64,000 nt of DNA from Candidatus Nanosyncoccus sp. (GCA_045660085.1 JAZRDA010000014.1:1984-65983), one strand, 5' to 3'; numbered from the stretch's first letter, positions 1 to 64,000 are shown. Notes: generated by a model not told the origin, from the sequence alone. Translations and numbers: made by a program.

Positions 1-356
1 ATCTCATCGACAAAACTAATTGTTCCCATCTCAGAATTATCACCGCGGCGAGCACCAGCATGTTCAATCCTAAGATAGCCAGAATCCCTCTTAATCTGAG
101 GAGCTATCACATCAAACAGAATAGAAGTAGCTTCAATATCATTCAGGCGTTCAATCACCAAACGACGGTTTGAGAGTCCACCTTTCTTCGCTAGCGTAAT
201 TAGCTTCTCAGTTTCACGACGGATTTCTTTTGCCCGAGCGAGAGTTGTCGTAATAGACTGATACCGAATCAAAGCACACATCAGCCCACGAGTCAGTGCC
301 AACCTCTGATCGGTCTCACGGCCAAATTTGCGGCCTTTTATACCATGTCGGTGCAT
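1..356 (-). CDS. rplQ: 50S ribosomal protein L17, 3' end cut by window edge
   Basis: Not in the ORF track because there is no stop in the window. Reverse translation from the ATG at 354-356 reads MHRHGIKGRKFGRETDQRLALTRGLMCALI..., the L17 N-terminal pattern. It lies directly downstream of rpoA, as in the alpha operon. Confidence 0.85.
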   Translation of the reverse strand, partial: MHRHGIKGRKFGRETDQRLALTRGLMCALIRYQSITTTLARAKEIRRETEKLITLAKKGGLSNRRLVIERLNDIEATSILFDVIAPQIKRDSGYLRIEHAGARRGDNSEMGTISFVDE

Positions 357-357
357 A

Positions 358-1311
358 TTAAAAATTCAACTCCGTTAACTTTTCTTTTACTTCGTCTAAT
401 GCCTTTTGCCCGAAGCCCTTCAACTCTCTCAGATCAGTCTCTGATAGTGTCACTAGGTCTCTTACAGTCTTAATATCATTATTAAGCAAAGCATTAGCTG
501 TCCTTGCTGATAATTCTAAGTCCTCAATTGATACATTGAGCCCGGAATCATCATCGTCTTTATTTAGCCCAGGAGCTGGAGTAGATTCGACCACAGTACT
601 CCCTGCTAAAGCCTTATATTGATTAACTAGAATCGCCGCAGCTTCCTCAAATGCATCCTTAGGCGTAATCGTACCATCGGTATCTACAGTAAGTGTTAGC
701 TGTTGCAAATTAGTATCCTGACCCACACGAGTATTCTCGACTTTGTAGCGAACCCTTAACACCGGAGTAAAGACCGCATCGACTGCAATCATATCCGAAT
801 GCACGCGCTCAGCGCTAGAATTCTCAATCGTAAGATACCCACGACCAGTTTCTACAATAAAATGCATCTTCAAAACAAACTTCGGATCGTCAATGTGACA
901 AATGATTTGGTTAGGATTGGCAATCTCCACTTCCGAAGGAAGCTTGATATCGCCAGCTACTACTCTTTTGTCACCATTCTTATCGGCAGTTTGCTTGTCG
1001 CCCTTGATCTCCAAAGTCAATTCGATTGGTGCATCAGTGTGAGCCTTGAACCGAATATTCTTCAGATTAAGCATAATATCAACTACGTCTTCCCGAATAC
1101 CAGGAATCGCCGCATATTCGTGTGTCGAACCCTCAATCGAGAAAGCCGTAATTGCAGCACCCTTGATGCTCGAGAGCAAAACTCTCCTCAGCGAATTGCC
1201 CAAAGTATTACCATAGCCATAATATAAAGGTCTAATGACAAATTCCGCGCTAGTCTCGCTCAGTTTCTTTACTTCAGCAAGTGTAGCCTCATGAATATTT
1301 TTAGTAGTCAT
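358..1311 (-). CDS. rpoA: DNA-directed RNA polymerase subunit alpha
   Basis: ORF 358-1347. Alpha N-terminal-domain motif YGYGNTLGNSLRRVLLSS and C-terminal-domain helix-hairpin-helix LELSARTANALLNNDIKTVRDL. Start moved to the ATG at 1311 (MTTKNIHE), which has AAGGAG upstream and clears the rpsD stop at 1325. Confidence 0.93.
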   Translation of the reverse strand: MTTKNIHEATLAEVKKLSETSAEFVIRPLYYGYGNTLGNSLRRVLLSSIKGAAITAFSIEGSTHEYAAIPGIREDVVDIMLNLKNIRFKAHTDAPIELTLEIKGDKQTADKNGDKRVVAGDIKLPSEVEIANPNQIICHIDDPKFVLKMHFIVETGRGYLTIENSSAERVHSDMIAVDAVFTPVLRVRYKVENTRVGQDTNLQQLTLTVDTDGTITPKDAFEEAAAILVNQYKALAGSTVVESTPAPGLNKDDDDSGLNVSIEDLELSARTANALLNNDIKTVRDLVTLSETDLRELKGFGQKALDEVKEKLTELNF

Positions 1312-1324
1312 ATGTTCTTTCTCC

Positions 1325-1942
1325 TTAGCGTGAGTAATACTCAACAATTAATTGTTCATTAATACCAGCTTCCGCTTCTTCGCGTTTCGGAAGACCAGTT
1401 ACTTCAATTTTCATCTTCTTTGCGTCGACCTTCATCCAGGAAAGTGGCGTAACGTTCGCCGCTCCGATAATATTCGCAAGATTCTTGAAGTATTCTAGTT
1501 TACTAGATTTTGGACGAACCTCTAGAACATCACCCGGGTTCAGCCTAATTGATGGAATATCAATTCGACGACCGTTCAATAGAAAATGTCCATGTGAAAC
1601 AAGCTGCCTAGCTTGGCGACGTGTGAGAGCAAATCCAGCTCTGAAGACAACGTTATCAGCCCTTCTTTCTAGGAACTCAAGTAGCTTCTCACCAGTAAGC
1701 CCTTCCGATTTCTGAGCTTCTCGCATCACCTTAGCAAATTGTTTCTCAAGTAAGCCATACATACGGCGTACTTTTTGTTTTTCGCGAAGTTGAGTCAAAT
1801 ACAAACTACCACCTCTTACACGCGTATCGCCATGCTCACCTGGAATCCCAGACTTCTTGGCCATAATCTTATGCGCTTTTGGTGCCAATGCAAAGCCTTC
1901 GCGACGGCTTTGCTTTACAATTGGAGCTTTATCTCTTGCCAT
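1325..1942 (-). CDS. rpsD: 30S ribosomal protein S4
   Basis: MARDKAPIVKQSRREGFAL N-terminus and S4 RNA-binding domain (RADNVVFRAGFALTRRQARQLVSHGHFLLNG). Lies between rpsK and rpoA. Confidence 0.95.
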   Translation of the reverse strand: MARDKAPIVKQSRREGFALAPKAHKIMAKKSGIPGEHGDTRVRGGSLYLTQLREKQKVRRMYGLLEKQFAKVMREAQKSEGLTGEKLLEFLERRADNVVFRAGFALTRRQARQLVSHGHFLLNGRRIDIPSIRLNPGDVLEVRPKSSKLEYFKNLANIIGAANVTPLSWMKVDAKKMKIEVTGLPKREEAEAGINEQLIVEYYSR

Positions 1943-2373
1943 TATGGTTTCCTTTCTCCCTTAGGTCTCACCCCACCATGAGCAATTGGAGTTACATCGG
2001 TAATACCATCAATCTTGATGCCGACTGTGGAAATAGCACGAATCGCCGCATCGCGACCAAGCCCTATTCCTGAGACATAAACATCCACAGAATTAAGTGC
2101 ATTGTTCTTTTTTGCGGTCTCTAGAGCCTTCTCAGCTGCAACACCAGCTGCAAAAGCCGTACCTTTCTTTGAACCACGGAAGCCATTTGCTCCAGCCGAA
2201 GACGATGCAAGCACACCGCCATTCTTATCAGTCACAGTTACAATCGTATTGTTGAAAGTAGATTGGATGTGCACCGAACCGGCATTAACGATTCTTTTGA
2301 TTTTCTTCTGTTTTGACTTAGAAGCCTTAGCTTCAGTAGTCTCGACAATTCCATTCTTAACTTCTTCTGCCAT
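1942..2373 (-). CDS. rpsK: 30S ribosomal protein S11 with Lys-rich N-terminal extension
   Basis: Core GSVHIQSTFNNTIVTVTDKNG...FRGSKKGTAFAA is S11. About 25 extra N-terminal residues. Its stop overlaps the rpsD ATG (TAATG). Confidence 0.95.
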   Translation of the reverse strand: MAEEVKNGIVETTEAKASKSKQKKIKRIVNAGSVHIQSTFNNTIVTVTDKNGGVLASSSAGANGFRGSKKGTAFAAGVAAEKALETAKKNNALNSVDVYVSGIGLGRDAAIRAISTVGIKIDGITDVTPIAHGGVRPKGERKP

Positions 2374-2381
2374 AATTCTCC

Positions 2382-2768
2382 TTAAGTCTTACTTGCTGCC
2401 TTAGGCTGTGTACCACCGACCGCGATCGCCTTACCCTTACGCGTACGTGCATTCGTACGAGTACGTTGACCATTAACTGGTAACTTAGCCTTGTGACGGA
2501 TACCCTTATATGAATTGATATCCTTCAATCGTTTAATATTGTTGCTCACGAGACGTCTGAGATCGCCTTCAACGTGGTATTTCGTAGAAATAATGTCGTT
2601 GATTTTCTGTTCTTCAGCCTCGGTGAGATCTTTCACCCGAGTGGTAGGCTCGATTTTAGCCTCCGCAAGGATTTTCTTTGAAGTCGTGCGACCAATACCG
2701 TAAACATAAGTGAGTGCAATCCACACTTGTTTCTCGGAAGGTATCACAACACTAGCTATTCTAGCCAT
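2382..2768 (-). CDS. rpsM: 30S ribosomal protein S13
   Basis: [34 protein letters not shown] is the S13 signature. Canonical position after rpmJ. Confidence 0.95.
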
Positions 2769-2772
2769 TTAT

Positions 2773-2889
2773 TTAACCCTGCCTTTGCTTATTCTTAGGT
2801 TTTTTCTTGTTGATGACTCGAAGCACACCCTTCCGGCGCACGATGATATCATCGGGGGAGATTTTTTTAACACTTGCACGTACTTTCAT
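2773..2889 (-). CDS. rpmJ: 50S ribosomal protein L36, form lacking the zinc ligands
   Basis: Below the ORF-track size cutoff. Reverse translation gives [38 protein letters not shown] (38 aa), matching the L36 frame MKVRASVK...KQRQG. Lies between infA and rpsM. Confidence 0.9.
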
Positions 2890-3018
2890 GGTGTTAAAAT
2901 CCTTTCCTTTTAGCGTCGTATCTCTACTACACTTAATAAAGTATTATTGCTAAATACTTTTGCAACTAGTATTTAACAGTATCCAAATTAAATGTTGTAA
3001 AAAATACAACAATTAATA

Positions 3019-3243
3019 TTAATCCTTGAGTCTGAAGCTGATTCTACCCTTTGTAAGATCGTAAGGGGTTAACTCAACCTCGACCCTGTCACCCGGCACG
3101 AGACGGATATAATTCTTTCGCATTTTACCGCTCATATGGGCAACAATAATATGACCATTCTCGAGTTTAACCCGAAATTGGGTATTCGGCAGCGCTTCCA
3201 CCACACTACCAGTGAGTTTAATCACTTCCTTCTGACTAGCCAT
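3019..3243 (-). CDS. infA: translation initiation factor IF-1
   Basis: 74 aa. [55 protein letters not shown] is the IF-1 S1-fold consensus. Confidence 0.95.
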
Positions 3244-3316
3244 AAATTACCATTCCAGTTTACCACGAAAATAGTAAATTGTAAAGAACCATACATTATA
3301 ATTCTAAATCGAGTCA

Positions 3317-4018
3317 TTATTCTATTATTACTGCGCGCACAAATTGACGTGAAAGGTAAGTTCCTCGCTGTTGCGACCATTCGCCTGAACAAGTAATTAA
3401 AGTAACGGATTCCTTGCCTGGAATTGGCGATTTAGCCGCCGTAGACATATATCGATCAGCATCAGATAGCAAGACTTCTTTATTCTCATATACTTTATAA
3501 GAATATTTCAGGCCATCGCCCCGCTCAATCACAATAATATCCCCCTCACTAAGTTCCGGCAAATCCTTAAAAACACCGTGCACGTGCGGCCCACCATTGT
3601 GTCCATCAATAATCATCGTCCCTCCCTGACCTGGTTTCCCAGACTCCTGATACCAACCCACATCGAAAATATTACGTGGCGTGTCAAGCGCATTATTATC
3701 CGTCAGTCCCATCGGCAAAACTCTCGCATTATAAATGCCTAGCGCCTCAATCGTCATGTATCTCGGCCTATCTGCCGCCACCACATATTCATAAACCTCT
3801 TCTTCAGTTGGTTTTTCCTCAATCAGCTCTTCCTCGGGCTGAATTGCTCCAACATTACTTGTAGTCGCCCTTTCGCTACCTTCTTTTTCATTATAATAAT
3901 AGTTTTCAAATGCTATCACCCTTATAATAAAAACCAAAAACAACACAGCCAGGACGGCTAGCCCGACCCATTTCGCTACTCTACGCCAGCTAAGATCAAT
4001 CTTTAAGCTCATCACCAA
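3317..4018 (-). CDS. sortase-family transpeptidase (membrane-anchored)
   Basis: N-terminal transmembrane anchor (WVGLAVLAVLFLVFIIRVIAF). Conserved His in MIIDGHNG, catalytic Cys in VTLITC, downstream Arg (LSRQFVRAV), and the DVGWY motif seen in class E/F sortases. Overlaps the secY stop by 23 nt. Confidence 0.8.
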   Translation of the reverse strand: MVMSLKIDLSWRRVAKWVGLAVLAVLFLVFIIRVIAFENYYYNEKEGSERATTSNVGAIQPEEELIEEKPTEEEVYEYVVAADRPRYMTIEALGIYNARVLPMGLTDNNALDTPRNIFDVGWYQESGKPGQGGTMIIDGHNGGPHVHGVFKDLPELSEGDIIVIERGDGLKYSYKVYENKEVLLSDADRYMSTAAKSPIPGKESVTLITCSGEWSQQRGTYLSRQFVRAVIIE

Positions 4019-5429
4019 AATCGTCGTAAGTTATCATTAGAGCTCTAGAATCCACCGACCTCAGATTCTCTAACGCCACCGTTACCACAATCAAAAGCCC
4101 AGTACCAGAAATTGATAAGCCAATCGGCGCACCAGTAATCACGATGAAAATGTAATCAGTAATAAATGGCAACATCGCAATTAGCCCCAGCGCCAAAGCG
4201 CCAAATAAATCTAGGTGATTTACAACCTTGGACAAGTATTTAGAAGTAGTAATACCAGGCCTCACCCCCTCAATGAATCCACCCTGCTTCTGCAAATTAT
4301 CCGCAATCTCCTTCGTGTTGAAAATGATTGACGTATAGAAATAAGTAAACATGAAGACTAGTAGGAAATACATCGCCGGATAAACAAACCATTTCCCAGT
4401 AATACCATCTGGGTACATCGTCGCGAAATTGTTAGCCGAAGGCGCCGAAAAAATTGAAACTAATCCTGCTCCGAATTCATTCCCCTCATCGAAAGTCATA
4501 ATCACCTGACCCACCAGTGCAGGCAGCGACAGGAAAGCCGTAGCGAAAATCACCGGAATCACACCAGCCGCAATCAGCTTGATTGGCAAAATCGACTTAA
4601 TTCCGCCATATGACGAATTACCATGCACTCGCTTCGCATAATTTACGGTTATAATTCTCTGAGCTTCGTTCAACTTCACCAGGAAATATATCACCACTAG
4701 CATAGCGATAGCAAATCCTAACACAATCCAGAATGTCGTCGGATTAACTGGTAATTCGAACCAACCAAATAAACTCAAGCTCCCTTGAGCTGTATCAAAT
4801 AATGCCGCCCCAAGTGAAGCCATAGTGGTGGGTAACTGAGAAATAATTGAAGCAAAAATTAAAGTAGAAATACCGTTTCCAATCCCTTGCTCAGTAATCA
4901 ATTCGCCCATCCACATCAATATCACCGAACCAGCCGTCATTGCCGTCACCGACAAGGCCCAATCACCGAAAGTCGGAGTAAATTCACTCGCAATATTTGC
5001 CGACAAAGTCGACTGATACAATATAAATATATAAGCAATAGATTGCACAATAGCTAGCGGCACGGTCAGCATTCTCGTCCACTGATTAATCTTGCGACGA
5101 CCCGTCTCACCATCATTAGATAATTCTTCAAGTGAAGGGATAGCCTTAGTTAGAAGCTGAATCACAATCGAGCCAGTAATATAAGGCGAAAGCCCGACCA
5201 GAATAATGCTAAATGAAGCCAGACCACCACCTGAGATTAAGTTAAGAAAGCTCGAAAAATCAGATTTCTCCATCAAATTTGAAACTGCTTCCTTAAATGT
5301 TGATGCATCGCCCATCGGTACCGGAATCTGTGCCAAAAGTCGATAAGCAACAATTATCCCAAGTATAATCATTACTCGTTTCAGCATGTCTTTATTTTTT
5401 AGCGATTTGAAAATAGTCTTGAAATGCAT
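3996..5429 (-). CDS. secY: preprotein translocase subunit SecY
   Basis: Multi-pass membrane protein with SecY-like blocks (GGLASFSIILVGLSPYITGSIVIQLL, INQWTRMLTVPLAIVQS, YGGIKSILPIKLIAAGVIPVIFA). Start moved from 5519 to the ATG at 5429 (MHFKTIF), which has GAGG 5 nt upstream. Confidence 0.92.
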   Translation of the reverse strand: MHFKTIFKSLKNKDMLKRVMIILGIIVAYRLLAQIPVPMGDASTFKEAVSNLMEKSDFSSFLNLISGGGLASFSIILVGLSPYITGSIVIQLLTKAIPSLEELSNDGETGRRKINQWTRMLTVPLAIVQSIAYIFILYQSTLSANIASEFTPTFGDWALSVTAMTAGSVILMWMGELITEQGIGNGISTLIFASIISQLPTTMASLGAALFDTAQGSLSLFGWFELPVNPTTFWIVLGFAIAMLVVIYFLVKLNEAQRIITVNYAKRVHGNSSYGGIKSILPIKLIAAGVIPVIFATAFLSLPALVGQVIMTFDEGNEFGAGLVSIFSAPSANNFATMYPDGITGKWFVYPAMYFLLVFMFTYFYTSIIFNTKEIADNLQKQGGFIEGVRPGITTSKYLSKVVNHLDLFGALALGLIAMLPFITDYIFIVITGAPIGLSISGTGLLIVVTVALENLRSVDSRALMITYDDFGDELKD

Positions 5430-5518
5430 AATAACCTCTGAATTTGTACTATATAGAATATAGCACATAAACCAGCAAAATACAACAAAAAACCTTACGC
5501 GAACAGTCTGGAAGAACA

Positions 5519-5645
5519 AGAAAATATCCGAAATGGCATATTGAGGAATCTGTCGGAGGTTACGACCGAGACAGAAGGAGCGCCGCCCCCGTAACGACGG
5601 GCGGCGGCGACTCCGTGTCCGAAAGATGCCATTCGGATATTTTTT
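5519..5645. repeat. GC-rich structured palindromic element (variant A of the element family)
   Basis: Closing arms aaaatatccgaa/ttcggatatttt (5521-5532 / 5632-5643) plus tggcat/atgcca. GA opposite GA (5543-5544 / 5621-5622). Two internal hairpins (5550-5574, and 5577-5614 with the 8-bp cgccgccc/gggcggcg stem). Abuts the rpoC stop codon. Confidence 0.7.
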
Positions 5646-8600
5646 ATAGATTCTCTAGATCTTCCTCAGTCGGTATTTTCGAATCTGGTACTTCAAAATC
5701 CGACAAAGGCGCTACACCAGTACCTACCGGAATCTTACGACCGATAATTACATTCTCCTTGAGACCACGTAGATGATCCACCCGTCCATTAATCGCCGCA
5801 TTAATCAGAACCCTAGTCGTATCCTGGAATGATGCCGCCGACAAGAACGAATCCGTGAAGATTGAGACTTTCGTTATACCAAGCAGCAAGTTATTATAGG
5901 TCATTGGTGCTTTACCCGCAGCCTCTAGTTCCTTATTGGTGAGGCTTGCCGCTGTCTTAGAGATGATATCACCAGAAACAAACTCAGAATCGCCCGGATC
6001 AACCACTTGCACTCTAGAGAACATTTGGCGAACCAGAATTTCCAAGTGCTTCGGTGAAATCTCATGACCCTGCGCCGCATACACATTAAGAACGTCGTTC
6101 ATGATGTAGCGCTCAGTCGCTTCAATTCCCTTATACTTCAAAAGATCTTGTAGATTCAAAGAACCAGTTGTTAGCCTATCACCAGCCTTTACTAAATCAT
6201 TAGACTTTACTACAATCTCGGCATCACCTGGTATTTCAATTTTAATTGGAGCGCCCGCTGCAGATACAAGGATAATTGCATCTTTTACTAGCTCTACCAC
6301 ACCATCATTTGGTGCCTTAATAGCAGGGCTAGAGCCGCTCTTTCTCACCAAGATAGCACCAGCTTTTACACTTTCGCCATCTTTTACCGAAGGCTTTCTA
6401 CCATTTAGTTCAATCCTCTCAATCGCACCAGATTGTGGTGAAATTTGTACGACATAATGATTATTATCTTCATACACTTCTGCTACACCCTCAATTGGCG
6501 ATACGTAAGCTTGACCTTTTGGTGTACGAGCTTCAAGCAGCTCCTCTACACGTGGAAGACCTCTTGCGATTGCACCAGAACCTGCCACACCAGAACCGTG
6601 TTTAGTATCAAGCGTTAGCTGCGTACCCGGCTCACCAAGCGACTGCGCAGCAATCACGCCGACCGGCTCATTCGCCGCTACTAATTCCCTAGTTGCCATA
6701 TCCACACCATAAGCCTTGCGTGGAATACCATTGACAGCCTTGGTCGAAAGTACAGACTGAATCTTAACACCTTCAATCTTTTCATCGGCCTCAATTTGCT
6801 CGGCCATCTCCTTAGTAATCAGCTCATCTGCTTCCAGATATCCAGGCACCACGTCTGCCGTATAACGACCAGCAATCCGTGCACTAAACTCAATCCCAGA
6901 AGCTTCAGTCTCATTGCGGTAAACCATGAATCCAGGGTCCTCAGCCTCTTCATTTGTAGTAAAGACGTCTTGAGAAACATCCACAAGACGGCGTGTCAGA
7001 TAACCAGAGTCTGCCGTGCGAAGTGCCGTAGACACCTGACCCTGACGTGCACCTCGAGTCGCAATGAATGATTCTAGGGTGTTTAAACCCTTCTTATATG
7101 ACGACTTCACCGGAAGCTCGATTTCATTGTTGTTAATATCCACCATGATACCAATCTCTGCCGAAGCGAGCTTAATGTTCGAAATATTACCACGAGCACC
7201 AGAGTTCACCATCACTGCAATATCAGTATCCATTTCGTTTAGCTTACCAGCTAAGAAATCGGATATCTTCTTGTCAATGTCACGCCAGTTAGCAATCGTT
7301 AACTTATAGCGCTCTTCGTCAGTCGTCAGACCATCATTGTAATCTTGCTGAATCAGAGCCGTCTTCGCATCGCCCTCCGCGATAAAGTCATCGATCTCGC
7401 TATAAGTAGGATAATCATCCTTAGCAGTGGAAATCGAAGCCACAGTTTCGTATTCGAAAGCTAGGTCCTTCAAATCGTCAGCCGTCTTCACCATCGTCTC
7501 CGAACCATAAAGGTCGAAAATGTCCGCCATCACCTTGGAAAGATGCTTCTTGTTCTGGACTGAATTATCATATGGATAATCAGCCGGCAAGATTTCGTTA
7601 AAGATTACTCTACCAAGCGTGGTATTACGAATCTCTTTCTTCGCAAAGACCCGAATCGGTGTTTGCAAATTAATCACGCCCTGATCGTAGGCCATTTCTG
7701 CTTCATAAACCGAAGAGAACGCCTTTGGTTTATCAGTATCAGTACCAGGCTTATCGTAAGTCAAATAATAAGCACCGAGCACCACATCCTGATAAATCGC
7801 GAGCACTGGAGAACCGTCCGCTGGTTTCAAAAGATTTTTCGAAGCTGACATCAATTCTCGAGCCTCATCCTGAGCAGCATCTGATAGTGGTAGATGTACT
7901 GCCATCTGGTCACCATCATAGTCGGCGTTAAAGCCAGATGCCACCAAAGGATGTAGTTTAATCGCCTTACCATCAATCAATCTTGGCTGGAAAGCCTGCA
8001 CCGATAAACGGTGAAGCGAAGGAGCACGGTTCAAGAGCACATACTTACCCTTAATCACCTCATCCAGAGCATCCCAGACTACAGCTTCCTTAGCCTCAAG
8101 CAGTCTCGAAGCTGCTCGGATATTGTTGGCATATTCATTACCAATCAGCCAGGAAATTACAAACGGTTTAAAGAGTTCTAGCGCCATTTGCTTTGGTAAA
8201 CCACATTCGTGTAATTTAAGTTCCGGCCCCACCACAATCACCGAACGTCCAGAGTAATCCACACGCTTACCCAGCAAATTCTGGCGGAAGCGACCCTGCT
8301 TACCTTTTAATAGATCCGACAGAGACTTCAGCTTGCGACGACCATTGGTCGAATTAGCACCCTTAGAACCATGAGAAGCCGAATTGTCGATCAAAGAATC
8401 GACTGCCTCTTGCAGCATTCTCATCTCATTGCGGCAAATCACCTCTGGTGCATGCAAATCAAGCAGCTTCTTCAAACGGTTATTGCGGTTAATAACTCTA
8501 CGATACAAATCGTTTAAGTCGGATGTCGCAAATCTACCACCAGGCAAAGCAATCATTGGGCGAAGATCAGGTGGAATCACCGGCACAACCGTCAGAATTA

Positions 8601-9477
8601 AGTCTTCCGGCTTAATACCAGCAGACTGCATCCCCTCTAATGTCTTTAGGCGCTTCTGAATCTTCTTTTCCTTCTGGCCTTTGGCTTCCTCTTCTTCCTT
8701 ATGCAAATCTTCAATCAGCTTATCAAGATCAATTTCGTCGAGTAATTTCTTAATCGCCGTAGCACCCATCTCTACCGTAATTAAATCTTCGTACTCTTCC
8801 GGTAAATTACGATATTGTACTTCCGTAATTACACCGCCCTTCTTGAAGGACTCCAAGGTCGACTTACGATATGCATAATCTGCTTGCAAATCGTTTAGCT
8901 CCTTAGTTTGTTCTTCGGCTAAAGCTTTTACATCTGCACCTTTTTCCTTAGCTGCCTTTTCGTAACGAATCTTAATGGCATCTCTTGCCGTATTCGTTTG
9001 CTCATCCAATTTATCGAGTAGTTGCTCAACCTTCTTCGTATCCGCATCAACAATTAGATAAGTTGCAAAATACACCACTTTCTCGATGTTTTTTACTGTA
9101 ATGTCGAGCAAAAGCGACAAAGCCGAAGGAATACCGCGCATAAACCAAATGTGTGCCACTGGCGCCGCAAGCGCAATGTGCCCCATCCGTTCACGACGGG
9201 TAATCGACTTAGTAACAAGATTACCTTCCTTATCCACTGCAGCTTCGCGTGACCTTACCCCTTTCAGCTTCGCATCATGCGGATTAATGTCCTTAGTCGG
9301 ACCGAAAATCCTTTCACAGAACAAACCATCACGCTCAGGCTTCTGGGTTCTGTAATTGATTGTTTCTGGCTTGGTTACTTCACCATAACTCCAATTCAGA
9401 ATATCGTCGCGACTTGCAACCGACAAACGAATTGAGTCAAAGTCCGAAGCGCTGATAAAATTATCCATCCACGCCAT
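5644..9477 (-). CDS. rpoC: DNA-directed RNA polymerase subunit beta'
   Basis: Catalytic motif NADYDGDQMAVH plus many beta' blocks. The ORF opens at 9522, but the ATG at 9475-9477 (MAWMDNF) sits 1 nt after the rpoB stop (TAATATG), so it is the likely start. Confidence 0.95.
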   Translation of the reverse strand: MAWMDNFISASDFDSIRLSVASRDDILNWSYGEVTKPETINYRTQKPERDGLFCERIFGPTKDINPHDAKLKGVRSREAAVDKEGNLVTKSITRRERMGHIALAAPVAHIWFMRGIPSALSLLLDITVKNIEKVVYFATYLIVDADTKKVEQLLDKLDEQTNTARDAIKIRYEKAAKEKGADVKALAEEQTKELNDLQADYAYRKSTLESFKKGGVITEVQYRNLPEEYEDLITVEMGATAIKKLLDEIDLDKLIEDLHKEEEEAKGQKEKKIQKRLKTLEGMQSAGIKPEDLILTVVPVIPPDLRPMIALPGGRFATSDLNDLYRRVINRNNRLKKLLDLHAPEVICRNEMRMLQEAVDSLIDNSASHGSKGANSTNGRRKLKSLSDLLKGKQGRFRQNLLGKRVDYSGRSVIVVGPELKLHECGLPKQMALELFKPFVISWLIGNEYANNIRAASRLLEAKEAVVWDALDEVIKGKYVLLNRAPSLHRLSVQAFQPRLIDGKAIKLHPLVASGFNADYDGDQMAVHLPLSDAAQDEARELMSASKNLLKPADGSPVLAIYQDVVLGAYYLTYDKPGTDTDKPKAFSSVYEAEMAYDQGVINLQTPIRVFAKKEIRNTTLGRVIFNEILPADYPYDNSVQNKKHLSKVMADIFDLYGSETMVKTADDLKDLAFEYETVASISTAKDDYPTYSEIDDFIAEGDAKTALIQQDYNDGLTTDEERYKLTIANWRDIDKKISDFLAGKLNEMDTDIAVMVNSGARGNISNIKLASAEIGIMVDINNNEIELPVKSSYKKGLNTLESFIATRGARQGQVSTALRTADSGYLTRRLVDVSQDVFTTNEEAEDPGFMVYRNETEASGIEFSARIAGRYTADVVPGYLEADELITKEMAEQIEADEKIEGVKIQSVLSTKAVNGIPRKAYGVDMATRELVAANEPVGVIAAQSLGEPGTQLTLDTKHGSGVAGSGAIARGLPRVEELLEARTPKGQAYVSPIEGVAEVYEDNNHYVVQISPQSGAIERIELNGRKPSVKDGESVKAGAILVRKSGSSPAIKAPNDGVVELVKDAIILVSAAGAPIKIEIPGDAEIVVKSNDLVKAGDRLTTGSLNLQDLLKYKGIEATERYIMNDVLNVYAAQGHEISPKHLEILVRQMFSRVQVVDPGDSEFVSGDIISKTAASLTNKELEAAGKAPMTYNNLLLGITKVSIFTDSFLSAASFQDTTRVLINAAINGRVDHLRGLKENVIIGRKIPVGTGVAPLSDFEVPDSKIPTEEDLENL

Positions 9478-9478
9478 A

Positions 9479-12400
9479 TTAGAACTCCTCTCCGAGATCG
9501 ACGGTACCGTCATTTTCGTCAATCTCCGTTATTCCGATACCCTCTTCCGCCATCATCGCTTCAGCTTCGGTCTCATCGAGATCCAGAATCTGTGGCTCGG
9601 TATCTTTTTTATGTTGATCATATATAGATTGATCATCTTTAGACTTCTCAATTTCCTTCGAGGTCTTTTCTATTACATCTCCAGCATCAGCAACTTCACC
9701 ATGGTCTAGTAGGTCGACCTTAAGACCAAGACCTTGAAGCTCCTTAACGAGAACGTTGAAACCTTCAGGTAGCTTCGGCCCTTCGATCGGCTCGTGCTTA
9801 ATAATCGCCTCATAAGCCTTAGCACGCCCGTAGACATCATCCGACTTAATCGTGAGCATTTCCTGCAAAGTAGTAGCCGCACCGTAAGCTTCCAGTGCCC
9901 AGACTTCCATCTCCCCGAAACGCTGACCACCGTTTTGTGCTTTACCACCAAGCGGCTGCTGTGTCACCATCGTGTAAGGACCAGTCGAACGAGCATGAAT
10001 CTTATCCTCCACCATGTGATGAAGTTTCAGCATATGCATTACACCCACCGAAGTCCTCTCGTTAAACGGTTCACCAGTCAAGCCATCGTAAAGCTGCACT
10101 CTACCATCACGCGCAAAGCCAGCTTTTTCCAGCTCATCCGAAATCACTTCATCAGGCACACCGTTAAACGATGGGGTAGCAACCTTGTATCCAAGTGCTC
10201 TAGCCGCCATACCAAGGTGGGTTTCAAACAACTGTCCCAGATTCATACGCGAAGGCACACCCATTGGCGACAGAACAATATCAATCGGTGTACCGTCAGC
10301 CATAAATGGCATATCTTCGACTGGCAACACTCTCGAAACCACACCCTTATTACCGTGTCGCCCTGCCAGCTTATCACCTACGCCAATCTTACGCATTTCA
10401 GCCACGAAAATCTTAATTTGCATTATCACGCCGGCTTTAAGATCGTGTCCCTGCTCTCTCGTGTAAACACGTACGTCAACTACTTTACCAGTAGATGAGC
10501 CGTTCATTCTCACTGAAGTATCGCGGACATCTTTAGCTTTCTCGCCAAAGATAGCGCGGAGCAGTCGCTCTTCTGAGCTTAGCTCCTGCTCGCCTTTCGG
10601 TGTAATCTTACCTACTAAGATATCACCGTTCTTAACCTCAGAACCAATAGTCACGATACCATCCTCACCCAAATGTCTTAATGAATGTTCAGACACATTT
10701 GGAATATCACGCGTAACCTGTTCTGGACCAAGCTTAGTCTCACGCACCTCAACATCAAAATCTTTAATATTAATCGAAGTCAAGGTGTCGTCTTCTACTA
10801 AGCGATTCGAAATCACAATCGCATCGTCCATGTTATAACCACGCCATGGCATAAATGCGACTAACAAATCTCGCCCCAAGGCTAGCTCGCCATCATTAAT
10901 CGAAGCCCCCTCAATCAAAGCATCGTCTTTCTTAACCTTCTGGCCACGTGCTACCACGCATCGCTGGTTATAACAACGGTCATCATTGGTCTTCTCGAAA
11001 TGTTGCAGTCTATATTCGACATCGCCGCCCTTGTCATAGGTTACAATTACGCTCTGACTATCCGCCTTCTTAACTACGCCATTACCAGTAGCCATCACAA
11101 GCTGTGAAGTGTTCTTAGCGACTTCACGCTCAATACCAGTCCCGACAATCGGATTATCTTGGCGCAGTAGCGGCACAGCCTGTTTCTGCATGGCGCAGGC
11201 CATAAGTGAACGGTCAACCCGGTTCTTTTCCACAAATGGAATCAGCGATGCGGACACACCAAGAATCTCCTTATGCGCAGCATCAATATGAGTCACCCTC
11301 TTTGCCTCTACCTGTGCAGGCGTACCATGTACTCTTGCCGATACCCAATCCTCTACAAACCTTCCATCTTTATCAAGTTTCACCGAAGCATCAGCGATAA
11401 TTTTATCATTCTCCGTATCGGCATCCATATAAACTACTTCTTTGGTTGCTTTACCATCTTTCACTACAAGATATGGAGCTTCAATAAAACCGTATTCATT
11501 AATCTTGGCATACGTCGCAAAGTTGAGCACTAGGCCTACGTTACCACCTTCCGGAGTCTCAACCGTACAAATACGGCCATAATGAGTCGGATGAGCATCG
11601 CGTACATCAAATCCTGCTCTCTCACGAGTCAAACCACCAGGACCCATCGAGCTTAAACGGCGCTTATGTGCAAGCTCAGAGAACGGGTTTACCTCATCCA
11701 TTAATTGAGAAAGCTGCGAAGTCGCAAAGAATTCCTTCACCGCTGCAACTACTGGCCTTGAGTTAAGTAGCTGCGAAGGCGTTACGTCTTCTGGATTAGC
11801 CATTGACATACGGTCAAATATATTACGTTGCAAACGCAGCATACCTAATCTAAACTGCCTCTGGACCAATTCACCCACCAATTTCACTCGACGATTAGAC
11901 AGCGAATCGATGTCGTCTGGAGCTTCCTGAGTATTATTAAGACGAATAATCTCGGCCACGATAGCCTTCACGTCATCCATTTGCAGAGTTCTAAACTCTG
12001 GTTCGTTTGGTGTATCAAAACCTAGTCTACGATTAATTTTGAATCTACCTACTCTGGAGTAGTCATAACGCTTCTTGTCAAAGAAGGTTCTCTCAATCAT
12101 TGACCTAGCGTTTTCAACGGTAGCCAAGTCGCCTGGACGAAGCTTGCGATACACCTCAAGCAAAGCTTCACCTTGATTAGACGTAGTGTCCTTCTCAAAG
12201 GTCGCTTCGATATATTTACGCTCACCAGTGTCAACATCTTTAAAGGTATCGATGATTTGAGATTTAGTCATCCCGAGCGCTCTCAAGAACGTGGTAACCG
12301 GAATCTTACGACGACGATCAATCTTGACGAAAATCGCACCGTTTGCTGCCGTTTCAAACTCAAGCCAGGCACCTCGCCCCGGGATCACCTTAGCCCCATA

Positions 12401-12859
12401 ATAACGCCTCAAACCAATCGTCTCAGCATTAAAGAAGACTCCTGCCGAACGGATTAATTGCGAAACAATCACGCGCTCGGTACCATTAATGATGAAAGTT
12501 GCCCTTTCAGTCATCCACGGATAATCACCGAAATAAATATCCTGTTCCTTCTTCTGCCCAGTGGTCTTATTTTCAAGCTCGACCAGGACATGAAGTGGTG
12601 CCTCGTAAGTCGCAAGATTGTACTTAGCCTCTCGCTCTGTCTCCTTCGGGTCTTTAAAATAATAATCTTTAAAACGGAGTGAAAGTTTTTGTCCCGTATA
12701 GTCATCTATCGGGTTCAATTCTTCAAAAACCTCTCTCAGTCCATTTTTGACAAAGTCTGCCCACGATTCCTTTTGATGTGCAGTCAAATCAGGAATTGGC
12801 AGTGCTTGGTCTCCCTCGGTGAAAAAAACTCTCTCACCCGACTTTGGTTTTTTAGCCAT
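9479..12859 (-). CDS. rpoB: DNA-directed RNA polymerase subunit beta
   Basis: 1126 aa. Beta-subunit blocks GRHGNKGVVSRVLPVEDMPF, FGEMEVWALEAYGAA and SQLSQLMDEVNPFSELAHKRRLS. Confidence 0.96.
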   Translation of the reverse strand: MAKKPKSGERVFFTEGDQALPIPDLTAHQKESWADFVKNGLREVFEELNPIDDYTGQKLSLRFKDYYFKDPKETEREAKYNLATYEAPLHVLVELENKTTGQKKEQDIYFGDYPWMTERATFIINGTERVIVSQLIRSAGVFFNAETIGLRRYYGAKVIPGRGAWLEFETAANGAIFVKIDRRRKIPVTTFLRALGMTKSQIIDTFKDVDTGERKYIEATFEKDTTSNQGEALLEVYRKLRPGDLATVENARSMIERTFFDKKRYDYSRVGRFKINRRLGFDTPNEPEFRTLQMDDVKAIVAEIIRLNNTQEAPDDIDSLSNRRVKLVGELVQRQFRLGMLRLQRNIFDRMSMANPEDVTPSQLLNSRPVVAAVKEFFATSQLSQLMDEVNPFSELAHKRRLSSMGPGGLTRERAGFDVRDAHPTHYGRICTVETPEGGNVGLVLNFATYAKINEYGFIEAPYLVVKDGKATKEVVYMDADTENDKIIADASVKLDKDGRFVEDWVSARVHGTPAQVEAKRVTHIDAAHKEILGVSASLIPFVEKNRVDRSLMACAMQKQAVPLLRQDNPIVGTGIEREVAKNTSQLVMATGNGVVKKADSQSVIVTYDKGGDVEYRLQHFEKTNDDRCYNQRCVVARGQKVKKDDALIEGASINDGELALGRDLLVAFMPWRGYNMDDAIVISNRLVEDDTLTSINIKDFDVEVRETKLGPEQVTRDIPNVSEHSLRHLGEDGIVTIGSEVKNGDILVGKITPKGEQELSSEERLLRAIFGEKAKDVRDTSVRMNGSSTGKVVDVRVYTREQGHDLKAGVIMQIKIFVAEMRKIGVGDKLAGRHGNKGVVSRVLPVEDMPFMADGTPIDIVLSPMGVPSRMNLGQLFETHLGMAARALGYKVATPSFNGVPDEVISDELEKAGFARDGRVQLYDGLTGEPFNERTSVGVMHMLKLHHMVEDKIHARSTGPYTMVTQQPLGGKAQNGGQRFGEMEVWALEAYGAATTLQEMLTIKSDDVYGRAKAYEAIIKHEPIEGPKLPEGFNVLVKELQGLGLKVDLLDHGEVADAGDVIEKTSKEIEKSKDDQSIYDQHKKDTEPQILDLDETEAEAMMAEEGIGITEIDENDGTVDLGEEF

Positions 12860-13036
12860 TTTACCTCTTTTATTAGTGTTTAGTATCTTTTTGACAACAA
12901 ATCCAACAAAACAAACTCCCTTTTTGTTAGTATTAATTGTCTCAGCGCCGAAGATTACTGTTTTGTTTCCCCCTAAAGAGTCGCTGCCTCTATAAAGTTA
13001 CAAAAACAAAACACACTACTTCTTAACATTGATTAT

Positions 13037-13064
13037 ATTATATTCTTTTTTAAAAATCAAGCAA
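13037..13064 (-). promoter_or_regulatory. candidate sigma70-type promoter of rpoBC
   Basis: Minus strand reads TTGCTT, a 16-nt spacer, then TATAAT (a second overlapping TATAAT follows). About 170 nt upstream of the rpoB ATG, which implies a long leader. Confidence 0.45.
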
Positions 13065-13071
13065 AAAGTAC

Positions 13072-13099
13072 TTGAATTTTCTTAAAACATGTGTATAAT
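13072..13099 (+). promoter_or_regulatory. candidate plus-strand promoter (TTGAAT, 16-nt spacer, TATAAT)
   Basis: TTGAAT at 13072-13077 and TATAAT at 13094-13099. It points toward the hairpin/T-run at 13167-13196 with no ORF in between. Confidence 0.35.
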
Positions 13100-13105
13100 A
13101 AAGCA

Positions 13106-13197
13106 TAAGCTAACTAACTGCGAGTTCGCTTACAACATAAGAATCAAGTTGAGAGCTTATCTATGGCAAAAAATCCTCACCGTTGAGGGATTTTTTG
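13106..13197 (+). ncRNA. candidate ~90-nt small RNA (promoter to terminator, no ORF)
   Basis: Bounded by the promoter-like site at 13072-13099 and the terminator hairpin. Internal pairings ataagct/agcttat and gcga-gt-tcgc. No match to any RNA family I recognise. Confidence 0.2.
13167..13196. terminator. bidirectional rho-independent terminator
   Basis: aaaaaatcctcaccgttgagggatttttt: an 8-bp stem flanked by an A-run and a T-run. Lies downstream of khpA on the minus strand. Confidence 0.75.
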
Positions 13198-13294
13198 TTC
13201 GACAATCTTTATCCGCCAACTCGGACGAAAGTATATAACTATCGCAACAAAAATCGCAACTTTAAAAGTTGCGATTTTGCATACATCATAACCG

Positions 13295-13729
13295 TTAAAT
13301 ATCTAGGTCATCAAGATCGGCTAATTCCGCTCTGGTCTTCTCAGCTAATTCTGAAGTTTCTTCGTTCGTCTCTTCATCGTCATCCAAATCACTTTCTTCT
13401 TCAGGAGCAGCATTGTTTTCCACCGAATCGTCTTCCGTCTTTGCTTCTTCTCGCTTCTCAGGCTTCTCACCACCTTCAAATTCATCAGTATTTACGATCT
13501 TGAGATTGTAACGAGCATCTTGTTTTGTACCAAGCGCACGAAGCAATACTCTAATTGCTTGAGCGGTAACACCACGTTTACCAATCACCCTTCCCACATC
13601 TGATGGATCAACTGTAAGCGAAAGAAGCACACCCTTTTCATCGATTTTGCGCTCTACTGCTACCTTTTCAGGATTGTTGACTAAAGTTTTAACGATATAT
13701 TCTACGAATTGTTGGTCAATAGTAGCCAT
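13295..13729 (-). CDS. khpA: KH-domain RNA-binding protein (KhpA/YlqC-like) with acidic C-terminal tail
   Basis: KH core DVGRVIGKRGVTAQAIRVLLRALG. Conserved position after rpsP. Start set at MATIDQQ (13729), which has GGAG upstream. The C-terminal ~65 aa are Glu/Asp-rich. Confidence 0.8.
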   Translation of the reverse strand: MATIDQQFVEYIVKTLVNNPEKVAVERKIDEKGVLLSLTVDPSDVGRVIGKRGVTAQAIRVLLRALGTKQDARYNLKIVNTDEFEGGEKPEKREEAKTEDDSVENNAAPEEESDLDDDEETNEETSELAEKTRAELADLDDLDI

Positions 13730-13815
13730 GTTTTTCTCCATTTACATTATTGTTATGCAAATTATAGCACAAAAATAATAATTTAAAAACATAATCGCAT
13801 AATAGCTGAATTAAA

Positions 13816-14208
13816 TTATTCAGCAGACTCGGTTGGTGTTTCAGCAGCTGGAGCCTCAACAGCCTCAGTCGAAGCCTCAGCTGATGCCGCTTCCTTTGGC
13901 TGATTCTTGCGCAGTTTATCAGCATGTTTTGCAGCTACTTTCTTAACAGGTGCCTCTTTATACCATTTTGGTAACTTCACGCCATTCTTTTTCAAGATTA
14001 AGGCAACCCTAGACGAAGGTTGTGCGCCATTAGATAAATACTTTTCCACCAACTTCTTGTCCATAGTTAGGGCTTTAGTTGTCGGGTTATAGTTGCCGAC
14101 CAAAGCAACCACACGTCCCGAAAGCGGATGACACTGTGATTCTTGGACGACTATCCGGTACGTTGGATAATGTGACCGGCCATTACGTTGCATGCGAATC
14201 GCTAGCAT
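13816..14208 (-). CDS. rpsP: 30S ribosomal protein S16 with C-terminal extension
   Basis: MLAIRMQRNGRSHYPTYRIVVQES is the S16 N-terminus. AAGGAG lies upstream. About 45 extra Lys/Ala/Glu-rich C-terminal residues. Confidence 0.93.
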   Translation of the reverse strand: MLAIRMQRNGRSHYPTYRIVVQESQCHPLSGRVVALVGNYNPTTKALTMDKKLVEKYLSNGAQPSSRVALILKKNGVKLPKWYKEAPVKKVAAKHADKLRKNQPKEAASAEASTEAVEAPAAETPTESAE

Positions 14209-14300
14209 TGTTCTCCTTTATTACTTTTAATTTCACCATTATATCATATTTTTTAAATAATAAAAGGTTTAGCCCATCGCCCCCAGAAACTATCCGCAAA

Positions 14301-15023
14301 CTATTCAGCCTTTTCCTTCACACCACGCTCTAATGCACGATAACATTTTACGCCTTCCCTCGCTGCCGCCGTCTGCGCTTCTTGCTTAGAATGACCAGTA
14401 CCGGTTCCTTTTAAGGAGTTACCCACGTAAATCCCCACAGTAAAAGTCTTATCGTGATCCGGACCCTCTTCCTTCAGAGTGCGATAGACTGGTGTCAAAC
14501 CATCAATCTTCTGAGCTAATTCTTGGACATAAGATTTCGGATCACGCCACAAACCTTCCTCCAAAATCGTATCAATTTTTATCAAGATGTGCTTATTGAT
14601 AAAGCTTTTAGCCGCTTCATAACCTTGATCCAAATATATCGCACCAATTACCGCTTCGAAACAATCAGCTAGAATCACATCATGAGCTCTCTCCGAGCCA
14701 TGTTTTTCACCCTTAGATAATCTAACTAGCGGCTCATATCCTAATTCTTTTCCCGCATCGCCAATCGATTCGGTACGCACCAAAGCTGCCCTTAACGCCG
14801 TCATCACTCCTTCGGGATAATCATAATTGCGGTACAAGAAATCCGACGATACTAGTTCTAGTACTGCATCGCCCAAGAACTCTAATCTCTCGTTGTGTTC
14901 ATGCGCCGACTTATGTTCATTTACATAACTCCGGTGCGTAAGCGCAACCACTAGTAAATTGATATCTTTAAACTCAAAGCCAAGTTTTTCCTTCGCAAAC
15001 TCTTGGTACATTGATGTATCCAT
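14301..15023 (-). CDS. rnc: ribonuclease III
   Basis: RNase III signature NERLEFLGDAVLE and a C-terminal dsRBD (KSYVQELAQK...GTGHSKQEAQTAAAREG). Confidence 0.93.
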   Translation of the reverse strand: MDTSMYQEFAKEKLGFEFKDINLLVVALTHRSYVNEHKSAHEHNERLEFLGDAVLELVSSDFLYRNYDYPEGVMTALRAALVRTESIGDAGKELGYEPLVRLSKGEKHGSERAHDVILADCFEAVIGAIYLDQGYEAAKSFINKHILIKIDTILEEGLWRDPKSYVQELAQKIDGLTPVYRTLKEEGPDHDKTFTVGIYVGNSLKGTGTGHSKQEAQTAAAREGVKCYRALERGVKEKAE

Positions 15024-15057
15024 AGTCCTCCTTTATCCTACGAACTATTATAAATTG

Positions 15058-15636
15058 TTAATAATCTCCCGCCCGAATCTTCTTCTTTGCTATCAACATT
15101 AATTTCTCAATGTCGTCATATTCAATCGCCTCGAGAGCATCCGTAAAAGAAAACCATCTAATCCCCTTCATCCACTTCTCTGGCGTGGGCATTTCGTGAC
15201 TATCTAGAGCCTGAACCAAATAAATCTGAGTGGTCATTAATACTAGCTTATCCATTCGACGATACTTGAAATGAATTTTTCCAAGCCATGCCAGAATTGA
15301 AATGTTTGAAAGACCAGTTTCCTCTTCAATCTCGCGCCTTGCAGTCATCTTGGCCGTCTCGCCTGGTTCAATATGTCCCTTCGGAATAGTCCAGCGCTCC
15401 TTCGAATCCTGAATTAGTAAGATCTCAATGTCTTTCCTATCCTTAGTAAATCGAAAAACAATGCCACCAGAAGTTGGCTCACGCACAATCGACTGAATCG
15501 CTGCCTTTTTTCTAAAAACAGCTGATTTGATTTTCTCAAGGGGAGATTCTTTGATACGTTCCTCTGGCAAAGCCTCAGGAACCTTAAGCTTTCTCCTTGC
15601 CGTCGGTTCTATTGACGGATTTACTCTTTGCTCCAT
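15058..15636 (-). CDS. NUDIX hydrolase
   Basis: Nudix box [23 protein letters not shown]. The listed start overlaps the nusB 3' end by 53 nt, so the true start is uncertain. Confidence 0.8.
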
Positions 15637-16078
15637 TTGTTTCTTCAGTTAAACCAAGCTTCTTAAAGGCAGTGCCAAGTACTCCATTGATAAACTTAGA
15701 AGAATTATCACTACCAAAAGCTTTAGCAAGCTCTACAGCTTCATTGATTGCAACCTTCGGCGGAATACTATCCCTACACTCCGAAAGTTCATATAGCCCC
15801 ATCCTTAGAACATTTCGATCAATTGCCGATATCGAACTAATCGGCCACTCTGGTGCCATTGGCTGAAGCGTTTTATCTAGCATTTCAAAGTTCTTCGCAA
15901 CATTACGAGCTAGATTATAAACAAATTCAGTATCACCAAGGGCCTTCTCGTATGGCTCGATATTCTTAGCGATGATAATGTCCAAATCGACGTCCGGGTC
16001 ACTAGCAAGAGTCCTCAGTTCATATTCATACAAACTCTGTAATACAATCACTCTACCTAAATGTCGATTACTTGCCAT
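15584..16078 (-). CDS. nusB: transcription antitermination factor NusB
   Basis: [19 protein letters not shown]-terminus and [10 protein letters not shown]...[14 protein letters not shown] blocks typical of NusB. Confidence 0.88.
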
Positions 16079-16082
16079 ATTT

Positions 16083-16256
16083 TTAATTTTCTTTCCTTTT
16101 CTTTATAGTTTTAACTTTCAAATTAGGGGTCTTCTTCTTAGTCTCAAAAGCTTTAACTGGAGAAGTCTTGTTTACTCTCCGAGCCAAAGTCAATCTAAGA
16201 TGACTCCTCCGCAGCCCAGTCTTGCGTGGACTACTTTGTTTTTTAGGTTCAGGCAT
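16083..16256 (-). CDS. rpmF: 50S ribosomal protein L32 (Cys-free)
   Basis: 57 aa, below the track cutoff. [38 protein letters not shown]... matches the L32 N-terminal K/R-x-S...RRSH-x-L pattern. AAGGAG lies 4 nt upstream of the ATG at 16254-16256. Confidence 0.75.
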
Positions 16257-16297
16257 TTTGCTCCTTAGTTTAATAGATAATTTTACTTATTCTATCA

Positions 16298-16504
16298 CTA
16301 TTTTTCCAATTTCGCAAGAGCTCTCTTGATAGCTGGCCTATCAAATCCTACAATTCTTTCATCACCAATAATCGTCACCGGTACGGTAGCAATATCTGGC
16401 TCTTCAGTAGCATCTTTTTCGACATACTTTATTCCCTTAGAATCAAACCAATCCATTAAGGCGTGACAGTATGCACAAGTTGGGGTTGTATATATCTCTA
16501 TCAT
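16298..16504 (-). CDS. glutaredoxin/NrdH-like small thioredoxin-fold protein
   Basis: 68 aa. IEIYTTPTCAYCHALMDWF has a CxxC active site in the Grx/NrdH layout. Confidence 0.75.
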   Translation of the reverse strand: MIEIYTTPTCAYCHALMDWFDSKGIKYVEKDATEEPDIATVPVTIIGDERIVGFDRPAIKRALAKLEK

Positions 16505-17007
16505 GATTCCATTATAGCATACATTGCTATACCGGCCGCTACGGAAACATTAAAAGATTCCTTCTTACCTTTCATCGGTATTTCAAGGAACAAATCAACG
16601 GTATCATATAACGAACGATCAATTCCTTTTACCTCTTCTCCTAGTATTAAAACAATTTTGTCGGACAGTTTCTTTCCTATGCCCGCTGTTCCTAGTTTTA
16701 AAAGGTTATCAGTAGTGATATTGTCCTCAAGACCGATGACCTGCCAGCCCGTCTTTTTATATTTAACTAAGTCGGCCTTGATATTATCCGACGAAGCTAT
16801 CGTAAGCAAATCTTCCGCACCTAGCGCCGTTTTGTGTATCTCGCGGTCTAACTTGTCTCTTAAGTGTGGCAATAGTGATTTATCGTGAATCCTGGGAGTA
16901 TATCCAGATAAGATTACCTTATTAACGCCAAAACCCTCAGCGGTTCTTAGAATCGCCCCCACATTATAACAAGATCTAATATTATCAAGTACTAATACTA
17001 ATTTCAT
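16501..17007 (-). CDS. TrmH/SpoU-family RNA 2'-O-methyltransferase
   Basis: SpoU blocks LVLDNIRSCYNVGAILRTAEGFGV and IPMKGKKESFNVSVAAGIAMY. Confidence 0.8.
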   Translation of the reverse strand: MKLVLVLDNIRSCYNVGAILRTAEGFGVNKVILSGYTPRIHDKSLLPHLRDKLDREIHKTALGAEDLLTIASSDNIKADLVKYKKTGWQVIGLEDNITTDNLLKLGTAGIGKKLSDKIVLILGEEVKGIDRSLYDTVDLFLEIPMKGKKESFNVSVAAGIAMYAIMES

Positions 17008-19316
17008 TAGACAACAAGGTTTACCAGATTTGCTTTTTTCACGAAAATCGTTTTCTTAATGCCACCCTTTATGTAGCCGGCAACTTTTTCGTCTGATTCT
17101 ATTTTGTCAAGTACTTTGGCTTCATCTTCCAGATCGCTCTTATCAATAACTATCTTCGCCCGTAGCTTACCGTTAATCTGAACCACCAATTCCACCGTTT
17201 CCGTAGTCAAATATTTCTCGTCCCACTTCGGCCATTCATCATCAGCCTCATATTTTTCCAACATTTCAGAGGCAAGATGTGGAGCAAAAGGTTTCAACAG
17301 TTTCGCCAAAGTAATCAAATCGCAAGCAGTGGCACCTTCCTTATATAATTCATTGACATACTCCATCAAAGATGCCACCGCAGTATTGAAGTTATATTTA
17401 TGAATATCCTCAGTAACCTTCTTGATGGTTTTATTCCGAATGGTAGCATTTTTCTCGCTCGCAGAATCATCTTCCGATGATACGATAGAATCGCCAAAGC
17501 AGAGATTATAACATCTGTTTAAAAATCTATAGACACCACCCACCGACCGCGTATCCCACGCCGCATCCAGATCATATGGACCGATAAACATCTCATAAAC
17601 ACGTAAAGTATCTGCACCATATCCATCATTAATAACATCTAGCGGATCAATTACGTTGCCTTTCGATTTCGACATCTTTTTACCATCCGGAGCATTGATG
17701 TATCCGTTATAAAGTAGCTTCTTAATCGGCTCTCTGAAAGGCAAATATCCTTCATCCGCAAAAAACTTACACCAAAATCTAATGTAAAGTAAATGTGCCA
17801 CCGCATGATCACCACCACAATAATAATCTACCGGTTCCCAGTAAGAAATCGCTTCCGGATCCCAAGCATGCTCAGCATCGTGCGGCGAAGCATAACGCCA
17901 TAAATACCAAGACGAACAAGCATAGCCATCAAGAGTGTCCGTCTCCCTCGTCATTTCTTCTAAGTGTGTCTTGCCAGTTTTTGGATCCTTCACCGGAAGC
18001 TTTACTTTGAGCCATTCTTTCGCCTTTGCAAGTGCCGAACGACCAGATTTGTCTGGTTTATAATCATCAATTTTTGGTAAAACGACTGGCAACTGGTCCT
18101 CCGGAATAGCATGCGGATTACCCTCCTTGTCATAAGCAATCGGAATCGGACAACCCCAATATCTTTGACGACTAATCAGCCAATCGCGCATCCGATAAGT
18201 CGTCTTCGGCGTACCATATAAATCACGCTCCACTATTTCAGTCTCAACTATAGGCAAGTCGAACTTCTCCGCAAATTCACGATCTCTCTCGTCATTAAAT
18301 GGCACCGCCATAATCGCCCCAGTCCCATAGCCAGAAAGCACATAATCAGCCACCCAAATCGGTATCTCCTCTTTCGTAGCAGGATTAATCGCATATGCTC
18401 CTGTAAATACACCCGTCTTTTCCTTATTTTCTTGTCTCTCAATTTCAGATTTTTTCAGAGCATCGGCACAATACTTCACTACCGCTTCCCTCGCATCGTC
18501 AGAAATGATGAAATCCAAGTTCACATATTCTGGTGCAACTACAAGGAATGTCGCACCCTTTATCGTATCTGGCCTCGTCGTAAACACTGTAATATTATAT
18601 GCGCTATTCTTAACCTTAAAATCAATTTCTGCGCCTGCACTTCGCCCAATCCAGTTCTTCTGCATCGTTTTTATCTTGTCTGGCCAATCCAAAGCATCGA
18701 TATCTTCAAGTAATTCATCAGCATACTCTGTAATTTTAAAGAACCATTGCTTCATTTTCTTCTTTTCAACCTCATGGCCACATCGCCAGCAATGCCCATT
18801 CTCAACCTGCTCATTTGCAAGCACCGTCTGGTCGACCGGACACCACCACTGATATGATTCCTTCTGATAAGCTAATCCCTTTTTGAAGAGCTGTAAGAAA
18901 CACCACTGTGTCCATTTATAATACTCAGGATCAGAAGTGTTAATCTCACGGTCCCAATCAATTGCATAACCTAACCTCTTAGCTTGCTTACGAAAATTCG
19001 CGATATTGGTCTCAGTTACATCCTGCGGCGCAGTGCCGGTCTTAATCGCATAATTCTCTGCCGGCAAACCAAAGGTATCATAACCAAACGGTCGCATGAC
19101 ATTTAGCCTCTGTTGCTCATAAAATCTTGTTAGTACATCAACAATTGTAAAATTCCGCACATGCCCAACGTGTAGTCCAGCACCAGATGGATAAGGAAAC
19201 ATCTCCGCAAGAAACATCTTAGGGACACCAAGCTTGATCTCGGCCTTATATGGTTTTTCTTTTTCCCATTTTTTTTGCCATTTTTCTTCAATTTCTAAAG
19301 GATTATATCTTTTCAT
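17007..19316 (-). CDS. leuS: leucine--tRNA ligase
   Basis: 769 aa. HIGH-type motif (GLHVGHVRN), KMSKSKGN, and the LeuRS editing/CP1 region. Confidence 0.95.
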   Translation of the reverse strand: MKRYNPLEIEEKWQKKWEKEKPYKAEIKLGVPKMFLAEMFPYPSGAGLHVGHVRNFTIVDVLTRFYEQQRLNVMRPFGYDTFGLPAENYAIKTGTAPQDVTETNIANFRKQAKRLGYAIDWDREINTSDPEYYKWTQWCFLQLFKKGLAYQKESYQWWCPVDQTVLANEQVENGHCWRCGHEVEKKKMKQWFFKITEYADELLEDIDALDWPDKIKTMQKNWIGRSAGAEIDFKVKNSAYNITVFTTRPDTIKGATFLVVAPEYVNLDFIISDDAREAVVKYCADALKKSEIERQENKEKTGVFTGAYAINPATKEEIPIWVADYVLSGYGTGAIMAVPFNDERDREFAEKFDLPIVETEIVERDLYGTPKTTYRMRDWLISRQRYWGCPIPIAYDKEGNPHAIPEDQLPVVLPKIDDYKPDKSGRSALAKAKEWLKVKLPVKDPKTGKTHLEEMTRETDTLDGYACSSWYLWRYASPHDAEHAWDPEAISYWEPVDYYCGGDHAVAHLLYIRFWCKFFADEGYLPFREPIKKLLYNGYINAPDGKKMSKSKGNVIDPLDVINDGYGADTLRVYEMFIGPYDLDAAWDTRSVGGVYRFLNRCYNLCFGDSIVSSEDDSASEKNATIRNKTIKKVTEDIHKYNFNTAVASLMEYVNELYKEGATACDLITLAKLLKPFAPHLASEMLEKYEADDEWPKWDEKYLTTETVELVVQINGKLRAKIVIDKSDLEDEAKVLDKIESDEKVAGYIKGGIKKTIFVKKANLVNLVV

Positions 19317-19322
19317 AAAAAA

Positions 19323-19328
19323 ATTATA
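19323..19328 (-). promoter_or_regulatory. -10 box (TATAAT) 6 nt upstream of the leuS ATG; leaderless-type promoter
   Basis: Minus strand reads ggTATAATttttttATG. No Shine-Dalgarno is possible in the 6-nt T-run. Confidence 0.5.
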
Positions 19329-19333
19329 CCATA

Positions 19334-19361
19334 AATCTCAGATAAATAAAATTCTGAGATT
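19334..19361 (-). terminator. hairpin (candidate terminator after the glycosyltransferase gene)
   Basis: aatctcaga / tctgagatt 9-bp stem. The trailing U-tract on the minus strand is weak. Confidence 0.4.
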
Positions 19362-19365
19362 CCTA

Positions 19366-19506
19366 GGTTCCATCATATAATTCAATAATATCGAGGGACA
19401 TAAAGGCAAAATCTTTGATTTTGCCGCCGTAGGGGCGTAGCGATGTGGTAAAATTTATTACCACATCGCGAAGCTCCCGAGATATATTGAATTATGTGAT
19501 GGAGCT
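19366..19506. repeat. structured palindromic element, copy B (intergenic)
   Basis: Closing stem of about 25 bp (19366-19392 / 19481-19506). GA opposite GA (19393-94 / 19479-80). Hairpins ggcaaaatc-ttt-gattttgcc and gcgatgtggtaa...ttaccacatcgc. The core 19399-19480 matches 60835-60916 at 76 of 82 positions. Abuts the stop codon at 19507. Confidence 0.8.
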
Positions 19507-20769
19507 CTAAGAATGCCTACATTCTTGTTTATCTTTTACGACTTTATTATAAATGTTAATAAATGAGTCTAGCGTTTTTTCGAAATCGTGTCCTTGTGCA
19601 ATCTGTAAAGATTCCTCTCCAAATCTCTTCAGCTTTTTGTCATCAGATAATATTTCAATCATCGCATTAGCTATCTCATCTATATTACCCGGCTCACAAA
19701 GAACGCCATTTTGACCATCTTGGCAGACTTCCTTCACGGCACCCTTATTTACAGCAATTAACGGTAGTCCTGTCGCAGCCGCCTCAATTAGCACAATACC
19801 CTGAGTCTCAATCTCAGATGCCGTCACAAAAACATCACCTATCTTATATAGCTCATATAAATCTGGCGGCATTACTCTGCCAAGGAATTTCACAGAGTCA
19901 CCTAAATCATAACCTGAAGCTAATCTTTCCAATCTCGCTTTATCCACCCCGTCCCCCACAATTACCAGCTCTGTTTTCGGCAATTTCGCCTGCGCTTTCT
20001 TGAATGCTTCTATCACGAGACCAACGTTCTTCTCTGGATCAACCCTGCCAACATACAGTAAAATCTTCTTGTCCTTAGGGATTCCATACTTCTCATAGAT
20101 AACACCGTCGGCTTTACCCGGCCTGAAATGACTTAAATCGACTCCGTTTGAAACCGCTGCCACTGGGATATCGATAGGGTGTTTCGACAGTAAGTGCATA
20201 ATTGCCTCCTCGGTCGGCATTGTGACAAAGTCGCTTTTGCTCTGCCTATCGCGAAAATAAGAAGAAAGCAACATATCTACAGGCTTCTTAATGGCATATG
20301 GTAGCTTCATGGAGCCAGTCAAAACCTCAGGCTGATTATGTTCAGTAGTTACCACTGGAATATTATGCTTTCTAGCATAAAAAACTACCGAAAGCCCAAT
20401 CGGGTCCGACACCTGAACATGAACTACGTCGGGCTTAAAATCCTCTAGAGCCTTTCTGATTTCGGGATAAGGGAAAACCGAAACCCTAAACCCATGCTTG
20501 TATAATAGCCTTGGGGCTTTTATTCTCCAAAGGCTCTTCCTTGCTGGCAAAGGATGAATTTGGTCATGATATATCTTTGCTTGTACAGATCTGAGGTATA
20601 CAGTCCTCACCCCATCAATAGTTTCTTCGTAGTTTTTACCAGTCTGCGATGGACAAATCACCATCACATCATGGCCTCTCTTAGAAAGACCTACGGCCAA
20701 GTTATGCGAAAAAACCGCCACCCCATTCACTTGGGGATAATACACGGCTGTCGCAATTACGATTTTCAT
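19507..20769 (-). CDS. GT4-family (GT-B fold) glycosyltransferase
   Basis: N-terminal KIVIATAVYYPQVNGVAVFSHNLA and C-terminal EX7E region SEIETQGIVLIEAAATGLPLIA, typical of GT4 enzymes. Confidence 0.8.
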   Translation of the reverse strand: MKIVIATAVYYPQVNGVAVFSHNLAVGLSKRGHDVMVICPSQTGKNYEETIDGVRTVYLRSVQAKIYHDQIHPLPARKSLWRIKAPRLLYKHGFRVSVFPYPEIRKALEDFKPDVVHVQVSDPIGLSVVFYARKHNIPVVTTEHNQPEVLTGSMKLPYAIKKPVDMLLSSYFRDRQSKSDFVTMPTEEAIMHLLSKHPIDIPVAAVSNGVDLSHFRPGKADGVIYEKYGIPKDKKILLYVGRVDPEKNVGLVIEAFKKAQAKLPKTELVIVGDGVDKARLERLASGYDLGDSVKFLGRVMPPDLYELYKIGDVFVTASEIETQGIVLIEAAATGLPLIAVNKGAVKEVCQDGQNGVLCEPGNIDEIANAMIEILSDDKKLKRFGEESLQIAQGHDFEKTLDSFINIYNKVVKDKQECRHS

Positions 20770-20818
20770 TTCATCTTACTCCGCTTAATAGCTACTATAT
20801 ATTATAGTACAATGCGGA

Positions 20819-22015
20819 TTAAAGTTCTTTGGCCTTTTCAAGTTGCGGATCACGCATCGCATTAATATCTTCATAGGAACGCCCCACTTCATAATCTGGT
20901 TTGATGCCTTCAAGATTAATTGATCTGTCCTTCGGTGTCAACCATTCCGCTGTCGTAATTTTAATTACGGATCCTTGTGACAAATCAAATAATTGTTGTA
21001 CGACTCCTTTTCCATAGGTAGTCTCGCCCACTACAGTAGCCTTACCATAATCTTGCAAAGCTCCAGCCACAATCTCAGAAGCAGAAGCGGTCGAACCATT
21101 AACCAGTACAATGGTCTTCATATCTTTCAGTATTGCTTTACCATTACTGGCATAGGACTCGGTATCACCATAATGCTTCGACTTAGTCTTAAGAACAACG
21201 TTCCCATCCAGCCACAGGCTCAGCAAATCCTGTGCCGCTGAAACATAACCACCACCATTCCCACGCAAGTCGAGAATCACCTTTTTAATGCCTTTATCAG
21301 TAAATTCTTTTGCAAACTGCTGCACCATCAGACCAGTATCATTATCAAACCTTGTCACCGTGACAATGGCCGTCGAACCATCATAATCCACATAAGCAGA
21401 GACATTATTAATCGCCTCTCTTTTCATAGTAAACGATTTTTCTTTGCCATCACGCACCACGGTTACAGTTACCTCCGTACCGGTCTCACCTCGCACCCTC
21501 TTAGATATCTCTTCCGTCGAAAGATTATACACTTCCTCGCCATCAACTTTATAAATAATATCACCTGCCAATATCCCAACCTTGCGCGCCGGATTATCAG
21601 GCAAAGTCCTTAGAACTCTAACATAACCATCGCGCAGCCCCATCTCGACCCCAATTCCACTTCCTACATTACCATGCAAATCATCGTAAAACTCCTCTGC
21701 CTCATCAGCACCCATATAGACTGTGTAAGTATCCCCTAACGCCGATACCAAACCCTTCTTAGCCCCCTCAATCACATCGTTCTCGTTTATCTCGCCATTA
21801 TATGAATCAGCCAACTTGTCATACACCTCATCAAGCGATGACCAATTAACACTGGAATTCTGGCGCTTAGATAACCCCAGATATGGAGCAAAACCGCCAA
21901 AAATATTATCCCAGTTAAATCCTACAATTAAACCGACCACTAACATTACGGCCGATATTATTATGGCATTACCAAGGCTAGTTTTTTTCTCATTCCATTC
22001 AACTTTTTCACTCAT
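20819..22015 (-). CDS. ctpA: S41 carboxy-terminal processing protease with PDZ domain
   Basis: PDZ (GILAGDIIYKVDGEEV). S41 blocks LDLRGNGGGYV and NGSTASASEIVAGALQDYGKATVVGETTYGKG. Start set at MSEKVEW (22015). Confidence 0.85.
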   Translation of the reverse strand: MSEKVEWNEKKTSLGNAIIISAVMLVVGLIVGFNWDNIFGGFAPYLGLSKRQNSSVNWSSLDEVYDKLADSYNGEINENDVIEGAKKGLVSALGDTYTVYMGADEAEEFYDDLHGNVGSGIGVEMGLRDGYVRVLRTLPDNPARKVGILAGDIIYKVDGEEVYNLSTEEISKRVRGETGTEVTVTVVRDGKEKSFTMKREAINNVSAYVDYDGSTAIVTVTRFDNDTGLMVQQFAKEFTDKGIKKVILDLRGNGGGYVSAAQDLLSLWLDGNVVLKTKSKHYGDTESYASNGKAILKDMKTIVLVNGSTASASEIVAGALQDYGKATVVGETTYGKGVVQQLFDLSQGSVIKITTAEWLTPKDRSINLEGIKPDYEVGRSYEDINAMRDPQLEKAKEL

Positions 22016-22022
22016 GTTTATC

Positions 22023-22028
22023 ATTATA
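22023..22028 (-). promoter_or_regulatory. -10 box (TATAAT) 7 nt upstream of the ctp ATG; leaderless-type
   Basis: Minus strand reads tcgTATAATgataaacATGagt. Confidence 0.45.
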
Positions 22029-22044
22029 CGACACACCTTTAAAA

Positions 22045-23211
22045 TTACAAGTGAATATAATTATACTGCCAAACCTCATTCGCCGGTATTGTTCTCGCAC
22101 CAAAATCACCATAATGCATGCTACCAGAATAAAGATAAGTAGCATAGGCATTATTATACTCAGTCACGTTAATCGAACCGTCCCCATTCACGCTTTCCAC
22201 CCAGAAAACATGCCCATATGGGTAGCCATCAACTTGACCAATCGTGTTCGGCTCAGGATTTTTGTCAACCACATACCCAGCCGCCCTTGCTCCATCATCC
22301 CACGAATAAGCATTCCCCCATCCGATCGAAATGCCGACATATTCATAAGCCTTCCATCCAGCATAGCTCACACATTCACATACATATCCACCTATCTTAT
22401 GCCAACCATAAACATCTTCCCAATAAGTTAGATAGTCATCCTGCCTTCCCGGACAATCCTCCTGCCACGGATAAGTATTCGCTCCTGAATACGCTGAACC
22501 TCGATAAAGTTCCGGATGCGCTTCCTGTTCTGCCTTTTCGGCCTCACGCTGAGCTAGCTGCGCTGCCTTCGCCTCCTCAGCATAGGCTTCAGCATCATTT
22601 TCATATTTTGCCACCAATCGTTCCTGCTCAGTTCTTTTACTAAGTAAAGTCTCACGCGCTATCTTTTGCTGTTCTAATAAGGCCTCCACTTCCTCCTTGT
22701 CCTGCTCAAGCTTCTCCTTGGCTTGCTTCACAGCTGCTGCCGTGATACTGATTTGCTCTTTCACGACTTCATTTCTCGCCGCCTTTTCAGCTAAGTCGGA
22801 AATTGAACTGGCTCCAGCCAAGACCCGAATCGGTTCCGAATCAGACTCGAAATGCATATTAATTAACAGCTCAGCCAAAGCCTCCTGTTCCTCTAGTAAT
22901 TTTGCTTCCTTGATTTCAATCTGTTTAATCAGTTCCTTAATATCAACCTCAGTTTGTACAATTTCCGCTTCCTTGCTCGCAATCTCCGCCGTTAATTCAT
23001 TCACGCGCGCCTGATATGCATTTGCAGAACTTGCAGCTGCTGCTGCATTTTTTGTGGCTTCCTTTTCCTTCTCTACAGCCTCACGACAAGCTGCCGAGTT
23101 CTGACAAGCCTTTGAAATCGCACCAACGCCAACCGGACTTTGGATAAATCCCAATACCAACACCAAAATTAACCATATACTTTTTATTATTTTATTCTTC
23201 AATATTACCAT
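22045..23211 (-). CDS. secreted coiled-coil + CHAP-domain peptidoglycan hydrolase (PcsB-like)
   Basis: Signal peptide, about 220 aa of heptad-rich Ala/Glu/Lys coiled coil, then a C-terminal CHAP domain (Cys in CECVSYAGWK, His in GHVFWVESV). Immediately downstream of ftsEX. Confidence 0.8.
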   Translation of the reverse strand: MVILKNKIIKSIWLILVLVLGFIQSPVGVGAISKACQNSAACREAVEKEKEATKNAAAAASSANAYQARVNELTAEIASKEAEIVQTEVDIKELIKQIEIKEAKLLEEQEALAELLINMHFESDSEPIRVLAGASSISDLAEKAARNEVVKEQISITAAAVKQAKEKLEQDKEEVEALLEQQKIARETLLSKRTEQERLVAKYENDAEAYAEEAKAAQLAQREAEKAEQEAHPELYRGSAYSGANTYPWQEDCPGRQDDYLTYWEDVYGWHKIGGYVCECVSYAGWKAYEYVGISIGWGNAYSWDDGARAAGYVVDKNPEPNTIGQVDGYPYGHVFWVESVNGDGSINVTEYNNAYATYLYSGSMHYGDFGARTIPANEVWQYNYIHL

Positions 23212-23230
23212 AACTTCATTGTATCATACC

Positions 23231-24271
23231 TTAAGCCTTATTCAAGTACTTTGAAACAGCCAATCTGGCAGATACTCTACCTATCACGATACCAAGCCCT
23301 ATGAATACCAAGTAAACAATTATCAACTTATTCGACTCTAACACTTCCACAATCGAAGTAACATCAATTCCGTAGCTCGCAAGCCTCGGCGCCAAAAATT
23401 CAAAACTAAAATACGACACGGTCGCCGCAATCAGGCCCGCAATTATCCCACAAATCTCTGCTTCAATTAAAAACGGTCCACGGATGAAGCTCTTTTCGGC
23501 ACCCACTAATTTCATCATATAGATCTCCTCACGTCGTGAGAAAATTGCCATTCTAATTGTCGAGAATATAATCAAGATCGATATAACCAAGAACACCGCA
23601 GCTAAAATAATACCGCCGGTCCTTGCTATTCTCGCCCACGATGTAATCGTAGCAATTTCCGCTTGGTTTACATCGTAAGTTGGAGCCTTCTCTTTATCAA
23701 CATATTCTTTGAATCCTTCATCCTCCTCCACGATCGCCTTTATGCTGGATAAATCATCCACATCGTAGACTTTAATCCGCATCGTCCCCTGCATTTTTGC
23801 AATCATCAAAGATTTCATTTCGTCATCAAGGACATTTATTATTTCGTCACTATCTTCATTCTCTTTCAAAAATTTCTCGTACTCCTCTTCCGAATTAGAT
23901 ACTTCTACTGTCTTAACATTTGGGTCTTTTTTAATCTCGGACTCTAGTTCGGATAATACTTGTTCACTTAGTCCTGGCTTCAAGTAAATCGTAATATCAA
24001 TCTTATCTTTCATCATTTCGGCCGTGCTTGTTAATATTACACTTGCGACCACCGTCACGAACAGAATAATCAATGTTATCGCCATCACTACAGTAGCTGC
24101 CGTCGATAACCAAATATTGCGCCCAAAACCCTTCGCACCATATTTAATTATCCTAGCTTCATTCCGCACTGGATGATGTTGCTTCGTACGCTGCATAGCA
24201 CGAAGACTCTTTTTTGTCACCCGCTTCAGTTTTTTATCCCTTACAGGCCTAGCCTCTTCCTTTTCAGCCAT
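23231..24271 (-). CDS. ftsX: cell-division ABC transporter permease-like protein FtsX
   Basis: Four-transmembrane FtsX layout with a large extracellular loop and the motif MKLVGAEKSFIRGPFLIE. Start is adjacent to the ftsE stop, which suggests translational coupling. Confidence 0.88.
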   Translation of the reverse strand: MAEKEEARPVRDKKLKRVTKKSLRAMQRTKQHHPVRNEARIIKYGAKGFGRNIWLSTAATVVMAITLIILFVTVVASVILTSTAEMMKDKIDITIYLKPGLSEQVLSELESEIKKDPNVKTVEVSNSEEEYEKFLKENEDSDEIINVLDDEMKSLMIAKMQGTMRIKVYDVDDLSSIKAIVEEDEGFKEYVDKEKAPTYDVNQAEIATITSWARIARTGGIILAAVFLVISILIIFSTIRMAIFSRREEIYMMKLVGAEKSFIRGPFLIEAEICGIIAGLIAATVSYFSFEFLAPRLASYGIDVTSIVEVLESNKLIIVYLVFIGLGIVIGRVSARLAVSKYLNKA

Positions 24272-24272
24272 T

Positions 24273-25085
24273 TTACACTACCTTCTTTCGTTGAGTTTTT
24301 ACACGAGTGGTCACCATATCATTCACGATTGGTTGACGTTTCAAAGCATGTCCTGGCGCCTGCATCGGCCTAGCTACTACGTTCGAAACTGGAGACTCAT
24401 CAAGTTTATAAACACCGTTGTTCTTCTGGTCACTCACTATCCTTCCGTCTTTCATCGTCACTACGCGCTTCTGTAAATTATTAACTATACTTTCATTATG
24501 CGTAGTTACTAGAATCGTAGTACCGAAATCGTTAATCTTCTTTAGTAGTTGTATGATTTCCTGAGTAGTGAGTTTGTCCAAGTTCGCCGTCGGCTCATCT
24601 GCAATCAATATCTTAGGCTGCCTCGCCACCGAACGTGCTATAGACACTCTTTGCTGCTGACCACCAGAAAGCTGATTAGGGAACTTCTTTGCCTGATCCA
24701 ATAGGTCCACCAATTCTAGCACCTTTGGTACAGTCCGGCGGATTTCCTTACCGCTCATACCGGCAATTTCAAGAGCAAAAGCCACATTTTCGTATACCGT
24801 ACGTCGCGGCAACAGCTTAAAGTCTTGAAACACGACCCCAAGTCGCCTACGATAACCAGGAATATGGCGCTTCTTCACGTAATCAAGATCAATACCACCG
24901 ATAATAATCTTACCAGAGTCCGGATTCTCTTCCTTCGTAATCATTTTCATCAAAGTAGACTTACCAGCCCCAGACTTTCCCACCAAAAACACAAATTCAT
25001 TTGGCTCAATATGAAGTGAAACCGAATCAAGTGCCGGATTATCATCGCCCGGATACGTCTTAGTAACCGAATCAAGCAATATCAT
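24273..25085 (-). CDS. ftsE: cell-division ATP-binding protein FtsE (with ~45-aa C-terminal extension)
   Basis: Walker A GKSGAGKST, ABC signature LSGGQQQRVSIARS, Walker B ILIADEPT. Confidence 0.9.
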   Translation of the reverse strand: MILLDSVTKTYPGDDNPALDSVSLHIEPNEFVFLVGKSGAGKSTLMKMITKEENPDSGKIIIGGIDLDYVKKRHIPGYRRRLGVVFQDFKLLPRRTVYENVAFALEIAGMSGKEIRRTVPKVLELVDLLDQAKKFPNQLSGGQQQRVSIARSVARQPKILIADEPTANLDKLTTQEIIQLLKKINDFGTTILVTTHNESIVNNLQKRVVTMKDGRIVSDQKNNGVYKLDESPVSNVVARPMQAPGHALKRQPIVNDMVTTRVKTQRKKVV

Positions 25086-25091
25086 GATTCT

Positions 25092-25121
25092 ATATTAGCA
25101 CAAACGGTTTACTTTTGGCAA
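25092..25121 (-). promoter_or_regulatory. candidate promoter of ftsEX (TTGCCA, 18-nt spacer, TAATAT), -10 box 6 nt from the ATG
   Basis: Minus strand reads TTGCCAaaagtaaaccgtttgtgcTAATATagaatcATG. No Shine-Dalgarno sequence. Confidence 0.45.
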
Positions 25122-25123
25122 GT

Positions 25124-27460
25124 TTATTCAATTGGAGTTTCAATATGAAAAGTGATGTTTTTATCCTTCTGACCTTCCGCTTGGTAAATCGCACCAGGAG
25201 TTATCACGCCATTTGGATAATCAGCTTGCACTTTCTTTAAAATGGTTTCATACGCATCTGAAGTCGTAACAGTTAAATCCTGAGAAAGATATTCAGTAAA
25301 GGTAATTGTCTTCTTGCGATTAGCAAATTTTAGAATGCTCTCTAGATCAATCTCGTAACCAGCTAGATAAGGTGCCAACTTGAACTCGTTTCGCACCGAA
25401 TTCTTAAATTCGCCTACCACACCAATACGTTCGCCGTTTACAAAAACTCGCGCCGAACGCTTCGGTTCAAACGGTAGCTCGTCAGCCGTCATAGCGCCAT
25501 CAAGCGGCAAATAATCAGCCTTAATATTGAACTCTTCTAGTAACCTTGCTAGGTATTTCTTCGCTTTATAAAAGGCCGTACCAGAACCTTTTCTCTCAGC
25601 TATTACGAAGCCAAGAGATAGTTTTTCAGTTGGAACCTTTTCATCATTCAAACCCCAAGTTTTCTGATAGACTTCATTTATCTCATAAATCGCAAACCGA
25701 TCGACTGGCAGCTTCTCATTCTTGTAGGCTTTATCAAGTAAGCTCGGCACAATCGATTGCCTCACATACTGAAGTTCTGGCGAAATTGAATTAATTATTC
25801 TATAAGAATTCCTGGTCTCCTGCCCCGCTTTTTCAATTAATCTTCCACTCACGAAACTATAGGTCAAAAGTTCATTCGCCCCCAACCTCAACATTAAAGC
25901 CTGAATTCTTCTCTTAAGCTCAAACATATTATTATACTCGGCTGTAGAATGAAGCGGCAACACCGGCTCAATATTGTCGTACCCAAGCAGCCTCCCCACT
26001 TCCTCAATTACATCTTCTTTAATATGAATATCCGTCCGCCATTCCGGCACAATAACACTAAATACATCTCGCGACTTTCTAACATCAAACCCCACATTCC
26101 TTAGCGTAGAAATAACTAAATCCTTATCATAATGTGTACCAAGCAGACCATTAATCTCATCTAATTCTATCTTTACCACAATCGTCTGCTCAGGCTTAGG
26201 ATAATTATCCACTACATTAACAGCCTGGAAACCTTCCGACAACATATTGGCACACAGCTCCGCCACCGTCTTAGTTTGAAAAGCGGGTTGGCCCTTCGTG
26301 AATCTCGTAATCGCTTCCGAAAAAATCCCGTGCACCATCTGGGTTTTGCGTAAATTATATAAGCTAAATGTCGCCCCTTCGATAATTATATTGTGCGTAT
26401 TCTCATCAATCATTGTAGATTTACCACCCATTGCTCCAGCTAAAGCAACTGGCGTGTCACCACTACAAACCACAATATCAGTCTCGCATAGCTCAATTTC
26501 TTCATCATCAAGCAATATCAACTTTTCACCTTTACGCGCCAAGCGCACATCAATTCTCACCTTATCACTATCTGATACCGCCACAAATTTGTCATAATCA
26601 AACGCATGTAAAGGCTGTCCAGTTAGGAGCATCAAATAATTAGTAGCATCCACAATCGGACTAATCGGCTTCATGCCAGATTTCGACAGAATCGTATCAT
26701 TCCAAGTCAAGTATTTCTTCTTTAACTCACCGTGTTTTTCCATCACCACAGCGGAGTATCTCTGACAAATATTTGAATCTTCTATATTAATAGTGATATC
26801 ACCAACAGCTGAGCTGGCTTTCTTTAAGTGGATCATGTGATTCAAACTACTCAATAATTCTGGCCTAGTAAACTCTTGTCCCAAAATTCCTGCAACTTCC
26901 CTAGCAAATCCAATCATGCCAAAACAATCCGGCCGATGAGTCAGTGATTTGTTCTCAATTTCAAGTACCAGATCATTTAACCCAAAAATATCTGCCAGTA
27001 AATCACCCGGTTTCGCAGTCCCCGGCTCAATCTCCACAATACCACTATGATCGTCACCAAAATCCAGCTCATCTGCTCCCGCCAACATTCCACACGACTC
27101 ATATCCCTGCATTTTACGCTTACCGATCTTAAATGGAGCATCTTCTTTTGCCGAGGCCGGCACAATTGCGCCCGGCGCAATCCAAACCGCTAACATTCCC
27201 TCACGAACATTTGGTGCTCCACAGACAACCTGTACTAGCTCCTTCTGACCAACATTTATTTGACATACAGTCAAATGTGTATCTGGTATTTTTTCACAAG
27301 ATTCCACTCCCACTATATATATATTGTCATATTTGTGAGTTTCATCTATCACGCCTTCTACCTCGACCAACCTAGCGCCGATTAGTCTAATCAACTCATC
27401 GCTAGAAACCTCTTCCGGAATCCTTACAAGCTTTTTTAACCAATTTAAAGATATTTTCAT
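25124..27460 (-). CDS. pheT: phenylalanine--tRNA ligase beta subunit
   Basis: 778 aa. MKISLNWLKKLV N-terminus, tRNA-binding domain, B3/4 and B5 domains (ALAGAMGG). Directly follows pheS. Confidence 0.93.
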   Translation of the reverse strand: MKISLNWLKKLVRIPEEVSSDELIRLIGARLVEVEGVIDETHKYDNIYIVGVESCEKIPDTHLTVCQINVGQKELVQVVCGAPNVREGMLAVWIAPGAIVPASAKEDAPFKIGKRKMQGYESCGMLAGADELDFGDDHSGIVEIEPGTAKPGDLLADIFGLNDLVLEIENKSLTHRPDCFGMIGFAREVAGILGQEFTRPELLSSLNHMIHLKKASSAVGDITINIEDSNICQRYSAVVMEKHGELKKKYLTWNDTILSKSGMKPISPIVDATNYLMLLTGQPLHAFDYDKFVAVSDSDKVRIDVRLARKGEKLILLDDEEIELCETDIVVCSGDTPVALAGAMGGKSTMIDENTHNIIIEGATFSLYNLRKTQMVHGIFSEAITRFTKGQPAFQTKTVAELCANMLSEGFQAVNVVDNYPKPEQTIVVKIELDEINGLLGTHYDKDLVISTLRNVGFDVRKSRDVFSVIVPEWRTDIHIKEDVIEEVGRLLGYDNIEPVLPLHSTAEYNNMFELKRRIQALMLRLGANELLTYSFVSGRLIEKAGQETRNSYRIINSISPELQYVRQSIVPSLLDKAYKNEKLPVDRFAIYEINEVYQKTWGLNDEKVPTEKLSLGFVIAERKGSGTAFYKAKKYLARLLEEFNIKADYLPLDGAMTADELPFEPKRSARVFVNGERIGVVGEFKNSVRNEFKLAPYLAGYEIDLESILKFANRKKTITFTEYLSQDLTVTTSDAYETILKKVQADYPNGVITPGAIYQAEGQKDKNITFHIETPIE

Positions 27461-28417
27461 TTAAAACTCCCTCAAAAACTTAAGATTACCACTCTCGAAA
27501 TGACGTATATCATCAAGTCCATATCTTAACATCACTAATCTATCAATTCCACCACCCCAGGCAAAACCATGATACTCCTCCGGATCAATCCCAGCCATCT
27601 TTAAAACATTCGGGTGAATCATCCCACAACCAAGCATCTCCAGATAATCGCCCTTCTTACCACCAAGAGATTTTGGCTTCTCAATCAAAAACTCCAAAGA
27701 CGGCTCCGTAAATGGAAAATACCCAGGCTGTGTCCTAATCTCTAGTTTTTGTTCGTAATATTTCTCAAAGAACTCCCTTAAAATACCTAACATATTACCT
27801 AGAGAGCACGTCTTAGAAACATACACTCCTTCACACTGATAGAAGGTGTGCTCATGCGATGCATCGACATCTTCGTTGCGATATACTCTCCCTGGCACTA
27901 CCACTGCAATCGTCTGACCTTTCTTCAATTTATCACGATATGCTTTTAGGACACGATGCTGCATAGTAGAAGTATGCGCCGGTGGAATAAAACCCTCTTC
28001 CGTCCGGAAAGTATCATAACCATCTCTCGCCGGATGCTCCTTAGCAAAATTCAAAGAATCGAACATGTGATATTCATCATCTAGCTGCCTTGCTTCCACC
28101 ACATCAAATCCCATTCTTTGATAAATGTCAACCACACGATTAAATTCAGACATTAAAGGATGCAGAGAACCCATATCAGTTGGGTAAAACTCCGGCAAAG
28201 GCTCATTGACTCCGGACCAAGCTGTAACATCAAGCGGCTCCACTGCAGAATCCAGCAAAGCTTTCTCTGCTTCCGAAATCTTAGCTAAGATTTCTTGTCT
28301 CTTAGCATTAATTTTCTTACCAAAATCCGCCCTTTGTTCCACCGGCAAATCGCGAATCTTCGCCGCCTCACCATTTATCTTCTTTAATTCTTGTTTCAGA
28401 TTATCAATATCTTCCAT
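27461..28417 (-). CDS. pheS: phenylalanine--tRNA ligase alpha subunit
   Basis: Class II motifs, including YFPFTEPSLEF and GFAWGGGIDRLVMLRYG. Confidence 0.95.
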   Translation of the reverse strand: MEDIDNLKQELKKINGEAAKIRDLPVEQRADFGKKINAKRQEILAKISEAEKALLDSAVEPLDVTAWSGVNEPLPEFYPTDMGSLHPLMSEFNRVVDIYQRMGFDVVEARQLDDEYHMFDSLNFAKEHPARDGYDTFRTEEGFIPPAHTSTMQHRVLKAYRDKLKKGQTIAVVVPGRVYRNEDVDASHEHTFYQCEGVYVSKTCSLGNMLGILREFFEKYYEQKLEIRTQPGYFPFTEPSLEFLIEKPKSLGGKKGDYLEMLGCGMIHPNVLKMAGIDPEEYHGFAWGGGIDRLVMLRYGLDDIRHFESGNLKFLREF

Positions 28418-28473
28418 ACTCTACCTATTATACCCCTAAATCGAAAAAAAATCACTACTAAATAAATGGCATT

Positions 28474-31400
28474 CTACACGGCAAAACTGCGGTTTCTCAC
28501 ATCAGCATATTGAATATCGTTAATTAACGGAGTCTCATCGATAGCAGAGTCGTCATCATTAGATTGCAATAAAATACTTTTCTCAATATTTTCAGTCTCT
28601 CCAAAAGCATATCGCTCACCTGGATTGTAATTCGCAATATAATCATAGTACTCGATCAAGGCTAGCGTATCCACAACCTCCTCTTTCGTTAGTCCTGAAA
28701 CCCGCGCAATCTGCCCCTCAATCGAATTATCCAATGGATTCTCTCTATAATAATCTTCCAAAAATGCTACAGTGGAATTTGACTCTGTAATCTCCATATC
28801 ATAAAGCACACGTTGATCCAGATTATACATTGAAAAAGTCTTTACCATTTCATTTACATCTTGATTTTCCGTGTTTCCAGTACAAGCAGCCCCACTATTC
28901 CATTTAAAGTTATTCGCTTGTTCAGCCGCATCGATCACATCCAAGAAACCCTCAAACGGCACAAAATTTGCTCCGAAATTCACTATTCCATTAGCAATCG
29001 GACCACCACCCGCGATCCCTGCAACACCTTTCTGTACTCCCTCTATATATCCTTCAACTGCCGCATTCATAGTACCAGGCTGAGTATCACTGGAAACACA
29101 GGCAATCACATATTTTGCATAATCTGAACCGTTTTTAATCTTTGGGTTACCATAAGAATCTAAGCCATCAAAACTCCCATACTTTACCATTTTGTCATAA
29201 ATCTCATCATAACTTACACTGGTTAGTTCATTTACGTAAGCGCCAGAATATTTGCCACAGGCAAAATCTCCAGCCACGCCAACCGATTTTAGAGAGCTAC
29301 AATTATCCTCACTAGCCAGCGAAATCGCATATTTATTAACGTTGTCAGCCGCATTCGCATAGGAACTCATGGATGATAAGGTCGACGATTTGACCAAATC
29401 GGCCACAGAAGAAGCAGTAGATACAATCATCCCACTATCCATACTGTTTATAACCGGTATCATTGAATTAAATAAACTACCAAAGAAAGTATATTTACTA
29501 GTAATATCAAAAGGGCTTAAAGTTGCTCGTTCATAAGCAGCCCATTCCTCCTCCACATTCTTCGTAAGTCCAAAAAGCTCAATAGCATTTTCTCTACTAG
29601 CATATCTACCAGTACTTGCCTGAAGCATAGCATCAAGAATACTGCGAACACCAACATACGATGCATATCCACCATTTAAACCTAGAAAAGCATTTTTAAG
29701 TTCATCTGCAAACCAGGATGCTACCATTGGCGCAATTGCAGTTATCACAGATGTGATTAAAGTTATACTTCCAGCTAGTGCAGCCCCTTTCAGCGTACCT
29801 ATAACAATTTCTTTAATTCCGCCAAACAGCCCAAACGTAAACACCGAAGCCACATCCGAAATACCGTCGACCGCACCGGCCACCCCCTGCAAGGTATTAC
29901 ATACCTTATAAACTTCAGTCCCACCAGATGCATCAAGCATAAGAATGATCGCATTTTCTATCCCGCCTAGGGAGCCAGCCTTAACTAGTGTATGAAGCGC
30001 ATTTCTATTAGCATATTCCCGATTAACATAAAGAGCGCTAGGATCATTTTCGTTAATAACACCCGCTCCAGCAAAAACTGCAGCAAAACCTGGACTGCTA
30101 ACAACCGAACCTGGGCGTTCAACTTCATTACCATCAATATCGTAAGCCTTCGTTTTTACAGATTCACTCCAATTATTAAGCGATAGATTCGTCACTTCAT
30201 CAGCATCGCCGCTTTTTATTTTATCAGCTATTTCTAAATAAATTGATGCATAGTTTCTTAGGCTAAGAGTAACCATCGCGCCGACGGCCGAGCTAATTGA
30301 ACCTATACTTCTCAAGAAACCACAACCCACTGTACCGCTCAACATTGCGGCTTTCTGTGCCTTCACAGAAAGCCCACTAGTAACAGCATCTACACTAGGA
30401 TTATTAGTTCTTAACGTACCATCACTATCAGCTAGTTGCCTATAAGACTTTCCGTCTGCAACATCTTCGTCTACATCAACATTACCCGTTCCAAACACCT
30501 TCCTGCCATCTTCCGTTTCCGTCTCCTCTCCATTTGAAGCCCTCACAGTATCATCATCTATTCCATTACTTCTATTCTTATATAACAATTCATCAACACC
30601 TTCCTCAGTTTTATTCTCAATATCAGTCTGTTTACGAGCGTTATCCCCCACAATCCTCTTCAAGACTATATCGGCCATATTATCAAACCATCCCGCAACT
30701 TTACCAGTGAAAGATACGGTAGCCGCATCATAGTCGGCGCTAAACTGCCTATTCGTTTTTCTTGCATTGGTTAAGGTTAAGCTCGAATCAGCAAGTTTCA
30801 CTCTTCTGCCATCAATATCAACCTCTGCACCCGACTTGGCCAGCGCATTAGCTCTTGTCACATCACCATCAGTCGCTACTACCGGTATCATTCTTCCATT
30901 TGAATCTTCATAAACAAGCATCTTTAATGGTCTTCCGTCTGCATCACTAGTATCAACATAATGAATATTAAATTTTTTCAGTCTATTCGCAAGGCTAGAA
31001 CTCATCTTGACCGTATTCGAATTACCACTTAATATCTTAAACATCAAATAATTAGATCTAACATTCATTACGGCACTATTCTGGCCAAATAGCGAAACGA
31101 GATTTTCTTTCCACGAGACAACCTCAGGAATCATAGCAGTAAAGGATACGGTTCCCAACCCAAAAATCGCAACAATAATACCAATAATACCAGAAGGAGT
31201 TCTCTTAAAAAACAAACCATTTTTCTTTTTAAACTTACCCTTCGACTCACGACTGTGGCCAGAATAAAACCCGCCAGCTCTTTCTTCTTCCTCGCGCGCA
31301 TCAACTAGAGTCTCACCCGATCTATAGAACCCTTTCCCACCGTCTATCTTTTCTTCTGCGCTCTTTAATTTCTCCAACTCGACATTATTCGCCCTACTAT

Positions 31401-31530
31401 TGTTGTCATCTATTGCATGAGAAAAGCCGTCACTATCCCCTTCCCTCTTCAGCAAAGAAGGTTTTATCCCTCTTCTTCCAGATTCCAAGACTGCGCGATT
31501 TGGATCGTTTCTACCTAGGTTGTCGTCCAT
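28474..31530 (-). CDS. large orphan membrane protein (1018 aa), function unknown
   Basis: Charged N-terminal ~110 aa, one transmembrane segment (IIGIIVAIFGLGTVSFTAMI), and further hydrophobic Gly/Ala-rich segments in mid-protein (AAMLSGTVGCGFL..., GAALAGSITLITSVITAIAPMVASWF). No motif I can assign. Confidence 0.6.
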   Translation of the reverse strand: MDDNLGRNDPNRAVLESGRRGIKPSLLKREGDSDGFSHAIDDNNSRANNVELEKLKSAEEKIDGGKGFYRSGETLVDAREEEERAGGFYSGHSRESKGKFKKKNGLFFKRTPSGIIGIIVAIFGLGTVSFTAMIPEVVSWKENLVSLFGQNSAVMNVRSNYLMFKILSGNSNTVKMSSSLANRLKKFNIHYVDTSDADGRPLKMLVYEDSNGRMIPVVATDGDVTRANALAKSGAEVDIDGRRVKLADSSLTLTNARKTNRQFSADYDAATVSFTGKVAGWFDNMADIVLKRIVGDNARKQTDIENKTEEGVDELLYKNRSNGIDDDTVRASNGEETETEDGRKVFGTGNVDVDEDVADGKSYRQLADSDGTLRTNNPSVDAVTSGLSVKAQKAAMLSGTVGCGFLRSIGSISSAVGAMVTLSLRNYASIYLEIADKIKSGDADEVTNLSLNNWSESVKTKAYDIDGNEVERPGSVVSSPGFAAVFAGAGVINENDPSALYVNREYANRNALHTLVKAGSLGGIENAIILMLDASGGTEVYKVCNTLQGVAGAVDGISDVASVFTFGLFGGIKEIVIGTLKGAALAGSITLITSVITAIAPMVASWFADELKNAFLGLNGGYASYVGVRSILDAMLQASTGRYASRENAIELFGLTKNVEEEWAAYERATLSPFDITSKYTFFGSLFNSMIPVINSMDSGMIVSTASSVADLVKSSTLSSMSSYANAADNVNKYAISLASEDNCSSLKSVGVAGDFACGKYSGAYVNELTSVSYDEIYDKMVKYGSFDGLDSYGNPKIKNGSDYAKYVIACVSSDTQPGTMNAAVEGYIEGVQKGVAGIAGGGPIANGIVNFGANFVPFEGFLDVIDAAEQANNFKWNSGAACTGNTENQDVNEMVKTFSMYNLDQRVLYDMEITESNSTVAFLEDYYRENPLDNSIEGQIARVSGLTKEEVVDTLALIEYYDYIANYNPGERYAFGETENIEKSILLQSNDDDSAIDETPLINDIQYADVRNRSFAV

Positions 31531-31634
31531 TATGCCTTTTATTATATATTACTTATGCTTACTATTCAAGCTATGATTTGGTCATACAACCATCTAATCA
31601 CAACGATAAATCAACAAAATACACTAAACACTCT

Positions 31635-31862
31635 TTACAGTAAAATTATCGAAATCAAAGATAGCAGCGCTAGTACTATAAGTACTGGCCAAATCCAGCC
31701 GAACTTACCAGTCTTCTTCAAATCCTTCATATATTCAGCATCGTCAGCTAGATCCACATCCTTGTCCTCGGCACTGCTAACAACGCGCGCCCTGAGATCT
31801 GCACTGATTCTCTTAGATAATTCGCTATCTTTATCGTCTTGTTTATTTACAATTACACCCAT
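31635..31862 (-). CDS. small tail-anchored membrane protein (75 aa)
   Basis: Acidic soluble N-terminal part followed by a C-terminal transmembrane segment, WIWPVLIVLALLSLISIILL. AGGAAG Shine-Dalgarno upstream. Confidence 0.55.
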   Translation of the reverse strand: MGVIVNKQDDKDSELSKRISADLRARVVSSAEDKDVDLADDAEYMKDLKKTGKFGWIWPVLIVLALLSLISIILL

Positions 31863-31946
31863 ATTCTTCCTAAATAAATTAATAACTTTTTTATTATATC
31901 ATAATAATGTGCTATAATTTAGGCAAATATCATTTAAGGAGGAATA

Positions 31947-32885
31947 ATGGCGACCAAAAAGTCGAAAGTGTCGAACAAGTCCAACAAGAAGGCTAAATCG
32001 ACTAAACCAAAAACTGCCGTAAAGTCTGTCACAAAATCAGAACTCGAGGCTCCTAAAACTAAAACAGAGCAAGCTCCTAAGCACGAAGTGATTTCTTCTG
32101 CTAAGAAATCCTTCCTTTCTGGATTCTTCGCTCGCAAATATGAAGAAAAAGAAGGCATCTTGACAGTTTTCAAAAATCCTAAATTCTATGGCGCACTGCT
32201 CGGAGAAATCATTGGAACCATGCTACTTGCATTATTGTTCTTCTCCCTTTCACTAATGGGAATCCATAGTGCAGCGACCTACTCTTTCGCAATCATTGCA
32301 GTACTGATTGCCGTCTACGCCTTTTCTGGTGCCTGCCTTAATCCGGCTATCACCGTCGGCATGATGGCTACTCGCAGAATGTCTGTCATTCGCGGTATCA
32401 TGTACATCATTGCTGAAGTAATTGGCGCCTGGCTTGGCTGGCTTATCTTCAACGCCTTCCATCTAACTGGCGGCGAATCAGCTTACGATGTTCCAACTAT
32501 GTCGGCAATTGCCGAGAACGGAATGTGGATTGTCACCATGGTTGAGCTACTTGGTGCAATTATTATTTCATTCTTCTTCTCACGTGCACTCAAGTACAAG
32601 CGCAGTGTCTTTACATTTGCAGCAGTCGTAGCCGGCGGGATGGCTCTTGCTATAGTCTTAGGTTATGTTGTCTCCGCAGCATTCCTTGGATTAAACAATA
32701 ACTTCATCTTTAATCCAGCCCTTGCCATGATGTACAAGATCTTCCCCACCTCAGGTGAAAACTTTGGCGAAATAATTGGTAGTATTTGCCAAGCACTATC
32801 AATCTACGCCATTTTCCCAATGATTGGTGGTGTCGCAGGGTTCTACCTGTCTGAGTTTACATCTAGATTATCTGGCGAAGAATAA
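31947..32885 (+). CDS. MIP-family channel (aquaporin/glycerol facilitator) with ~75-aa Lys-rich N-terminal extension
   Basis: Two NPA boxes (CLNPAITVG, IFNPALAMM). AAGGAGG Shine-Dalgarno. TGcTATAAT extended -10 box upstream. Confidence 0.88.
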   Translation: MATKKSKVSNKSNKKAKSTKPKTAVKSVTKSELEAPKTKTEQAPKHEVISSAKKSFLSGFFARKYEEKEGILTVFKNPKFYGALLGEIIGTMLLALLFFSLSLMGIHSAATYSFAIIAVLIAVYAFSGACLNPAITVGMMATRRMSVIRGIMYIIAEVIGAWLGWLIFNAFHLTGGESAYDVPTMSAIAENGMWIVTMVELLGAIIISFFFSRALKYKRSVFTFAAVVAGGMALAIVLGYVVSAAFLGLNNNFIFNPALAMMYKIFPTSGENFGEIIGSICQALSIYAIFPMIGGVAGFYLSEFTSRLSGEE

Positions 32886-32901
32886 TTAAAGTAAGTACCG
32901 C

Positions 32902-32934
32902 AAAATAATCCCCTAAAGCCAGGGGATTATTTTT
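32902..32934. terminator. bidirectional rho-independent terminator (aquaporin / metG convergent pair)
   Basis: aaaataatcccc-taaagcca-ggggattatttt: a perfect 12-bp stem with an A-run and a T-run. Confidence 0.8.
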
Positions 32935-32984
32935 ATAGTGGAATCATGCCACAATATGATAATAATGCTAAAAAATAATGGATA

Positions 32985-34403
32985 TTAGTTCTTCGGGAAC
33001 AACGGTGTCTTCGGTGCATGAATCTGCCCCTCGAACACCTCAATTATCTTCTCCGCTGCATCGGGTAAGAATGGCGATAATTCGTAAGCAGCATTAAGCA
33101 AACCACCAATCAAATCATTCATGCATTTGTTTAATTCTTCTATTTCACCATTCTTTGCCAAACTCCAGGGTTTTTCTTCGTCAATTTGCTTATTTAGACC
33201 TTGGATCTTATCCCAAACTAAATCGAAGGCTTTCGAGAACTCAAAGTTATCCATCAAACCAATGTATTCATCCGACAGACCATTATTTTCTCTTTTGTCA
33301 TATGCTATTTGGTTTTTCTCTGCTAAAGTCGCCAGCCTCTGCACCAAATTACCAAGATCATTAGCCAGCTCATTATTATAGGCATCGCTAAACTTTTCCC
33401 AGGTAAAATCCGAATCAGCGAAGGTATCAATATGTCTTAGGAAGAAATATCTAAAAGCATCTAACCCATATTTATCTAACACTTCCACTGGGTCCACCAC
33501 ATTGCCAATGGATTTCGACATTTTTTGACCATCACAAAGCACCATACCATGCGAAACTAGATTTCGTGGCAGAGGAAGACCAAGCCCAAGTAGCATTGCT
33601 GGCCATATAATTGCATGAAACCTCAATATATCTTTCCCTACAAACTGCGCATCCGCCGGCCACCATTCAGCAAAATCTAAAGATTCCGGAAAACCCAACA
33701 CGGTTATATAGTTCGAAAGCGCATCTAGCCACACATACATAACCTGTGAAGGATCATCCGGCACTGGCACGCCCCAATTCAACTGTGAAACCGGCCTCGA
33801 GATGGAGACATCGGGTGATTCACCCAAAAGTCGCAAGATTTCTTTCTTCCGAAACTCTGGCAAAATTTTAAGTTCATCAGACTCAATCGCCTCGCGAATC
33901 TCATCCTTAAAATCGCTAATCCTATAATAATAGTTTTCTTCTTCCAATTTCTCGTACGGCTTCTGATGATCAGGACATACGCCACCGGTCTCCTCATATT
34001 CTTTTTTCGTAATATATCTTTCACAACCAGTGCAATACCAACCTTCATATTTAGCCTTATAAATATGATCACCCAGCCGCCGCCAGATTTCCTGCACGCG
34101 CTTCTCGTGCTCCTTATCTGTAGTTCTTATAAAATCCGTATAGGAAACATTGAGTTTTTTTATAAAAGTTCTAAACTTATCAGAATTTTCATCTACATAT
34201 TCCTGAACTGGTACGTTTAATTCTTTAGCTTTTTGGGCTATCTTATTACCATGCTCATCAGTCCCCGCCTGAAACCTCACCTCATTTCCCTTTGCTCTTT
34301 GATATCTCGCATAACAATCAGCCAAACAATAATCCATCGCATGCCCAATATGCGGTTTTCCATTAACATAAGGTATAGCTGTCGTAATATATATCTTTTC
34401 CAT
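32985..34403 (-). CDS. metG: methionine--tRNA ligase
   Basis: MEKIYITTAIPYVNGKPHIGH (HIGH motif), KMSKS (QKMSKSIGN), and a CxxC...CP knuckle. Start moved from 34439 to the ATG at 34403. Confidence 0.93.
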   Translation of the reverse strand: MEKIYITTAIPYVNGKPHIGHAMDYCLADCYARYQRAKGNEVRFQAGTDEHGNKIAQKAKELNVPVQEYVDENSDKFRTFIKKLNVSYTDFIRTTDKEHEKRVQEIWRRLGDHIYKAKYEGWYCTGCERYITKKEYEETGGVCPDHQKPYEKLEEENYYYRISDFKDEIREAIESDELKILPEFRKKEILRLLGESPDVSISRPVSQLNWGVPVPDDPSQVMYVWLDALSNYITVLGFPESLDFAEWWPADAQFVGKDILRFHAIIWPAMLLGLGLPLPRNLVSHGMVLCDGQKMSKSIGNVVDPVEVLDKYGLDAFRYFFLRHIDTFADSDFTWEKFSDAYNNELANDLGNLVQRLATLAEKNQIAYDKRENNGLSDEYIGLMDNFEFSKAFDLVWDKIQGLNKQIDEEKPWSLAKNGEIEELNKCMNDLIGGLLNAAYELSPFLPDAAEKIIEVFEGQIHAPKTPLFPKN

Positions 34404-34410
34404 AAAACAT

Positions 34411-34416
34411 ATTTTA
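34411..34416 (-). promoter_or_regulatory. -10 box (TAAAAT) 7 nt upstream of the metG ATG; leaderless-type
   Basis: Minus strand reads attgTAAAATatgttttATGgaa. It directly follows the terminator at 34427-34465. Confidence 0.4.
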
Positions 34417-34426
34417 CAATATTTAT

Positions 34427-34465
34427 TAAAACAAAACAAGCTGCCAATTCATAGACAGCTTGTTT
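34427..34465 (-). terminator. rho-independent terminator after the 409-aa gene
   Basis: Minus strand reads aaacaagctg-tctatgaattgg-cagcttgttt followed by tgtttt. Confidence 0.7.
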
Positions 34466-34481
34466 CAAATCACTAAAACAT

Positions 34482-35711
34482 CTATTTACTTAGACAAGTG
34501 AACGTAACAGTGTCACTACTTAAGGATTCTTGTGCTTTTTTAACAAACTCACTAAGTGTAACCTTGAGGGTTCCATCTGCTTCAAATGTCTCATCCGATT
34601 GAGTTGAATCAGTAAAGATTTCAGAAGAACTCATGGTTTTCTTCTCAGTCTTAGTCTCACCATTTTCATCCGTCGTACTTATCTCAACTGTCGCACTAGA
34701 AAGTTTATTGTCCTCGATCAAGAAAGTAACGCTTCGTGAAACTGTTCCCAATGTGTCAGAATTATAGCTCCCGGCACAAACGACTGTACTTGCATTGCTG
34801 CTAGTACTACCACCATTCGTACTCGAACCACTATTTGAACCATTGCTCGAACTATTACTACTCGAACCATTCTGCGAAGAACTACTATTGGAATTACTAT
34901 TAGAGTTGCTGCTAGAATTGCTACTGGAGCTATTACTAGAAGAATTCGAGCTAGAGCCACCCGAACCAGAGTTATCACCAGAACCTGGCCAATTCATAAA
35001 CTGCATCGCAAACACTGCCCCTAACGCAATTATCACCATCACCGCGACTACGATTAAAGCTATCAAAGTGTTCTTACTAGTCTTCTTTTTTGCTGGCTTG
35101 GTGCTAAGAGGTTGTGGATTCGTCGCATCAGGCTGCATTGCAGGATCAGAGAACGACACACTAGGCGTTGTAGCCTTAGTCGCAGCCTGCGAAGTTTGAA
35201 ACGGATTAATAGCAGGATTAGATTCAGGAGCCTGTGCGACTGCACTTTCAGCAGGACCAGACACAGCCGAGCCGATTGAGCCAGGAGCTGGGGCTGCCGC
35301 CTTCATCGGAGCTTTTAATTCTTCTTCAATCGGGTCCGGCGCCTTCGGTTGTTCTGGCATCATAATTGGTTCAGTAGCCGCCACACCCACACCTGCAGGC
35401 TTGAAGCCCGCGGGCGAGAGATTGGAAGAACTAACTGGTTGAGGTGTAGGCATCACCGCTGGCTGTCCAAAGGAACCCGAAGACTGCACTGGAGCAACTG
35501 GTCGAACCGGAGCAGTGGGTTGAGCGGAAATAGTTGGCCGGACAGGGCTAACCGGAGCATTCGACGGAGCCGTAGCAGCAGGTTCAAAAGCAGATGCACT
35601 AGGATTAATCGGCTGAGTGGGATTCACTGGCGACACTGGATTTGGCACTGGCGACGGTCCAGACGTTGGTGACGGATTAGGTGTTGGTGTTGAATTGCTT
35701 ATTGGATCCAT
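34482..35711 (-). CDS. single-pass membrane protein with Pro-rich N-terminal half and Ser/Asn/Gly-rich linker
   Basis: N-terminal ~215 aa are Pro/Ala/Ser-rich (PNPSPTSGPSPVPNPVSPVNP...). Transmembrane segment LIALIVVAVMVIIALGAVFAM. A ~65-aa S/N/G low-complexity tract, then a ~100-aa C-terminal domain with 2 Cys. Confidence 0.6.
   Translation of the reverse strand: MDPISNSTPTPNPSPTSGPSPVPNPVSPVNPTQPINPSASAFEPAATAPSNAPVSPVRPTISAQPTAPVRPVAPVQSSGSFGQPAVMPTPQPVSSSNLSPAGFKPAGVGVAATEPIMMPEQPKAPDPIEEELKAPMKAAAPAPGSIGSAVSGPAESAVAQAPESNPAINPFQTSQAATKATTPSVSFSDPAMQPDATNPQPLSTKPAKKKTSKNTLIALIVVAVMVIIALGAVFAMQFMNWPGSGDNSGSGGSSSNSSSNSSSSNSSSNSNSNSNSSSSQNGSSSNSSSNGSNSGSSTNGGSTSSNASTVVCAGSYNSDTLGTVSRSVTFLIEDNKLSSATVEISTTDENGETKTEKKTMSSSEIFTDSTQSDETFEADGTLKVTLSEFVKKAQESLSSDTVTFTCLSK
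34787..34985. repeat. low-complexity AGC/AAT/GGT-type codon repeat tract (encodes the Ser/Asn/Gly linker)
   Basis: Runs such as gctgctagaattgctactggagctattactagaagaattcgagct. Imperfect trinucleotide/hexanucleotide periodicity, visible in the SSSNSSSNSSSSNSSSNSNSNSNSSSS translation. Confidence 0.7.
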
Positions 35712-35791
35712 ATTATTTTCCTTATCAATTATTTTAATATATTATAATCATAAACTCATTATACCATGAAATCAGTAAATTCGTCTTAAAA

Positions 35792-37675
35792 CTATCGCCC
35801 AGAAAAACCACCTCCGCCTCCCCCACCTCCGGAGAATCCGCCCCCTCCACCACCAGAGAACCCAGACGAAGAACCTCCGCCGGAGCTAGACATCGTAGAA
35901 CTTGCAGCTGCAACACTAGCAACGTTGTTTAATCCCCTCGTAATATCCGAAATGGCTAACCCCATCAATAGATAATCTGGTTCTTCAATCTCCTTCACTT
36001 CGCAGTATTCCTTCATTTCCTTAAGCCAGCTTTCCTCCAGTCCAAATACGGCCGCATACGGTAATAATTTCTCATATAGCTTCACAATTCCAGTCGACGA
36101 GGTGTCGGCACCATTTACACTTTGCAAGAATCTTATCCTCTCGGCCTCCGCCATTCCGATGTATAGTTTTAATCCATCCATATACCTAGACATCTTAAGG
36201 CCGTTTAAGGTATAGCCAGAATACTTGCCGGCAGTCTTATATAAATATGTACAAACTACCACGGTAATAACTACCATCGGAATAACCACATACATAAAAC
36301 CATCTCGAAACACTAGTATCCTGCCAAGAGAATGATCCAAATTAAACATATCAATCAAATAGCTCATTATATACGCGCCAGCAAATAAAGCAATCGCAGA
36401 AAAGAATACCGCCTGAATAATAATATCACCAATCGAACTGTTGTTAGAACGTCCAAATACATACTTAGACTCCACTAACCCATCATGTTTTAAATCGTCA
36501 GTTATTTTCTTTTCTATCGCTTTGCTAAGAGCAATTAGCTCACCATTAGCAGTATGATTTCTTACTGCAATTGTAGTTCCAACCTCAGGGCGCCCACCAT
36601 CATTTATAATTGTTAATAAATCTATATACTCTTCCGTCACATCGGTTAGGTTTTTTACAATGATATTCCATTTCTGATTGTTTCTCCAAGATTTCTCGCC
36701 GACTTTCTGTAACTCAATTTTATGCCTCACTATTAAATCCAGCAACATCGGTACACGATAATTCTTCTTCTTACCTATAAAAACCTCCGTCATTTCCGGC
36801 AAGCTATATTCCTTACTTGGTTGAAATTCTGGTTTCACGAAAGTGTTTTTATAGGCTAAAATTTTCTTACGTGTAGACAGATATTTCTTCACTGCAAGGC
36901 CAATCATCACTGCGCAAAACGCCCCGACACCAAGCGCAATCCATATATAAGTATAATCTTCCCGAAGTGCCGGCAACTTAAAACTATTCGCCTTCAGCTC
37001 GACATCAAAGGTTAGGTTTTCAAACGAACTCAAATCCACTGACACAAATTGCACACCATCATCAAGCTTCGTTATTTCGCAGCGACTTCGTCCACTCTCA
37101 CCATATTTACCAACATAACACCAACTTTCACCGGTCCAAACATCCATATTATCAAAATGGAGCCTCGCCGTCACTTTGTCAAATCGTTGTAGTGCGCCAT
37201 TGCCATTCGTATCCCAATATAGCTCTTGAAAAATTCTGCCATTTTCATTAAACTCCGTCACAACATTAGTATATTTATACTCGAAAGTATAAGTCTGAGC
37301 TCCTAACACATAGTCGTCATTACCAGTACAAACGTTATAGAAATTGTCAATCTTGTCAATACTATAAATCGGCTCAGTTAAACCATTCCTAGTGACAATA
37401 ATATCATTCCTGGTTAAACTTGGAAGCACCAGATTATTGCCGTCTTGATTTGTGTAGGGTATTTGCCGACAAATTCCTTTATTCTGATTATATTCAGGAA
37501 AAACCGCAGTTACGTTCTCCCGAACTTTTAGGTAAGAAGTTCCATCTTCATTACTCCCAAGATAATAATCTCCAGTGAAATCACTGAAATAAAAATTATC
37601 CGTACTCGCGGCGCCCACCGGAGTCCCAATAAGCCAAATTAAAGTTAATATAATAATAGCCATTACTCTCTTCAT
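35792..37675 (-). CDS. DUF2207-like membrane protein with Gly-rich C-terminal tail
   Basis: Signal peptide, ~230-aa extracellular domain, several transmembrane segments, and a GGGSSSGFSGGGGGGFSGGGGGGGGFSGR tail. This overall layout is characteristic of DUF2207 proteins (from memory). Confidence 0.65.
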   Translation of the reverse strand: MKRVMAIIILTLIWLIGTPVGAASTDNFYFSDFTGDYYLGSNEDGTSYLKVRENVTAVFPEYNQNKGICRQIPYTNQDGNNLVLPSLTRNDIIVTRNGLTEPIYSIDKIDNFYNVCTGNDDYVLGAQTYTFEYKYTNVVTEFNENGRIFQELYWDTNGNGALQRFDKVTARLHFDNMDVWTGESWCYVGKYGESGRSRCEITKLDDGVQFVSVDLSSFENLTFDVELKANSFKLPALREDYTYIWIALGVGAFCAVMIGLAVKKYLSTRKKILAYKNTFVKPEFQPSKEYSLPEMTEVFIGKKKNYRVPMLLDLIVRHKIELQKVGEKSWRNNQKWNIIVKNLTDVTEEYIDLLTIINDGGRPEVGTTIAVRNHTANGELIALSKAIEKKITDDLKHDGLVESKYVFGRSNNSSIGDIIIQAVFFSAIALFAGAYIMSYLIDMFNLDHSLGRILVFRDGFMYVVIPMVVITVVVCTYLYKTAGKYSGYTLNGLKMSRYMDGLKLYIGMAEAERIRFLQSVNGADTSSTGIVKLYEKLLPYAAVFGLEESWLKEMKEYCEVKEIEEPDYLLMGLAISDITRGLNNVASVAAASSTMSSSGGGSSSGFSGGGGGGFSGGGGGGGGFSGR

Positions 37676-37682
37676 ACCATAT

Positions 37683-37688
37683 ATTATA
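37683..37688 (-). promoter_or_regulatory. -10 box (TATAAT) 7 nt upstream of the DUF2207-like gene ATG; leaderless-type
   Basis: Minus strand reads gataTATAATatatggtATGaag. Confidence 0.45.
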
Positions 37689-37722
37689 TATCATTCTTTC
37701 AAATAAAAAACTAGAACCATGT

Positions 37723-37728
37723 TATAAT
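37723..37728 (+). promoter_or_regulatory. extended -10 box (TGtTATAAT) abutting the ldh start; leaderless-type
   Basis: catgtTATAATatgcttATGgat. The second ATG (37735) lies 6 nt after the box. Confidence 0.45.
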
Positions 37729-38649
37729 ATGCTTATGGATAACAATAAAATCATGATAGTCGGTACTGGCAACGTCGGCGCATCCATCGCTTTTGCGCTG
37801 GTAAACCAACGTACCGCAGTGAACGAAATAATATTAACCGACATCATCGCAAAGGATGCCGAAGGCGAAGCTATGGACTTACGCGATGCCCTCGCCGTTG
37901 CTCCAAGCTTTGTCAAAATCAAAAACGGCACCTATAAGGATGCCAAGGATTGCGATATCGTCGTAATCACAGCCGGCGCCGCTCAGAAACCCGGCGAGAC
38001 TCGCATGGAACTCTTGGCTAAAAACGCCAATATTTTGAAAGGCATGATTGAGCAAATTATGGCTTCAGGCTTTAATGGCATCTTTCTTGTCGTCACCAAT
38101 CCAATGGACGTTTTAACATACTACACCATGAAGTTTTCTGGCCTTCCCGCCGAACGTGTTATTGGTTCTGGTACTCTACTTGACTCTGCTCGCCTCCGCG
38201 CCCGCATTGCAAACTACCTCAATGTCAATCCGAAATCCGTTCATGCTCATCAAATCGGCGAACACGGCGACACCGAAGTTACACTCTGGTCTCTCGCCGA
38301 CATTGGTGGCCAAAAAATCAGCACACTATTACCAGCCAGCGTACGCAGAGACATCTCCGAATTCGTCCGCAACGAAGCCTACGACATTATCGACAAAAAA
38401 GGCGCCACCTACTACGGTATTGCCACCTGTGTTGCACAAATACTTAATTGTATTTTCAATGACGAAATGCGTGTTCTCCCCGTCTCATCCTATGATTACT
38501 TCTCCGATACCAGCTTCGGCTTCCCATCCGTAGTTGGCCGTGCCGGCATTATCCGCCGTCTCGATCTCAGACTGTCCGAACACGAAGGCATCGAACTTCA
38601 AAAATCCATCAATGCCTTAAAACAAGCCATCCGGACTGTGAAATATTAA
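37729..38649 (+). CDS. ldh: L-lactate dehydrogenase
   Basis: Rossmann IMIVGTGNVGASIAFAL, ITAGAAQKPGETRMEL, and catalytic region IGEHGDT. The true start may be the ATG at 37735 (MDNNK). Confidence 0.9.
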   Translation: MLMDNNKIMIVGTGNVGASIAFALVNQRTAVNEIILTDIIAKDAEGEAMDLRDALAVAPSFVKIKNGTYKDAKDCDIVVITAGAAQKPGETRMELLAKNANILKGMIEQIMASGFNGIFLVVTNPMDVLTYYTMKFSGLPAERVIGSGTLLDSARLRARIANYLNVNPKSVHAHQIGEHGDTEVTLWSLADIGGQKISTLLPASVRRDISEFVRNEAYDIIDKKGATYYGIATCVAQILNCIFNDEMRVLPVSSYDYFSDTSFGFPSVVGRAGIIRRLDLRLSEHEGIELQKSINALKQAIRTVKY

Positions 38650-39962
38650 CTTAGCGACTGTAAGTATAATAGCAATTCTTGTTTTACGAAGTCATCCTGG
38701 ACATTCTCTATTTCAGCCATGAATTTAGGCAGCTGCTTACTTAGTCGATTCTTCCGATAATCTTCATATTGTTCCGTCTCCGATTCCGACAATGTTTCTG
38801 GAAAGTTTCTCCCCTTATAGTGCAATAATAAATCTGGCAATCTTTCGTCGTCAAATTCAAGATTTAAATCTACCAGCTTACTTGGCTCAGCATTTCTAAC
38901 CACAGCGACCTTCACCCGATCCGCATCGTTTAAAAACCCATCATATATCGCCCCTTCCGGCTCCTCCGCTGGTGGAAACTCCGGTCGGTTCTCATACTCC
39001 TCACGCATTTGCTCCGCAAACTCCGGATGCGCCAACAATGACTGTAAGTTTTTTTCCACCGTCTCCTTATCTAATCCAATTTTCTCCCACCCACCATTCT
39101 TATCGAGTACCCCAAGCGGCGCCACAACAGGGCACTTGTTATAGCATAGCTCCTTCACGATTGGGAATATAGATTCGACAGAATCTATATTGTACCGAAG
39201 ATCAAATACTAATACATTTCCATTTCGTCCTGGCGCAATCGGAAACACCACGGTCGTCTTATTAAATTCATTAGCGTATCGCCCACTTGCATATATAAAC
39301 GGCTTCGGATTTTCCAAATTCACCAGTTTTTTCACGTCATTCTTACCACGTATACTATATAAATAATTGAACAAATCCGGTTGTTTTTCCCGAATCAATT
39401 TCGCCACCGCAATCGTCGCATACACATCTGACAATGCATCATGCGCATGCTCATGCGAAACTCCGTTCAGCTTAGTAATTAGCTCCAATCTATTCGTCGG
39501 CGCGCCATCATCCCGAAACGGCCAGTTAATCCCCTCCGGCCTAAGTGCCCTAGTGAGCCGTACCACATCCAAGATATCCCAACGGCTCCGTCCATCTTTC
39601 CACTCCCATTCATATGGATCGTAGAAGTTCCGCCACAGGCACGCCCGCATAAATTCATCATCAAATCTTACCGTATTATATCCAACCGCAATCGTATCTG
39701 GTACAAAAATTTCTTCAGTAACATACTTGCAAAACTCCGCCTCACTAATTCCATCCATCAGGGTTTGCTGAGGTGTAATACCAGTCACATTAATCGCACC
39801 CGGACTCGGCAAGGCATCGTTCGTCATCTTGACCAGCACATTCACTGGCTCACCCACCGGATTTAGTTCCATATCGGTCCGCTGCCCAGCAAATTGCATT
39901 ATCCGATCATCTCTCGGTTTTAACCCCGATGTCTCTAAATCATAAAAGAAAAATGTCTTCAT
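38646..39962 (-). CDS. sbcB: exodeoxyribonuclease I
   Basis: DEDDh exonuclease motifs (FFFYDLETSG, GYNTVRFDDEF, HDALSDV) plus a ~230-aa C-terminal region, as in ExoI. The ATG at 39960-39962 is preferred over the GTG at 39965. Confidence 0.82.
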   Translation of the reverse strand: MKTFFFYDLETSGLKPRDDRIMQFAGQRTDMELNPVGEPVNVLVKMTNDALPSPGAINVTGITPQQTLMDGISEAEFCKYVTEEIFVPDTIAVGYNTVRFDDEFMRACLWRNFYDPYEWEWKDGRSRWDILDVVRLTRALRPEGINWPFRDDGAPTNRLELITKLNGVSHEHAHDALSDVYATIAVAKLIREKQPDLFNYLYSIRGKNDVKKLVNLENPKPFIYASGRYANEFNKTTVVFPIAPGRNGNVLVFDLRYNIDSVESIFPIVKELCYNKCPVVAPLGVLDKNGGWEKIGLDKETVEKNLQSLLAHPEFAEQMREEYENRPEFPPAEEPEGAIYDGFLNDADRVKVAVVRNAEPSKLVDLNLEFDDERLPDLLLHYKGRNFPETLSESETEQYEDYRKNRLSKQLPKFMAEIENVQDDFVKQELLLYLQSLS

Positions 39963-40143
39963 CACTCCCGTCCTAACTTATTATCAATTATCATCACAGT
40001 ATTCTTATATCATATGCGATGTTTTTTCACAACCACCGTGTGTCTGCCCACCATCACATACCATCTCGCGACCTTTACATAGAATTCGTGCAAATATTAT
40101 GGTACTCTTAAACTCGTCTACAGAAACCAGCTATTTTCAAAAC

Positions 40144-40170
40144 AAAAAATTCCCCCGACCGAAGCCAGGG
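40144..40170 (-). terminator. rho-independent terminator with UUCG loop
   Basis: Minus strand reads cccctggc-ttcg-gtcggggg followed by aatttttt. Immediately after the 30-aa ORF. Confidence 0.75.
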
Positions 40171-40185
40171 GAGGAGGAAACCCCC

Positions 40186-40278
40186 TCAACGGCGGCGGCG
40201 CCATCTTCTTACGATGGCATCCACCGCCAGGCCGATCATAAATGCGGCCACGCATGTAAATAAAACTAATAGTTCCAT
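40186..40278 (-). CDS. 30-aa hydrophobic peptide with poly-Arg tail
   Basis: Not in the track. MELLVLFTCVAAFMIGLAVDAIVRRWRRRR. GGAGGG Shine-Dalgarno 6 nt upstream, a consensus promoter ~65 nt upstream, and its own terminator. Confidence 0.6.
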   Translation of the reverse strand: MELLVLFTCVAAFMIGLAVDAIVRRWRRRR

Positions 40279-40339
40279 AATTTCCCTCCATTTTGATATA
40301 CTCGCCTCACCCTCCGTCAAAGGTAAGACTGTAACTAAC

Positions 40340-40368
40340 ATTATATCACACTTACGTTATTTTGTCAA
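40340..40368 (-). promoter_or_regulatory. perfect consensus sigma70 promoter (TTGACA, 17-nt spacer, TGaTATAAT)
   Basis: Minus strand reads TTGACAaaataacgtaagtgtgaTATAAT. Drives the 30-aa ORF. Confidence 0.75.
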
Positions 40369-40412
40369 CTGTATAACAATAAAATTCATCAATATAAAGC
40401 ATATCAGTTTTC

Positions 40413-40445
40413 AAAAAAACAACCCCCGACCACAAAGATCAGGGG
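40413..40445 (-). terminator. rho-independent terminator after the 113-aa membrane protein gene
   Basis: Minus strand reads cccctgatc-tttgt-ggtcggggg followed by ttgttttttt. Shares the cccccgacc arm with the terminator at 40144-40170. Confidence 0.7.
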
Positions 40446-40490
40446 TGTCCGAGGGATAACTATGGATTGTTCGCCGCTACGCTAATAGCA

Positions 40491-40832
40491 CTAGTCATTC
40501 ATTGTTTTATCGACGATTCGACGGGCAGTACACGCCGCTATCACGCCGACCGCGCAGCACACCAGGATCGTCAACCCCTCGATATGGTATTCTAACGGGA
40601 CAAGGACACTTATTACCTTGCCGATCCCCGTCCCCGACTCAACGTAGAGTTGAATCGAACTAAGAATACCGACGGCCCGGCAATACAACTGCCGGATGCC
40701 AACAGATTCTGTCTCCTCGCGCTTCCGCAAGGAAGACAGTTTCTTTCCCAGAAACGCCCCACAAAGGAGCATCATGGGAATCATAAACATGTAGGCATTG
40801 AAGCCCACTGTAACACCGAAGAGCTTGAACAT
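40491..40832 (-). CDS. small multi-pass membrane protein (113 aa), unknown function
   Basis: ORF 40491-40838. The ATG at 40832 has AAGGAGG 8 nt upstream. About 3 hydrophobic segments. Looks more GC-rich by eye than flanking genes. Confidence 0.6.
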   Translation of the reverse strand: MFKLFGVTVGFNAYMFMIPMMLLCGAFLGKKLSSLRKREETESVGIRQLYCRAVGILSSIQLYVESGTGIGKVISVLVPLEYHIEGLTILVCCAVGVIAACTARRIVDKTMND

Positions 40833-40889
40833 ACGCAAGCCCTCCTTTCAATTTACTCAGCACACCTTCCCGGCATGCCTGTAACCATA

Positions 40890-40918
40890 ATTATACACTA
40901 TTTATGCAAAACCGTCAA
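40890..40918 (-). promoter_or_regulatory. near-consensus promoter (TTGACG, 17-nt spacer, TATAAT)
   Basis: Minus strand reads TTGACGgttttgcataaatagtgTATAAT, about 55 nt upstream of the ATG at 40832. Confidence 0.65.
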
Positions 40919-41010
40919 CTATTTCGTAACATATCTAACAAACAAACAAACCATTATTCGCTAATCATCAAAAACCAAACACCTCAATTCCATAATTCCG
41001 CATTAAACGC

Positions 41011-41739
41011 TTATTCCGTACCGTCACCTTGCATCATCTCGTCATAGTCAATACCATAATTCGCATATTGCAGCCTCATATAAGCCTCATCTAATTCACT
41101 TGCCAGGGTCTTCAAAGGATCTTCCTTAGCCACTGCCATCACGATAAATTTCAGAGGTTTATTCATACCGCCGCAAATCTCCATCGAATCGCCATAAGCA
41201 AGCTCCCCTGGAACCGTAATTTCCCGAATTCCGCCCAGCCTCATGCCTTCTACCCCTAGGTTCCACCCCTCAATCATACCGAGAGAAGCATCTAGTATCT
41301 TAGAGAAAGCTTGCGGATTATTATTATCATCGAATGACGAGTCAAAAATCGACTCATCCGCGCACCACCCTACATAATAAGCCAAATAATTCGTATCACC
41401 CTCAGCCAGCTTCTCTCCTGAGCCCTTCTTTAAATCACGCTTCTGAATCCCATTCTCATTGGCAGAATTCTCATTGTAGGCCTTTATCTCCCCCTTAAAT
41501 GCGATAAATTCATTATAATCTTCCGCCGTCGCCGCACTAAATTCGCTGACTTTCTCATTGTACGCCTCCTCATATTCGGCAATTTTAGCTTGGTCTATCT
41601 CGCCACTGTTAGCACTAGACATACCACCGTTTAAAACAATTGCAGCATAACTCGCTATAATCGAGCCAACCATAATTATGGCAATTAAACCAATAAAAAT
41701 ACGTTGCTTCGGACTTGTTTTTAGCTCTTTTTGGTCCAT
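41011..41739 (-). CDS. membrane-anchored FKBP-type peptidyl-prolyl cis-trans isomerase
   Basis: N-terminal transmembrane segment. C-terminal FKBP fold (YYVGW..DESIFDSSFD, IEGWNLGVEGMRLGGIREITVPGELAYG). Confidence 0.8.
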   Translation of the reverse strand: MDQKELKTSPKQRIFIGLIAIIMVGSIIASYAAIVLNGGMSSANSGEIDQAKIAEYEEAYNEKVSEFSAATAEDYNEFIAFKGEIKAYNENSANENGIQKRDLKKGSGEKLAEGDTNYLAYYVGWCADESIFDSSFDDNNNPQAFSKILDASLGMIEGWNLGVEGMRLGGIREITVPGELAYGDSMEICGGMNKPLKFIVMAVAKEDPLKTLASELDEAYMRLQYANYGIDYDEMMQGDGTE

Positions 41740-41781
41740 ACAGAATCTCCACTTAATCGTTATTAGATATAATTATACCAC

Positions 41782-41808
41782 AAAAATAACCCCCGCAGGG
41801 GTTATTTT
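41782..41808 (-). terminator. rho-independent terminator after rplO
   Basis: Minus strand reads aaaataacccc-tgcg-ggggttattttt. Confidence 0.75.
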
Positions 41809-41812
41809 AGGA

Positions 41813-42277
41813 TTATTCTGCTTTTTTCTCAGGTTTCTTTAAGATTGCTACTTGTTTGAACGAACCGCCTGCCTTCTTAATTGCCTCAATAGCGGATTTC
41901 GAAGCGAATTGTGTTTCAAGTTCAATCTTAGCCTTCAACTCACCACGAGTAATCACCTTCACCTTAACAAAAGGCGAAGAAATCAGCGCGGCCTCAGCCA
42001 TTACAAAGTTATCAACCTTGCCCGAAAGTTCATTTAATCTGTCAGTATAGACAACTTCAGCCTTTGGATGTAAAGATTTGAAACCTTTCAGCTTCGGCAC
42101 AGCCTGCATGATAGCACGCTGACCGCCCATGAATCCAGTTGGCATTTTACGATGGCCGGTACGAGCTTTTTGGCCCTTGGTGCCACGGCCAGCAGTCTTA
42201 CCCTGCCCTGCCGAAATACCACGACCCTTACGCGACGGGCGAGCATTCTTCACGACCTCTAAATCATTGTATTTCAT
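41813..42277 (-). CDS. rplO: 50S ribosomal protein L15
   Basis: KGRGISAGQGKTAGRGTKGQKARTG is the L15 signature. Start abuts the rpsE stop, so no L30 gene lies between them. Confidence 0.94.
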   Translation of the reverse strand: MKYNDLEVVKNARPSRKGRGISAGQGKTAGRGTKGQKARTGHRKMPTGFMGGQRAIMQAVPKLKGFKSLHPKAEVVYTDRLNELSGKVDNFVMAEAALISSPFVKVKVITRGELKAKIELETQFASKSAIEAIKKAGGSFKQVAILKKPEKKAE

Positions 42278-43149
42278 TACTTACTCTCCTTCTCTGAAAA
42301 CTTTTTAGCCGAAGTAGACTTCTTAGTCGAGGTAGCCTTCTTGGCCGACGTAGCTTTCTTAGCTGAAGTAGTTTTCTCAGCTGGCGCAGCCTCCTTAGCC
42401 GAAGTAGCCTTCTTGACAGTAGCTTTCTTAACGGTAGCCTTCTCAGTGGCAGCTTCCTTATCGGCCACTGGCTTCTTCACGGATTTAACTTCCTTCGCCT
42501 CTTCAGCGGCAACCTTCTTTAGCTTTGGCTTCAAAACTTTACCTTCATTACCAACCCACTCGTTTCTAGGTGTCTGTTGTTTCAGACCCTCAATCACCGC
42601 ATAGGCGATATTTACCTTATTGGTCGACCCCAAGGACTTCGAAATCAGATTCTTCACCCCAGTAAGACCCATAATCGAGCGCACTGTACCACCAGCAATA
42701 ATACCCGTACCAGGAGCCGCCGGTTTCATCAATACATCTGCACCAGTTATCTTAACGCGAGTCTCATGGCAGATCGTTTCTTTGTCCATGTTAAACGCAA
42801 TCATCGATTTCTTAGCCTTACGCTCGGCCTTAGAAACTGCAGTCGTCACATCGTTACCCTTAGCAACACCAATGCCGACCTTATTCTTATGATTACCGAT
42901 TGCTACCAAAGCCTTAAAGCGCATTCTACGTCCACCAGCTACGGTTCTCGACACGCGGTCCACTGCAATGGTAATTGAATCGTATTCTTTCTTGCCCGCA
43001 TCTGCGCGCACGCGATCGCGACGATTACGTCGATCCATCCGCTTACCAGATATATCACGAGTTTGTTTGGTCGCGGCAACCTTGTCTTCCATTTTAAGGG
43101 TGCCGGACTTATTAATTACTCTTGGGGCCTTCTTCTCTGTATCAGCCAT
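42277..43149 (-). CDS. rpsE: 30S ribosomal protein S5, unusually long (290 aa) with N- and C-terminal extensions
   Basis: S5 core ITIAVDRVSRTVAGGRRMRFKALVAIGN...GIGVAKGNDVTTAVSKA...GTGIIAGGTVRSI. About 55 extra N-terminal and ~80 extra C-terminal residues. Confidence 0.93.
   Translation of the reverse strand: MADTEKKAPRVINKSGTLKMEDKVAATKQTRDISGKRMDRRNRRDRVRADAGKKEYDSITIAVDRVSRTVAGGRRMRFKALVAIGNHKNKVGIGVAKGNDVTTAVSKAERKAKKSMIAFNMDKETICHETRVKITGADVLMKPAAPGTGIIAGGTVRSIMGLTGVKNLISKSLGSTNKVNIAYAVIEGLKQQTPRNEWVGNEGKVLKPKLKKVAAEEAKEVKSVKKPVADKEAATEKATVKKATVKKATSAKEAAPAEKTTSAKKATSAKKATSTKKSTSAKKFSEKESK
42298..42450. repeat. in-frame short tandem repeats in the rpsE 3' region
   Basis: Encodes TSAKKA-TSAKKA-TSTKKS-TSAKKF (18-nt period) and KKATV x3 (15-nt period). 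Boundaries are approximate. Confidence 0.6.
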
Positions 43150-43151
43150 AA

Positions 43152-43481
43152 TTAAAACTCCAATCCTTCTTTGCGAGCCGCATCAGCAAATGCCGACATC
43201 CGCCCAGCATATAATTTAGAACCACGATCGAAAACTACCTTGGAAATCTTAGCAGCTTTTGCCTTCTTAGCAATCTCTGCACCAATCTTGGCAGCTTTTT
43301 CCGCCTTGGTACCAGTCATTTTGCCGCCAACCGTAGTCGCATAGCAAAGTGTTACCTTCTTGTCATCATCAATTATTTGTGCGACGATGTGCAAATTCGA
43401 AAAATGCACAGCGAGCCTCGGCCTGTCAGCGGTACCGTGAATCTTGGCACGAGTTCTTTTTGCTCTAAATTCAGCTTTCAT
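43152..43481 (-). CDS. rplR: 50S ribosomal protein L18
   Basis: RPRLAVHFSNLHIVAQIIDD...VFDRGSKLYAGRMSAFADAARKEGLEF is L18. Confidence 0.94.
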   Translation of the reverse strand: MKAEFRAKRTRAKIHGTADRPRLAVHFSNLHIVAQIIDDDKKVTLCYATTVGGKMTGTKAEKAAKIGAEIAKKAKAAKISKVVFDRGSKLYAGRMSAFADAARKEGLEF

Positions 43482-44017
43482 TATTTCTTACCCGCCTTTC
43501 CTGCCTTACGAATAATTACTTCGTCGACATATTTAATACCTTTACCCTTATAAGGCTCAGGCTTCTTCAGTGCACGAATCTCTGCGGCAACCTGACCAAC
43601 TTTCTGCTTGTCGATGCCAGATACCGTAATCTCCATCTTGTTAGTAGCAAGTTGTACACCTTCAGGTGCCTTGTATTTTACTGGGTGAGAAAACCCAAGT
43701 GCCATCTCAATCTCCTGACCACCGCCAGAAAGACGAAAACCGACACCGTTAATCTCTAATTTCTTCTCGTAACCTTTAGTTACACCTTTTACAGCGTTGT
43801 TTAGAAGTGCACGCTGTAAGCCGTGCCAGGCACGAGACTTTGGCTCGTCATCTTCGCGAGTGACGGTCAAAGTAGCACCATCAACAGAAACCTTAGTTCT
43901 AGGTTGCACTGGAACTACGAGTGAACCCTTCGGGCCCGCAACAGTAACTTCACTGTCGCCGACCGTGATTGTCACTCCCGCCGGAATCTCGATGGGTTGT
44001 TTTCCGATACGACTCAT
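43481..44017 (-). CDS. rplF: 50S ribosomal protein L6
   Basis: MSRIGKQPIEIPAGVTITV is the L6 N-terminus. The ATG at 44017 has AAGGAG upstream. The track ORF start at 44074 is rejected. Confidence 0.94.
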   Translation of the reverse strand: MSRIGKQPIEIPAGVTITVGDSEVTVAGPKGSLVVPVQPRTKVSVDGATLTVTREDDEPKSRAWHGLQRALLNNAVKGVTKGYEKKLEINGVGFRLSGGGQEIEMALGFSHPVKYKAPEGVQLATNKMEITVSGIDKQKVGQVAAEIRALKKPEPYKGKGIKYVDEVIIRKAGKAGKK

Positions 44018-44163
44018 TTGTCTCCTTTTGTTAATATTACCTATAATAATATCACACTTTAGTATTTTCCGCAAGAGGCCGCAAGGTTAAGCCGCAAAAA
44101 CCACAACACCTCAGAACCCCCAGACAATCTGGGGGTTCTAATGCTAGCTATTATCGATTGCAA

Positions 44164-45873
44164 CTATCTACGACGAATCAGATAAGCAAAGCTCACTACT
44201 GAAGTAAGAATTCCTATTACTACAGCCGTGACAACTGCTGCATTCATAGCCGAAGCACCAGCCATTGTTACAACACCAGTCTCAGGTGCAGAAGTTTCTT
44301 CGGCCGCTTCTTCACTTTCCTCATTAACACCAACTACGCCATAAGTCGAAAGATGTGTCGTACTAAACTCAATCCAGTAGAAATACCAGGTTTCTGACTC
44401 GCCAGTTATCGGATCCACATAACCGTAGGTTTCGGTATTCAAATCAGCTTCAAGCCGCTCAACCTCATTCCCATCTTCATCAAAGTAGACAACCTCAATC
44501 TTGTCATACTCAGCAAGCTGATTATATGTGTCTTCATCGATATCGATATAAACCCTCATATCGACATCGTTTACTTCTATCCTTACGTCATCCCGATCTA
44601 CCATATTAATATCAATTGCGCCTATAAGTTCGCCATCACCGGTCAATTTAAGTTCACTTGGATCAATCGTCTCCGCTGTAAGATCGGCCTTGCGATCTGC
44701 AATCAGTTCACTATTGAAATCTACATAGACCGCATAGTCACCATAAAGCGCTTCAAGGTAATCATCCTTGTAATCAATTTGCTTTGGCCAAACTTCGTAT
44801 GCGCCGGTATTCTCATTATAATCTGCCTCATAACCAGGGATAAGATCTTCCTCGGCCGGCTCAGTCATGAACTCGCCACCATTGATTTCGACATTAATCC
44901 TGCCAGCATCATTGTTTAAGCCTGCAGTGTAGCCATTTCTCAGAGCAAAACCAATTTCTTCTTCAGTGAACTTAGTCTTAAATCCACCCAGAAGCCCTTC
45001 GCTAATAGTAACATTAACCTCTTGTTCGTAACCTTCTGCAGTATTACCTAAATCGTAGAGCACAACATCGCCATTAATCCGAGTATTATAACCAGAAATG
45101 GAAACATTCATACTATTACCATAGTCAGTAGTAGTACTACTATACGAACCCGCAATTAGAGTGATCGCCTCATTCGTCATACTTGGCATACCATTATAAT
45201 TTACATCCAAACCGTCACCTTCGACTGGATTTGACTGCACATTAATAGTACCCCCCTCAATCGTAATCTGACCCATTCTGGCCGCAATGCCACCAGACAA
45301 AGTCCCACCGCGCATTTCCAAGAACACTTGACCAGGCATATAAACTGCCGGATATCTATTGGAGATTAGCTGTCCCCCATGAATATAAAAATTCATATCA
45401 CCAGTAGTATTATTACCAGCAAAAGCTGCATAATCAGCTACCACCTGACCACTTTCCATCGTAACGCGACCATTATTCAAGGCATATACGCCATACATCG
45501 TCGGGTTAGTTGCACTAATGGTCACACCGTCAATCATTAGCTCCGCACCATCCACGCGCGCACCATAGCGCCCGGCCGTGATAGTGCCACTACCACGCAA
45601 CGTAAGCGATGCTCCGTCCGTGACATTGATGAAATCTTTGCCACTTACGCCATTTATGTCTTTATTAATTAATAGTGTTTTCTGAACACCTGACACCACA
45701 ATTGTATCCGTCGTAGTAACAGATGTTGATTCTGTATCTGCGAGGCAAGTTTCCAACTCTTCCAGATCAGCCGCCACGCACTCGCCGTCAGCCCAGACCG
45801 CTGGCGCAAAAACACCCGAACCAGCAACTAAGGCAGCCGCTGATAAGACACGAGCTATTTTATATTTAGCCAT
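44164..45873 (-). CDS. sortase-anchored surface protein with beta-helix-like repeats
   Basis: Signal peptide (LSAAALVAGSGVFAPAVWA). Repeated G-x-(I/V/L)-x-(I/V)-x-G-G segments. C-terminal sorting signal APETG, then a hydrophobic segment and RRR. Start at MAKYK (45873) has GGAGG upstream. Confidence 0.75.
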   Translation of the reverse strand: MAKYKIARVLSAAALVAGSGVFAPAVWADGECVAADLEELETCLADTESTSVTTTDTIVVSGVQKTLLINKDINGVSGKDFINVTDGASLTLRGSGTITAGRYGARVDGAELMIDGVTISATNPTMYGVYALNNGRVTMESGQVVADYAAFAGNNTTGDMNFYIHGGQLISNRYPAVYMPGQVFLEMRGGTLSGGIAARMGQITIEGGTINVQSNPVEGDGLDVNYNGMPSMTNEAITLIAGSYSSTTTDYGNSMNVSISGYNTRINGDVVLYDLGNTAEGYEQEVNVTISEGLLGGFKTKFTEEEIGFALRNGYTAGLNNDAGRINVEINGGEFMTEPAEEDLIPGYEADYNENTGAYEVWPKQIDYKDDYLEALYGDYAVYVDFNSELIADRKADLTAETIDPSELKLTGDGELIGAIDINMVDRDDVRIEVNDVDMRVYIDIDEDTYNQLAEYDKIEVVYFDEDGNEVERLEADLNTETYGYVDPITGESETWYFYWIEFSTTHLSTYGVVGVNEESEEAAEETSAPETGVVTMAGASAMNAAVVTAVVIGILTSVVSFAYLIRRR

Positions 45874-45897
45874 TTTTTCCTCCAATTACTAATTTAG

Positions 45898-45926
45898 ATT
45901 ATATATTGGCAAAATCCTTAAGTCAA
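45898..45926 (-). promoter_or_regulatory. consensus-like promoter (TTGACT, 17-nt spacer, TATAAT) of the 569-aa surface protein gene
   Basis: Minus strand reads TTGACTtaaggattttgccaataTATAAT, 24 nt upstream of the ATG. Confidence 0.65.
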
Positions 45927-46010
45927 TAATTTAAATAAGCAATTTAGGAGACTTTTCCACCAACAAAGTATTCATCGACTTAATCGGTGAATACTTTGCT
46001 TCATTTTCTA

Positions 46011-49000
46011 TTATTTTTTTATCTTTTTACGCGACAGTACAATCATAGATAGCCCCATAATTACCGTCATTATACCGCCAATTACATATTGTGTTAACGA
46101 AACGCCAACCGTAGCACTACCAACACGCCCCTTGGTAATCAGACCAGTATCCGGCGTAATCGGTCCACCACAACCTCCACCATCTAGGCAAGGGTCGAGC
46201 GGCTCTGGTTCATGCGTATTGGTAAATACAAACACAGCATCCTCATCAAGCACCCCACCGTCCGATTCATATCCATCTACATCTTCCTCAATTACACTAT
46301 ACTCATAGTATTCAGCATTTTCATCCGCCCTCGGCAAATCTGTCCATTCATAACGCCATTCATTCTTATCGCTAAGCGCAATCGTCCTATATTCTTCTCC
46401 GTTCCTAAGAAGAATAATCGCAAGTTCCGTCGGTCTAATACCGTCCCGGTCATCACTATCATCCCATACCTTCTCGACCGCAAGCGCTACGTCGCGAATT
46501 TTCTTATAACTATTCTTAATCACAAATTCTACTTTATCATTTTTACCAACCGTTTTTTCGATGTCATTATCGCCCGAAATAGTCAAGTCAAGCATATCTT
46601 CGAAATCAGCATTCGACTCCACAACTGTATATTTACCAGTCGGGATTCTACCAGTTACAGCATACTCATACACGCCATCTTCGCCCCTCTCAAAATCGCT
46701 GAACATTATCTCTTGTGTTTCAAAATCTTCCGGTCCGGTCAAAGTAAACATCAATCCATTTCTAATTAATGCCTCCTCCGTAATACCAGATATTTCTTTT
46801 CGAATCTTCAGCGAAGCTGCCAAACTTCGCTTATTTACTACTGTCAAAGTTTTATTAGCATCATTCCAAATATACTTATCGCTTCCAGTTTTATTAAAAA
46901 GGCAAGTCTTATCGTAGGTATTTATTAATGTCGCCGTATCGGTATCAGCTAATACACTAGTGCAAACTACCTCTATCGCCGCCGAACCCTCTACTAAGTC
47001 ATAACCTTCCAAAGTCTCCTTTTCGCTAATTACAAATTTAAAACTCTCTTCCTTTTCAATAGTTGACACGGGTACACTCTTGCTAACCATTCCATCTTCA
47101 TCCGTCACTTTTTCTTTCTTATCAATCAAGAACGTTACGCCCTTCATCTCTTTGTACTGTTCATCGACCTTCTTGATATAGAATTTATCGGCACCACCAT
47201 ATCTAATCTCATCCGTAGCCTTCTTCCAACTATTAGTCACATCATATCCACTAACACTTCTAGTCCAACTACCCGCAATTGCATTATCCTCCCCATAGAC
47301 CACAATCGTACTCTCGTTTTCACCAAATGCAGTCTCGCCCAATTTCGATTCCTGCACCGAATAAGTAATCTCTAGGCCATTATCATAACGATACAACCCC
47401 TCAAAGGTATACGACCAATCATTTACCTGAGAAATCATCACAGGCTGACCCACCATCCACGATTTAATCTCACCGTCATCATTAATAGTCTCAGCATGAA
47501 GCTCAATTGTCACTGCAGCTGGCCTGACTAACTCATTCCCTTCGCCAGTCCAAATCTTCTGTACAGTCAACTTTCCATCATTTTCCGGGTCATCATCATC
47601 CTCATTGATCAATTCTGGTATATGTTTATTCGTAATCACGCCATTCTCAACCGTCGCGGTGTAATCATTATCACTCTTAAACTCCGTACATTTAATTGAA
47701 TTTCCACTGCCACTACAAGAAGATGCCTCTACAATTTCATAGCTAATATCTTCACCATCCGTGGTTTTCAATGGCAAATGCTTGAACTCATAATTATCCT
47801 TGTCCTCAAGCACCAGTTTTTCATATGCCACATACTTACCACTATTATTCCTTACCGCCACATAATAGTTTACATAATTCTTACGCAAGCCATCACGGTC
47901 ATCATCATCATTCCAAATCTTAGCGGCAGTGATATTGCTATAAGGAATAGGTTCATTCTTGACTGTAAATGTGCGGCTCTGAACATCGTATTCATATCCA
48001 TCCACCTGCGAAGTGCTAAATGAGAAGATATATTCGTAAAAATTTTTCAGATTATCAAGATCAATAGAATTAAGCCTCTTGATTTTAGTAATGTTAATAT
48101 TCGGCTCAGTAGAAATCGACCTGTAACCTTCTGGCGCATTAGTCTCCTTCAAAGTATATTCACCAGAATCCAAATTATTAAAGACAGCTTTACCCTCTGA
48201 ATTAGTAGTTACTGTAAAGACAGTGCCATCTTTAAGTTTCAATTCAAAAACTGCTCCCGAAAGTGGCTCTTTGGTGTCCTTGTCGATCTTTATAATGTTA
48301 AAGCTAGTACGACCAGTAACGCTTTCGGTAGCCGGCTTCCAAGTATTTTTAATAATAAGATCCTCAAGAGTCATAACGGTCCATCTACCAACCACAGCAT
48401 GCTTACCATTGTTTTCCTCAGAATCATACTCAAAGAAGGCCTCTCTTTGATCGTCATAAGTAGCACCTTCAATAGCACTTTCTTCAACTGAATATACAAT
48501 CGCTACGCCATTGTCGTATTTCGGAAGTTCGGTAAACGACCCCTTCCATTCGGTACCAGCGGTTACTTTTTTAGTTTGACCAGTCGAAACTTTTTTACCA
48601 TCGGCACCCTTCTTGAAAAGCTCAATTGTAATACTGCCAGGAAGGGTTTTGCCGCTTAGTACATTACCATCCACATCATACCAAGTTTTTTCAAAATCAA
48701 CCTTAGTTTTTTCATCGAGGAATTTATTTATAACAGTAACAGAAGAAGCCGTATTACCAGAAACAACATAATAACCATCTTCCGTCTGAGCAGCATTTAC
48801 CAAGCTACCAGTGCCATACGCTTCCTTATAAGTTATAGTAGGGTTCGTAGCATAGCCATTCTTCTCGGCTTCCTCTACGTAGTATTGCACGCCCGTATTT
48901 ACGTTCACGACACGGATAACATCTCCTATATATAAAGTCTCAGCGATGTCGCCAGTTCCGTGGATATGTTCAGAACGGCTATACCTAATCGAACCATCGT

Positions 49001-51128
49001 CGTTATACACAATGTGCGATTCATACTCTGGGTTTTTCTCTCCGTAATAAACACGATAATCATACTTATATGGTTTTCCATCGGTACCAAGAAGATGCGC
49101 TGTGATTTTAAACGAATCATCAGTGTCAACCTCATTACCTTCCACATCGACCACTTTTTTCTGGATATTAATACCGCCCTTCAAAGTATTAGTAGCGGAA
49201 ACCGAATCCATCCCTCTAAATTCTTCAATATTAGTAATGTTACCAGCCTCGTCGCGAGTGAAAAACACGTTCTTTAACACATTGTCGACAATCATTGGAT
49301 GATAAACATAGTTCGTCAACTCGAAATGGTTATTTATATCATGCTCATCGAAATAATAATCGTGACCTTCTTCAAGAATAATATAAGTTTTACCATCAAA
49401 CTCGTATTCAGTATGACCAGGTTTTAAGGCATTATAGTTTTGAGAAGCATTGCTTAGCATAACACCTGGTGCGATGGAAATATAATTGGTTAATTCCCAA
49501 TCATTGTTCGCATTGAGATGGACATCCTTTTCATATTTAGCACCATCTTTATAAAAATCGAGCACTACTTCCTCAACCTCTTCTCGCTGCGATGGATCCA
49601 AAGAATCTTCCCAAATCTTCTTAAGGGTGAGTTTTTCATTCTTAAGTCCAACCGGTTTCGGATTATCAATATCTATAGTAGTTGGAATAGAAACTACGGT
49701 CTCGGTACCGGCATTACTCGTCGTAGTAGTAACGGTCGAATAGGTCAACGTTGGAAAATCGGTGTTAGTCTTTAGAGTATACGAACCATCTGGATTTTCA
49801 ACTATAGAAGTCTTTTGTGAATCAGTGAGGCTATCGTAAGTCTTTTTACCATTGTTAAGGTCAGCAACAAGGTCGTATGATTCCTGTTTTGGCCAGACCA
49901 AGAAGGAAACCGTATAAGTCACGCCATCTTCTAATACGGTCGAACCAAGATTCCAATTGATACTACCATTAGTAGTAGTCGCCTGCGGCGCATTAGTCCA
50001 AACAGTGCCATCCCCATAACTACCGCCGCTACGAGTATAAGTGAGATTAGAAATTTTTCCGTCAACTTTCATCGATGAAGTAAGGTCCGTAAGACCATCA
50101 GTCATCACAATATTAGTATAACCAACGCTTGACGATATCTCATCTACAATAGCCTCGAGCGCATCGATAAGAGCTTGAGTATTAGTGGCATCATAGAAAT
50201 ATCCAGCGTAATCTGATGATAATGCCGAATTGGCATTACCAGTGCCAGTATACGCATAGTTAATTAAACTTTTTAAACAAGTAATACCGCCGGTATTGTA
50301 TGTATTACAATTAGGACTGCTTTCCGTCGGTCCAAACGTATAAACTCCGTAAAAAGTATTTCCAGCAGCAACAATGGCGCGAGCATCATCGCTTGCATAA
50401 CCCCATTCAGTCGCATAGTCGGTACTCACCGTGTGCCTATTGTTAGGACCAGTTTCCGGGCGAGTTTGATCGGTGGTCGGTTGACCATCAGTCAAAAGAA
50501 TCACGAAGGTATTATCGTCTGGTTCAGCAGCACGTTTAGAGTCAGCGGCATCTTTAGCCAAGCTTAAAGCTTCCTCCCAGTTTGTCCCACTATTCGTAGT
50601 AAGACCGTTGATAGCATTTTTAATCGTCGTGCCATTAGTTGACCAATCCCAAGCCCTTGTACCGCCAGTCCCGAAATTAATGCCATATAATTCAATATTA
50701 TCACTTATTTCTTCAGTATTATTAGCGAGGAGTTTATCAATAATACCATTAGTTTTAGTCAGTGCATTCTTTTCAGCCTCAAGTCTATTACCATCATAAC
50801 CAGTAGCAGGATTTCTTGTCATGCTACTAGATGTATCAATCAATAAAATCACATTAGATTTCGTGACTTCTTGGGTAACCGATGAAGATGCCTTGCCGGT
50901 AACACTAAGGCTAAGCGTATATGTACCATCGCCATTGTCAACCAATTTCTTTTCGTGCGCAGGTACATCGGTTAAACCCTTAGCAGACACAACAGTTGGT
51001 GAATCCGTAGCATCTGTAGCGCCCACCGCATAAACACTAATAATATCTAACGGCAAACTACCGACTGCAAGTAATGATGCTAAGAAAAAGCGCATCAATT
51101 TTTGCAGATTCTTTTTCACTTTTCCCAA
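46011..51128 (-). CDS. giant (1705 aa) sortase-anchored adhesin: vWA domain plus multiple CnaB/SpaA-type Ig-like domains
   Basis: TTG start with AAGGAG 6 nt upstream. Signal peptide. vWA MIDAS motif (ILLIDTSSSMT). SpaA/prealbumin-like domain (GEYTLKETNAPEGYRS). Repeated CnaB-type motifs (KIWNDDDDRDGLR, KVWDDSDDRDGIRP). C-terminal TPDTG, then a transmembrane segment and RKKIKK. Confidence 0.85.
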   Translation of the reverse strand: MGKVKKNLQKLMRFFLASLLAVGSLPLDIISVYAVGATDATDSPTVVSAKGLTDVPAHEKKLVDNGDGTYTLSLSVTGKASSSVTQEVTKSNVILLIDTSSSMTRNPATGYDGNRLEAEKNALTKTNGIIDKLLANNTEEISDNIELYGINFGTGGTRAWDWSTNGTTIKNAINGLTTNSGTNWEEALSLAKDAADSKRAAEPDDNTFVILLTDGQPTTDQTRPETGPNNRHTVSTDYATEWGYASDDARAIVAAGNTFYGVYTFGPTESSPNCNTYNTGGITCLKSLINYAYTGTGNANSALSSDYAGYFYDATNTQALIDALEAIVDEISSSVGYTNIVMTDGLTDLTSSMKVDGKISNLTYTRSGGSYGDGTVWTNAPQATTTNGSINWNLGSTVLEDGVTYTVSFLVWPKQESYDLVADLNNGKKTYDSLTDSQKTSIVENPDGSYTLKTNTDFPTLTYSTVTTTTSNAGTETVVSIPTTIDIDNPKPVGLKNEKLTLKKIWEDSLDPSQREEVEEVVLDFYKDGAKYEKDVHLNANNDWELTNYISIAPGVMLSNASQNYNALKPGHTEYEFDGKTYIILEEGHDYYFDEHDINNHFELTNYVYHPMIVDNVLKNVFFTRDEAGNITNIEEFRGMDSVSATNTLKGGINIQKKVVDVEGNEVDTDDSFKITAHLLGTDGKPYKYDYRVYYGEKNPEYESHIVYNDDGSIRYSRSEHIHGTGDIAETLYIGDVIRVVNVNTGVQYYVEEAEKNGYATNPTITYKEAYGTGSLVNAAQTEDGYYVVSGNTASSVTVINKFLDEKTKVDFEKTWYDVDGNVLSGKTLPGSITIELFKKGADGKKVSTGQTKKVTAGTEWKGSFTELPKYDNGVAIVYSVEESAIEGATYDDQREAFFEYDSEENNGKHAVVGRWTVMTLEDLIIKNTWKPATESVTGRTSFNIIKIDKDTKEPLSGAVFELKLKDGTVFTVTTNSEGKAVFNNLDSGEYTLKETNAPEGYRSISTEPNINITKIKRLNSIDLDNLKNFYEYIFSFSTSQVDGYEYDVQSRTFTVKNEPIPYSNITAAKIWNDDDDRDGLRKNYVNYYVAVRNNSGKYVAYEKLVLEDKDNYEFKHLPLKTTDGEDISYEIVEASSCSGSGNSIKCTEFKSDNDYTATVENGVITNKHIPELINEDDDDPENDGKLTVQKIWTGEGNELVRPAAVTIELHAETINDDGEIKSWMVGQPVMISQVNDWSYTFEGLYRYDNGLEITYSVQESKLGETAFGENESTIVVYGEDNAIAGSWTRSVSGYDVTNSWKKATDEIRYGGADKFYIKKVDEQYKEMKGVTFLIDKKEKVTDEDGMVSKSVPVSTIEKEESFKFVISEKETLEGYDLVEGSAAIEVVCTSVLADTDTATLINTYDKTCLFNKTGSDKYIWNDANKTLTVVNKRSLAASLKIRKEISGITEEALIRNGLMFTLTGPEDFETQEIMFSDFERGEDGVYEYAVTGRIPTGKYTVVESNADFEDMLDLTISGDNDIEKTVGKNDKVEFVIKNSYKKIRDVALAVEKVWDDSDDRDGIRPTELAIILLRNGEEYRTIALSDKNEWRYEWTDLPRADENAEYYEYSVIEEDVDGYESDGGVLDEDAVFVFTNTHEPEPLDPCLDGGGCGGPITPDTGLITKGRVGSATVGVSLTQYVIGGIMTVIMGLSMIVLSRKKIKK

Positions 51129-51156
51129 AATAACTCCTTCGCTCTGTTATTATGAT

Positions 51157-51168
51157 GACAAATTTGTC
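51157..51168. promoter_or_regulatory. 12-bp perfect palindrome gacaaatttgtc just downstream of the adhesin promoter (candidate operator)
   Basis: Lies 4-15 nt downstream of the -10 box at 51172-51177 (minus strand). A related half-site, ttttgtca, also occurs ~45 nt upstream at 51212-51219. Confidence 0.3.
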
Positions 51169-51171
51169 GCC

Positions 51172-51200
51172 ATTATATCATGCCCGTCAAACAGGGGCAA
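51172..51200 (-). promoter_or_regulatory. candidate promoter of the giant adhesin gene (TTGCCC, 17-nt spacer, TGaTATAAT)
   Basis: Minus strand reads TTGCCCctgtttgacgggcatgaTATAAT. Lies between the rpsH terminator and the adhesin start. Confidence 0.55.
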
Positions 51201-51228
51201 CGATAAGCGTAATGACAAAATTGGCAAA

Positions 51229-51270
51229 ACAAAAAAGCGGGTGGCAGAAACCTATTTCTAGGCTCTGCCA
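51229..51270 (-). terminator. rho-independent terminator after rpsH
   Basis: Minus strand reads tggcag-agcctagaaataggttt-ctgcca cccgcttttttgtttt. Confidence 0.7.
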
Positions 51271-51288
51271 AACCCGGCTATTTTCGTT

Positions 51289-51690
51289 TTACCAAACCTT
51301 TACTAGTATCTCACCACCCAAACGATTCTTCTTCGCCTCACGTCCAGTCATTAAGCCCTTAGACGTAGATACGATCACCATACCTCGTCCAGACTTGATC
51401 GTAGGTATTTCATCTGCCGATGAATATACTCTTCGCCCTGGCTTAGACACCTTGGTAATCTCACTTATCTTAGCGTTCATGCCAGGCTCATTAATTACGA
51501 CATGTAATAGCTTCCGTGGAGTTTCTTCCACAATCTCAAAGCCTTTAACGTAGCCATTCTTAGCTAGAACTTCCACCAGACCAGCCTTAAGCTTAGAAGC
51601 CGGAACTAATATTTCGTTTTTGCCTACTATCACCGCATTACGAATTCGCGTGATAAGATCGGCAATTTGATCAGTAGATTGTATTGACAT
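51289..51690 (-). CDS. rpsH: 30S ribosomal protein S8
   Basis: TDQIADLITRIRNA...GGEILVKVW is S8. Confidence 0.95.
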   Translation of the reverse strand: MSIQSTDQIADLITRIRNAVIVGKNEILVPASKLKAGLVEVLAKNGYVKGFEIVEETPRKLLHVVINEPGMNAKISEITKVSKPGRRVYSSADEIPTIKSGRGMVIVSTSKGLMTGREAKKNRLGGEILVKVW

Positions 51691-51702
51691 ATTTCTCCTT
51701 TC

Positions 51703-51972
51703 TTACCAGCTACTCTTAGTTACGCCAGGAATCTCACCTTTCGATGCTTTTTCCCGGAAATTAATACGTGAAAGACCAAATCGACGCATGTAACCGCGTG
51801 GACGACCGTCCAGCATGTCACGATTCTTTAGTCTTGTCGGTGAAGAATTGCGTGGCAGCTTTTGTAGACCTTCAAGGTCACCTGCCATCTTCAACGCCGC
51901 ACGTTTTTCTTTATACTTGTTATACATCTTTTGCCGTTTTTCATCGCGGAGAACTGCAGATTTCTTTGCCAT
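51703..51972 (-). CDS. rpsN: 30S ribosomal protein S14 (long, Cys-free form)
   Basis: [13 protein letters not shown]...[33 protein letters not shown]. The ATG at 51972 lies just after the rplE stop. The track start at 51993 is rejected. Confidence 0.93.
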
Positions 51973-51973
51973 G

Positions 51974-52642
51974 TTACTTTGTCTCCTTCTCAAACGGCAT
52001 TCCGAATAGTTCTAGCAATTTTAGACTTCCTTCCTTTGAGCCATTTTTAATTATAAACGTTACTTCAAGACCATGTAGGACCGATGCATCCTCAAAAGTA
52101 ATCTCTGGAAACACCGTCTGCTCCCTTAGCCCTAAGTTGTAATTGCCCTGCGCATCAAAAGCCTTACGTGAAACGCCGTGAAAATCACGCACGTGTGGTA
52201 AAGCAATATTAATTAAACGATCGACAAACTCATACATCTTATCATTTCGAAGAGTCGTGAGGTATCCAACTGGTGCACCCATGCCTTTTCGAATCTTAAA
52301 TGTCGCAATTGATTTCTTTGCCAATCTAGACGTAGCTGCCTGACCCGTAATCTTAGCCAGTGTCAATGCCACCGTCTCGGTGAAGCGCTTGTCTTCACGT
52401 TTCTTACCAACTCCAGAGGAAACTACAACCTTTTCTAGTTTTGGAACCTGATTGATGTTCTTTAATCCCAGTTCCTTCTGAAGTTTCGCCTTAAATTCAT
52501 TATTATAAAGAGCTTTAAGACGTGGTTGTGCTACGGTTTTAGCTGATTTTGCAGCTGGCTTTTCGGTCTTAACAGCCGGTTTTTCAGTCTTAGCAGCCGG
52601 CTTTACGGCCTTTTTCGTAGCAGCCGTTTTCTTTTCCGCCAT
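51974..52642 (-). CDS. rplE: 50S ribosomal protein L5 with ~35-aa Lys/Ala-rich N-terminal extension
   Basis: Core [40 protein letters not shown]...[12 protein letters not shown] is L5. Confidence 0.94.
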
Positions 52643-52941
52643 TACTTAGCTCCTTTCTTAGCTTTCTTATCCTTTTTGTCGTTGTCAACTTTTTTCACAG
52701 CCGACTTCACGTATTTTGAAGCCTCGACCAGCTTCAAATTAGATAAATCGATACCGATGTGAACTGTCTTCTTACCGCCAGTCGGGTTCAAATATGACTT
52801 CTTGACATGACGTTCGATTATATTGATACCTTCTAAGCATGCTTTACCAGCTTTGCGATCAATTTTCACGATCTTAGCAGTCTCGCCTTTGTGACTGCCA
52901 GCGATCACCGCAACCTTATCTCCAATCTTCAAACTTTTCAT
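52642..52941 (-). CDS. rplX: 50S ribosomal protein L24
   Basis: KOW motif IGDKVAVIAGSHKGETAKIVKI. Position between rplN and rplE. Confidence 0.93.
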   Translation of the reverse strand: MKSLKIGDKVAVIAGSHKGETAKIVKIDRKAGKACLEGINIIERHVKKSYLNPTGGKKTVHIGIDLSNLKLVEASKYVKSAVKKVDNDKKDKKAKKGAK

Positions 52942-53309
52942 TAGAGTACCTCCGGTGCCAAGCTGATAATCTTAGTAAATCCAGCATCACGTATTTCCCT
53001 AGGAATCGGACCAAATACACGAGTACCCCTAGGAGTCTTGTCTTCGTTTACGAGCACTGCGGCGTTTTCGTCAAAGCGAATCGTCGAGCCATCCGGACGA
53101 CGAATCGGAGCTACAGTCCTGACGATCACCGCACGAACCACAGCTTTCTTCTTCACGCCACCAGTCGGTGTCGCATCCTTCACTGAGCAAGTGACCACGT
53201 CGCCAACCTTGGCATAGCGAGCATGAGTACCACCTAGCACTCGAATCACTCCAAGTTCCTTGGCGCCACTGTTGTCAGCTACTTTTAATCTTGTTTCTTG
53301 CTGTATCAT
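52941..53309 (-). CDS. rplN: 50S ribosomal protein L14
   Basis: [27 protein letters not shown] is L14. Confidence 0.96.
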
Positions 53310-53692
53310 TATGCTTCCTCCCCTTCTTTAGCCGGTTCTGATTTTTCGGCTCGCTTCGATTCTTCAGCTTTCTTAGCTTCGGCAATCTTATCTGCGCCTA
53401 CTTTTTCCGGCAACTCAACCTCATTCACATCGTCTTTTAGTTCAACCTTACCACGAGAACGCTCGAGTACCTTGACTAAAGTATAAGCCTTAGTCTTAGA
53501 TATCGGACGAGTCATTGCAATTTGCACTTTATCACCCTCATGAGCCTCGTTCTTTTCGTCATGCGCAGTGTATTTACGAGTCTTCGTATATTGCTTACGA
53601 TAGAGTGGATGAGTTTCCCTACTCACGATAGAGACGGTAATGGTCTTATCGCGCTTTTCACTAGTCACAATACCAATTAAAGTGTGTGCCAT
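53309..53692 (-). CDS. rpsQ: 30S ribosomal protein S17 with ~45-aa charged C-terminal extension
   Basis: [54 protein letters not shown] is S17. Start is 1 nt from the rplP stop. Confidence 0.94.
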
Positions 53693-53693
53693 T

Positions 53694-54113
53694 TTAAAAC
53701 TCCTCTTTCTTAATTATTTTGCATTTCACCGGCAACTTATGCGAAGCAAGCCTTAGGGCTTCCTTTGCCTGTTCATCGGTCACGTCTGCAATCTCAAACA
53801 TCACAGTACCAGCTTTTACTTTAGCTACAAAGAACTGTGGTTCACCTTTACCAGAACCCATTTTCACGTCAAGTGGTTTCTTGGTAACCGGTGTATGTGG
53901 GAAAATTCGAATCCAAATTTTACCACCACGCTTAATGAAACGGGTAATCGCCTGACGTGCGGCCTCGATTTGCTTTGAAGTGACACGTTCGTTATCAAGC
54001 GACATCAAACCATAATCACCAAAAGCCACCGTGTTGCAACGCGTAGCTACACCCTCGTTCTTACCTTTGCGCACCTTGCGGTGAGCAGTCTTTCTTGGAA
54101 GTAAAATTGCCAT
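53694..54113 (-). CDS. rplP: 50S ribosomal protein L16
   Basis: LLPRKTAHRKVRKGKNEGVATRCNTVAFGDYGL is L16. Confidence 0.95.
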   Translation of the reverse strand: MAILLPRKTAHRKVRKGKNEGVATRCNTVAFGDYGLMSLDNERVTSKQIEAARQAITRFIKRGGKIWIRIFPHTPVTKKPLDVKMGSGKGEPQFFVAKVKAGTVMFEIADVTDEQAKEALRLASHKLPVKCKIIKKEEF

Positions 54114-54114
54114 C

Positions 54115-54741
54115 TTATTTCTCCCCCTTATAGATCCAAACCTTTACACCCACAATTCCGGCAATCGTCGGAGCGTGATGACAGTAAAAATCAATGTCAG
54201 CACGCAAAGTATGTAGCGGCACTGAACCTTCAATAAATTTTTCGCGACGACTCATCTCGGCGCCGTTTAGACGTCCAGAAACCTCGATACGAACACCTTT
54301 AGCTCCAGCATTCATCGTAGATTGTAGAGCCATCTTGACCGCACGGCGAAAATTCATACGCTTGCCAAGTTGGAAACCAATGTTTTCTGCAACTAATTTT
54401 GCATTCAGTTCCGGCTTCTTAACCTCCTCGACATTAATACGAATCGGCCCTTCGATCATCTTTTCGAGCTCTTTTTTTAGCTCATTAATTCCGGCACCCT
54501 GCTTACCAATCACGCTACCAGCCTTAGCTGTCAAAATCGTAATCGTAGTAAGATTTGCCGAACGCTCTATACCGATTCGCGCAATTGTTGGACGAGATTT
54601 ATATCTGTCCTCAATAAATTTGCGAATCTTGACGTCTTCCACTAGCCAATGGCGAAAGTCTGATTTTCGAGTAAACCACTTCGAAGACCAATCTTTGCTG
54701 ACCTGGAGACGGTAAGAGATGGGATTAACCTTCTGACCCAT
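54115..54741 (-). CDS. rpsC: 30S ribosomal protein S3
   Basis: MGQKVNPISYRLQVSKDWSSKWF and a KH domain. S3. Confidence 0.96.
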   Translation of the reverse strand: MGQKVNPISYRLQVSKDWSSKWFTRKSDFRHWLVEDVKIRKFIEDRYKSRPTIARIGIERSANLTTITILTAKAGSVIGKQGAGINELKKELEKMIEGPIRINVEEVKKPELNAKLVAENIGFQLGKRMNFRRAVKMALQSTMNAGAKGVRIEVSGRLNGAEMSRREKFIEGSVPLHTLRADIDFYCHHAPTIAGIVGVKVWIYKGEK

Positions 54742-54742
54742 A

Positions 54743-55162
54743 TTACTTTTTCTCCTTCTTCGCTCCTGCTTTAGGGCTAGCTTCGGCCTTTCCAGCAGTT
54801 TTCTTTACTTTTTCTTCGCCTGCGACCTCGACGAATATATTACTACTAATCTTCTCGTATGGAAGCGCACGCCCGCGTGAAGCTGGCTTGTATCTGCGCA
54901 TCCTAGTGCCACTTGTGACAAAAATCCGAGCAATCCTGATACTTTTCGGATCAATCGAAACCTTAGTGTTATTCAATAAATTAGCATTCGCTGACTCTAC
55001 AGCCTTTAACACTGCCCTTGCAGCACGCCTTGGTGTATTTTCCAAAATCACCACGGCATCAGCCACATAGCGATCTCTCACGAGAGATGCTACAATGCTG
55101 GTCTTTCTCGGCTGAGAATCGATACCTTTCTCATATGCATGTGCAAAATACGTTTCCGCCAT
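54743..55162 (-). CDS. rplV: 50S ribosomal protein L22 with Lys-rich C-terminal tail
   Basis: SQPRKTSIVASLVRDRYVADAVVILENTPRRAARAVLKAVESA is L22. Confidence 0.94.
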   Translation of the reverse strand: MAETYFAHAYEKGIDSQPRKTSIVASLVRDRYVADAVVILENTPRRAARAVLKAVESANANLLNNTKVSIDPKSIRIARIFVTSGTRMRRYKPASRGRALPYEKISSNIFVEVAGEEKVKKTAGKAEASPKAGAKKEKK

Positions 55163-55164
55163 AA

Positions 55165-55461
55165 TTAGTTAGCTCCTTTCTCAGCTGCAGCAGCTTCGGC
55201 CGCCTTCTTACCACCATGGCGTTTAAATTTACGAGTTGGCGCAAATTCACCAAGCTTATGACCCACCATGTTTTCCGATACGAACACCGGGACATGAACC
55301 TTACCGTTGTGCACAGCAATTGTTCGGCCAACCATTTCAGGGGAAATAGTTGATTGTCTTGCCCAAGTCTTCACAATGGTGCGATCTTCGCTGGAAAGTG
55401 CGGCAATCTTCTTTGCGAGTTTGAAGTCCACAAATGGACCCTTCTTAAGACTCCTAGACAT
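55165..55461 (-). CDS. rpsS: 30S ribosomal protein S19
   Basis: [12 protein letters not shown]...[35 protein letters not shown] is S19. Confidence 0.96.
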
Positions 55462-56297
55462 TATTTCCTCTTTCCTTCGTGGCGACTGCGCACGATCATT
55501 TTATTGGTTTTCTTATTGTGACGAGTTCTGTAACCAAGCGTGAGCTGACCCCACGGAGTACGCGGAGCTTTACCAGAACCGTGACGACCACCGTCACCAC
55601 CACCGTGTGGGTGATCCGTAGCATTCATCACGACACCACGTACGGTCGGACGAATACCCTTGCGACGACGACGACCCGCCGCTCCAATCTTTACATTCTG
55701 ATGTTGCAAATTCGAAACTGTACCAATCGATGCCTCGCACTCGCTTAGCACCTTACGTACTTCACCAGATGGCATCCTAAGTGTAGCATAGCCATCTTCT
55801 TTAGCCATTAGCTGCGCCGAAGCTCCTGCCGCGCGCACCATTTGTGCACCCTTACCAGGAGTAAGCTCCACTGCGTACACGAACGTACCCACTGGAATAT
55901 TTTCAAGTGGCATTCTGCTTGATTCTTCGACTTCTATCTCTTTACCAGTCTTAAAAGTAGTCCCTTTTACCATCTTGGTATCAGCAAGCACATAGTAATA
56001 TGTACCATTTTCGTCCTTAACTCTTGCAATTCGAGCCGAACGATTTGGATCGTACTCAATCTCTTCAACCGTAAAAGTCAAATTTTCCGGTAATTTGTAA
56101 GTCAAAATTCGGTAATGGCGTTTTACGCCGCCACCACGATGTCGTACCGTGATACGACCCTGATTGTTTTTACCCGCCTGCTGTCTCTTGGCAAGGGTCA
56201 AAGACTTCATTGGCTTCTTGGTCGTAATCTGATCAAAATCCTGTGTAGTCTTCTGCCTTTGCGCCGGCGTGACTGGGCGGTAAGCCTTAATTGTCAT
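55461..56297 (-). CDS. rplB: 50S ribosomal protein L2
   Basis: [14 protein letters not shown] and [10 protein letters not shown] blocks. L2. Confidence 0.96.
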
Positions 56298-56701
56298 TAT
56301 TTATTCTCCTTCCCTGCATTCTTGTCCGCCTTCTTAGCTACTTTATCAGCTTTTTTGGCTTCCTTTGCGCTGGTTTCACTTTCGGGCTCATCAAATACCT
56401 TGATCGAATCGCCCTGCTTTAATCTTACGTAAGCAAATTTTTTATCCTGACGGTGAGTAATACCTGGATAAGCATGCTTACCCTTGCTAAATTTAGTTTT
56501 CTTACCGTCACGAATCAGAGTTCTGACATCAGTTACTGTGACGTTAAACTCTTTCTCAACCATTTTAGCAATTTCTTGCTTACCCATGGTTTTCTTAACT
56601 GGAAAAACGTAAATCCGGTTAGTTTGCTCCAAATAACTCTTCTCAGTAGCTCGAGGTTCAATCAGATGGAGCTGAATATTGGTATTATCATTCTTTGCCA
56701 T
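56297..56701 (-). CDS. rplW: 50S ribosomal protein L23 with Lys-rich C-terminal extension
   Basis: IEPRATEKSYLEQTNRIYVFPVKKTMGKQEIAKMVEKEFNVTV is L23. Confidence 0.93.
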   Translation of the reverse strand: MAKNDNTNIQLHLIEPRATEKSYLEQTNRIYVFPVKKTMGKQEIAKMVEKEFNVTVTDVRTLIRDGKKTKFSKGKHAYPGITHRQDKKFAYVRLKQGDSIKVFDEPESETSAKEAKKADKVAKKADKNAGKENK

Positions 56702-56702
56702 C

Positions 56703-57302
56703 TTACTTTTCCTTTCCTAGTAGCCACTCTTCAGTCGCTTTAAGAGCTGATTCTGAGAATACGATCGCATCTGCATTTAAAATATCAAAGACATTTAAAT
56801 ACGTAGCACGCACTAATTTTACATTTGGTAAATTATTGGTCGAACGTAGAACTTCAGGAGTCTTCTCGTTAGCTACAGCTAAGACATTCTTGCCTTCAAG
56901 TTTCATGTCCTTCAGAACCTTCGCAGCTGTCTTAGTCTTACCATCTAGTTTCACAGTCTTGTCAAGTACAAATACCGCTTTATCAGCATTCTTCATCGAA
57001 AGTGCCTGCCTTACGGCGAGTAACTTCGACGACTTGGCCAATTTCTTAGTGAAATTTTCCTCACCAGTGCGGCCAAATGCTACACCACCATGACGCCAAA
57101 TTGGGTTACGAGTCGAACCAAAACGAGCTCTACCGGTACCTTTTTGTCTCCATGGTTTCTTGCCACCACCACTTACTTCACCACGCTTCAAAGTTTTAGC
57201 GTGGGAGCTTCGTGAGTTAGCAAGATAAGAATCATAAGCGAGCTTGACGAGTTCATGATTTTCTACGGTCAACCCGAAAATATCTTTATTCAAAGTAGCC
57301 AT
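56703..57302 (-). CDS. rplD: 50S ribosomal protein L4
   Basis: GGGKKPWRQKGTGRARFGSTRNPIWRHGGVAFG is L4. Start at MATLNKD (57302), 1 nt after the rplC stop. Confidence 0.95.
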   Translation of the reverse strand: MATLNKDIFGLTVENHELVKLAYDSYLANSRSSHAKTLKRGEVSGGGKKPWRQKGTGRARFGSTRNPIWRHGGVAFGRTGEENFTKKLAKSSKLLAVRQALSMKNADKAVFVLDKTVKLDGKTKTAAKVLKDMKLEGKNVLAVANEKTPEVLRSTNNLPNVKLVRATYLNVFDILNADAIVFSESALKATEEWLLGKEK

Positions 57303-57303
57303 A

Positions 57304-57924
57304 TTACTCCTTTCCCTCCACACTTACGATACCTTTGTTTGGACCAGGCACTGCGCCTTTCAGTCCAATCAAATTCTTCTCAACGTCAATGTAGGATACC
57401 ACCAGGTTCTTCACCGTCACTGTATCGTGACCCATCCGACCAGGCATCTTCTTGCCTTTCCAGACTTTCTGTGGATACATCGAACCGATTGAACCAACCT
57501 TACGAATATCTCCCTTGAAACCGTGAGTATTGCGTGATTCATTAAAATTATGGCGCTTCACCGTACCAGCATAACCTTTACCCTTGCTAGTACCAGTCAC
57601 TGCGACCTTATCACCTAACTTAAAGCTTTCGACCGTGAGGCTATCACCTAGCTTCATACCTTCTGGAATCTCCGAAACTCTGAATTCCCTTAGGACTTTA
57701 GGATTAATATTTTCACCGGTCTTTTTCACGTGACCGGAAACCGACTTGCTCAGATTCTTACCCTGACCGTAGCCCACTTGCACAGCATTATAACCATCAT
57801 GATCGACGGTCTTTATCTGAGTCACCGTGCACGGACCGGCTTGCAGAATTGTAACAGGAGTCACAATACCATCATCACCGATGATCTGGGTCATACCAAT
57901 TTTGGTGCCGAGAATGACTTGCAT
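57304..57924 (-). CDS. rplC: 50S ribosomal protein L3
   Basis: ILGTKIGMTQIIGDDGIVTPVTILQAGPCTVTQIKT is L3. It is the first gene of this operon fragment, with no rpsJ upstream. Confidence 0.96.
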   Translation of the reverse strand: MQVILGTKIGMTQIIGDDGIVTPVTILQAGPCTVTQIKTVDHDGYNAVQVGYGQGKNLSKSVSGHVKKTGENINPKVLREFRVSEIPEGMKLGDSLTVESFKLGDKVAVTGTSKGKGYAGTVKRHNFNESRNTHGFKGDIRKVGSIGSMYPQKVWKGKKMPGRMGHDTVTVKNLVVSYIDVEKNLIGLKGAVPGPNKGIVSVEGKE

Positions 57925-58089
57925 TCTATTCCTTTCTTTTATTACTTTTTACTCCACGCGCCCTATAAGCGCTCCTAAGGAGTTTTACCTCTGTACAACA
58001 GGTAAAACTGCACTATTAAAACTAGACTTTTAGGCCGGTTTCCGCTTGTTATAGTCACGGACCTCACCTTGTGTCTAGGTAACCACCAC
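57925..58089 (-). promoter_or_regulatory. ~165-nt 5' leader of the rplC operon (candidate ribosomal-protein autoregulatory leader)
   Basis: Lies between the promoter at 58090-58118 and the rplC ATG. Contains hairpins gttttacctg-ttgta-cagaggtaaaac and gcgc-ttataggg-cgcg-type pairing. Confidence 0.35.
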
Positions 58090-58118
58090 ATTATATCACG
58101 AATTTACCCCCTTGCCAA
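58090..58118 (-). promoter_or_regulatory. strong promoter of the rplC operon (TTGGCA, 17-nt spacer, TATAAT)
   Basis: Minus strand reads TTGGCAagggggtaaattcgtgaTATAAT. Confidence 0.7.
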
Positions 58119-58137
58119 CCCCTAATTTTGACAAAAT

Positions 58138-59214
58138 TTAAACCATCGTTTCTAGATAGCTGTCAATAAACCCATCGATCTTCCCATCTAGTACTGCTTC
58201 CGGGTCGGTCTCTTCATACCCCGTGCGCGTATCCTTCACTAATTTATATGGTTGTAGTACGTAATTTCGAATCTGCTGTCCCCATCCGGCCGATTCCCCC
58301 GCCCGCAGTTCTTCAATCGTCGCCACATGCTGTTCCATCTGCATTTGCGCCAATTTCCCCCTCAAAATCTCCATCGCTTTTTCTTTATTCTGGTGCTGAC
58401 TCCGCTCGTTCTGAATCGCCACCACCGTATTGGTTGGTAAGTGCGTAATCCTCACCGCCGAATCAGTCGTATTGACTCCCTGCCCACCATGTCCACCACT
58501 ATGATATACGTCAATCCTAAGATCTTTCTCATCGATTACCACCTCATCCGATGTCTTAATCACCGGTAAAATTTCCACCAGCGCAAATGAAGTCTGCCTC
58601 AAATTATTCGCATTAAACGGCGAAAGTCGCACCAAGCGGTGCACGCCATGCTCAGACTTCAAAAACCCGTATACGTTCACACCGGAGACCTCATACACCA
58701 CCGTTTTAATCCCAGCTTCTTCTCCAGCAACCTTCTCAAGACAACTAACCTTAAACCCATTCTTCTCAAAAAACCTTAAATACATTCGCTCGAGCATCCC
58801 AGCCCAATCCATCGCCTCGGTACCACCAGCCCCGGCCGTAATCCGAACAATCGCATCGTTCTTATCATATGGACCCTGAAATCTCAAAGCTTTCTTTAAT
58901 TCCGCCAGTTCCTTCTCCATCGCCAAAATCTGCTCATCAAACTCGTCCTCCATGCTCTCATCCGATATTTCCATCAATTCACCCAAATCTTCAATCTGCG
59001 CCTTAAGCAATACGAACGGCTCCGTCTCATCTCGCAATTTCGCTAAGTCTTGATTTAATTCCGTCGCTTTCTTAACATCCCGCCAAATCTCTGGCTCCGC
59101 CACCTGTTTCTCCAAATCAGAAACTTGTTTCAATTTCTCTTCAATCCCCAATCTTTCATATAGCTTCAAAAAATCTTCCCTCAAAACATCTAATCTTTTC
59201 TGTAAATCTTGCAT
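58138..59214 (-). CDS. prfB: peptide chain release factor 2 (uninterrupted ORF)
   Basis: SPF tripeptide (RLSPFNANN) specific to RF2, and the GGQ motif (SGGHGGQGVNTTDSAVRITH). No internal frameshift is needed. Confidence 0.92.
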   Translation of the reverse strand: MQDLQKRLDVLREDFLKLYERLGIEEKLKQVSDLEKQVAEPEIWRDVKKATELNQDLAKLRDETEPFVLLKAQIEDLGELMEISDESMEDEFDEQILAMEKELAELKKALRFQGPYDKNDAIVRITAGAGGTEAMDWAGMLERMYLRFFEKNGFKVSCLEKVAGEEAGIKTVVYEVSGVNVYGFLKSEHGVHRLVRLSPFNANNLRQTSFALVEILPVIKTSDEVVIDEKDLRIDVYHSGGHGGQGVNTTDSAVRITHLPTNTVVAIQNERSQHQNKEKAMEILRGKLAQMQMEQHVATIEELRAGESAGWGQQIRNYVLQPYKLVKDTRTGYEETDPEAVLDGKIDGFIDSYLETMV

Positions 59215-59220
59215 AAAACT

Positions 59221-59226
59221 ATTATA
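59221..59226 (-). promoter_or_regulatory. -10 box (TATAAT) 6 nt upstream of the prfB ATG; leaderless-type
   Basis: Minus strand reads atggTATAATagttttATGcaa. Confidence 0.45.
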
Positions 59227-59266
59227 CCATTCTATTTAGTCACAACGCGACTAAATAGTCATCAAT

Positions 59267-59303
59267 AAAAATCAAGTCGGAATTCACTTCCGACTTGATT
59301 TTC
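59267..59303. terminator. bidirectional terminator hairpin
   Basis: aaaatcaagtcggaa-ttcac-ttccgacttgatttt. Flanked by two further hairpins (59233-59257 and 59322-59346). Confidence 0.7.
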
Positions 59304-59353
59304 TTACTGGCCTTTTCTGCTAAACTCTTTTCCTCCGGAAAAGAGTTCAAGGC

Positions 59354-59602
59354 CTAAAGAATGTGCCAGGTAAGATCGCGCGAGTTAAACTCTAGGCGCA
59401 TTTGCTCCCGGCCAACCAAGATGTCGAAAATATGAAGTGCCACTCCACCCACAAAACGTATTTGTGTACGGAGAAGCTCTGTTATTTCGGTTTCAGATTC
59501 CCCACGTCGCCTAAAAGTTAGTGGCTGACACGGTGTCATCTCATACCCAAACAGAGCCATTACCTCGACCCGTTCTTGGTTGTTTTTGTTAAAGTTTTTC
59601 AT
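59354..59602 (-). CDS. hypothetical protein (82 aa), no recognisable motif
   Basis: ORF with AAGGAG 6 nt upstream of the ATG. Followed by hairpins/terminator. Confidence 0.5.
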   Translation of the reverse strand: MKNFNKNNQERVEVMALFGYEMTPCQPLTFRRRGESETEITELLRTQIRFVGGVALHIFDILVGREQMRLEFNSRDLTWHIL

Positions 59603-59870
59603 AAAGACTCCTTTAAATTAAATTTATTAGAGTCATTTATGTGAGCCGCTACTTTATTGGCTCATAGCTACGCCTGCAAATGACAAACAGTCGCAACCTT
59701 TTAACTTTTCTCAACATCAGTGACCGAAGTGTAATGTGAGCAATTTAATTATAACATTATTTTTAATATAGTGGTTTCGAGGGGGGTTGTTTTTACACGG
59801 GGAATATAGTAGTATCTTCCCATGGGGTTGACACTTTAACAATTAAGAGCGATATGAAGAAAGGAGGTTT

Positions 59871-59966
59871 ATGGAAGTTGAGGTTGAAAACATAAAAGTT
59901 ACAATCAAACTGAAAATTACCCCTGCTAAACGCAAGAGTAATCAACAAAACCTACTATTATTCTAA
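59871..59966 (+). CDS. candidate small ORF (31 aa)
   Basis: MEVEVENIKVTIKLKITPAKRKSNQQNLLLF. AAGGAGG lies 3 nt before the ATG (tight spacing). 46 nt upstream of dus. Could be a leader peptide or could be spurious. Confidence 0.3.
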   Translation: MEVEVENIKVTIKLKITPAKRKSNQQNLLLF

Positions 59967-60012
59967 CGCACACCAATTCATACGTCAACCCCATATTTAA
60001 TATATCAGACTT

Positions 60013-61071
60013 ATGAATATTTGGCAACAATTACCTAAACCATTTTTAATTCTGGCGCCTATGGAAGGCGTGACGGATATTTTGTTTCGTCAAGTTATTG
60101 CCAGTGCTGGCCGTCCAGATTTATTTTTCACGGAATTTACCAACGTGTCAAGTTATGCTTCCGAAAAAGGTCGCGCGAACGCCCTAGAGAGGCTCCAAAT
60201 CGCCCCCACTGATCCACCGATTATCGCTCAGATTTGGGGCAAAAATCCAGACCATTTCTCGGAAGTTTCATCCGCGCTTTCATCGCTCGGTTTTTCAGGG
60301 GTAGACCTCAATTTTGGTTGTCCCGATAAGCACGTCAATAAAGCTGGTGGTGGTGCCGCTATGATTAAGACCCCAGAACTCGCCGTAGAGTGTTTCCGTA
60401 ATGCGCACAAAAGTACCGAATTGCCAGTATCAATCAAAACCCGCCTCGGCTGGTCAGACCTTAATGAATACAAGACCTGGCTCTCGATCCTCCTCGCCGA
60501 ACACCCAGCCGCCCTTACCGTGCACCTTCGCACTAAGAAGGAGATGAGTAAAGTTCCCGCACACTACGAACTTATTCCAGATATTATCAAGCTCCGTGAC
60601 GAAATTAGTCCCGAGACCAAATTAATCATCAATGGCGATATAAGAGATCACGCTCACGCCCTAGAGTTACACCAACAATACCCCGAGGTTGACGGCTTCA
60701 TGATTGGCCGCGGTGTCTTTCAAAACCCATATTGCTTCACCGATCACATCCCTACTCGGGAAGAATTGATGGAACTCTTGAAACTACATTTAGATTTATA
60801 TGAAAAATATACGACCTTCGCAAATATTGAGGAACATAAAGGCAAAATCTTTGATTTTGCCGCCGCAGGGGCGAAGCGATGTGATAAAATTTATTATCGC
60901 ATCGCGAAGCTTCCGAAATATTGCGAAGGTCGTATATCGTTATCATATGAACCTTTGAAGCATTTTTTCAAAATCTACGTCAATAATTTTCCAGGCGCCA
61001 AAGAGCTTCGCGCCAAACTCATGGAAACCCACTCTGTTTCTGAGGCCCGCAAAATCATTAAAAATACATAA
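60013..61071 (+). CDS. dus: tRNA-dihydrouridine synthase carrying an in-frame palindromic-element insertion
   Basis: Dus TIM-barrel motifs LAPMEGVTDILFRQV, VDLNFGCP and IKTRLGW. The C-terminal helical domain is interrupted by ~40 aa encoded by repeat copy C. Confidence 0.88.
   Translation: MNIWQQLPKPFLILAPMEGVTDILFRQVIASAGRPDLFFTEFTNVSSYASEKGRANALERLQIAPTDPPIIAQIWGKNPDHFSEVSSALSSLGFSGVDLNFGCPDKHVNKAGGGAAMIKTPELAVECFRNAHKSTELPVSIKTRLGWSDLNEYKTWLSILLAEHPAALTVHLRTKKEMSKVPAHYELIPDIIKLRDEISPETKLIINGDIRDHAHALELHQQYPEVDGFMIGRGVFQNPYCFTDHIPTREELMELLKLHLDLYEKYTTFANIEEHKGKIFDFAAAGAKRCDKIYYRIAKLPKYCEGRISLSYEPLKHFFKIYVNNFPGAKELRAKLMETHSVSEARKIIKNT
60807..60937. repeat. structured palindromic element, copy C (inside dus, in frame)
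   Basis: 17-bp perfect closing stem (60807-60823 / 60921-60937). GA opposite GA (60829-30 / 60915-16). The core 60835-60916 matches 19399-19480 at 76 of 82 positions. Confidence 0.85.
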
Positions 61072-61143
61072 TTTAACCATTTATAGAAGCATCACTATAG
61101 TCCCGAAATTGCTTTTATTCCCAATCCATAGTAAGATTATTTC

Positions 61144-61803
61144 ATGAAAATTGGTTTATTTGACTCCGGTATTGGCGGAACCACCATCCTAAATGCTATC
61201 CAAGAAATCCTTCCAGACGAAGACTACAAATATATCGCCGACTCCAAAAACTGCCCATACGGCGAAAAGTCCGACAGAGAGTTGCGACAAATTGTCACTA
61301 AAAATGTCGAAACGCTCCAGAAATGGGGTGCTAAAATCATCGTCGTTGCCTGTAATACCGCCACGACAAAGTGTATCTCTTACTTAAGGAAGAAGTTTCC
61401 GGAACTACAATTCGTCGGCACCGAGCCTGCCATCAAACTCGCTGTTCAGTCCGGCGCTAAGAACATCTTGGTTATGGCCACTCCAGGCACCATTAGATCC
61501 GAGCGACTTCGTTATCTCCTCAAGAAAAACCAAAAATCAAATCAAACTATTAAGCTACTCGCCTGCCCGGGGCTCGCTGATTCAATTGAGAAAAACTATC
61601 CGTCACACAATCTCGAGCCAATCACAAACTATCTCACGACATTATTTGAAGACATTGACCAAACGCCAGATATCATCGTTATCGGCTGCACACACTACTC
61701 ACTTATCAAGGACCAAATCCAGTCATTCTTTCCGAACTCTAAACTCATCGACGGGAACGCTGGCATCGCTAAAAGGGTCCAAGATTTAAAAAATGTATTA
61801 TAA
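61144..61803 (+). CDS. murI: glutamate racemase (short, 219 aa)
   Basis: IGLFDSGIGGTTIL, the two catalytic Cys regions VVACNTATT and IGCTHYSLI. Confidence 0.88.
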   Translation: MKIGLFDSGIGGTTILNAIQEILPDEDYKYIADSKNCPYGEKSDRELRQIVTKNVETLQKWGAKIIVVACNTATTKCISYLRKKFPELQFVGTEPAIKLAVQSGAKNILVMATPGTIRSERLRYLLKKNQKSNQTIKLLACPGLADSIEKNYPSHNLEPITNYLTTLFEDIDQTPDIIVIGCTHYSLIKDQIQSFFPNSKLIDGNAGIAKRVQDLKNVL

Positions 61804-61804
61804 T
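61799..61804 (+). promoter_or_regulatory. -10 box (TATAAT) 7 nt upstream of the murD ATG, overlapping the murI stop; leaderless-type
   Basis: gtatTATAATtatagttATGaaa. Confidence 0.4.
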
Positions 61805-61811
61805 TATAGTT

Positions 61812-63038
61812 ATGAAAATACTATTACTTGGCTACGGCAAAGAAGGGAAATCCGTAGAGGCCTACTTCAAAAAACGCTACGATAACCTCGAGTGTCGCAT
61901 TTACGAGAACTTCAATCCAAACGAACTTAAAAAAGAAGATTTCTCATCGTTTGATTATGTTTTTCGTAGTCCCTCCGTCTCGCCTTTTCATTTGAAGAAC
62001 GAAACCTCAGTTACGAAGTATTTCTTCGACCATTGCCCCTGCCCCATCATCGGTGTTACCGCCACCAAGGGTAAAGGTACCACCTGCTCATTCATTAAAT
62101 CCCTGCTCGATGCCGACCACCAAGATGTTCGTCTCGTTGGCAACATCGGCGAGCCTGCCATCGATAGCCTAGACGACCTCAAGGAAAACTCGGTTATAGT
62201 CTATGAATTATCCAGCTTCCAGCTCTGGGATTTGGAAAAGTCCCCCCATATCGCCGTAGTCGGGACCATCGAACCCGACCACTTAAACGTCCATAACAGC
62301 TATGATGATTACATTAGTGCTAAAACCAACATCTGTCGTTATCAAACTCCAGATGATTACCTAATTTACTATAGTAAGAACCCCGAATCCGTCAAGATCG
62401 CAGACAAAAGTCCAGCCCAGAAAATCCCCTATCCATTCGATCTACCCGAAAACATAAAAAGCGCAGTCAAAATTCCCGGTGAGCATAATCTAAATAATGC
62501 CATGGCTGCTATCGCCGCTGTAGCCAGCTATAAAAATATCTCACCAGATGAATATTTAAAACAATACCAAGACGAAATCATTCAGGGCTTAGCTAGTTTC
62601 AAAGGTCTACCACATCGGCTCGAATTCTTACGTGAACTAAATGGCATTAAATATTACGATGACAATTTCTCCACCAATCCATCTTCCACTAGAGTAGCTG
62701 TCAACGCCTTCCCAAACGACAATCTCATCGTCATTATCGGCGGTCGCGATAAGACCGACAATCAAGATTTGCCCGAAATCTACGAAATCTTGCAAGCCCC
62801 CCAGGTCAAATCCATCGTTCTAATCGGCGAATCCGGGCACGCTCTAGCCGCAAAACATCAGGATAATAGATTTATAGTCGCAGAGTCTCTACAAGAAGCT
62901 GTTAATAAAGCTCGTGAGTCAGCCGAAAGACTCAAACCTGCCATCGTCTTAATGTCACCTTCCGCCGCATCCTTCGACATGTTTGAGAATGTCTACGATC
63001 GAGGTAGCCAATACAAATCTCTAATTGCTAATTTGTAG
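61812..63038 (+). CDS. murD: UDP-N-acetylmuramoyl-L-alanine--D-glutamate ligase
   Basis: Mur ligase P-loop GVTATKGKGTT, EPDHLNVH, NLNNAMAA, and the HRLEF motif typical of MurD. Confidence 0.88.
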   Translation: MKILLLGYGKEGKSVEAYFKKRYDNLECRIYENFNPNELKKEDFSSFDYVFRSPSVSPFHLKNETSVTKYFFDHCPCPIIGVTATKGKGTTCSFIKSLLDADHQDVRLVGNIGEPAIDSLDDLKENSVIVYELSSFQLWDLEKSPHIAVVGTIEPDHLNVHNSYDDYISAKTNICRYQTPDDYLIYYSKNPESVKIADKSPAQKIPYPFDLPENIKSAVKIPGEHNLNNAMAAIAAVASYKNISPDEYLKQYQDEIIQGLASFKGLPHRLEFLRELNGIKYYDDNFSTNPSSTRVAVNAFPNDNLIVIIGGRDKTDNQDLPEIYEILQAPQVKSIVLIGESGHALAAKHQDNRFIVAESLQEAVNKARESAERLKPAIVLMSPSAASFDMFENVYDRGSQYKSLIANL

Positions 63039-63059
63039 ACATTGAACAAACCAAACCAA

Positions 63060-64000
63060 TTAGAAATTCAATCTATTTTCCAGCTCATTTATCACCGCTT
63101 TTTCCACCGATGACACTGCTGCAAAACCCTTAATTCCTGACCCCGCAAATTCTCGTGCTAGCTCAATCATCTTGAACTTATCAATCCCCTTGATTAGATT
63201 CGGCATATCGTCATAGCGCTCAATCGTCTCGTTGGTAAAGTAACTATCTGCATAATAATCCGCAATCTGCCCCACCGTTTGTGCCCCCATCTGGAATCTA
63301 CCCAGCGCATACGATTTCGCCGCTAGAAAATCCATGTCCAGGATTTCACCATTTAATGTTTTCATTAGTTCAGTCTGGATTAGTTCGAACAGCGCCTCGG
63401 CATTCTCTACGTTCACTTCCCCGTCGAAATCCCAATACGAATTATGCGCATTCGATGCCACCGACGACCCCATTCCATATACCAATCCTCGTTTCCTTGC
63501 GGCTCCGAATATTTTCGAATTCATTGTACCGTTTAGAATATGGTTAAGACAATTCATCGCAAAGACCTCGCTCGGCTCCAAATGTCTAGGCGTTACCAAG
63601 GAAAAGCCGAAGGTAATATTCGAGGCATCTTTTCGCCTGATTGACACTGCATCAGACGAATGTAGATCCGAAAGCGGAATCTCAAATTTCTCCCCTTCTC
63701 TTAGCTTCCAATCGTTTAAAGTCTTAATGATTTTATGTTTGCGCCCACGTATCTTACCAGCAATGATAAACATCATATTCTTCGCCGTATGCGTGCGCCT
63801 GTAGTGTTCCCGAATATCCTTTAGCTCTATATTACTAATAGTCTTGATTCTCTCCGGCAAATCTAAAATATCCTCGCCTACCGCCTGCTGCACCCGCGGC
63901 CACAATAATCTATAATAATCATTCATGTAGCCAGTTAGTTCCGACTTCACATTGGCTTTCTCCGAACGTAGCTCCTCCTCGTTAAATCTCGGCTCCGCGA
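63060..64000 (-). CDS. M16 (pitrilysin/insulinase)-family peptidase-like protein, 5' end outside window
   Basis: The reading frame stays open upstream of the listed GTG (63950) to the window edge. The sequence resembles the non-catalytic C-terminal half of M16 peptidases (assignment from memory). Confidence 0.5.
   Translation of the reverse strand, partial: AEPRFNEEELRSEKANVKSELTGYMNDYYRLLWPRVQQAVGEDILDLPERIKTISNIELKDIREHYRRTHTAKNMMFIIAGKIRGRKHKIIKTLNDWKLREGEKFEIPLSDLHSSDAVSIRRKDASNITFGFSLVTPRHLEPSEVFAMNCLNHILNGTMNSKIFGAARKRGLVYGMGSSVASNAHNSYWDFDGEVNVENAEALFELIQTELMKTLNGEILDMDFLAAKSYALGRFQMGAQTVGQIADYYADSYFTNETIERYDDMPNLIKGIDKFKMIELAREFAGSGIKGFAAVSSVEKAVINELENRLNF

What the first reader, a model, noticed from the sequence alone, without database searches (positions are those of the whole stretch)
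60807..60937. Palindromic element inserted in frame inside the tRNA-dihydrouridine synthase gene (RPE-like)
- **Structure:** a 131-bp imperfect palindrome sits inside dus and is read through in frame. It has a perfect 17-bp closing stem (60807-60823 pairs with 60921-60937).
- **Copy identity:** its 82-nt core (60835-60916) is identical at 76 of 82 positions to an intergenic copy at 19399-19480.
- **Effect on the protein:** it adds about 40 residues (..TTFANIEEHKGKIFDFAAAGAKRCDKIYYRIAKLPKYCEGRIS..) between LHLDLYEKY and EPLKHFFKIYVNNFPGAKELR. As far as I recall, Dus proteins have only a short linker there.
- **Frame preservation:** one of the six core substitutions (A at 60874 versus T at 19438) turns the TAG of the intergenic copy into AAG. 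That is exactly the change needed to keep the dus frame open.
- **Precedent:** in-frame palindromic insertions are known from Rickettsia (RPEs). I am not aware of a description in CPR/Saccharibacteria-like genomes.
Basis: partly seen in the sequence, partly recalled or inferred. Interest (0 to 1): 0.75.

Follow-up and report, generated by a model that had tools for sequence, protein, structure and literature searches.

The report
Palindromic mobile element translated inside dus
A small hairpin-forming piece of repetitive, apparently mobile DNA sits inside the tRNA-dihydrouridine synthase gene of a rumen Saccharibacteria bacterium and is read through as about 40 extra amino acids in a surface loop, the same odd habit known from Rickettsia and apparently not yet described in this group of ultra-small bacteria.

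Summary
A 131-bp structured palindrome (z = -10) lies in frame in dus, and its core matches the copy at 19399-19480 at 76 of 82 positions. It belongs to a dispersed, non-coding, MITE-like family ("type A"). I found 68 copies in rumen Saccharibacteria DNA. They have terminal inverted repeats of about 25 bp, an excess of 8-9-bp flanking direct repeats, filled and empty sites, and a strongly covarying three-hairpin core.

The same dus loop holds a second, GC-rich family ("type B/C") in other genomes, in both orientations and in four reading modes. B/C copies are also read through in DnaX, ValRS, Der/EngA and another protein, which is Rickettsia-palindromic-element (RPE)-like behaviour. The window's dus copy is composite: type A nested inside the remnant ends of a B/C copy. 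A genome 97% identical to the window carries B/C at that spot.

AlphaFold2 places the insert in a low-confidence loop of the C-terminal helical domain. The TAG-to-AAG "frame-saving" argument does not: A or G is the family norm and T is rare. No transposase partner was found, and translation is inferred, not shown. Verdict: new families of a known kind of element, in a new phylum.

The parts
60013..61071 (+). dus (tRNA-dihydrouridine synthase) ORF, 352 aa, read through the element
   Evidence: ORF list. Pfam PF01207, E = 2.9e-47, covering residues 13-248. Orthologues.
60805..60942 (+). Whole composite insert (138 bp = 46 codons) lying between the two flanking direct repeats
   Evidence: Direct reading of the sequence, the direct-repeat analysis and the junction alignment with L001.
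60796..60804 (+). Left flanking direct repeat TTATATGAA (candidate target-site duplication)
   Evidence: The repeat has 9 bp with one mismatch and lies 24-26 nt from the core on both sides. It is ambiguous, because LYE and SYE also occur in insert-free orthologues.
60943..60951 (+). Right flanking direct repeat TCATATGAA
60805..60814 (+). Outer left stem AAATATACGA, interpreted as the remnant left terminal repeat of an older type B/C element
   Evidence: It is shared with the B allele of the 97%-identical genome L001. It also resembles the B/C terminal repeat AAAATATCCGAAATGG of the window's own copy at 5523.
60930..60938 (+). Outer right stem TCGTATATC, interpreted as the remnant right terminal repeat of the B/C element
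60815..60828 (+). Type A left terminal inverted repeat (truncated and diverged): CCTTCGCAAATATT
   Evidence: Comparison with the family repeats ...AATTCACCAGTATT and with the orthologous dus copies in L002 and L004.
60829..60916 (+). Type A core. It comprises a tandem G.A internal loop, a 4-bp helix (60831-34 with 60911-14), hairpin 1 (60841-61), hairpin 2 (60862-72) and hairpin 3 (60876-60905).
   Evidence: Fold. Covariation in 24 of 41 pairs, and in 26 of 41 pairs over 48 distinct copies with 0 of 500 shuffles as high. Covariance model R1 scores it 135 bits.
60917..60929 (+). Type A right terminal inverted repeat AATATTGCGAAGG
19370..19502 (+). Second type A copy, a typical family member (core 19393-19482). 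It is intergenic, between the glycosyltransferase stop (19507) and the leuS start (19316), both on the - strand.
   Evidence: 135.5 bits. The site is empty in L127 and L128, and the core is inverted relative to the gene in L126.
5523..5641 (+). Type B/C element, intergenic, upstream of secY (which is on the - strand)
   Evidence: R2 match of 57 bits, E = 1.6e-9. Fold of -71.5 kcal/mol. SecY Pfam match.

Best explanation
**What it is.** The segment is a copy of a non-autonomous, MITE-like palindromic repeat ('type A': about 140-160 bp, terminal inverted repeats of about 25 bp, and a three-hairpin core). It sits inside the remnant ends of an older element of a related GC-rich family ('type B/C'). 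That older element had inserted into the loop between the first two helices of the C-terminal helical domain of Dus.

**How it persists.** The composite is transcribed and translated with the gene, adding about 46 residues to a surface loop that tolerates variable length. Selection keeps only the reading frame and the absence of stop codons, not the peptide.

**How the site evolves.**
- Whole alleles (A, B/C or empty) are replaced by short-tract homologous recombination between related strains.
- The core is flipped by recombination between the two stem arms.
- Internal deletions and deletions between direct repeats leave footprints.
- Copies in the same genome probably convert one another.

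**Shown here:** repeat-family membership, covarying structure, presence/absence at the site, orientation flips, multiple reading modes, an intact ORF, and loop location in the model.

**Inferred:** actual translation, transposition as the means of spread, the nesting order, and recombination as the swap mechanism.
For: **It is a dispersed repeat family.**
- There are 17 full type A copies in 1.34 Mb of Saccharibacteria loci.
- There are 51 more in 45 rumen metagenome contigs.
- Terminal inverted repeats fall into subfamilies.
- Flanking direct repeats of at least 8 bp occur in 13 of 58 copies, against 4.4 +/- 1.9 in mismatched-flank controls; 0 of 200 controls reach 13.
- Filled and empty sites exist. 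The GT-leuS spacer is 190 bp in the window and 52 bp in L127 and L128. In Der, L061 is filled and L065 is empty.

**The dus insert is not part of the protein family.**
- Of 73 Dus loci, 32 have a linker of 33 nt or less, 8 carry type A, 14 carry B/C (3 of them reversed), and 2 carry internally deleted copies.
- L015 is the reverse complement of L017 at 97% identity at the same site.

**The peptide is not conserved.** The invariant B/C hairpin is read in four orientation/frame modes, giving RNDG, PVKTG, PSSRG and RRHG.

**Stop-codon content points to translation.**
- 44 of 56 non-dus type A copies have no open frame, whereas the dus copies have 2-4.
- 48 of 50 metagenome copies have a stop when read in the dus phase.

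**RPE-like habit.** B/C copies lie in frame in DnaX (two genomes), ValRS, Der (two genomes) and a Fib_succ_major protein.

**Nesting and swap.**
- Window and L001 are 97% identical and collinear over 12.9 kb, yet carry A and B respectively.
- The breakpoints lie inside the shared outer stem.
- That outer stem matches the B/C terminal repeat.

**Loop location.** In the AF2 model (pLDDT 78.5, pTM 0.80), residues 268-308 have pLDDT below 50 and lie between helices 249-267 and 313-323. Other lineages have non-folding linkers of 7-33 aa at this point.

**Not a known RNA.** Rfam has no match.
Against: - No autonomous partner or transposase with matching terminal repeats was found in the 1.56 Mb I held.
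- Direct repeats are detectable in only about a fifth of copies. The pair at dus could be pre-existing sequence.
- The very strong covariation inside the core and the G.U over A.C excess on one strand of type A (69:25) are not required by a simple DDE-type MITE. They hint at a folded single-strand stage or a function.
- No transcript or peptide data show that the insert is translated.
- How a family with stops in all six frames first survived inside dus is not explained directly.
Confidence: 0.8

Rival explanations
1. The element is primarily a functional structured nucleic acid, either an RNA motif or a folded ssDNA signal, maintained by selection. On this view its presence in dus is a regulatory or processing feature rather than selfish DNA.
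For: - Covariation is strong in all helices: 97.3% of cells are paired against 83.4% when shuffled, with 0 of 500 shuffles as high; for B/C the figures are 87.3% against 66.9%.
- Unpaired linkers and a tandem G.A internal loop are conserved and shared by both families.
- G.U to A.C is 69:25 on the sense strand of type A.
- Pairing is kept in dus copies even though the flanking gene sequence has diverged to about 75% identity.
Against: - Copies lie in both orientations relative to neighbouring and host genes.
- They sit between convergent, divergent and co-directional genes, with no association with any gene class.
- Closely related genomes differ in presence or absence, and in which family occupies the site.
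- The G.U bias is absent in B/C (19:13).
- Rfam has no match.
- Covariation can also arise from selection for transposition competence, from gene conversion, or from quasipalindrome template switching.
Confidence: 0.1
2. The roughly 40-aa segment is an ordinary lineage-specific protein linker or mini-domain of Dus, and its similarity to 19399-19480 is incidental.
For: The site is naturally length-variable: other clades have peptide-conserved, non-folding segments of 14-33 aa there.
Against: - There are 68 nucleotide-level copies elsewhere, mostly intergenic and closed in all frames.
- The same site holds unrelated peptides produced from one DNA element read in four modes.
- A 97%-identical genome has a different element there.
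- The fold z-score is -10, against about 0 for genuine linkers.
Confidence: 0.02
3. The element is removed before or after translation, in the manner of an intron, a bulge-helix-bulge-type excision, or an intein. On this view Dus protein lacks the insert.
For: The long perfect closing stem brings the two gene halves together, as in some excised intervening sequences.
Against: - Every genic copy is a multiple of three and free of stops. This held for all 73 dus loci whose two flanks were located, and for the DnaX, ValRS and Der copies. Intergenic type A copies are closed in all frames.
- That pattern is expected only if the insert is translated.
- There is no match to an intron or ribozyme family.
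- The insert is far too short for an intein.
Confidence: 0.03
4. The inserts are retained because they benefit the host at the protein level, for example as variable surface loops that alter tRNA binding or interactions. On this view they have been domesticated and are no longer merely tolerated.
For: - The inserts persist in several housekeeping proteins.
- The C-terminal helical domain of Dus is the tRNA-binding domain (established knowledge of Dus structures), so an insert there could matter.
Against: - The peptide sequence is not conserved, with four reading modes in use.
- Empty alleles and deletion footprints are common among close relatives.
- The AF2 model gives no confident structure for the insert.
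Confidence: 0.05

Closest known systems
Rickettsia palindromic elements (RPEs; Ogata et al. 2000, as summarised in PMC10969869)
   Same: - Both are palindromic repeats of about 100-150 bp that occur in several families.
- Both are scattered in intergenic DNA and are also inserted in frame in unrelated housekeeping genes.
- Both are read through as extra peptide at positions compatible with the protein fold.
- Both occur in a host with a small, reduced genome and a host-dependent lifestyle.
   Different: - The phylum is different (Saccharibacteria/CPR), and sequence relatedness to RPEs was not tested.
- Here the encoded peptide is demonstrably not conserved, with four reading modes at one site. 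RPE families were described as encoding a conserved peptide (PMC10969869).
- One family (type A) is essentially non-translatable, and is found in a gene only where it is nested in the other family.
- Orientation flips and allele swaps occur at a single site.
Bacterial MITEs in general (e.g. Correia, ERIC, Nezha, RUP; review PMC10969869)
   Same: - Small size and no coding capacity.
- Terminal inverted repeats and many dispersed copies.
- Presence/absence polymorphism and hairpin-forming transcripts.
- Some flanking direct repeats.
   Different: - No parent insertion sequence was identified.
- The internal core is the most conserved part, and it shows strong compensatory covariation in three internal hairpins. 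Typical MITEs conserve mainly their ends.
REPINs / REP elements mobilised by RAYT transposases
   Same: Both are dispersed, mostly intergenic, hairpin-forming repeats that could plausibly be handled as single-stranded DNA.
   Different: - REPINs are two inverted short REP units with a variable loop, so the arms are conserved. Here the loop (core) is conserved and the arms vary by subfamily.
- No RAYT gene was examined or found.

Membership tests
MITE (miniature inverted-repeat transposable element) | Small size (under about 300 bp) with no coding capacity of its own | tested here: met
   The elements are about 110-160 bp. Intergenic type A copies have stops in all six frames in 44 of 56 cases.
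MITE (miniature inverted-repeat transposable element) | Terminal inverted repeats | tested here: met
   The outer arms are 22-30 bp and fall into recurring subfamilies. Ten of ten outer-stem pairs covary.
MITE (miniature inverted-repeat transposable element) | Target-site duplication flanking the element | tested here: inconclusive
   Direct repeats of at least 8 bp, symmetric about the core, occur in 13 of 58 copies, against 4.4 in controls (0 of 200 controls as high). They are seen in only about 22% of copies, and no exact filled/empty junction was available.
MITE (miniature inverted-repeat transposable element) | Multiple dispersed copies with insertion polymorphism between related genomes | tested here: met
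   I found 68 type A and 26 B/C matches at many loci. Filled and empty sites are shown.
MITE (miniature inverted-repeat transposable element) | A related autonomous insertion sequence with the same termini | tested here: not met
   No pair of the family's terminal repeats lies 0.4-5 kb apart in the 1.56 Mb held. This is a thin sample of about 20 kb per genome, so the absence is weak evidence.
Rickettsia palindromic elements (RPE-like behaviour) | In-frame insertion in several unrelated protein-coding genes, read through | tested here: met
   B/C copies lie in frame in Dus, DnaX, ValRS, Der/EngA and a Fib_succ_major protein. Type A is read through only in Dus.
Rickettsia palindromic elements (RPE-like behaviour) | Insertion at positions compatible with the protein fold (surface loops or linkers) | tested here: met
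   - **Dus:** the insert is a loop with pLDDT below 50 between two confident helices.
- **Der:** it lies in the GD1-GD2 linker.
- **ValRS:** it lies between the catalytic and anticodon-binding domains.
- **DnaX:** it lies after the lid domain.
Rickettsia palindromic elements (RPE-like behaviour) | Sequence homology to RPE-1 to RPE-10, and a conserved encoded peptide | not tested
   No RPE consensus sequences were available in the tools. Peptide conservation was tested and is not met: four reading modes are used. This is therefore RPE-like in behaviour, and is not filed as a member of the RPE families.
Any Rfam RNA family | Match at or near the family's gathering score | tested here: not met
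   The whole window gives no match at gathering thresholds. In the permissive searches, the best match is 19.6 bits against a cut-off of 155 for the dus type A copy, and 16 bits against a cut-off of 59.5 for B/C. The search around the second type A copy likewise gave only weak matches far below cut-off.
REPIN / RAYT system | Conserved REP arms in inverted pairs with a variable spacer, plus a RAYT gene | tested here: not met
   The architecture is the reverse, with a conserved core and variable arms. RAYT genes were not searched for.

The most novel reading that the evidence does not exclude
The covarying four-way-junction core could be a folded single-strand recognition module for a mobilisation machinery that has not yet been identified in CPR bacteria, acting through an ssDNA or RNA intermediate. 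Its conserved purine-rich linkers and its tandem G.A internal loop are shared by both families. If so, this would be a new class of structured mobile element rather than a decayed derivative of an insertion sequence. It would be one that repeatedly remodels surface loops of essential proteins in genome-reduced episymbionts.
Probability: 0.15. Interest if true: 0.75.

Novelty: new member of a known kind. Interest (0 to 1): 0.55.

Why it matters
- In-frame 'selfish DNA in protein-coding genes' has been a near-unique curiosity of Rickettsia. A second, independent case has now turned up in Saccharibacteria, another lineage with tiny genomes and an obligately host-associated lifestyle. This suggests the phenomenon is linked to reductive genome evolution rather than to one genus.
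- It gives a natural experiment on how essential proteins (Dus, DnaX, ValRS, Der) tolerate peptide insertions of 30-50 aa.
- The dus site shows the full life cycle in one place: insertion, nesting, inversion, allele swap between 97%-identical strains, and deletion footprints.
- Practically, these elements inflate and split orthologue clusters and break metagenome assemblies. They could also serve as strain markers.

Tried and rejected
1. **Unique stem per copy.** My early idea was that each copy has its own outer stem, created from target sequence or by insertion into pre-existing hairpins. I rejected it once 51 more copies showed that the stems fall into a few terminal-repeat subfamilies.
2. 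**Known ribozyme or RNA family.** There is no Rfam match for either family.
3. **Obligate sense-strand RNA.** Orientation relative to neighbouring genes is mixed, and cores are flipped at orthologous sites.
4. **Phage origin.** Core patterns of both families give no match in viral contigs.
5. **Autonomous partner.** None was found among the held loci.
6. **The 992-bp segment in L001.** This segment, absent from the window, has a 271-aa ORF with no Pfam or PADLOC match and no matching terminal repeats.
7. **Inverted repeat I4 (28862-29108).** It lies inside a 1018-aa ORF and folds weakly, so I treated it as chance.
8. **ValRS and DnaX filled/empty comparison.** No locus shared both flanks.
9. 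**Exact insertion boundaries from L013 versus L008/L009.** The flanks are too diverged.
10. **Loose direct-repeat criterion.** A threshold of 5 bp or more showed no excess over control. Only the strict criterion did.

Full report
**1. The observation**

- Bases 60807-60823 are the perfect reverse complement of 60921-60937.
- The region folds to -66.6 kcal/mol, against -31.7 +/- 3.4 for dinucleotide shuffles (z = -10.2).
- The core 60835-60916 matches 19399-19480 at 76 of 82 positions without gaps.
- A 31-mer from the core occurs only at these two places in the window, with none expected by chance.
- The segment lies in ORF 60013..61071, a 352-aa Dus protein (Pfam PF01207, E = 2.9e-47), and contains no stop.

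The fold is more than a palindrome. It has a long closing stem, a tandem G.A internal loop, a 4-bp helix and three hairpins.

**2. Is it part of Dus?**

No. The closest relatives are all Saccharibacteria Dus proteins, and their lengths fall into classes of about 311 aa and about 345-355 aa. Alignment shows that all the length difference lies at one point, between LHLDLYE.. and ..YEPLKHFF.

I fetched 80 Dus loci from ruminant-gut Saccharibacteria (Ca. Nanosyncoccus and relatives). Both flanks could be located in 73 of them. The site states were:

| State at the site | Loci |
|---|---|
| Linker of 33 nt or less | 32 |
| Other non-element linkers of 39-123 nt | 17 |
| Window-type element (type A) | 8 |
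| Second element family (type B/C) | 14 |
| Internally deleted copies | 2 |

The longer non-element linkers do not fold (z about 0) and are conserved as peptides. The site is therefore a naturally length-variable loop. The elements fold with z about -10.

**3. Two families, one superfamily**

*Type A.*
- A covariance model built from 14 copies has 24 of 41 pairs with compensatory changes.
- It finds 17 full copies in 1.34 Mb of Saccharibacteria loci.
- A degenerate core pattern retrieved 45 rumen metagenome contigs holding 51 more copies.
- On those 48 distinct copies, 97.3% of cells pair, against 83.4% in shuffles and 31-47% when the partners are slid. 26 of 41 pairs show double changes, and 0 of 500 shuffles reach the observed values.

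*Type B/C.*
- It is built around an invariant hairpin, GCCCCGU-AAnG-ACGGGC.
- 23 of 25 pairs covary.
- The model gives 26 matches, including one in the window at 5523-5641, upstream of secY.

The two families share the junction motifs (T)ATTGAGGA(A/G)CAT and TCCGAAA. Neither matches any Rfam family. Neither core pattern occurs in viral contigs.

**4. MITE-like anatomy**

With only two copies in hand, the outer stems looked unique to each copy. With 64 copies they resolve into terminal-inverted-repeat subfamilies, for example ..GACATTGTTGCATAATTCACyAGTATT|core| and ..GAGTTAyATTATCTACTrCAATT|core|.
- The window's intergenic copy is a typical member. The dus copies carry diverged, truncated versions.
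- Flanking direct repeats of at least 8 bp, at symmetric distances from the core, occur in 13 of 58 copies. Mismatched-flank controls give 4.4 +/- 1.9, and 0 of 200 reach 13. This is consistent with a target-site duplication of about 8-9 bp in at least part of the family. A looser criterion gave no signal.
- Intergenic copies show no orientation preference relative to neighbouring genes.
- No larger element with the same ends was present in the 1.56 Mb I held.

**5. Mobility and inversion at the second window copy**

The glycosyltransferase-leuS spacer is 190 bp in the window. It is 52 bp in L127 and L128, where the glycosyltransferase is 79% identical, so that site is empty.

L126, whose glycosyltransferase is 93% identical, has a nearly identical core after the same gene, but on the opposite strand relative to it.

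The same kind of flip is seen at dus. The L015 core is the reverse complement of the L017 core at 97% identity, and L016 and L019 are also reversed. Recombination between the two stem arms is the simplest cause; this is an inference.

**6. What is conserved in genic copies**

The conserved feature is the nucleic-acid structure, not the peptide.
- Host genes read the invariant B/C hairpin in four orientation/frame modes: RNDG/RDDG (9 copies), PVKTG/PVTTG (5), PSSRG (2) and RRHG (2). All four modes occur at the dus site alone.
- The one unused forward frame contains TAA or TGA.
- B/C copies are GC-rich (0.50-0.69, against 0.43 for the window). They average 2.6 open frames of six whether genic or intergenic, so they are inherently translatable.
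- Type A copies outside dus average 0.25 open frames, and 44 of 56 have none. The dus copies have 2-4.
- 48 of 50 metagenome copies have a stop when read in the dus phase.

This contrast is the main evidence that the insert is translated. That is an inference; there are no expression data.

The family has G (36 copies) or A (26) at that column, and T in only 3.

**7. RPE-like habit**

B/C copies lie in frame inside the following genes:
- DnaX, in L064 and L068;
- ValRS, in L007, between the catalytic and anticodon-binding domains;
- Der/EngA, in L061 and L057, in the GD1-GD2 linker;
- a Fib_succ_major protein, in L063.

The Der linker is a second recurrent site. It is empty in L065 and holds various single, nested or different hairpin inserts in four other genomes, all in frame. 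Recurrence at such sites is best explained by survivorship in tolerant loops, together with a tendency of elements to land in one another.

**8. The window's dus copy is composite, and recently swapped**

- Window and L001 are 97% identical and collinear over 12.9 kb. Their dus flanks are 95-100% identical right up to the insert. Yet the window carries type A and L001 carries type B.
- The differing tract is the palindrome itself, including one compensated outer pair (A..T against G..C). The outermost bases GTATACGA...TCGTATAC are shared.
- That outer sequence matches the B/C terminal repeat. The window's secY-upstream copy has AAAATATCCGAAATGG, and the L001 dus copy has AAAGTATACGAATGGG. Type A therefore sits nested within the remnant ends of a B/C copy.
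- On a Dus tree, A and B carriers are interleaved: window with L001, L004 with L076, and L002 with L029.
- L004 and L076 share a dus gene that is about 97% identical within a locus that is about 82% identical. The site evidently evolves by recombinational allele replacement.
- The window's dus core is slightly closer to the window's own intergenic copy (90%) than to the orthologous dus copies in L002 and L004 (88%). It also shares loop indels with the intergenic copy. This suggests intragenomic conversion.
- Footprints of loss are visible. L013 shows a deletion between direct repeats, L023 keeps the stem without the core, and L010 has an internal deletion.

**9. Protein context**

An AlphaFold2 model built from 61 orthologues (pLDDT 78.5, pTM 0.80) has an intact TIM barrel and a C-terminal helical domain. 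Residues 268-308, the insert, have pLDDT below 50 and lie between confident helices 249-267 and 313-323. Solved Dus structures align only to the barrel, residues 12-240.

**10. Comparison with what is known, and novelty**

- In behaviour, this matches Rickettsia palindromic elements as summarised in PMC10969869.
- In anatomy, it is MITE-like.
- I did not test sequence relatedness to RPEs. The defining RPE feature of a conserved encoded peptide is not met.
- Literature searches for Saccharibacteria, CPR or Patescibacteria together with palindromic element, MITE or inverted repeat found nothing relevant.
- I therefore class this as new families of a known kind of element in a new phylum.

**11. 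Open points**

- What mobilises the elements is unknown.
- It is unclear why the internal hairpins covary so strongly.
- The G.U to A.C ratio of 69:25 on one strand of type A is unexplained.
- It is unclear how a normally untranslatable family first became open in dus.

These points leave a modest chance of about 0.15 that the core is a recognition module for an unrecognised single-strand mobilisation mechanism.

Noticed in passing
window 5523-5641 (+): A type B/C palindromic element sits just upstream of secY (secY is on the - strand; the stop-to-stop ORF is 3999-5654). It folds to -71.5 kcal/mol, and its terminal repeat AAAATATCCGAAATGG matches the outer stem of the dus insert.
   Followed up: yes
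L001 7140-8131 (window junction 58138/58139): A 992-bp segment with a 271-aa ORF (7222..8037, - strand) is present in L001 but absent from the 97%-identical window. Together with the dus swap, it is one of only two structural differences in 12.9 kb. It has no Pfam or PADLOC match.
   Followed up: partly
L061:11582-11701, L057:12448-12590, L060 ~13300-13600, L058 ~12965-13236, L065 ~11760-11923: The GD1-GD2 linker of Der/EngA is a second recurrent in-frame insertion site. It is empty in L065. It holds B/C in L061, B/C with an extra nested hairpin in L057, an apparently double insert in L060, and a different long hairpin in L058 (-107 kcal/mol for the 272-nt stretch folded).
   Followed up: partly
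L033:7918-8057: A type A copy carries an insertion of about 45 nt in the loop of hairpin 2. The insertion contains AGCGAGCG, which resembles a fragment of the B/C core. This suggests that the elements insert into, or recombine with, one another.
   Followed up: no
L004 and L076, dus region ~10000-11300: The dus gene is about 95-100% identical between these two genomes, while the rest of the 20-kb locus is about 82% identical. Identity drops to 72-83% in the 120 bp upstream of the element. This indicates recent recombination specific to dus.
   Followed up: partly
L126:3053-3172 versus window 19378-19497: A nearly identical type A core follows the orthologous glycosyltransferase gene, but in the opposite orientation relative to it. 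Downstream sequence in L126 is not leuS, so the element lies at a synteny break. The right arm in L126 is partly degenerate.
   Followed up: partly
L013:6079-6117; L020:10784-10810; L023:10790-10858; L010:3373-3477: These look like footprints and decay products at the dus site. L013 (EKY|CGNCKPRHIS) fits a deletion between KY..KY direct repeats of a type A allele. L020 (EK|TYSHTHS) fits a deletion of a B allele. L023 keeps the 22-bp stem but has lost the core. L010 has lost the middle of type A.
   Followed up: partly
L053, L058, L063 (and relatives), dus site: A 99-nt segment at the same dus position is conserved as a peptide (..DVKHCAMQADLMREDPEFALK..) and does not fold (z about 0). It is either an ordinary linker or a fully domesticated or decayed ancient insert.
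   Followed up: partly
window 59268-59302 and 13250-13278: These are perfect short-loop hairpins of 15 bp and 14 bp (AAAATCAAGTCGGAA/TTCCGACTTGATTTT and AAAATCGCAACTTT/AAAGTTGCGATTTT). They are possibly terminators and were not examined.
   Followed up: no
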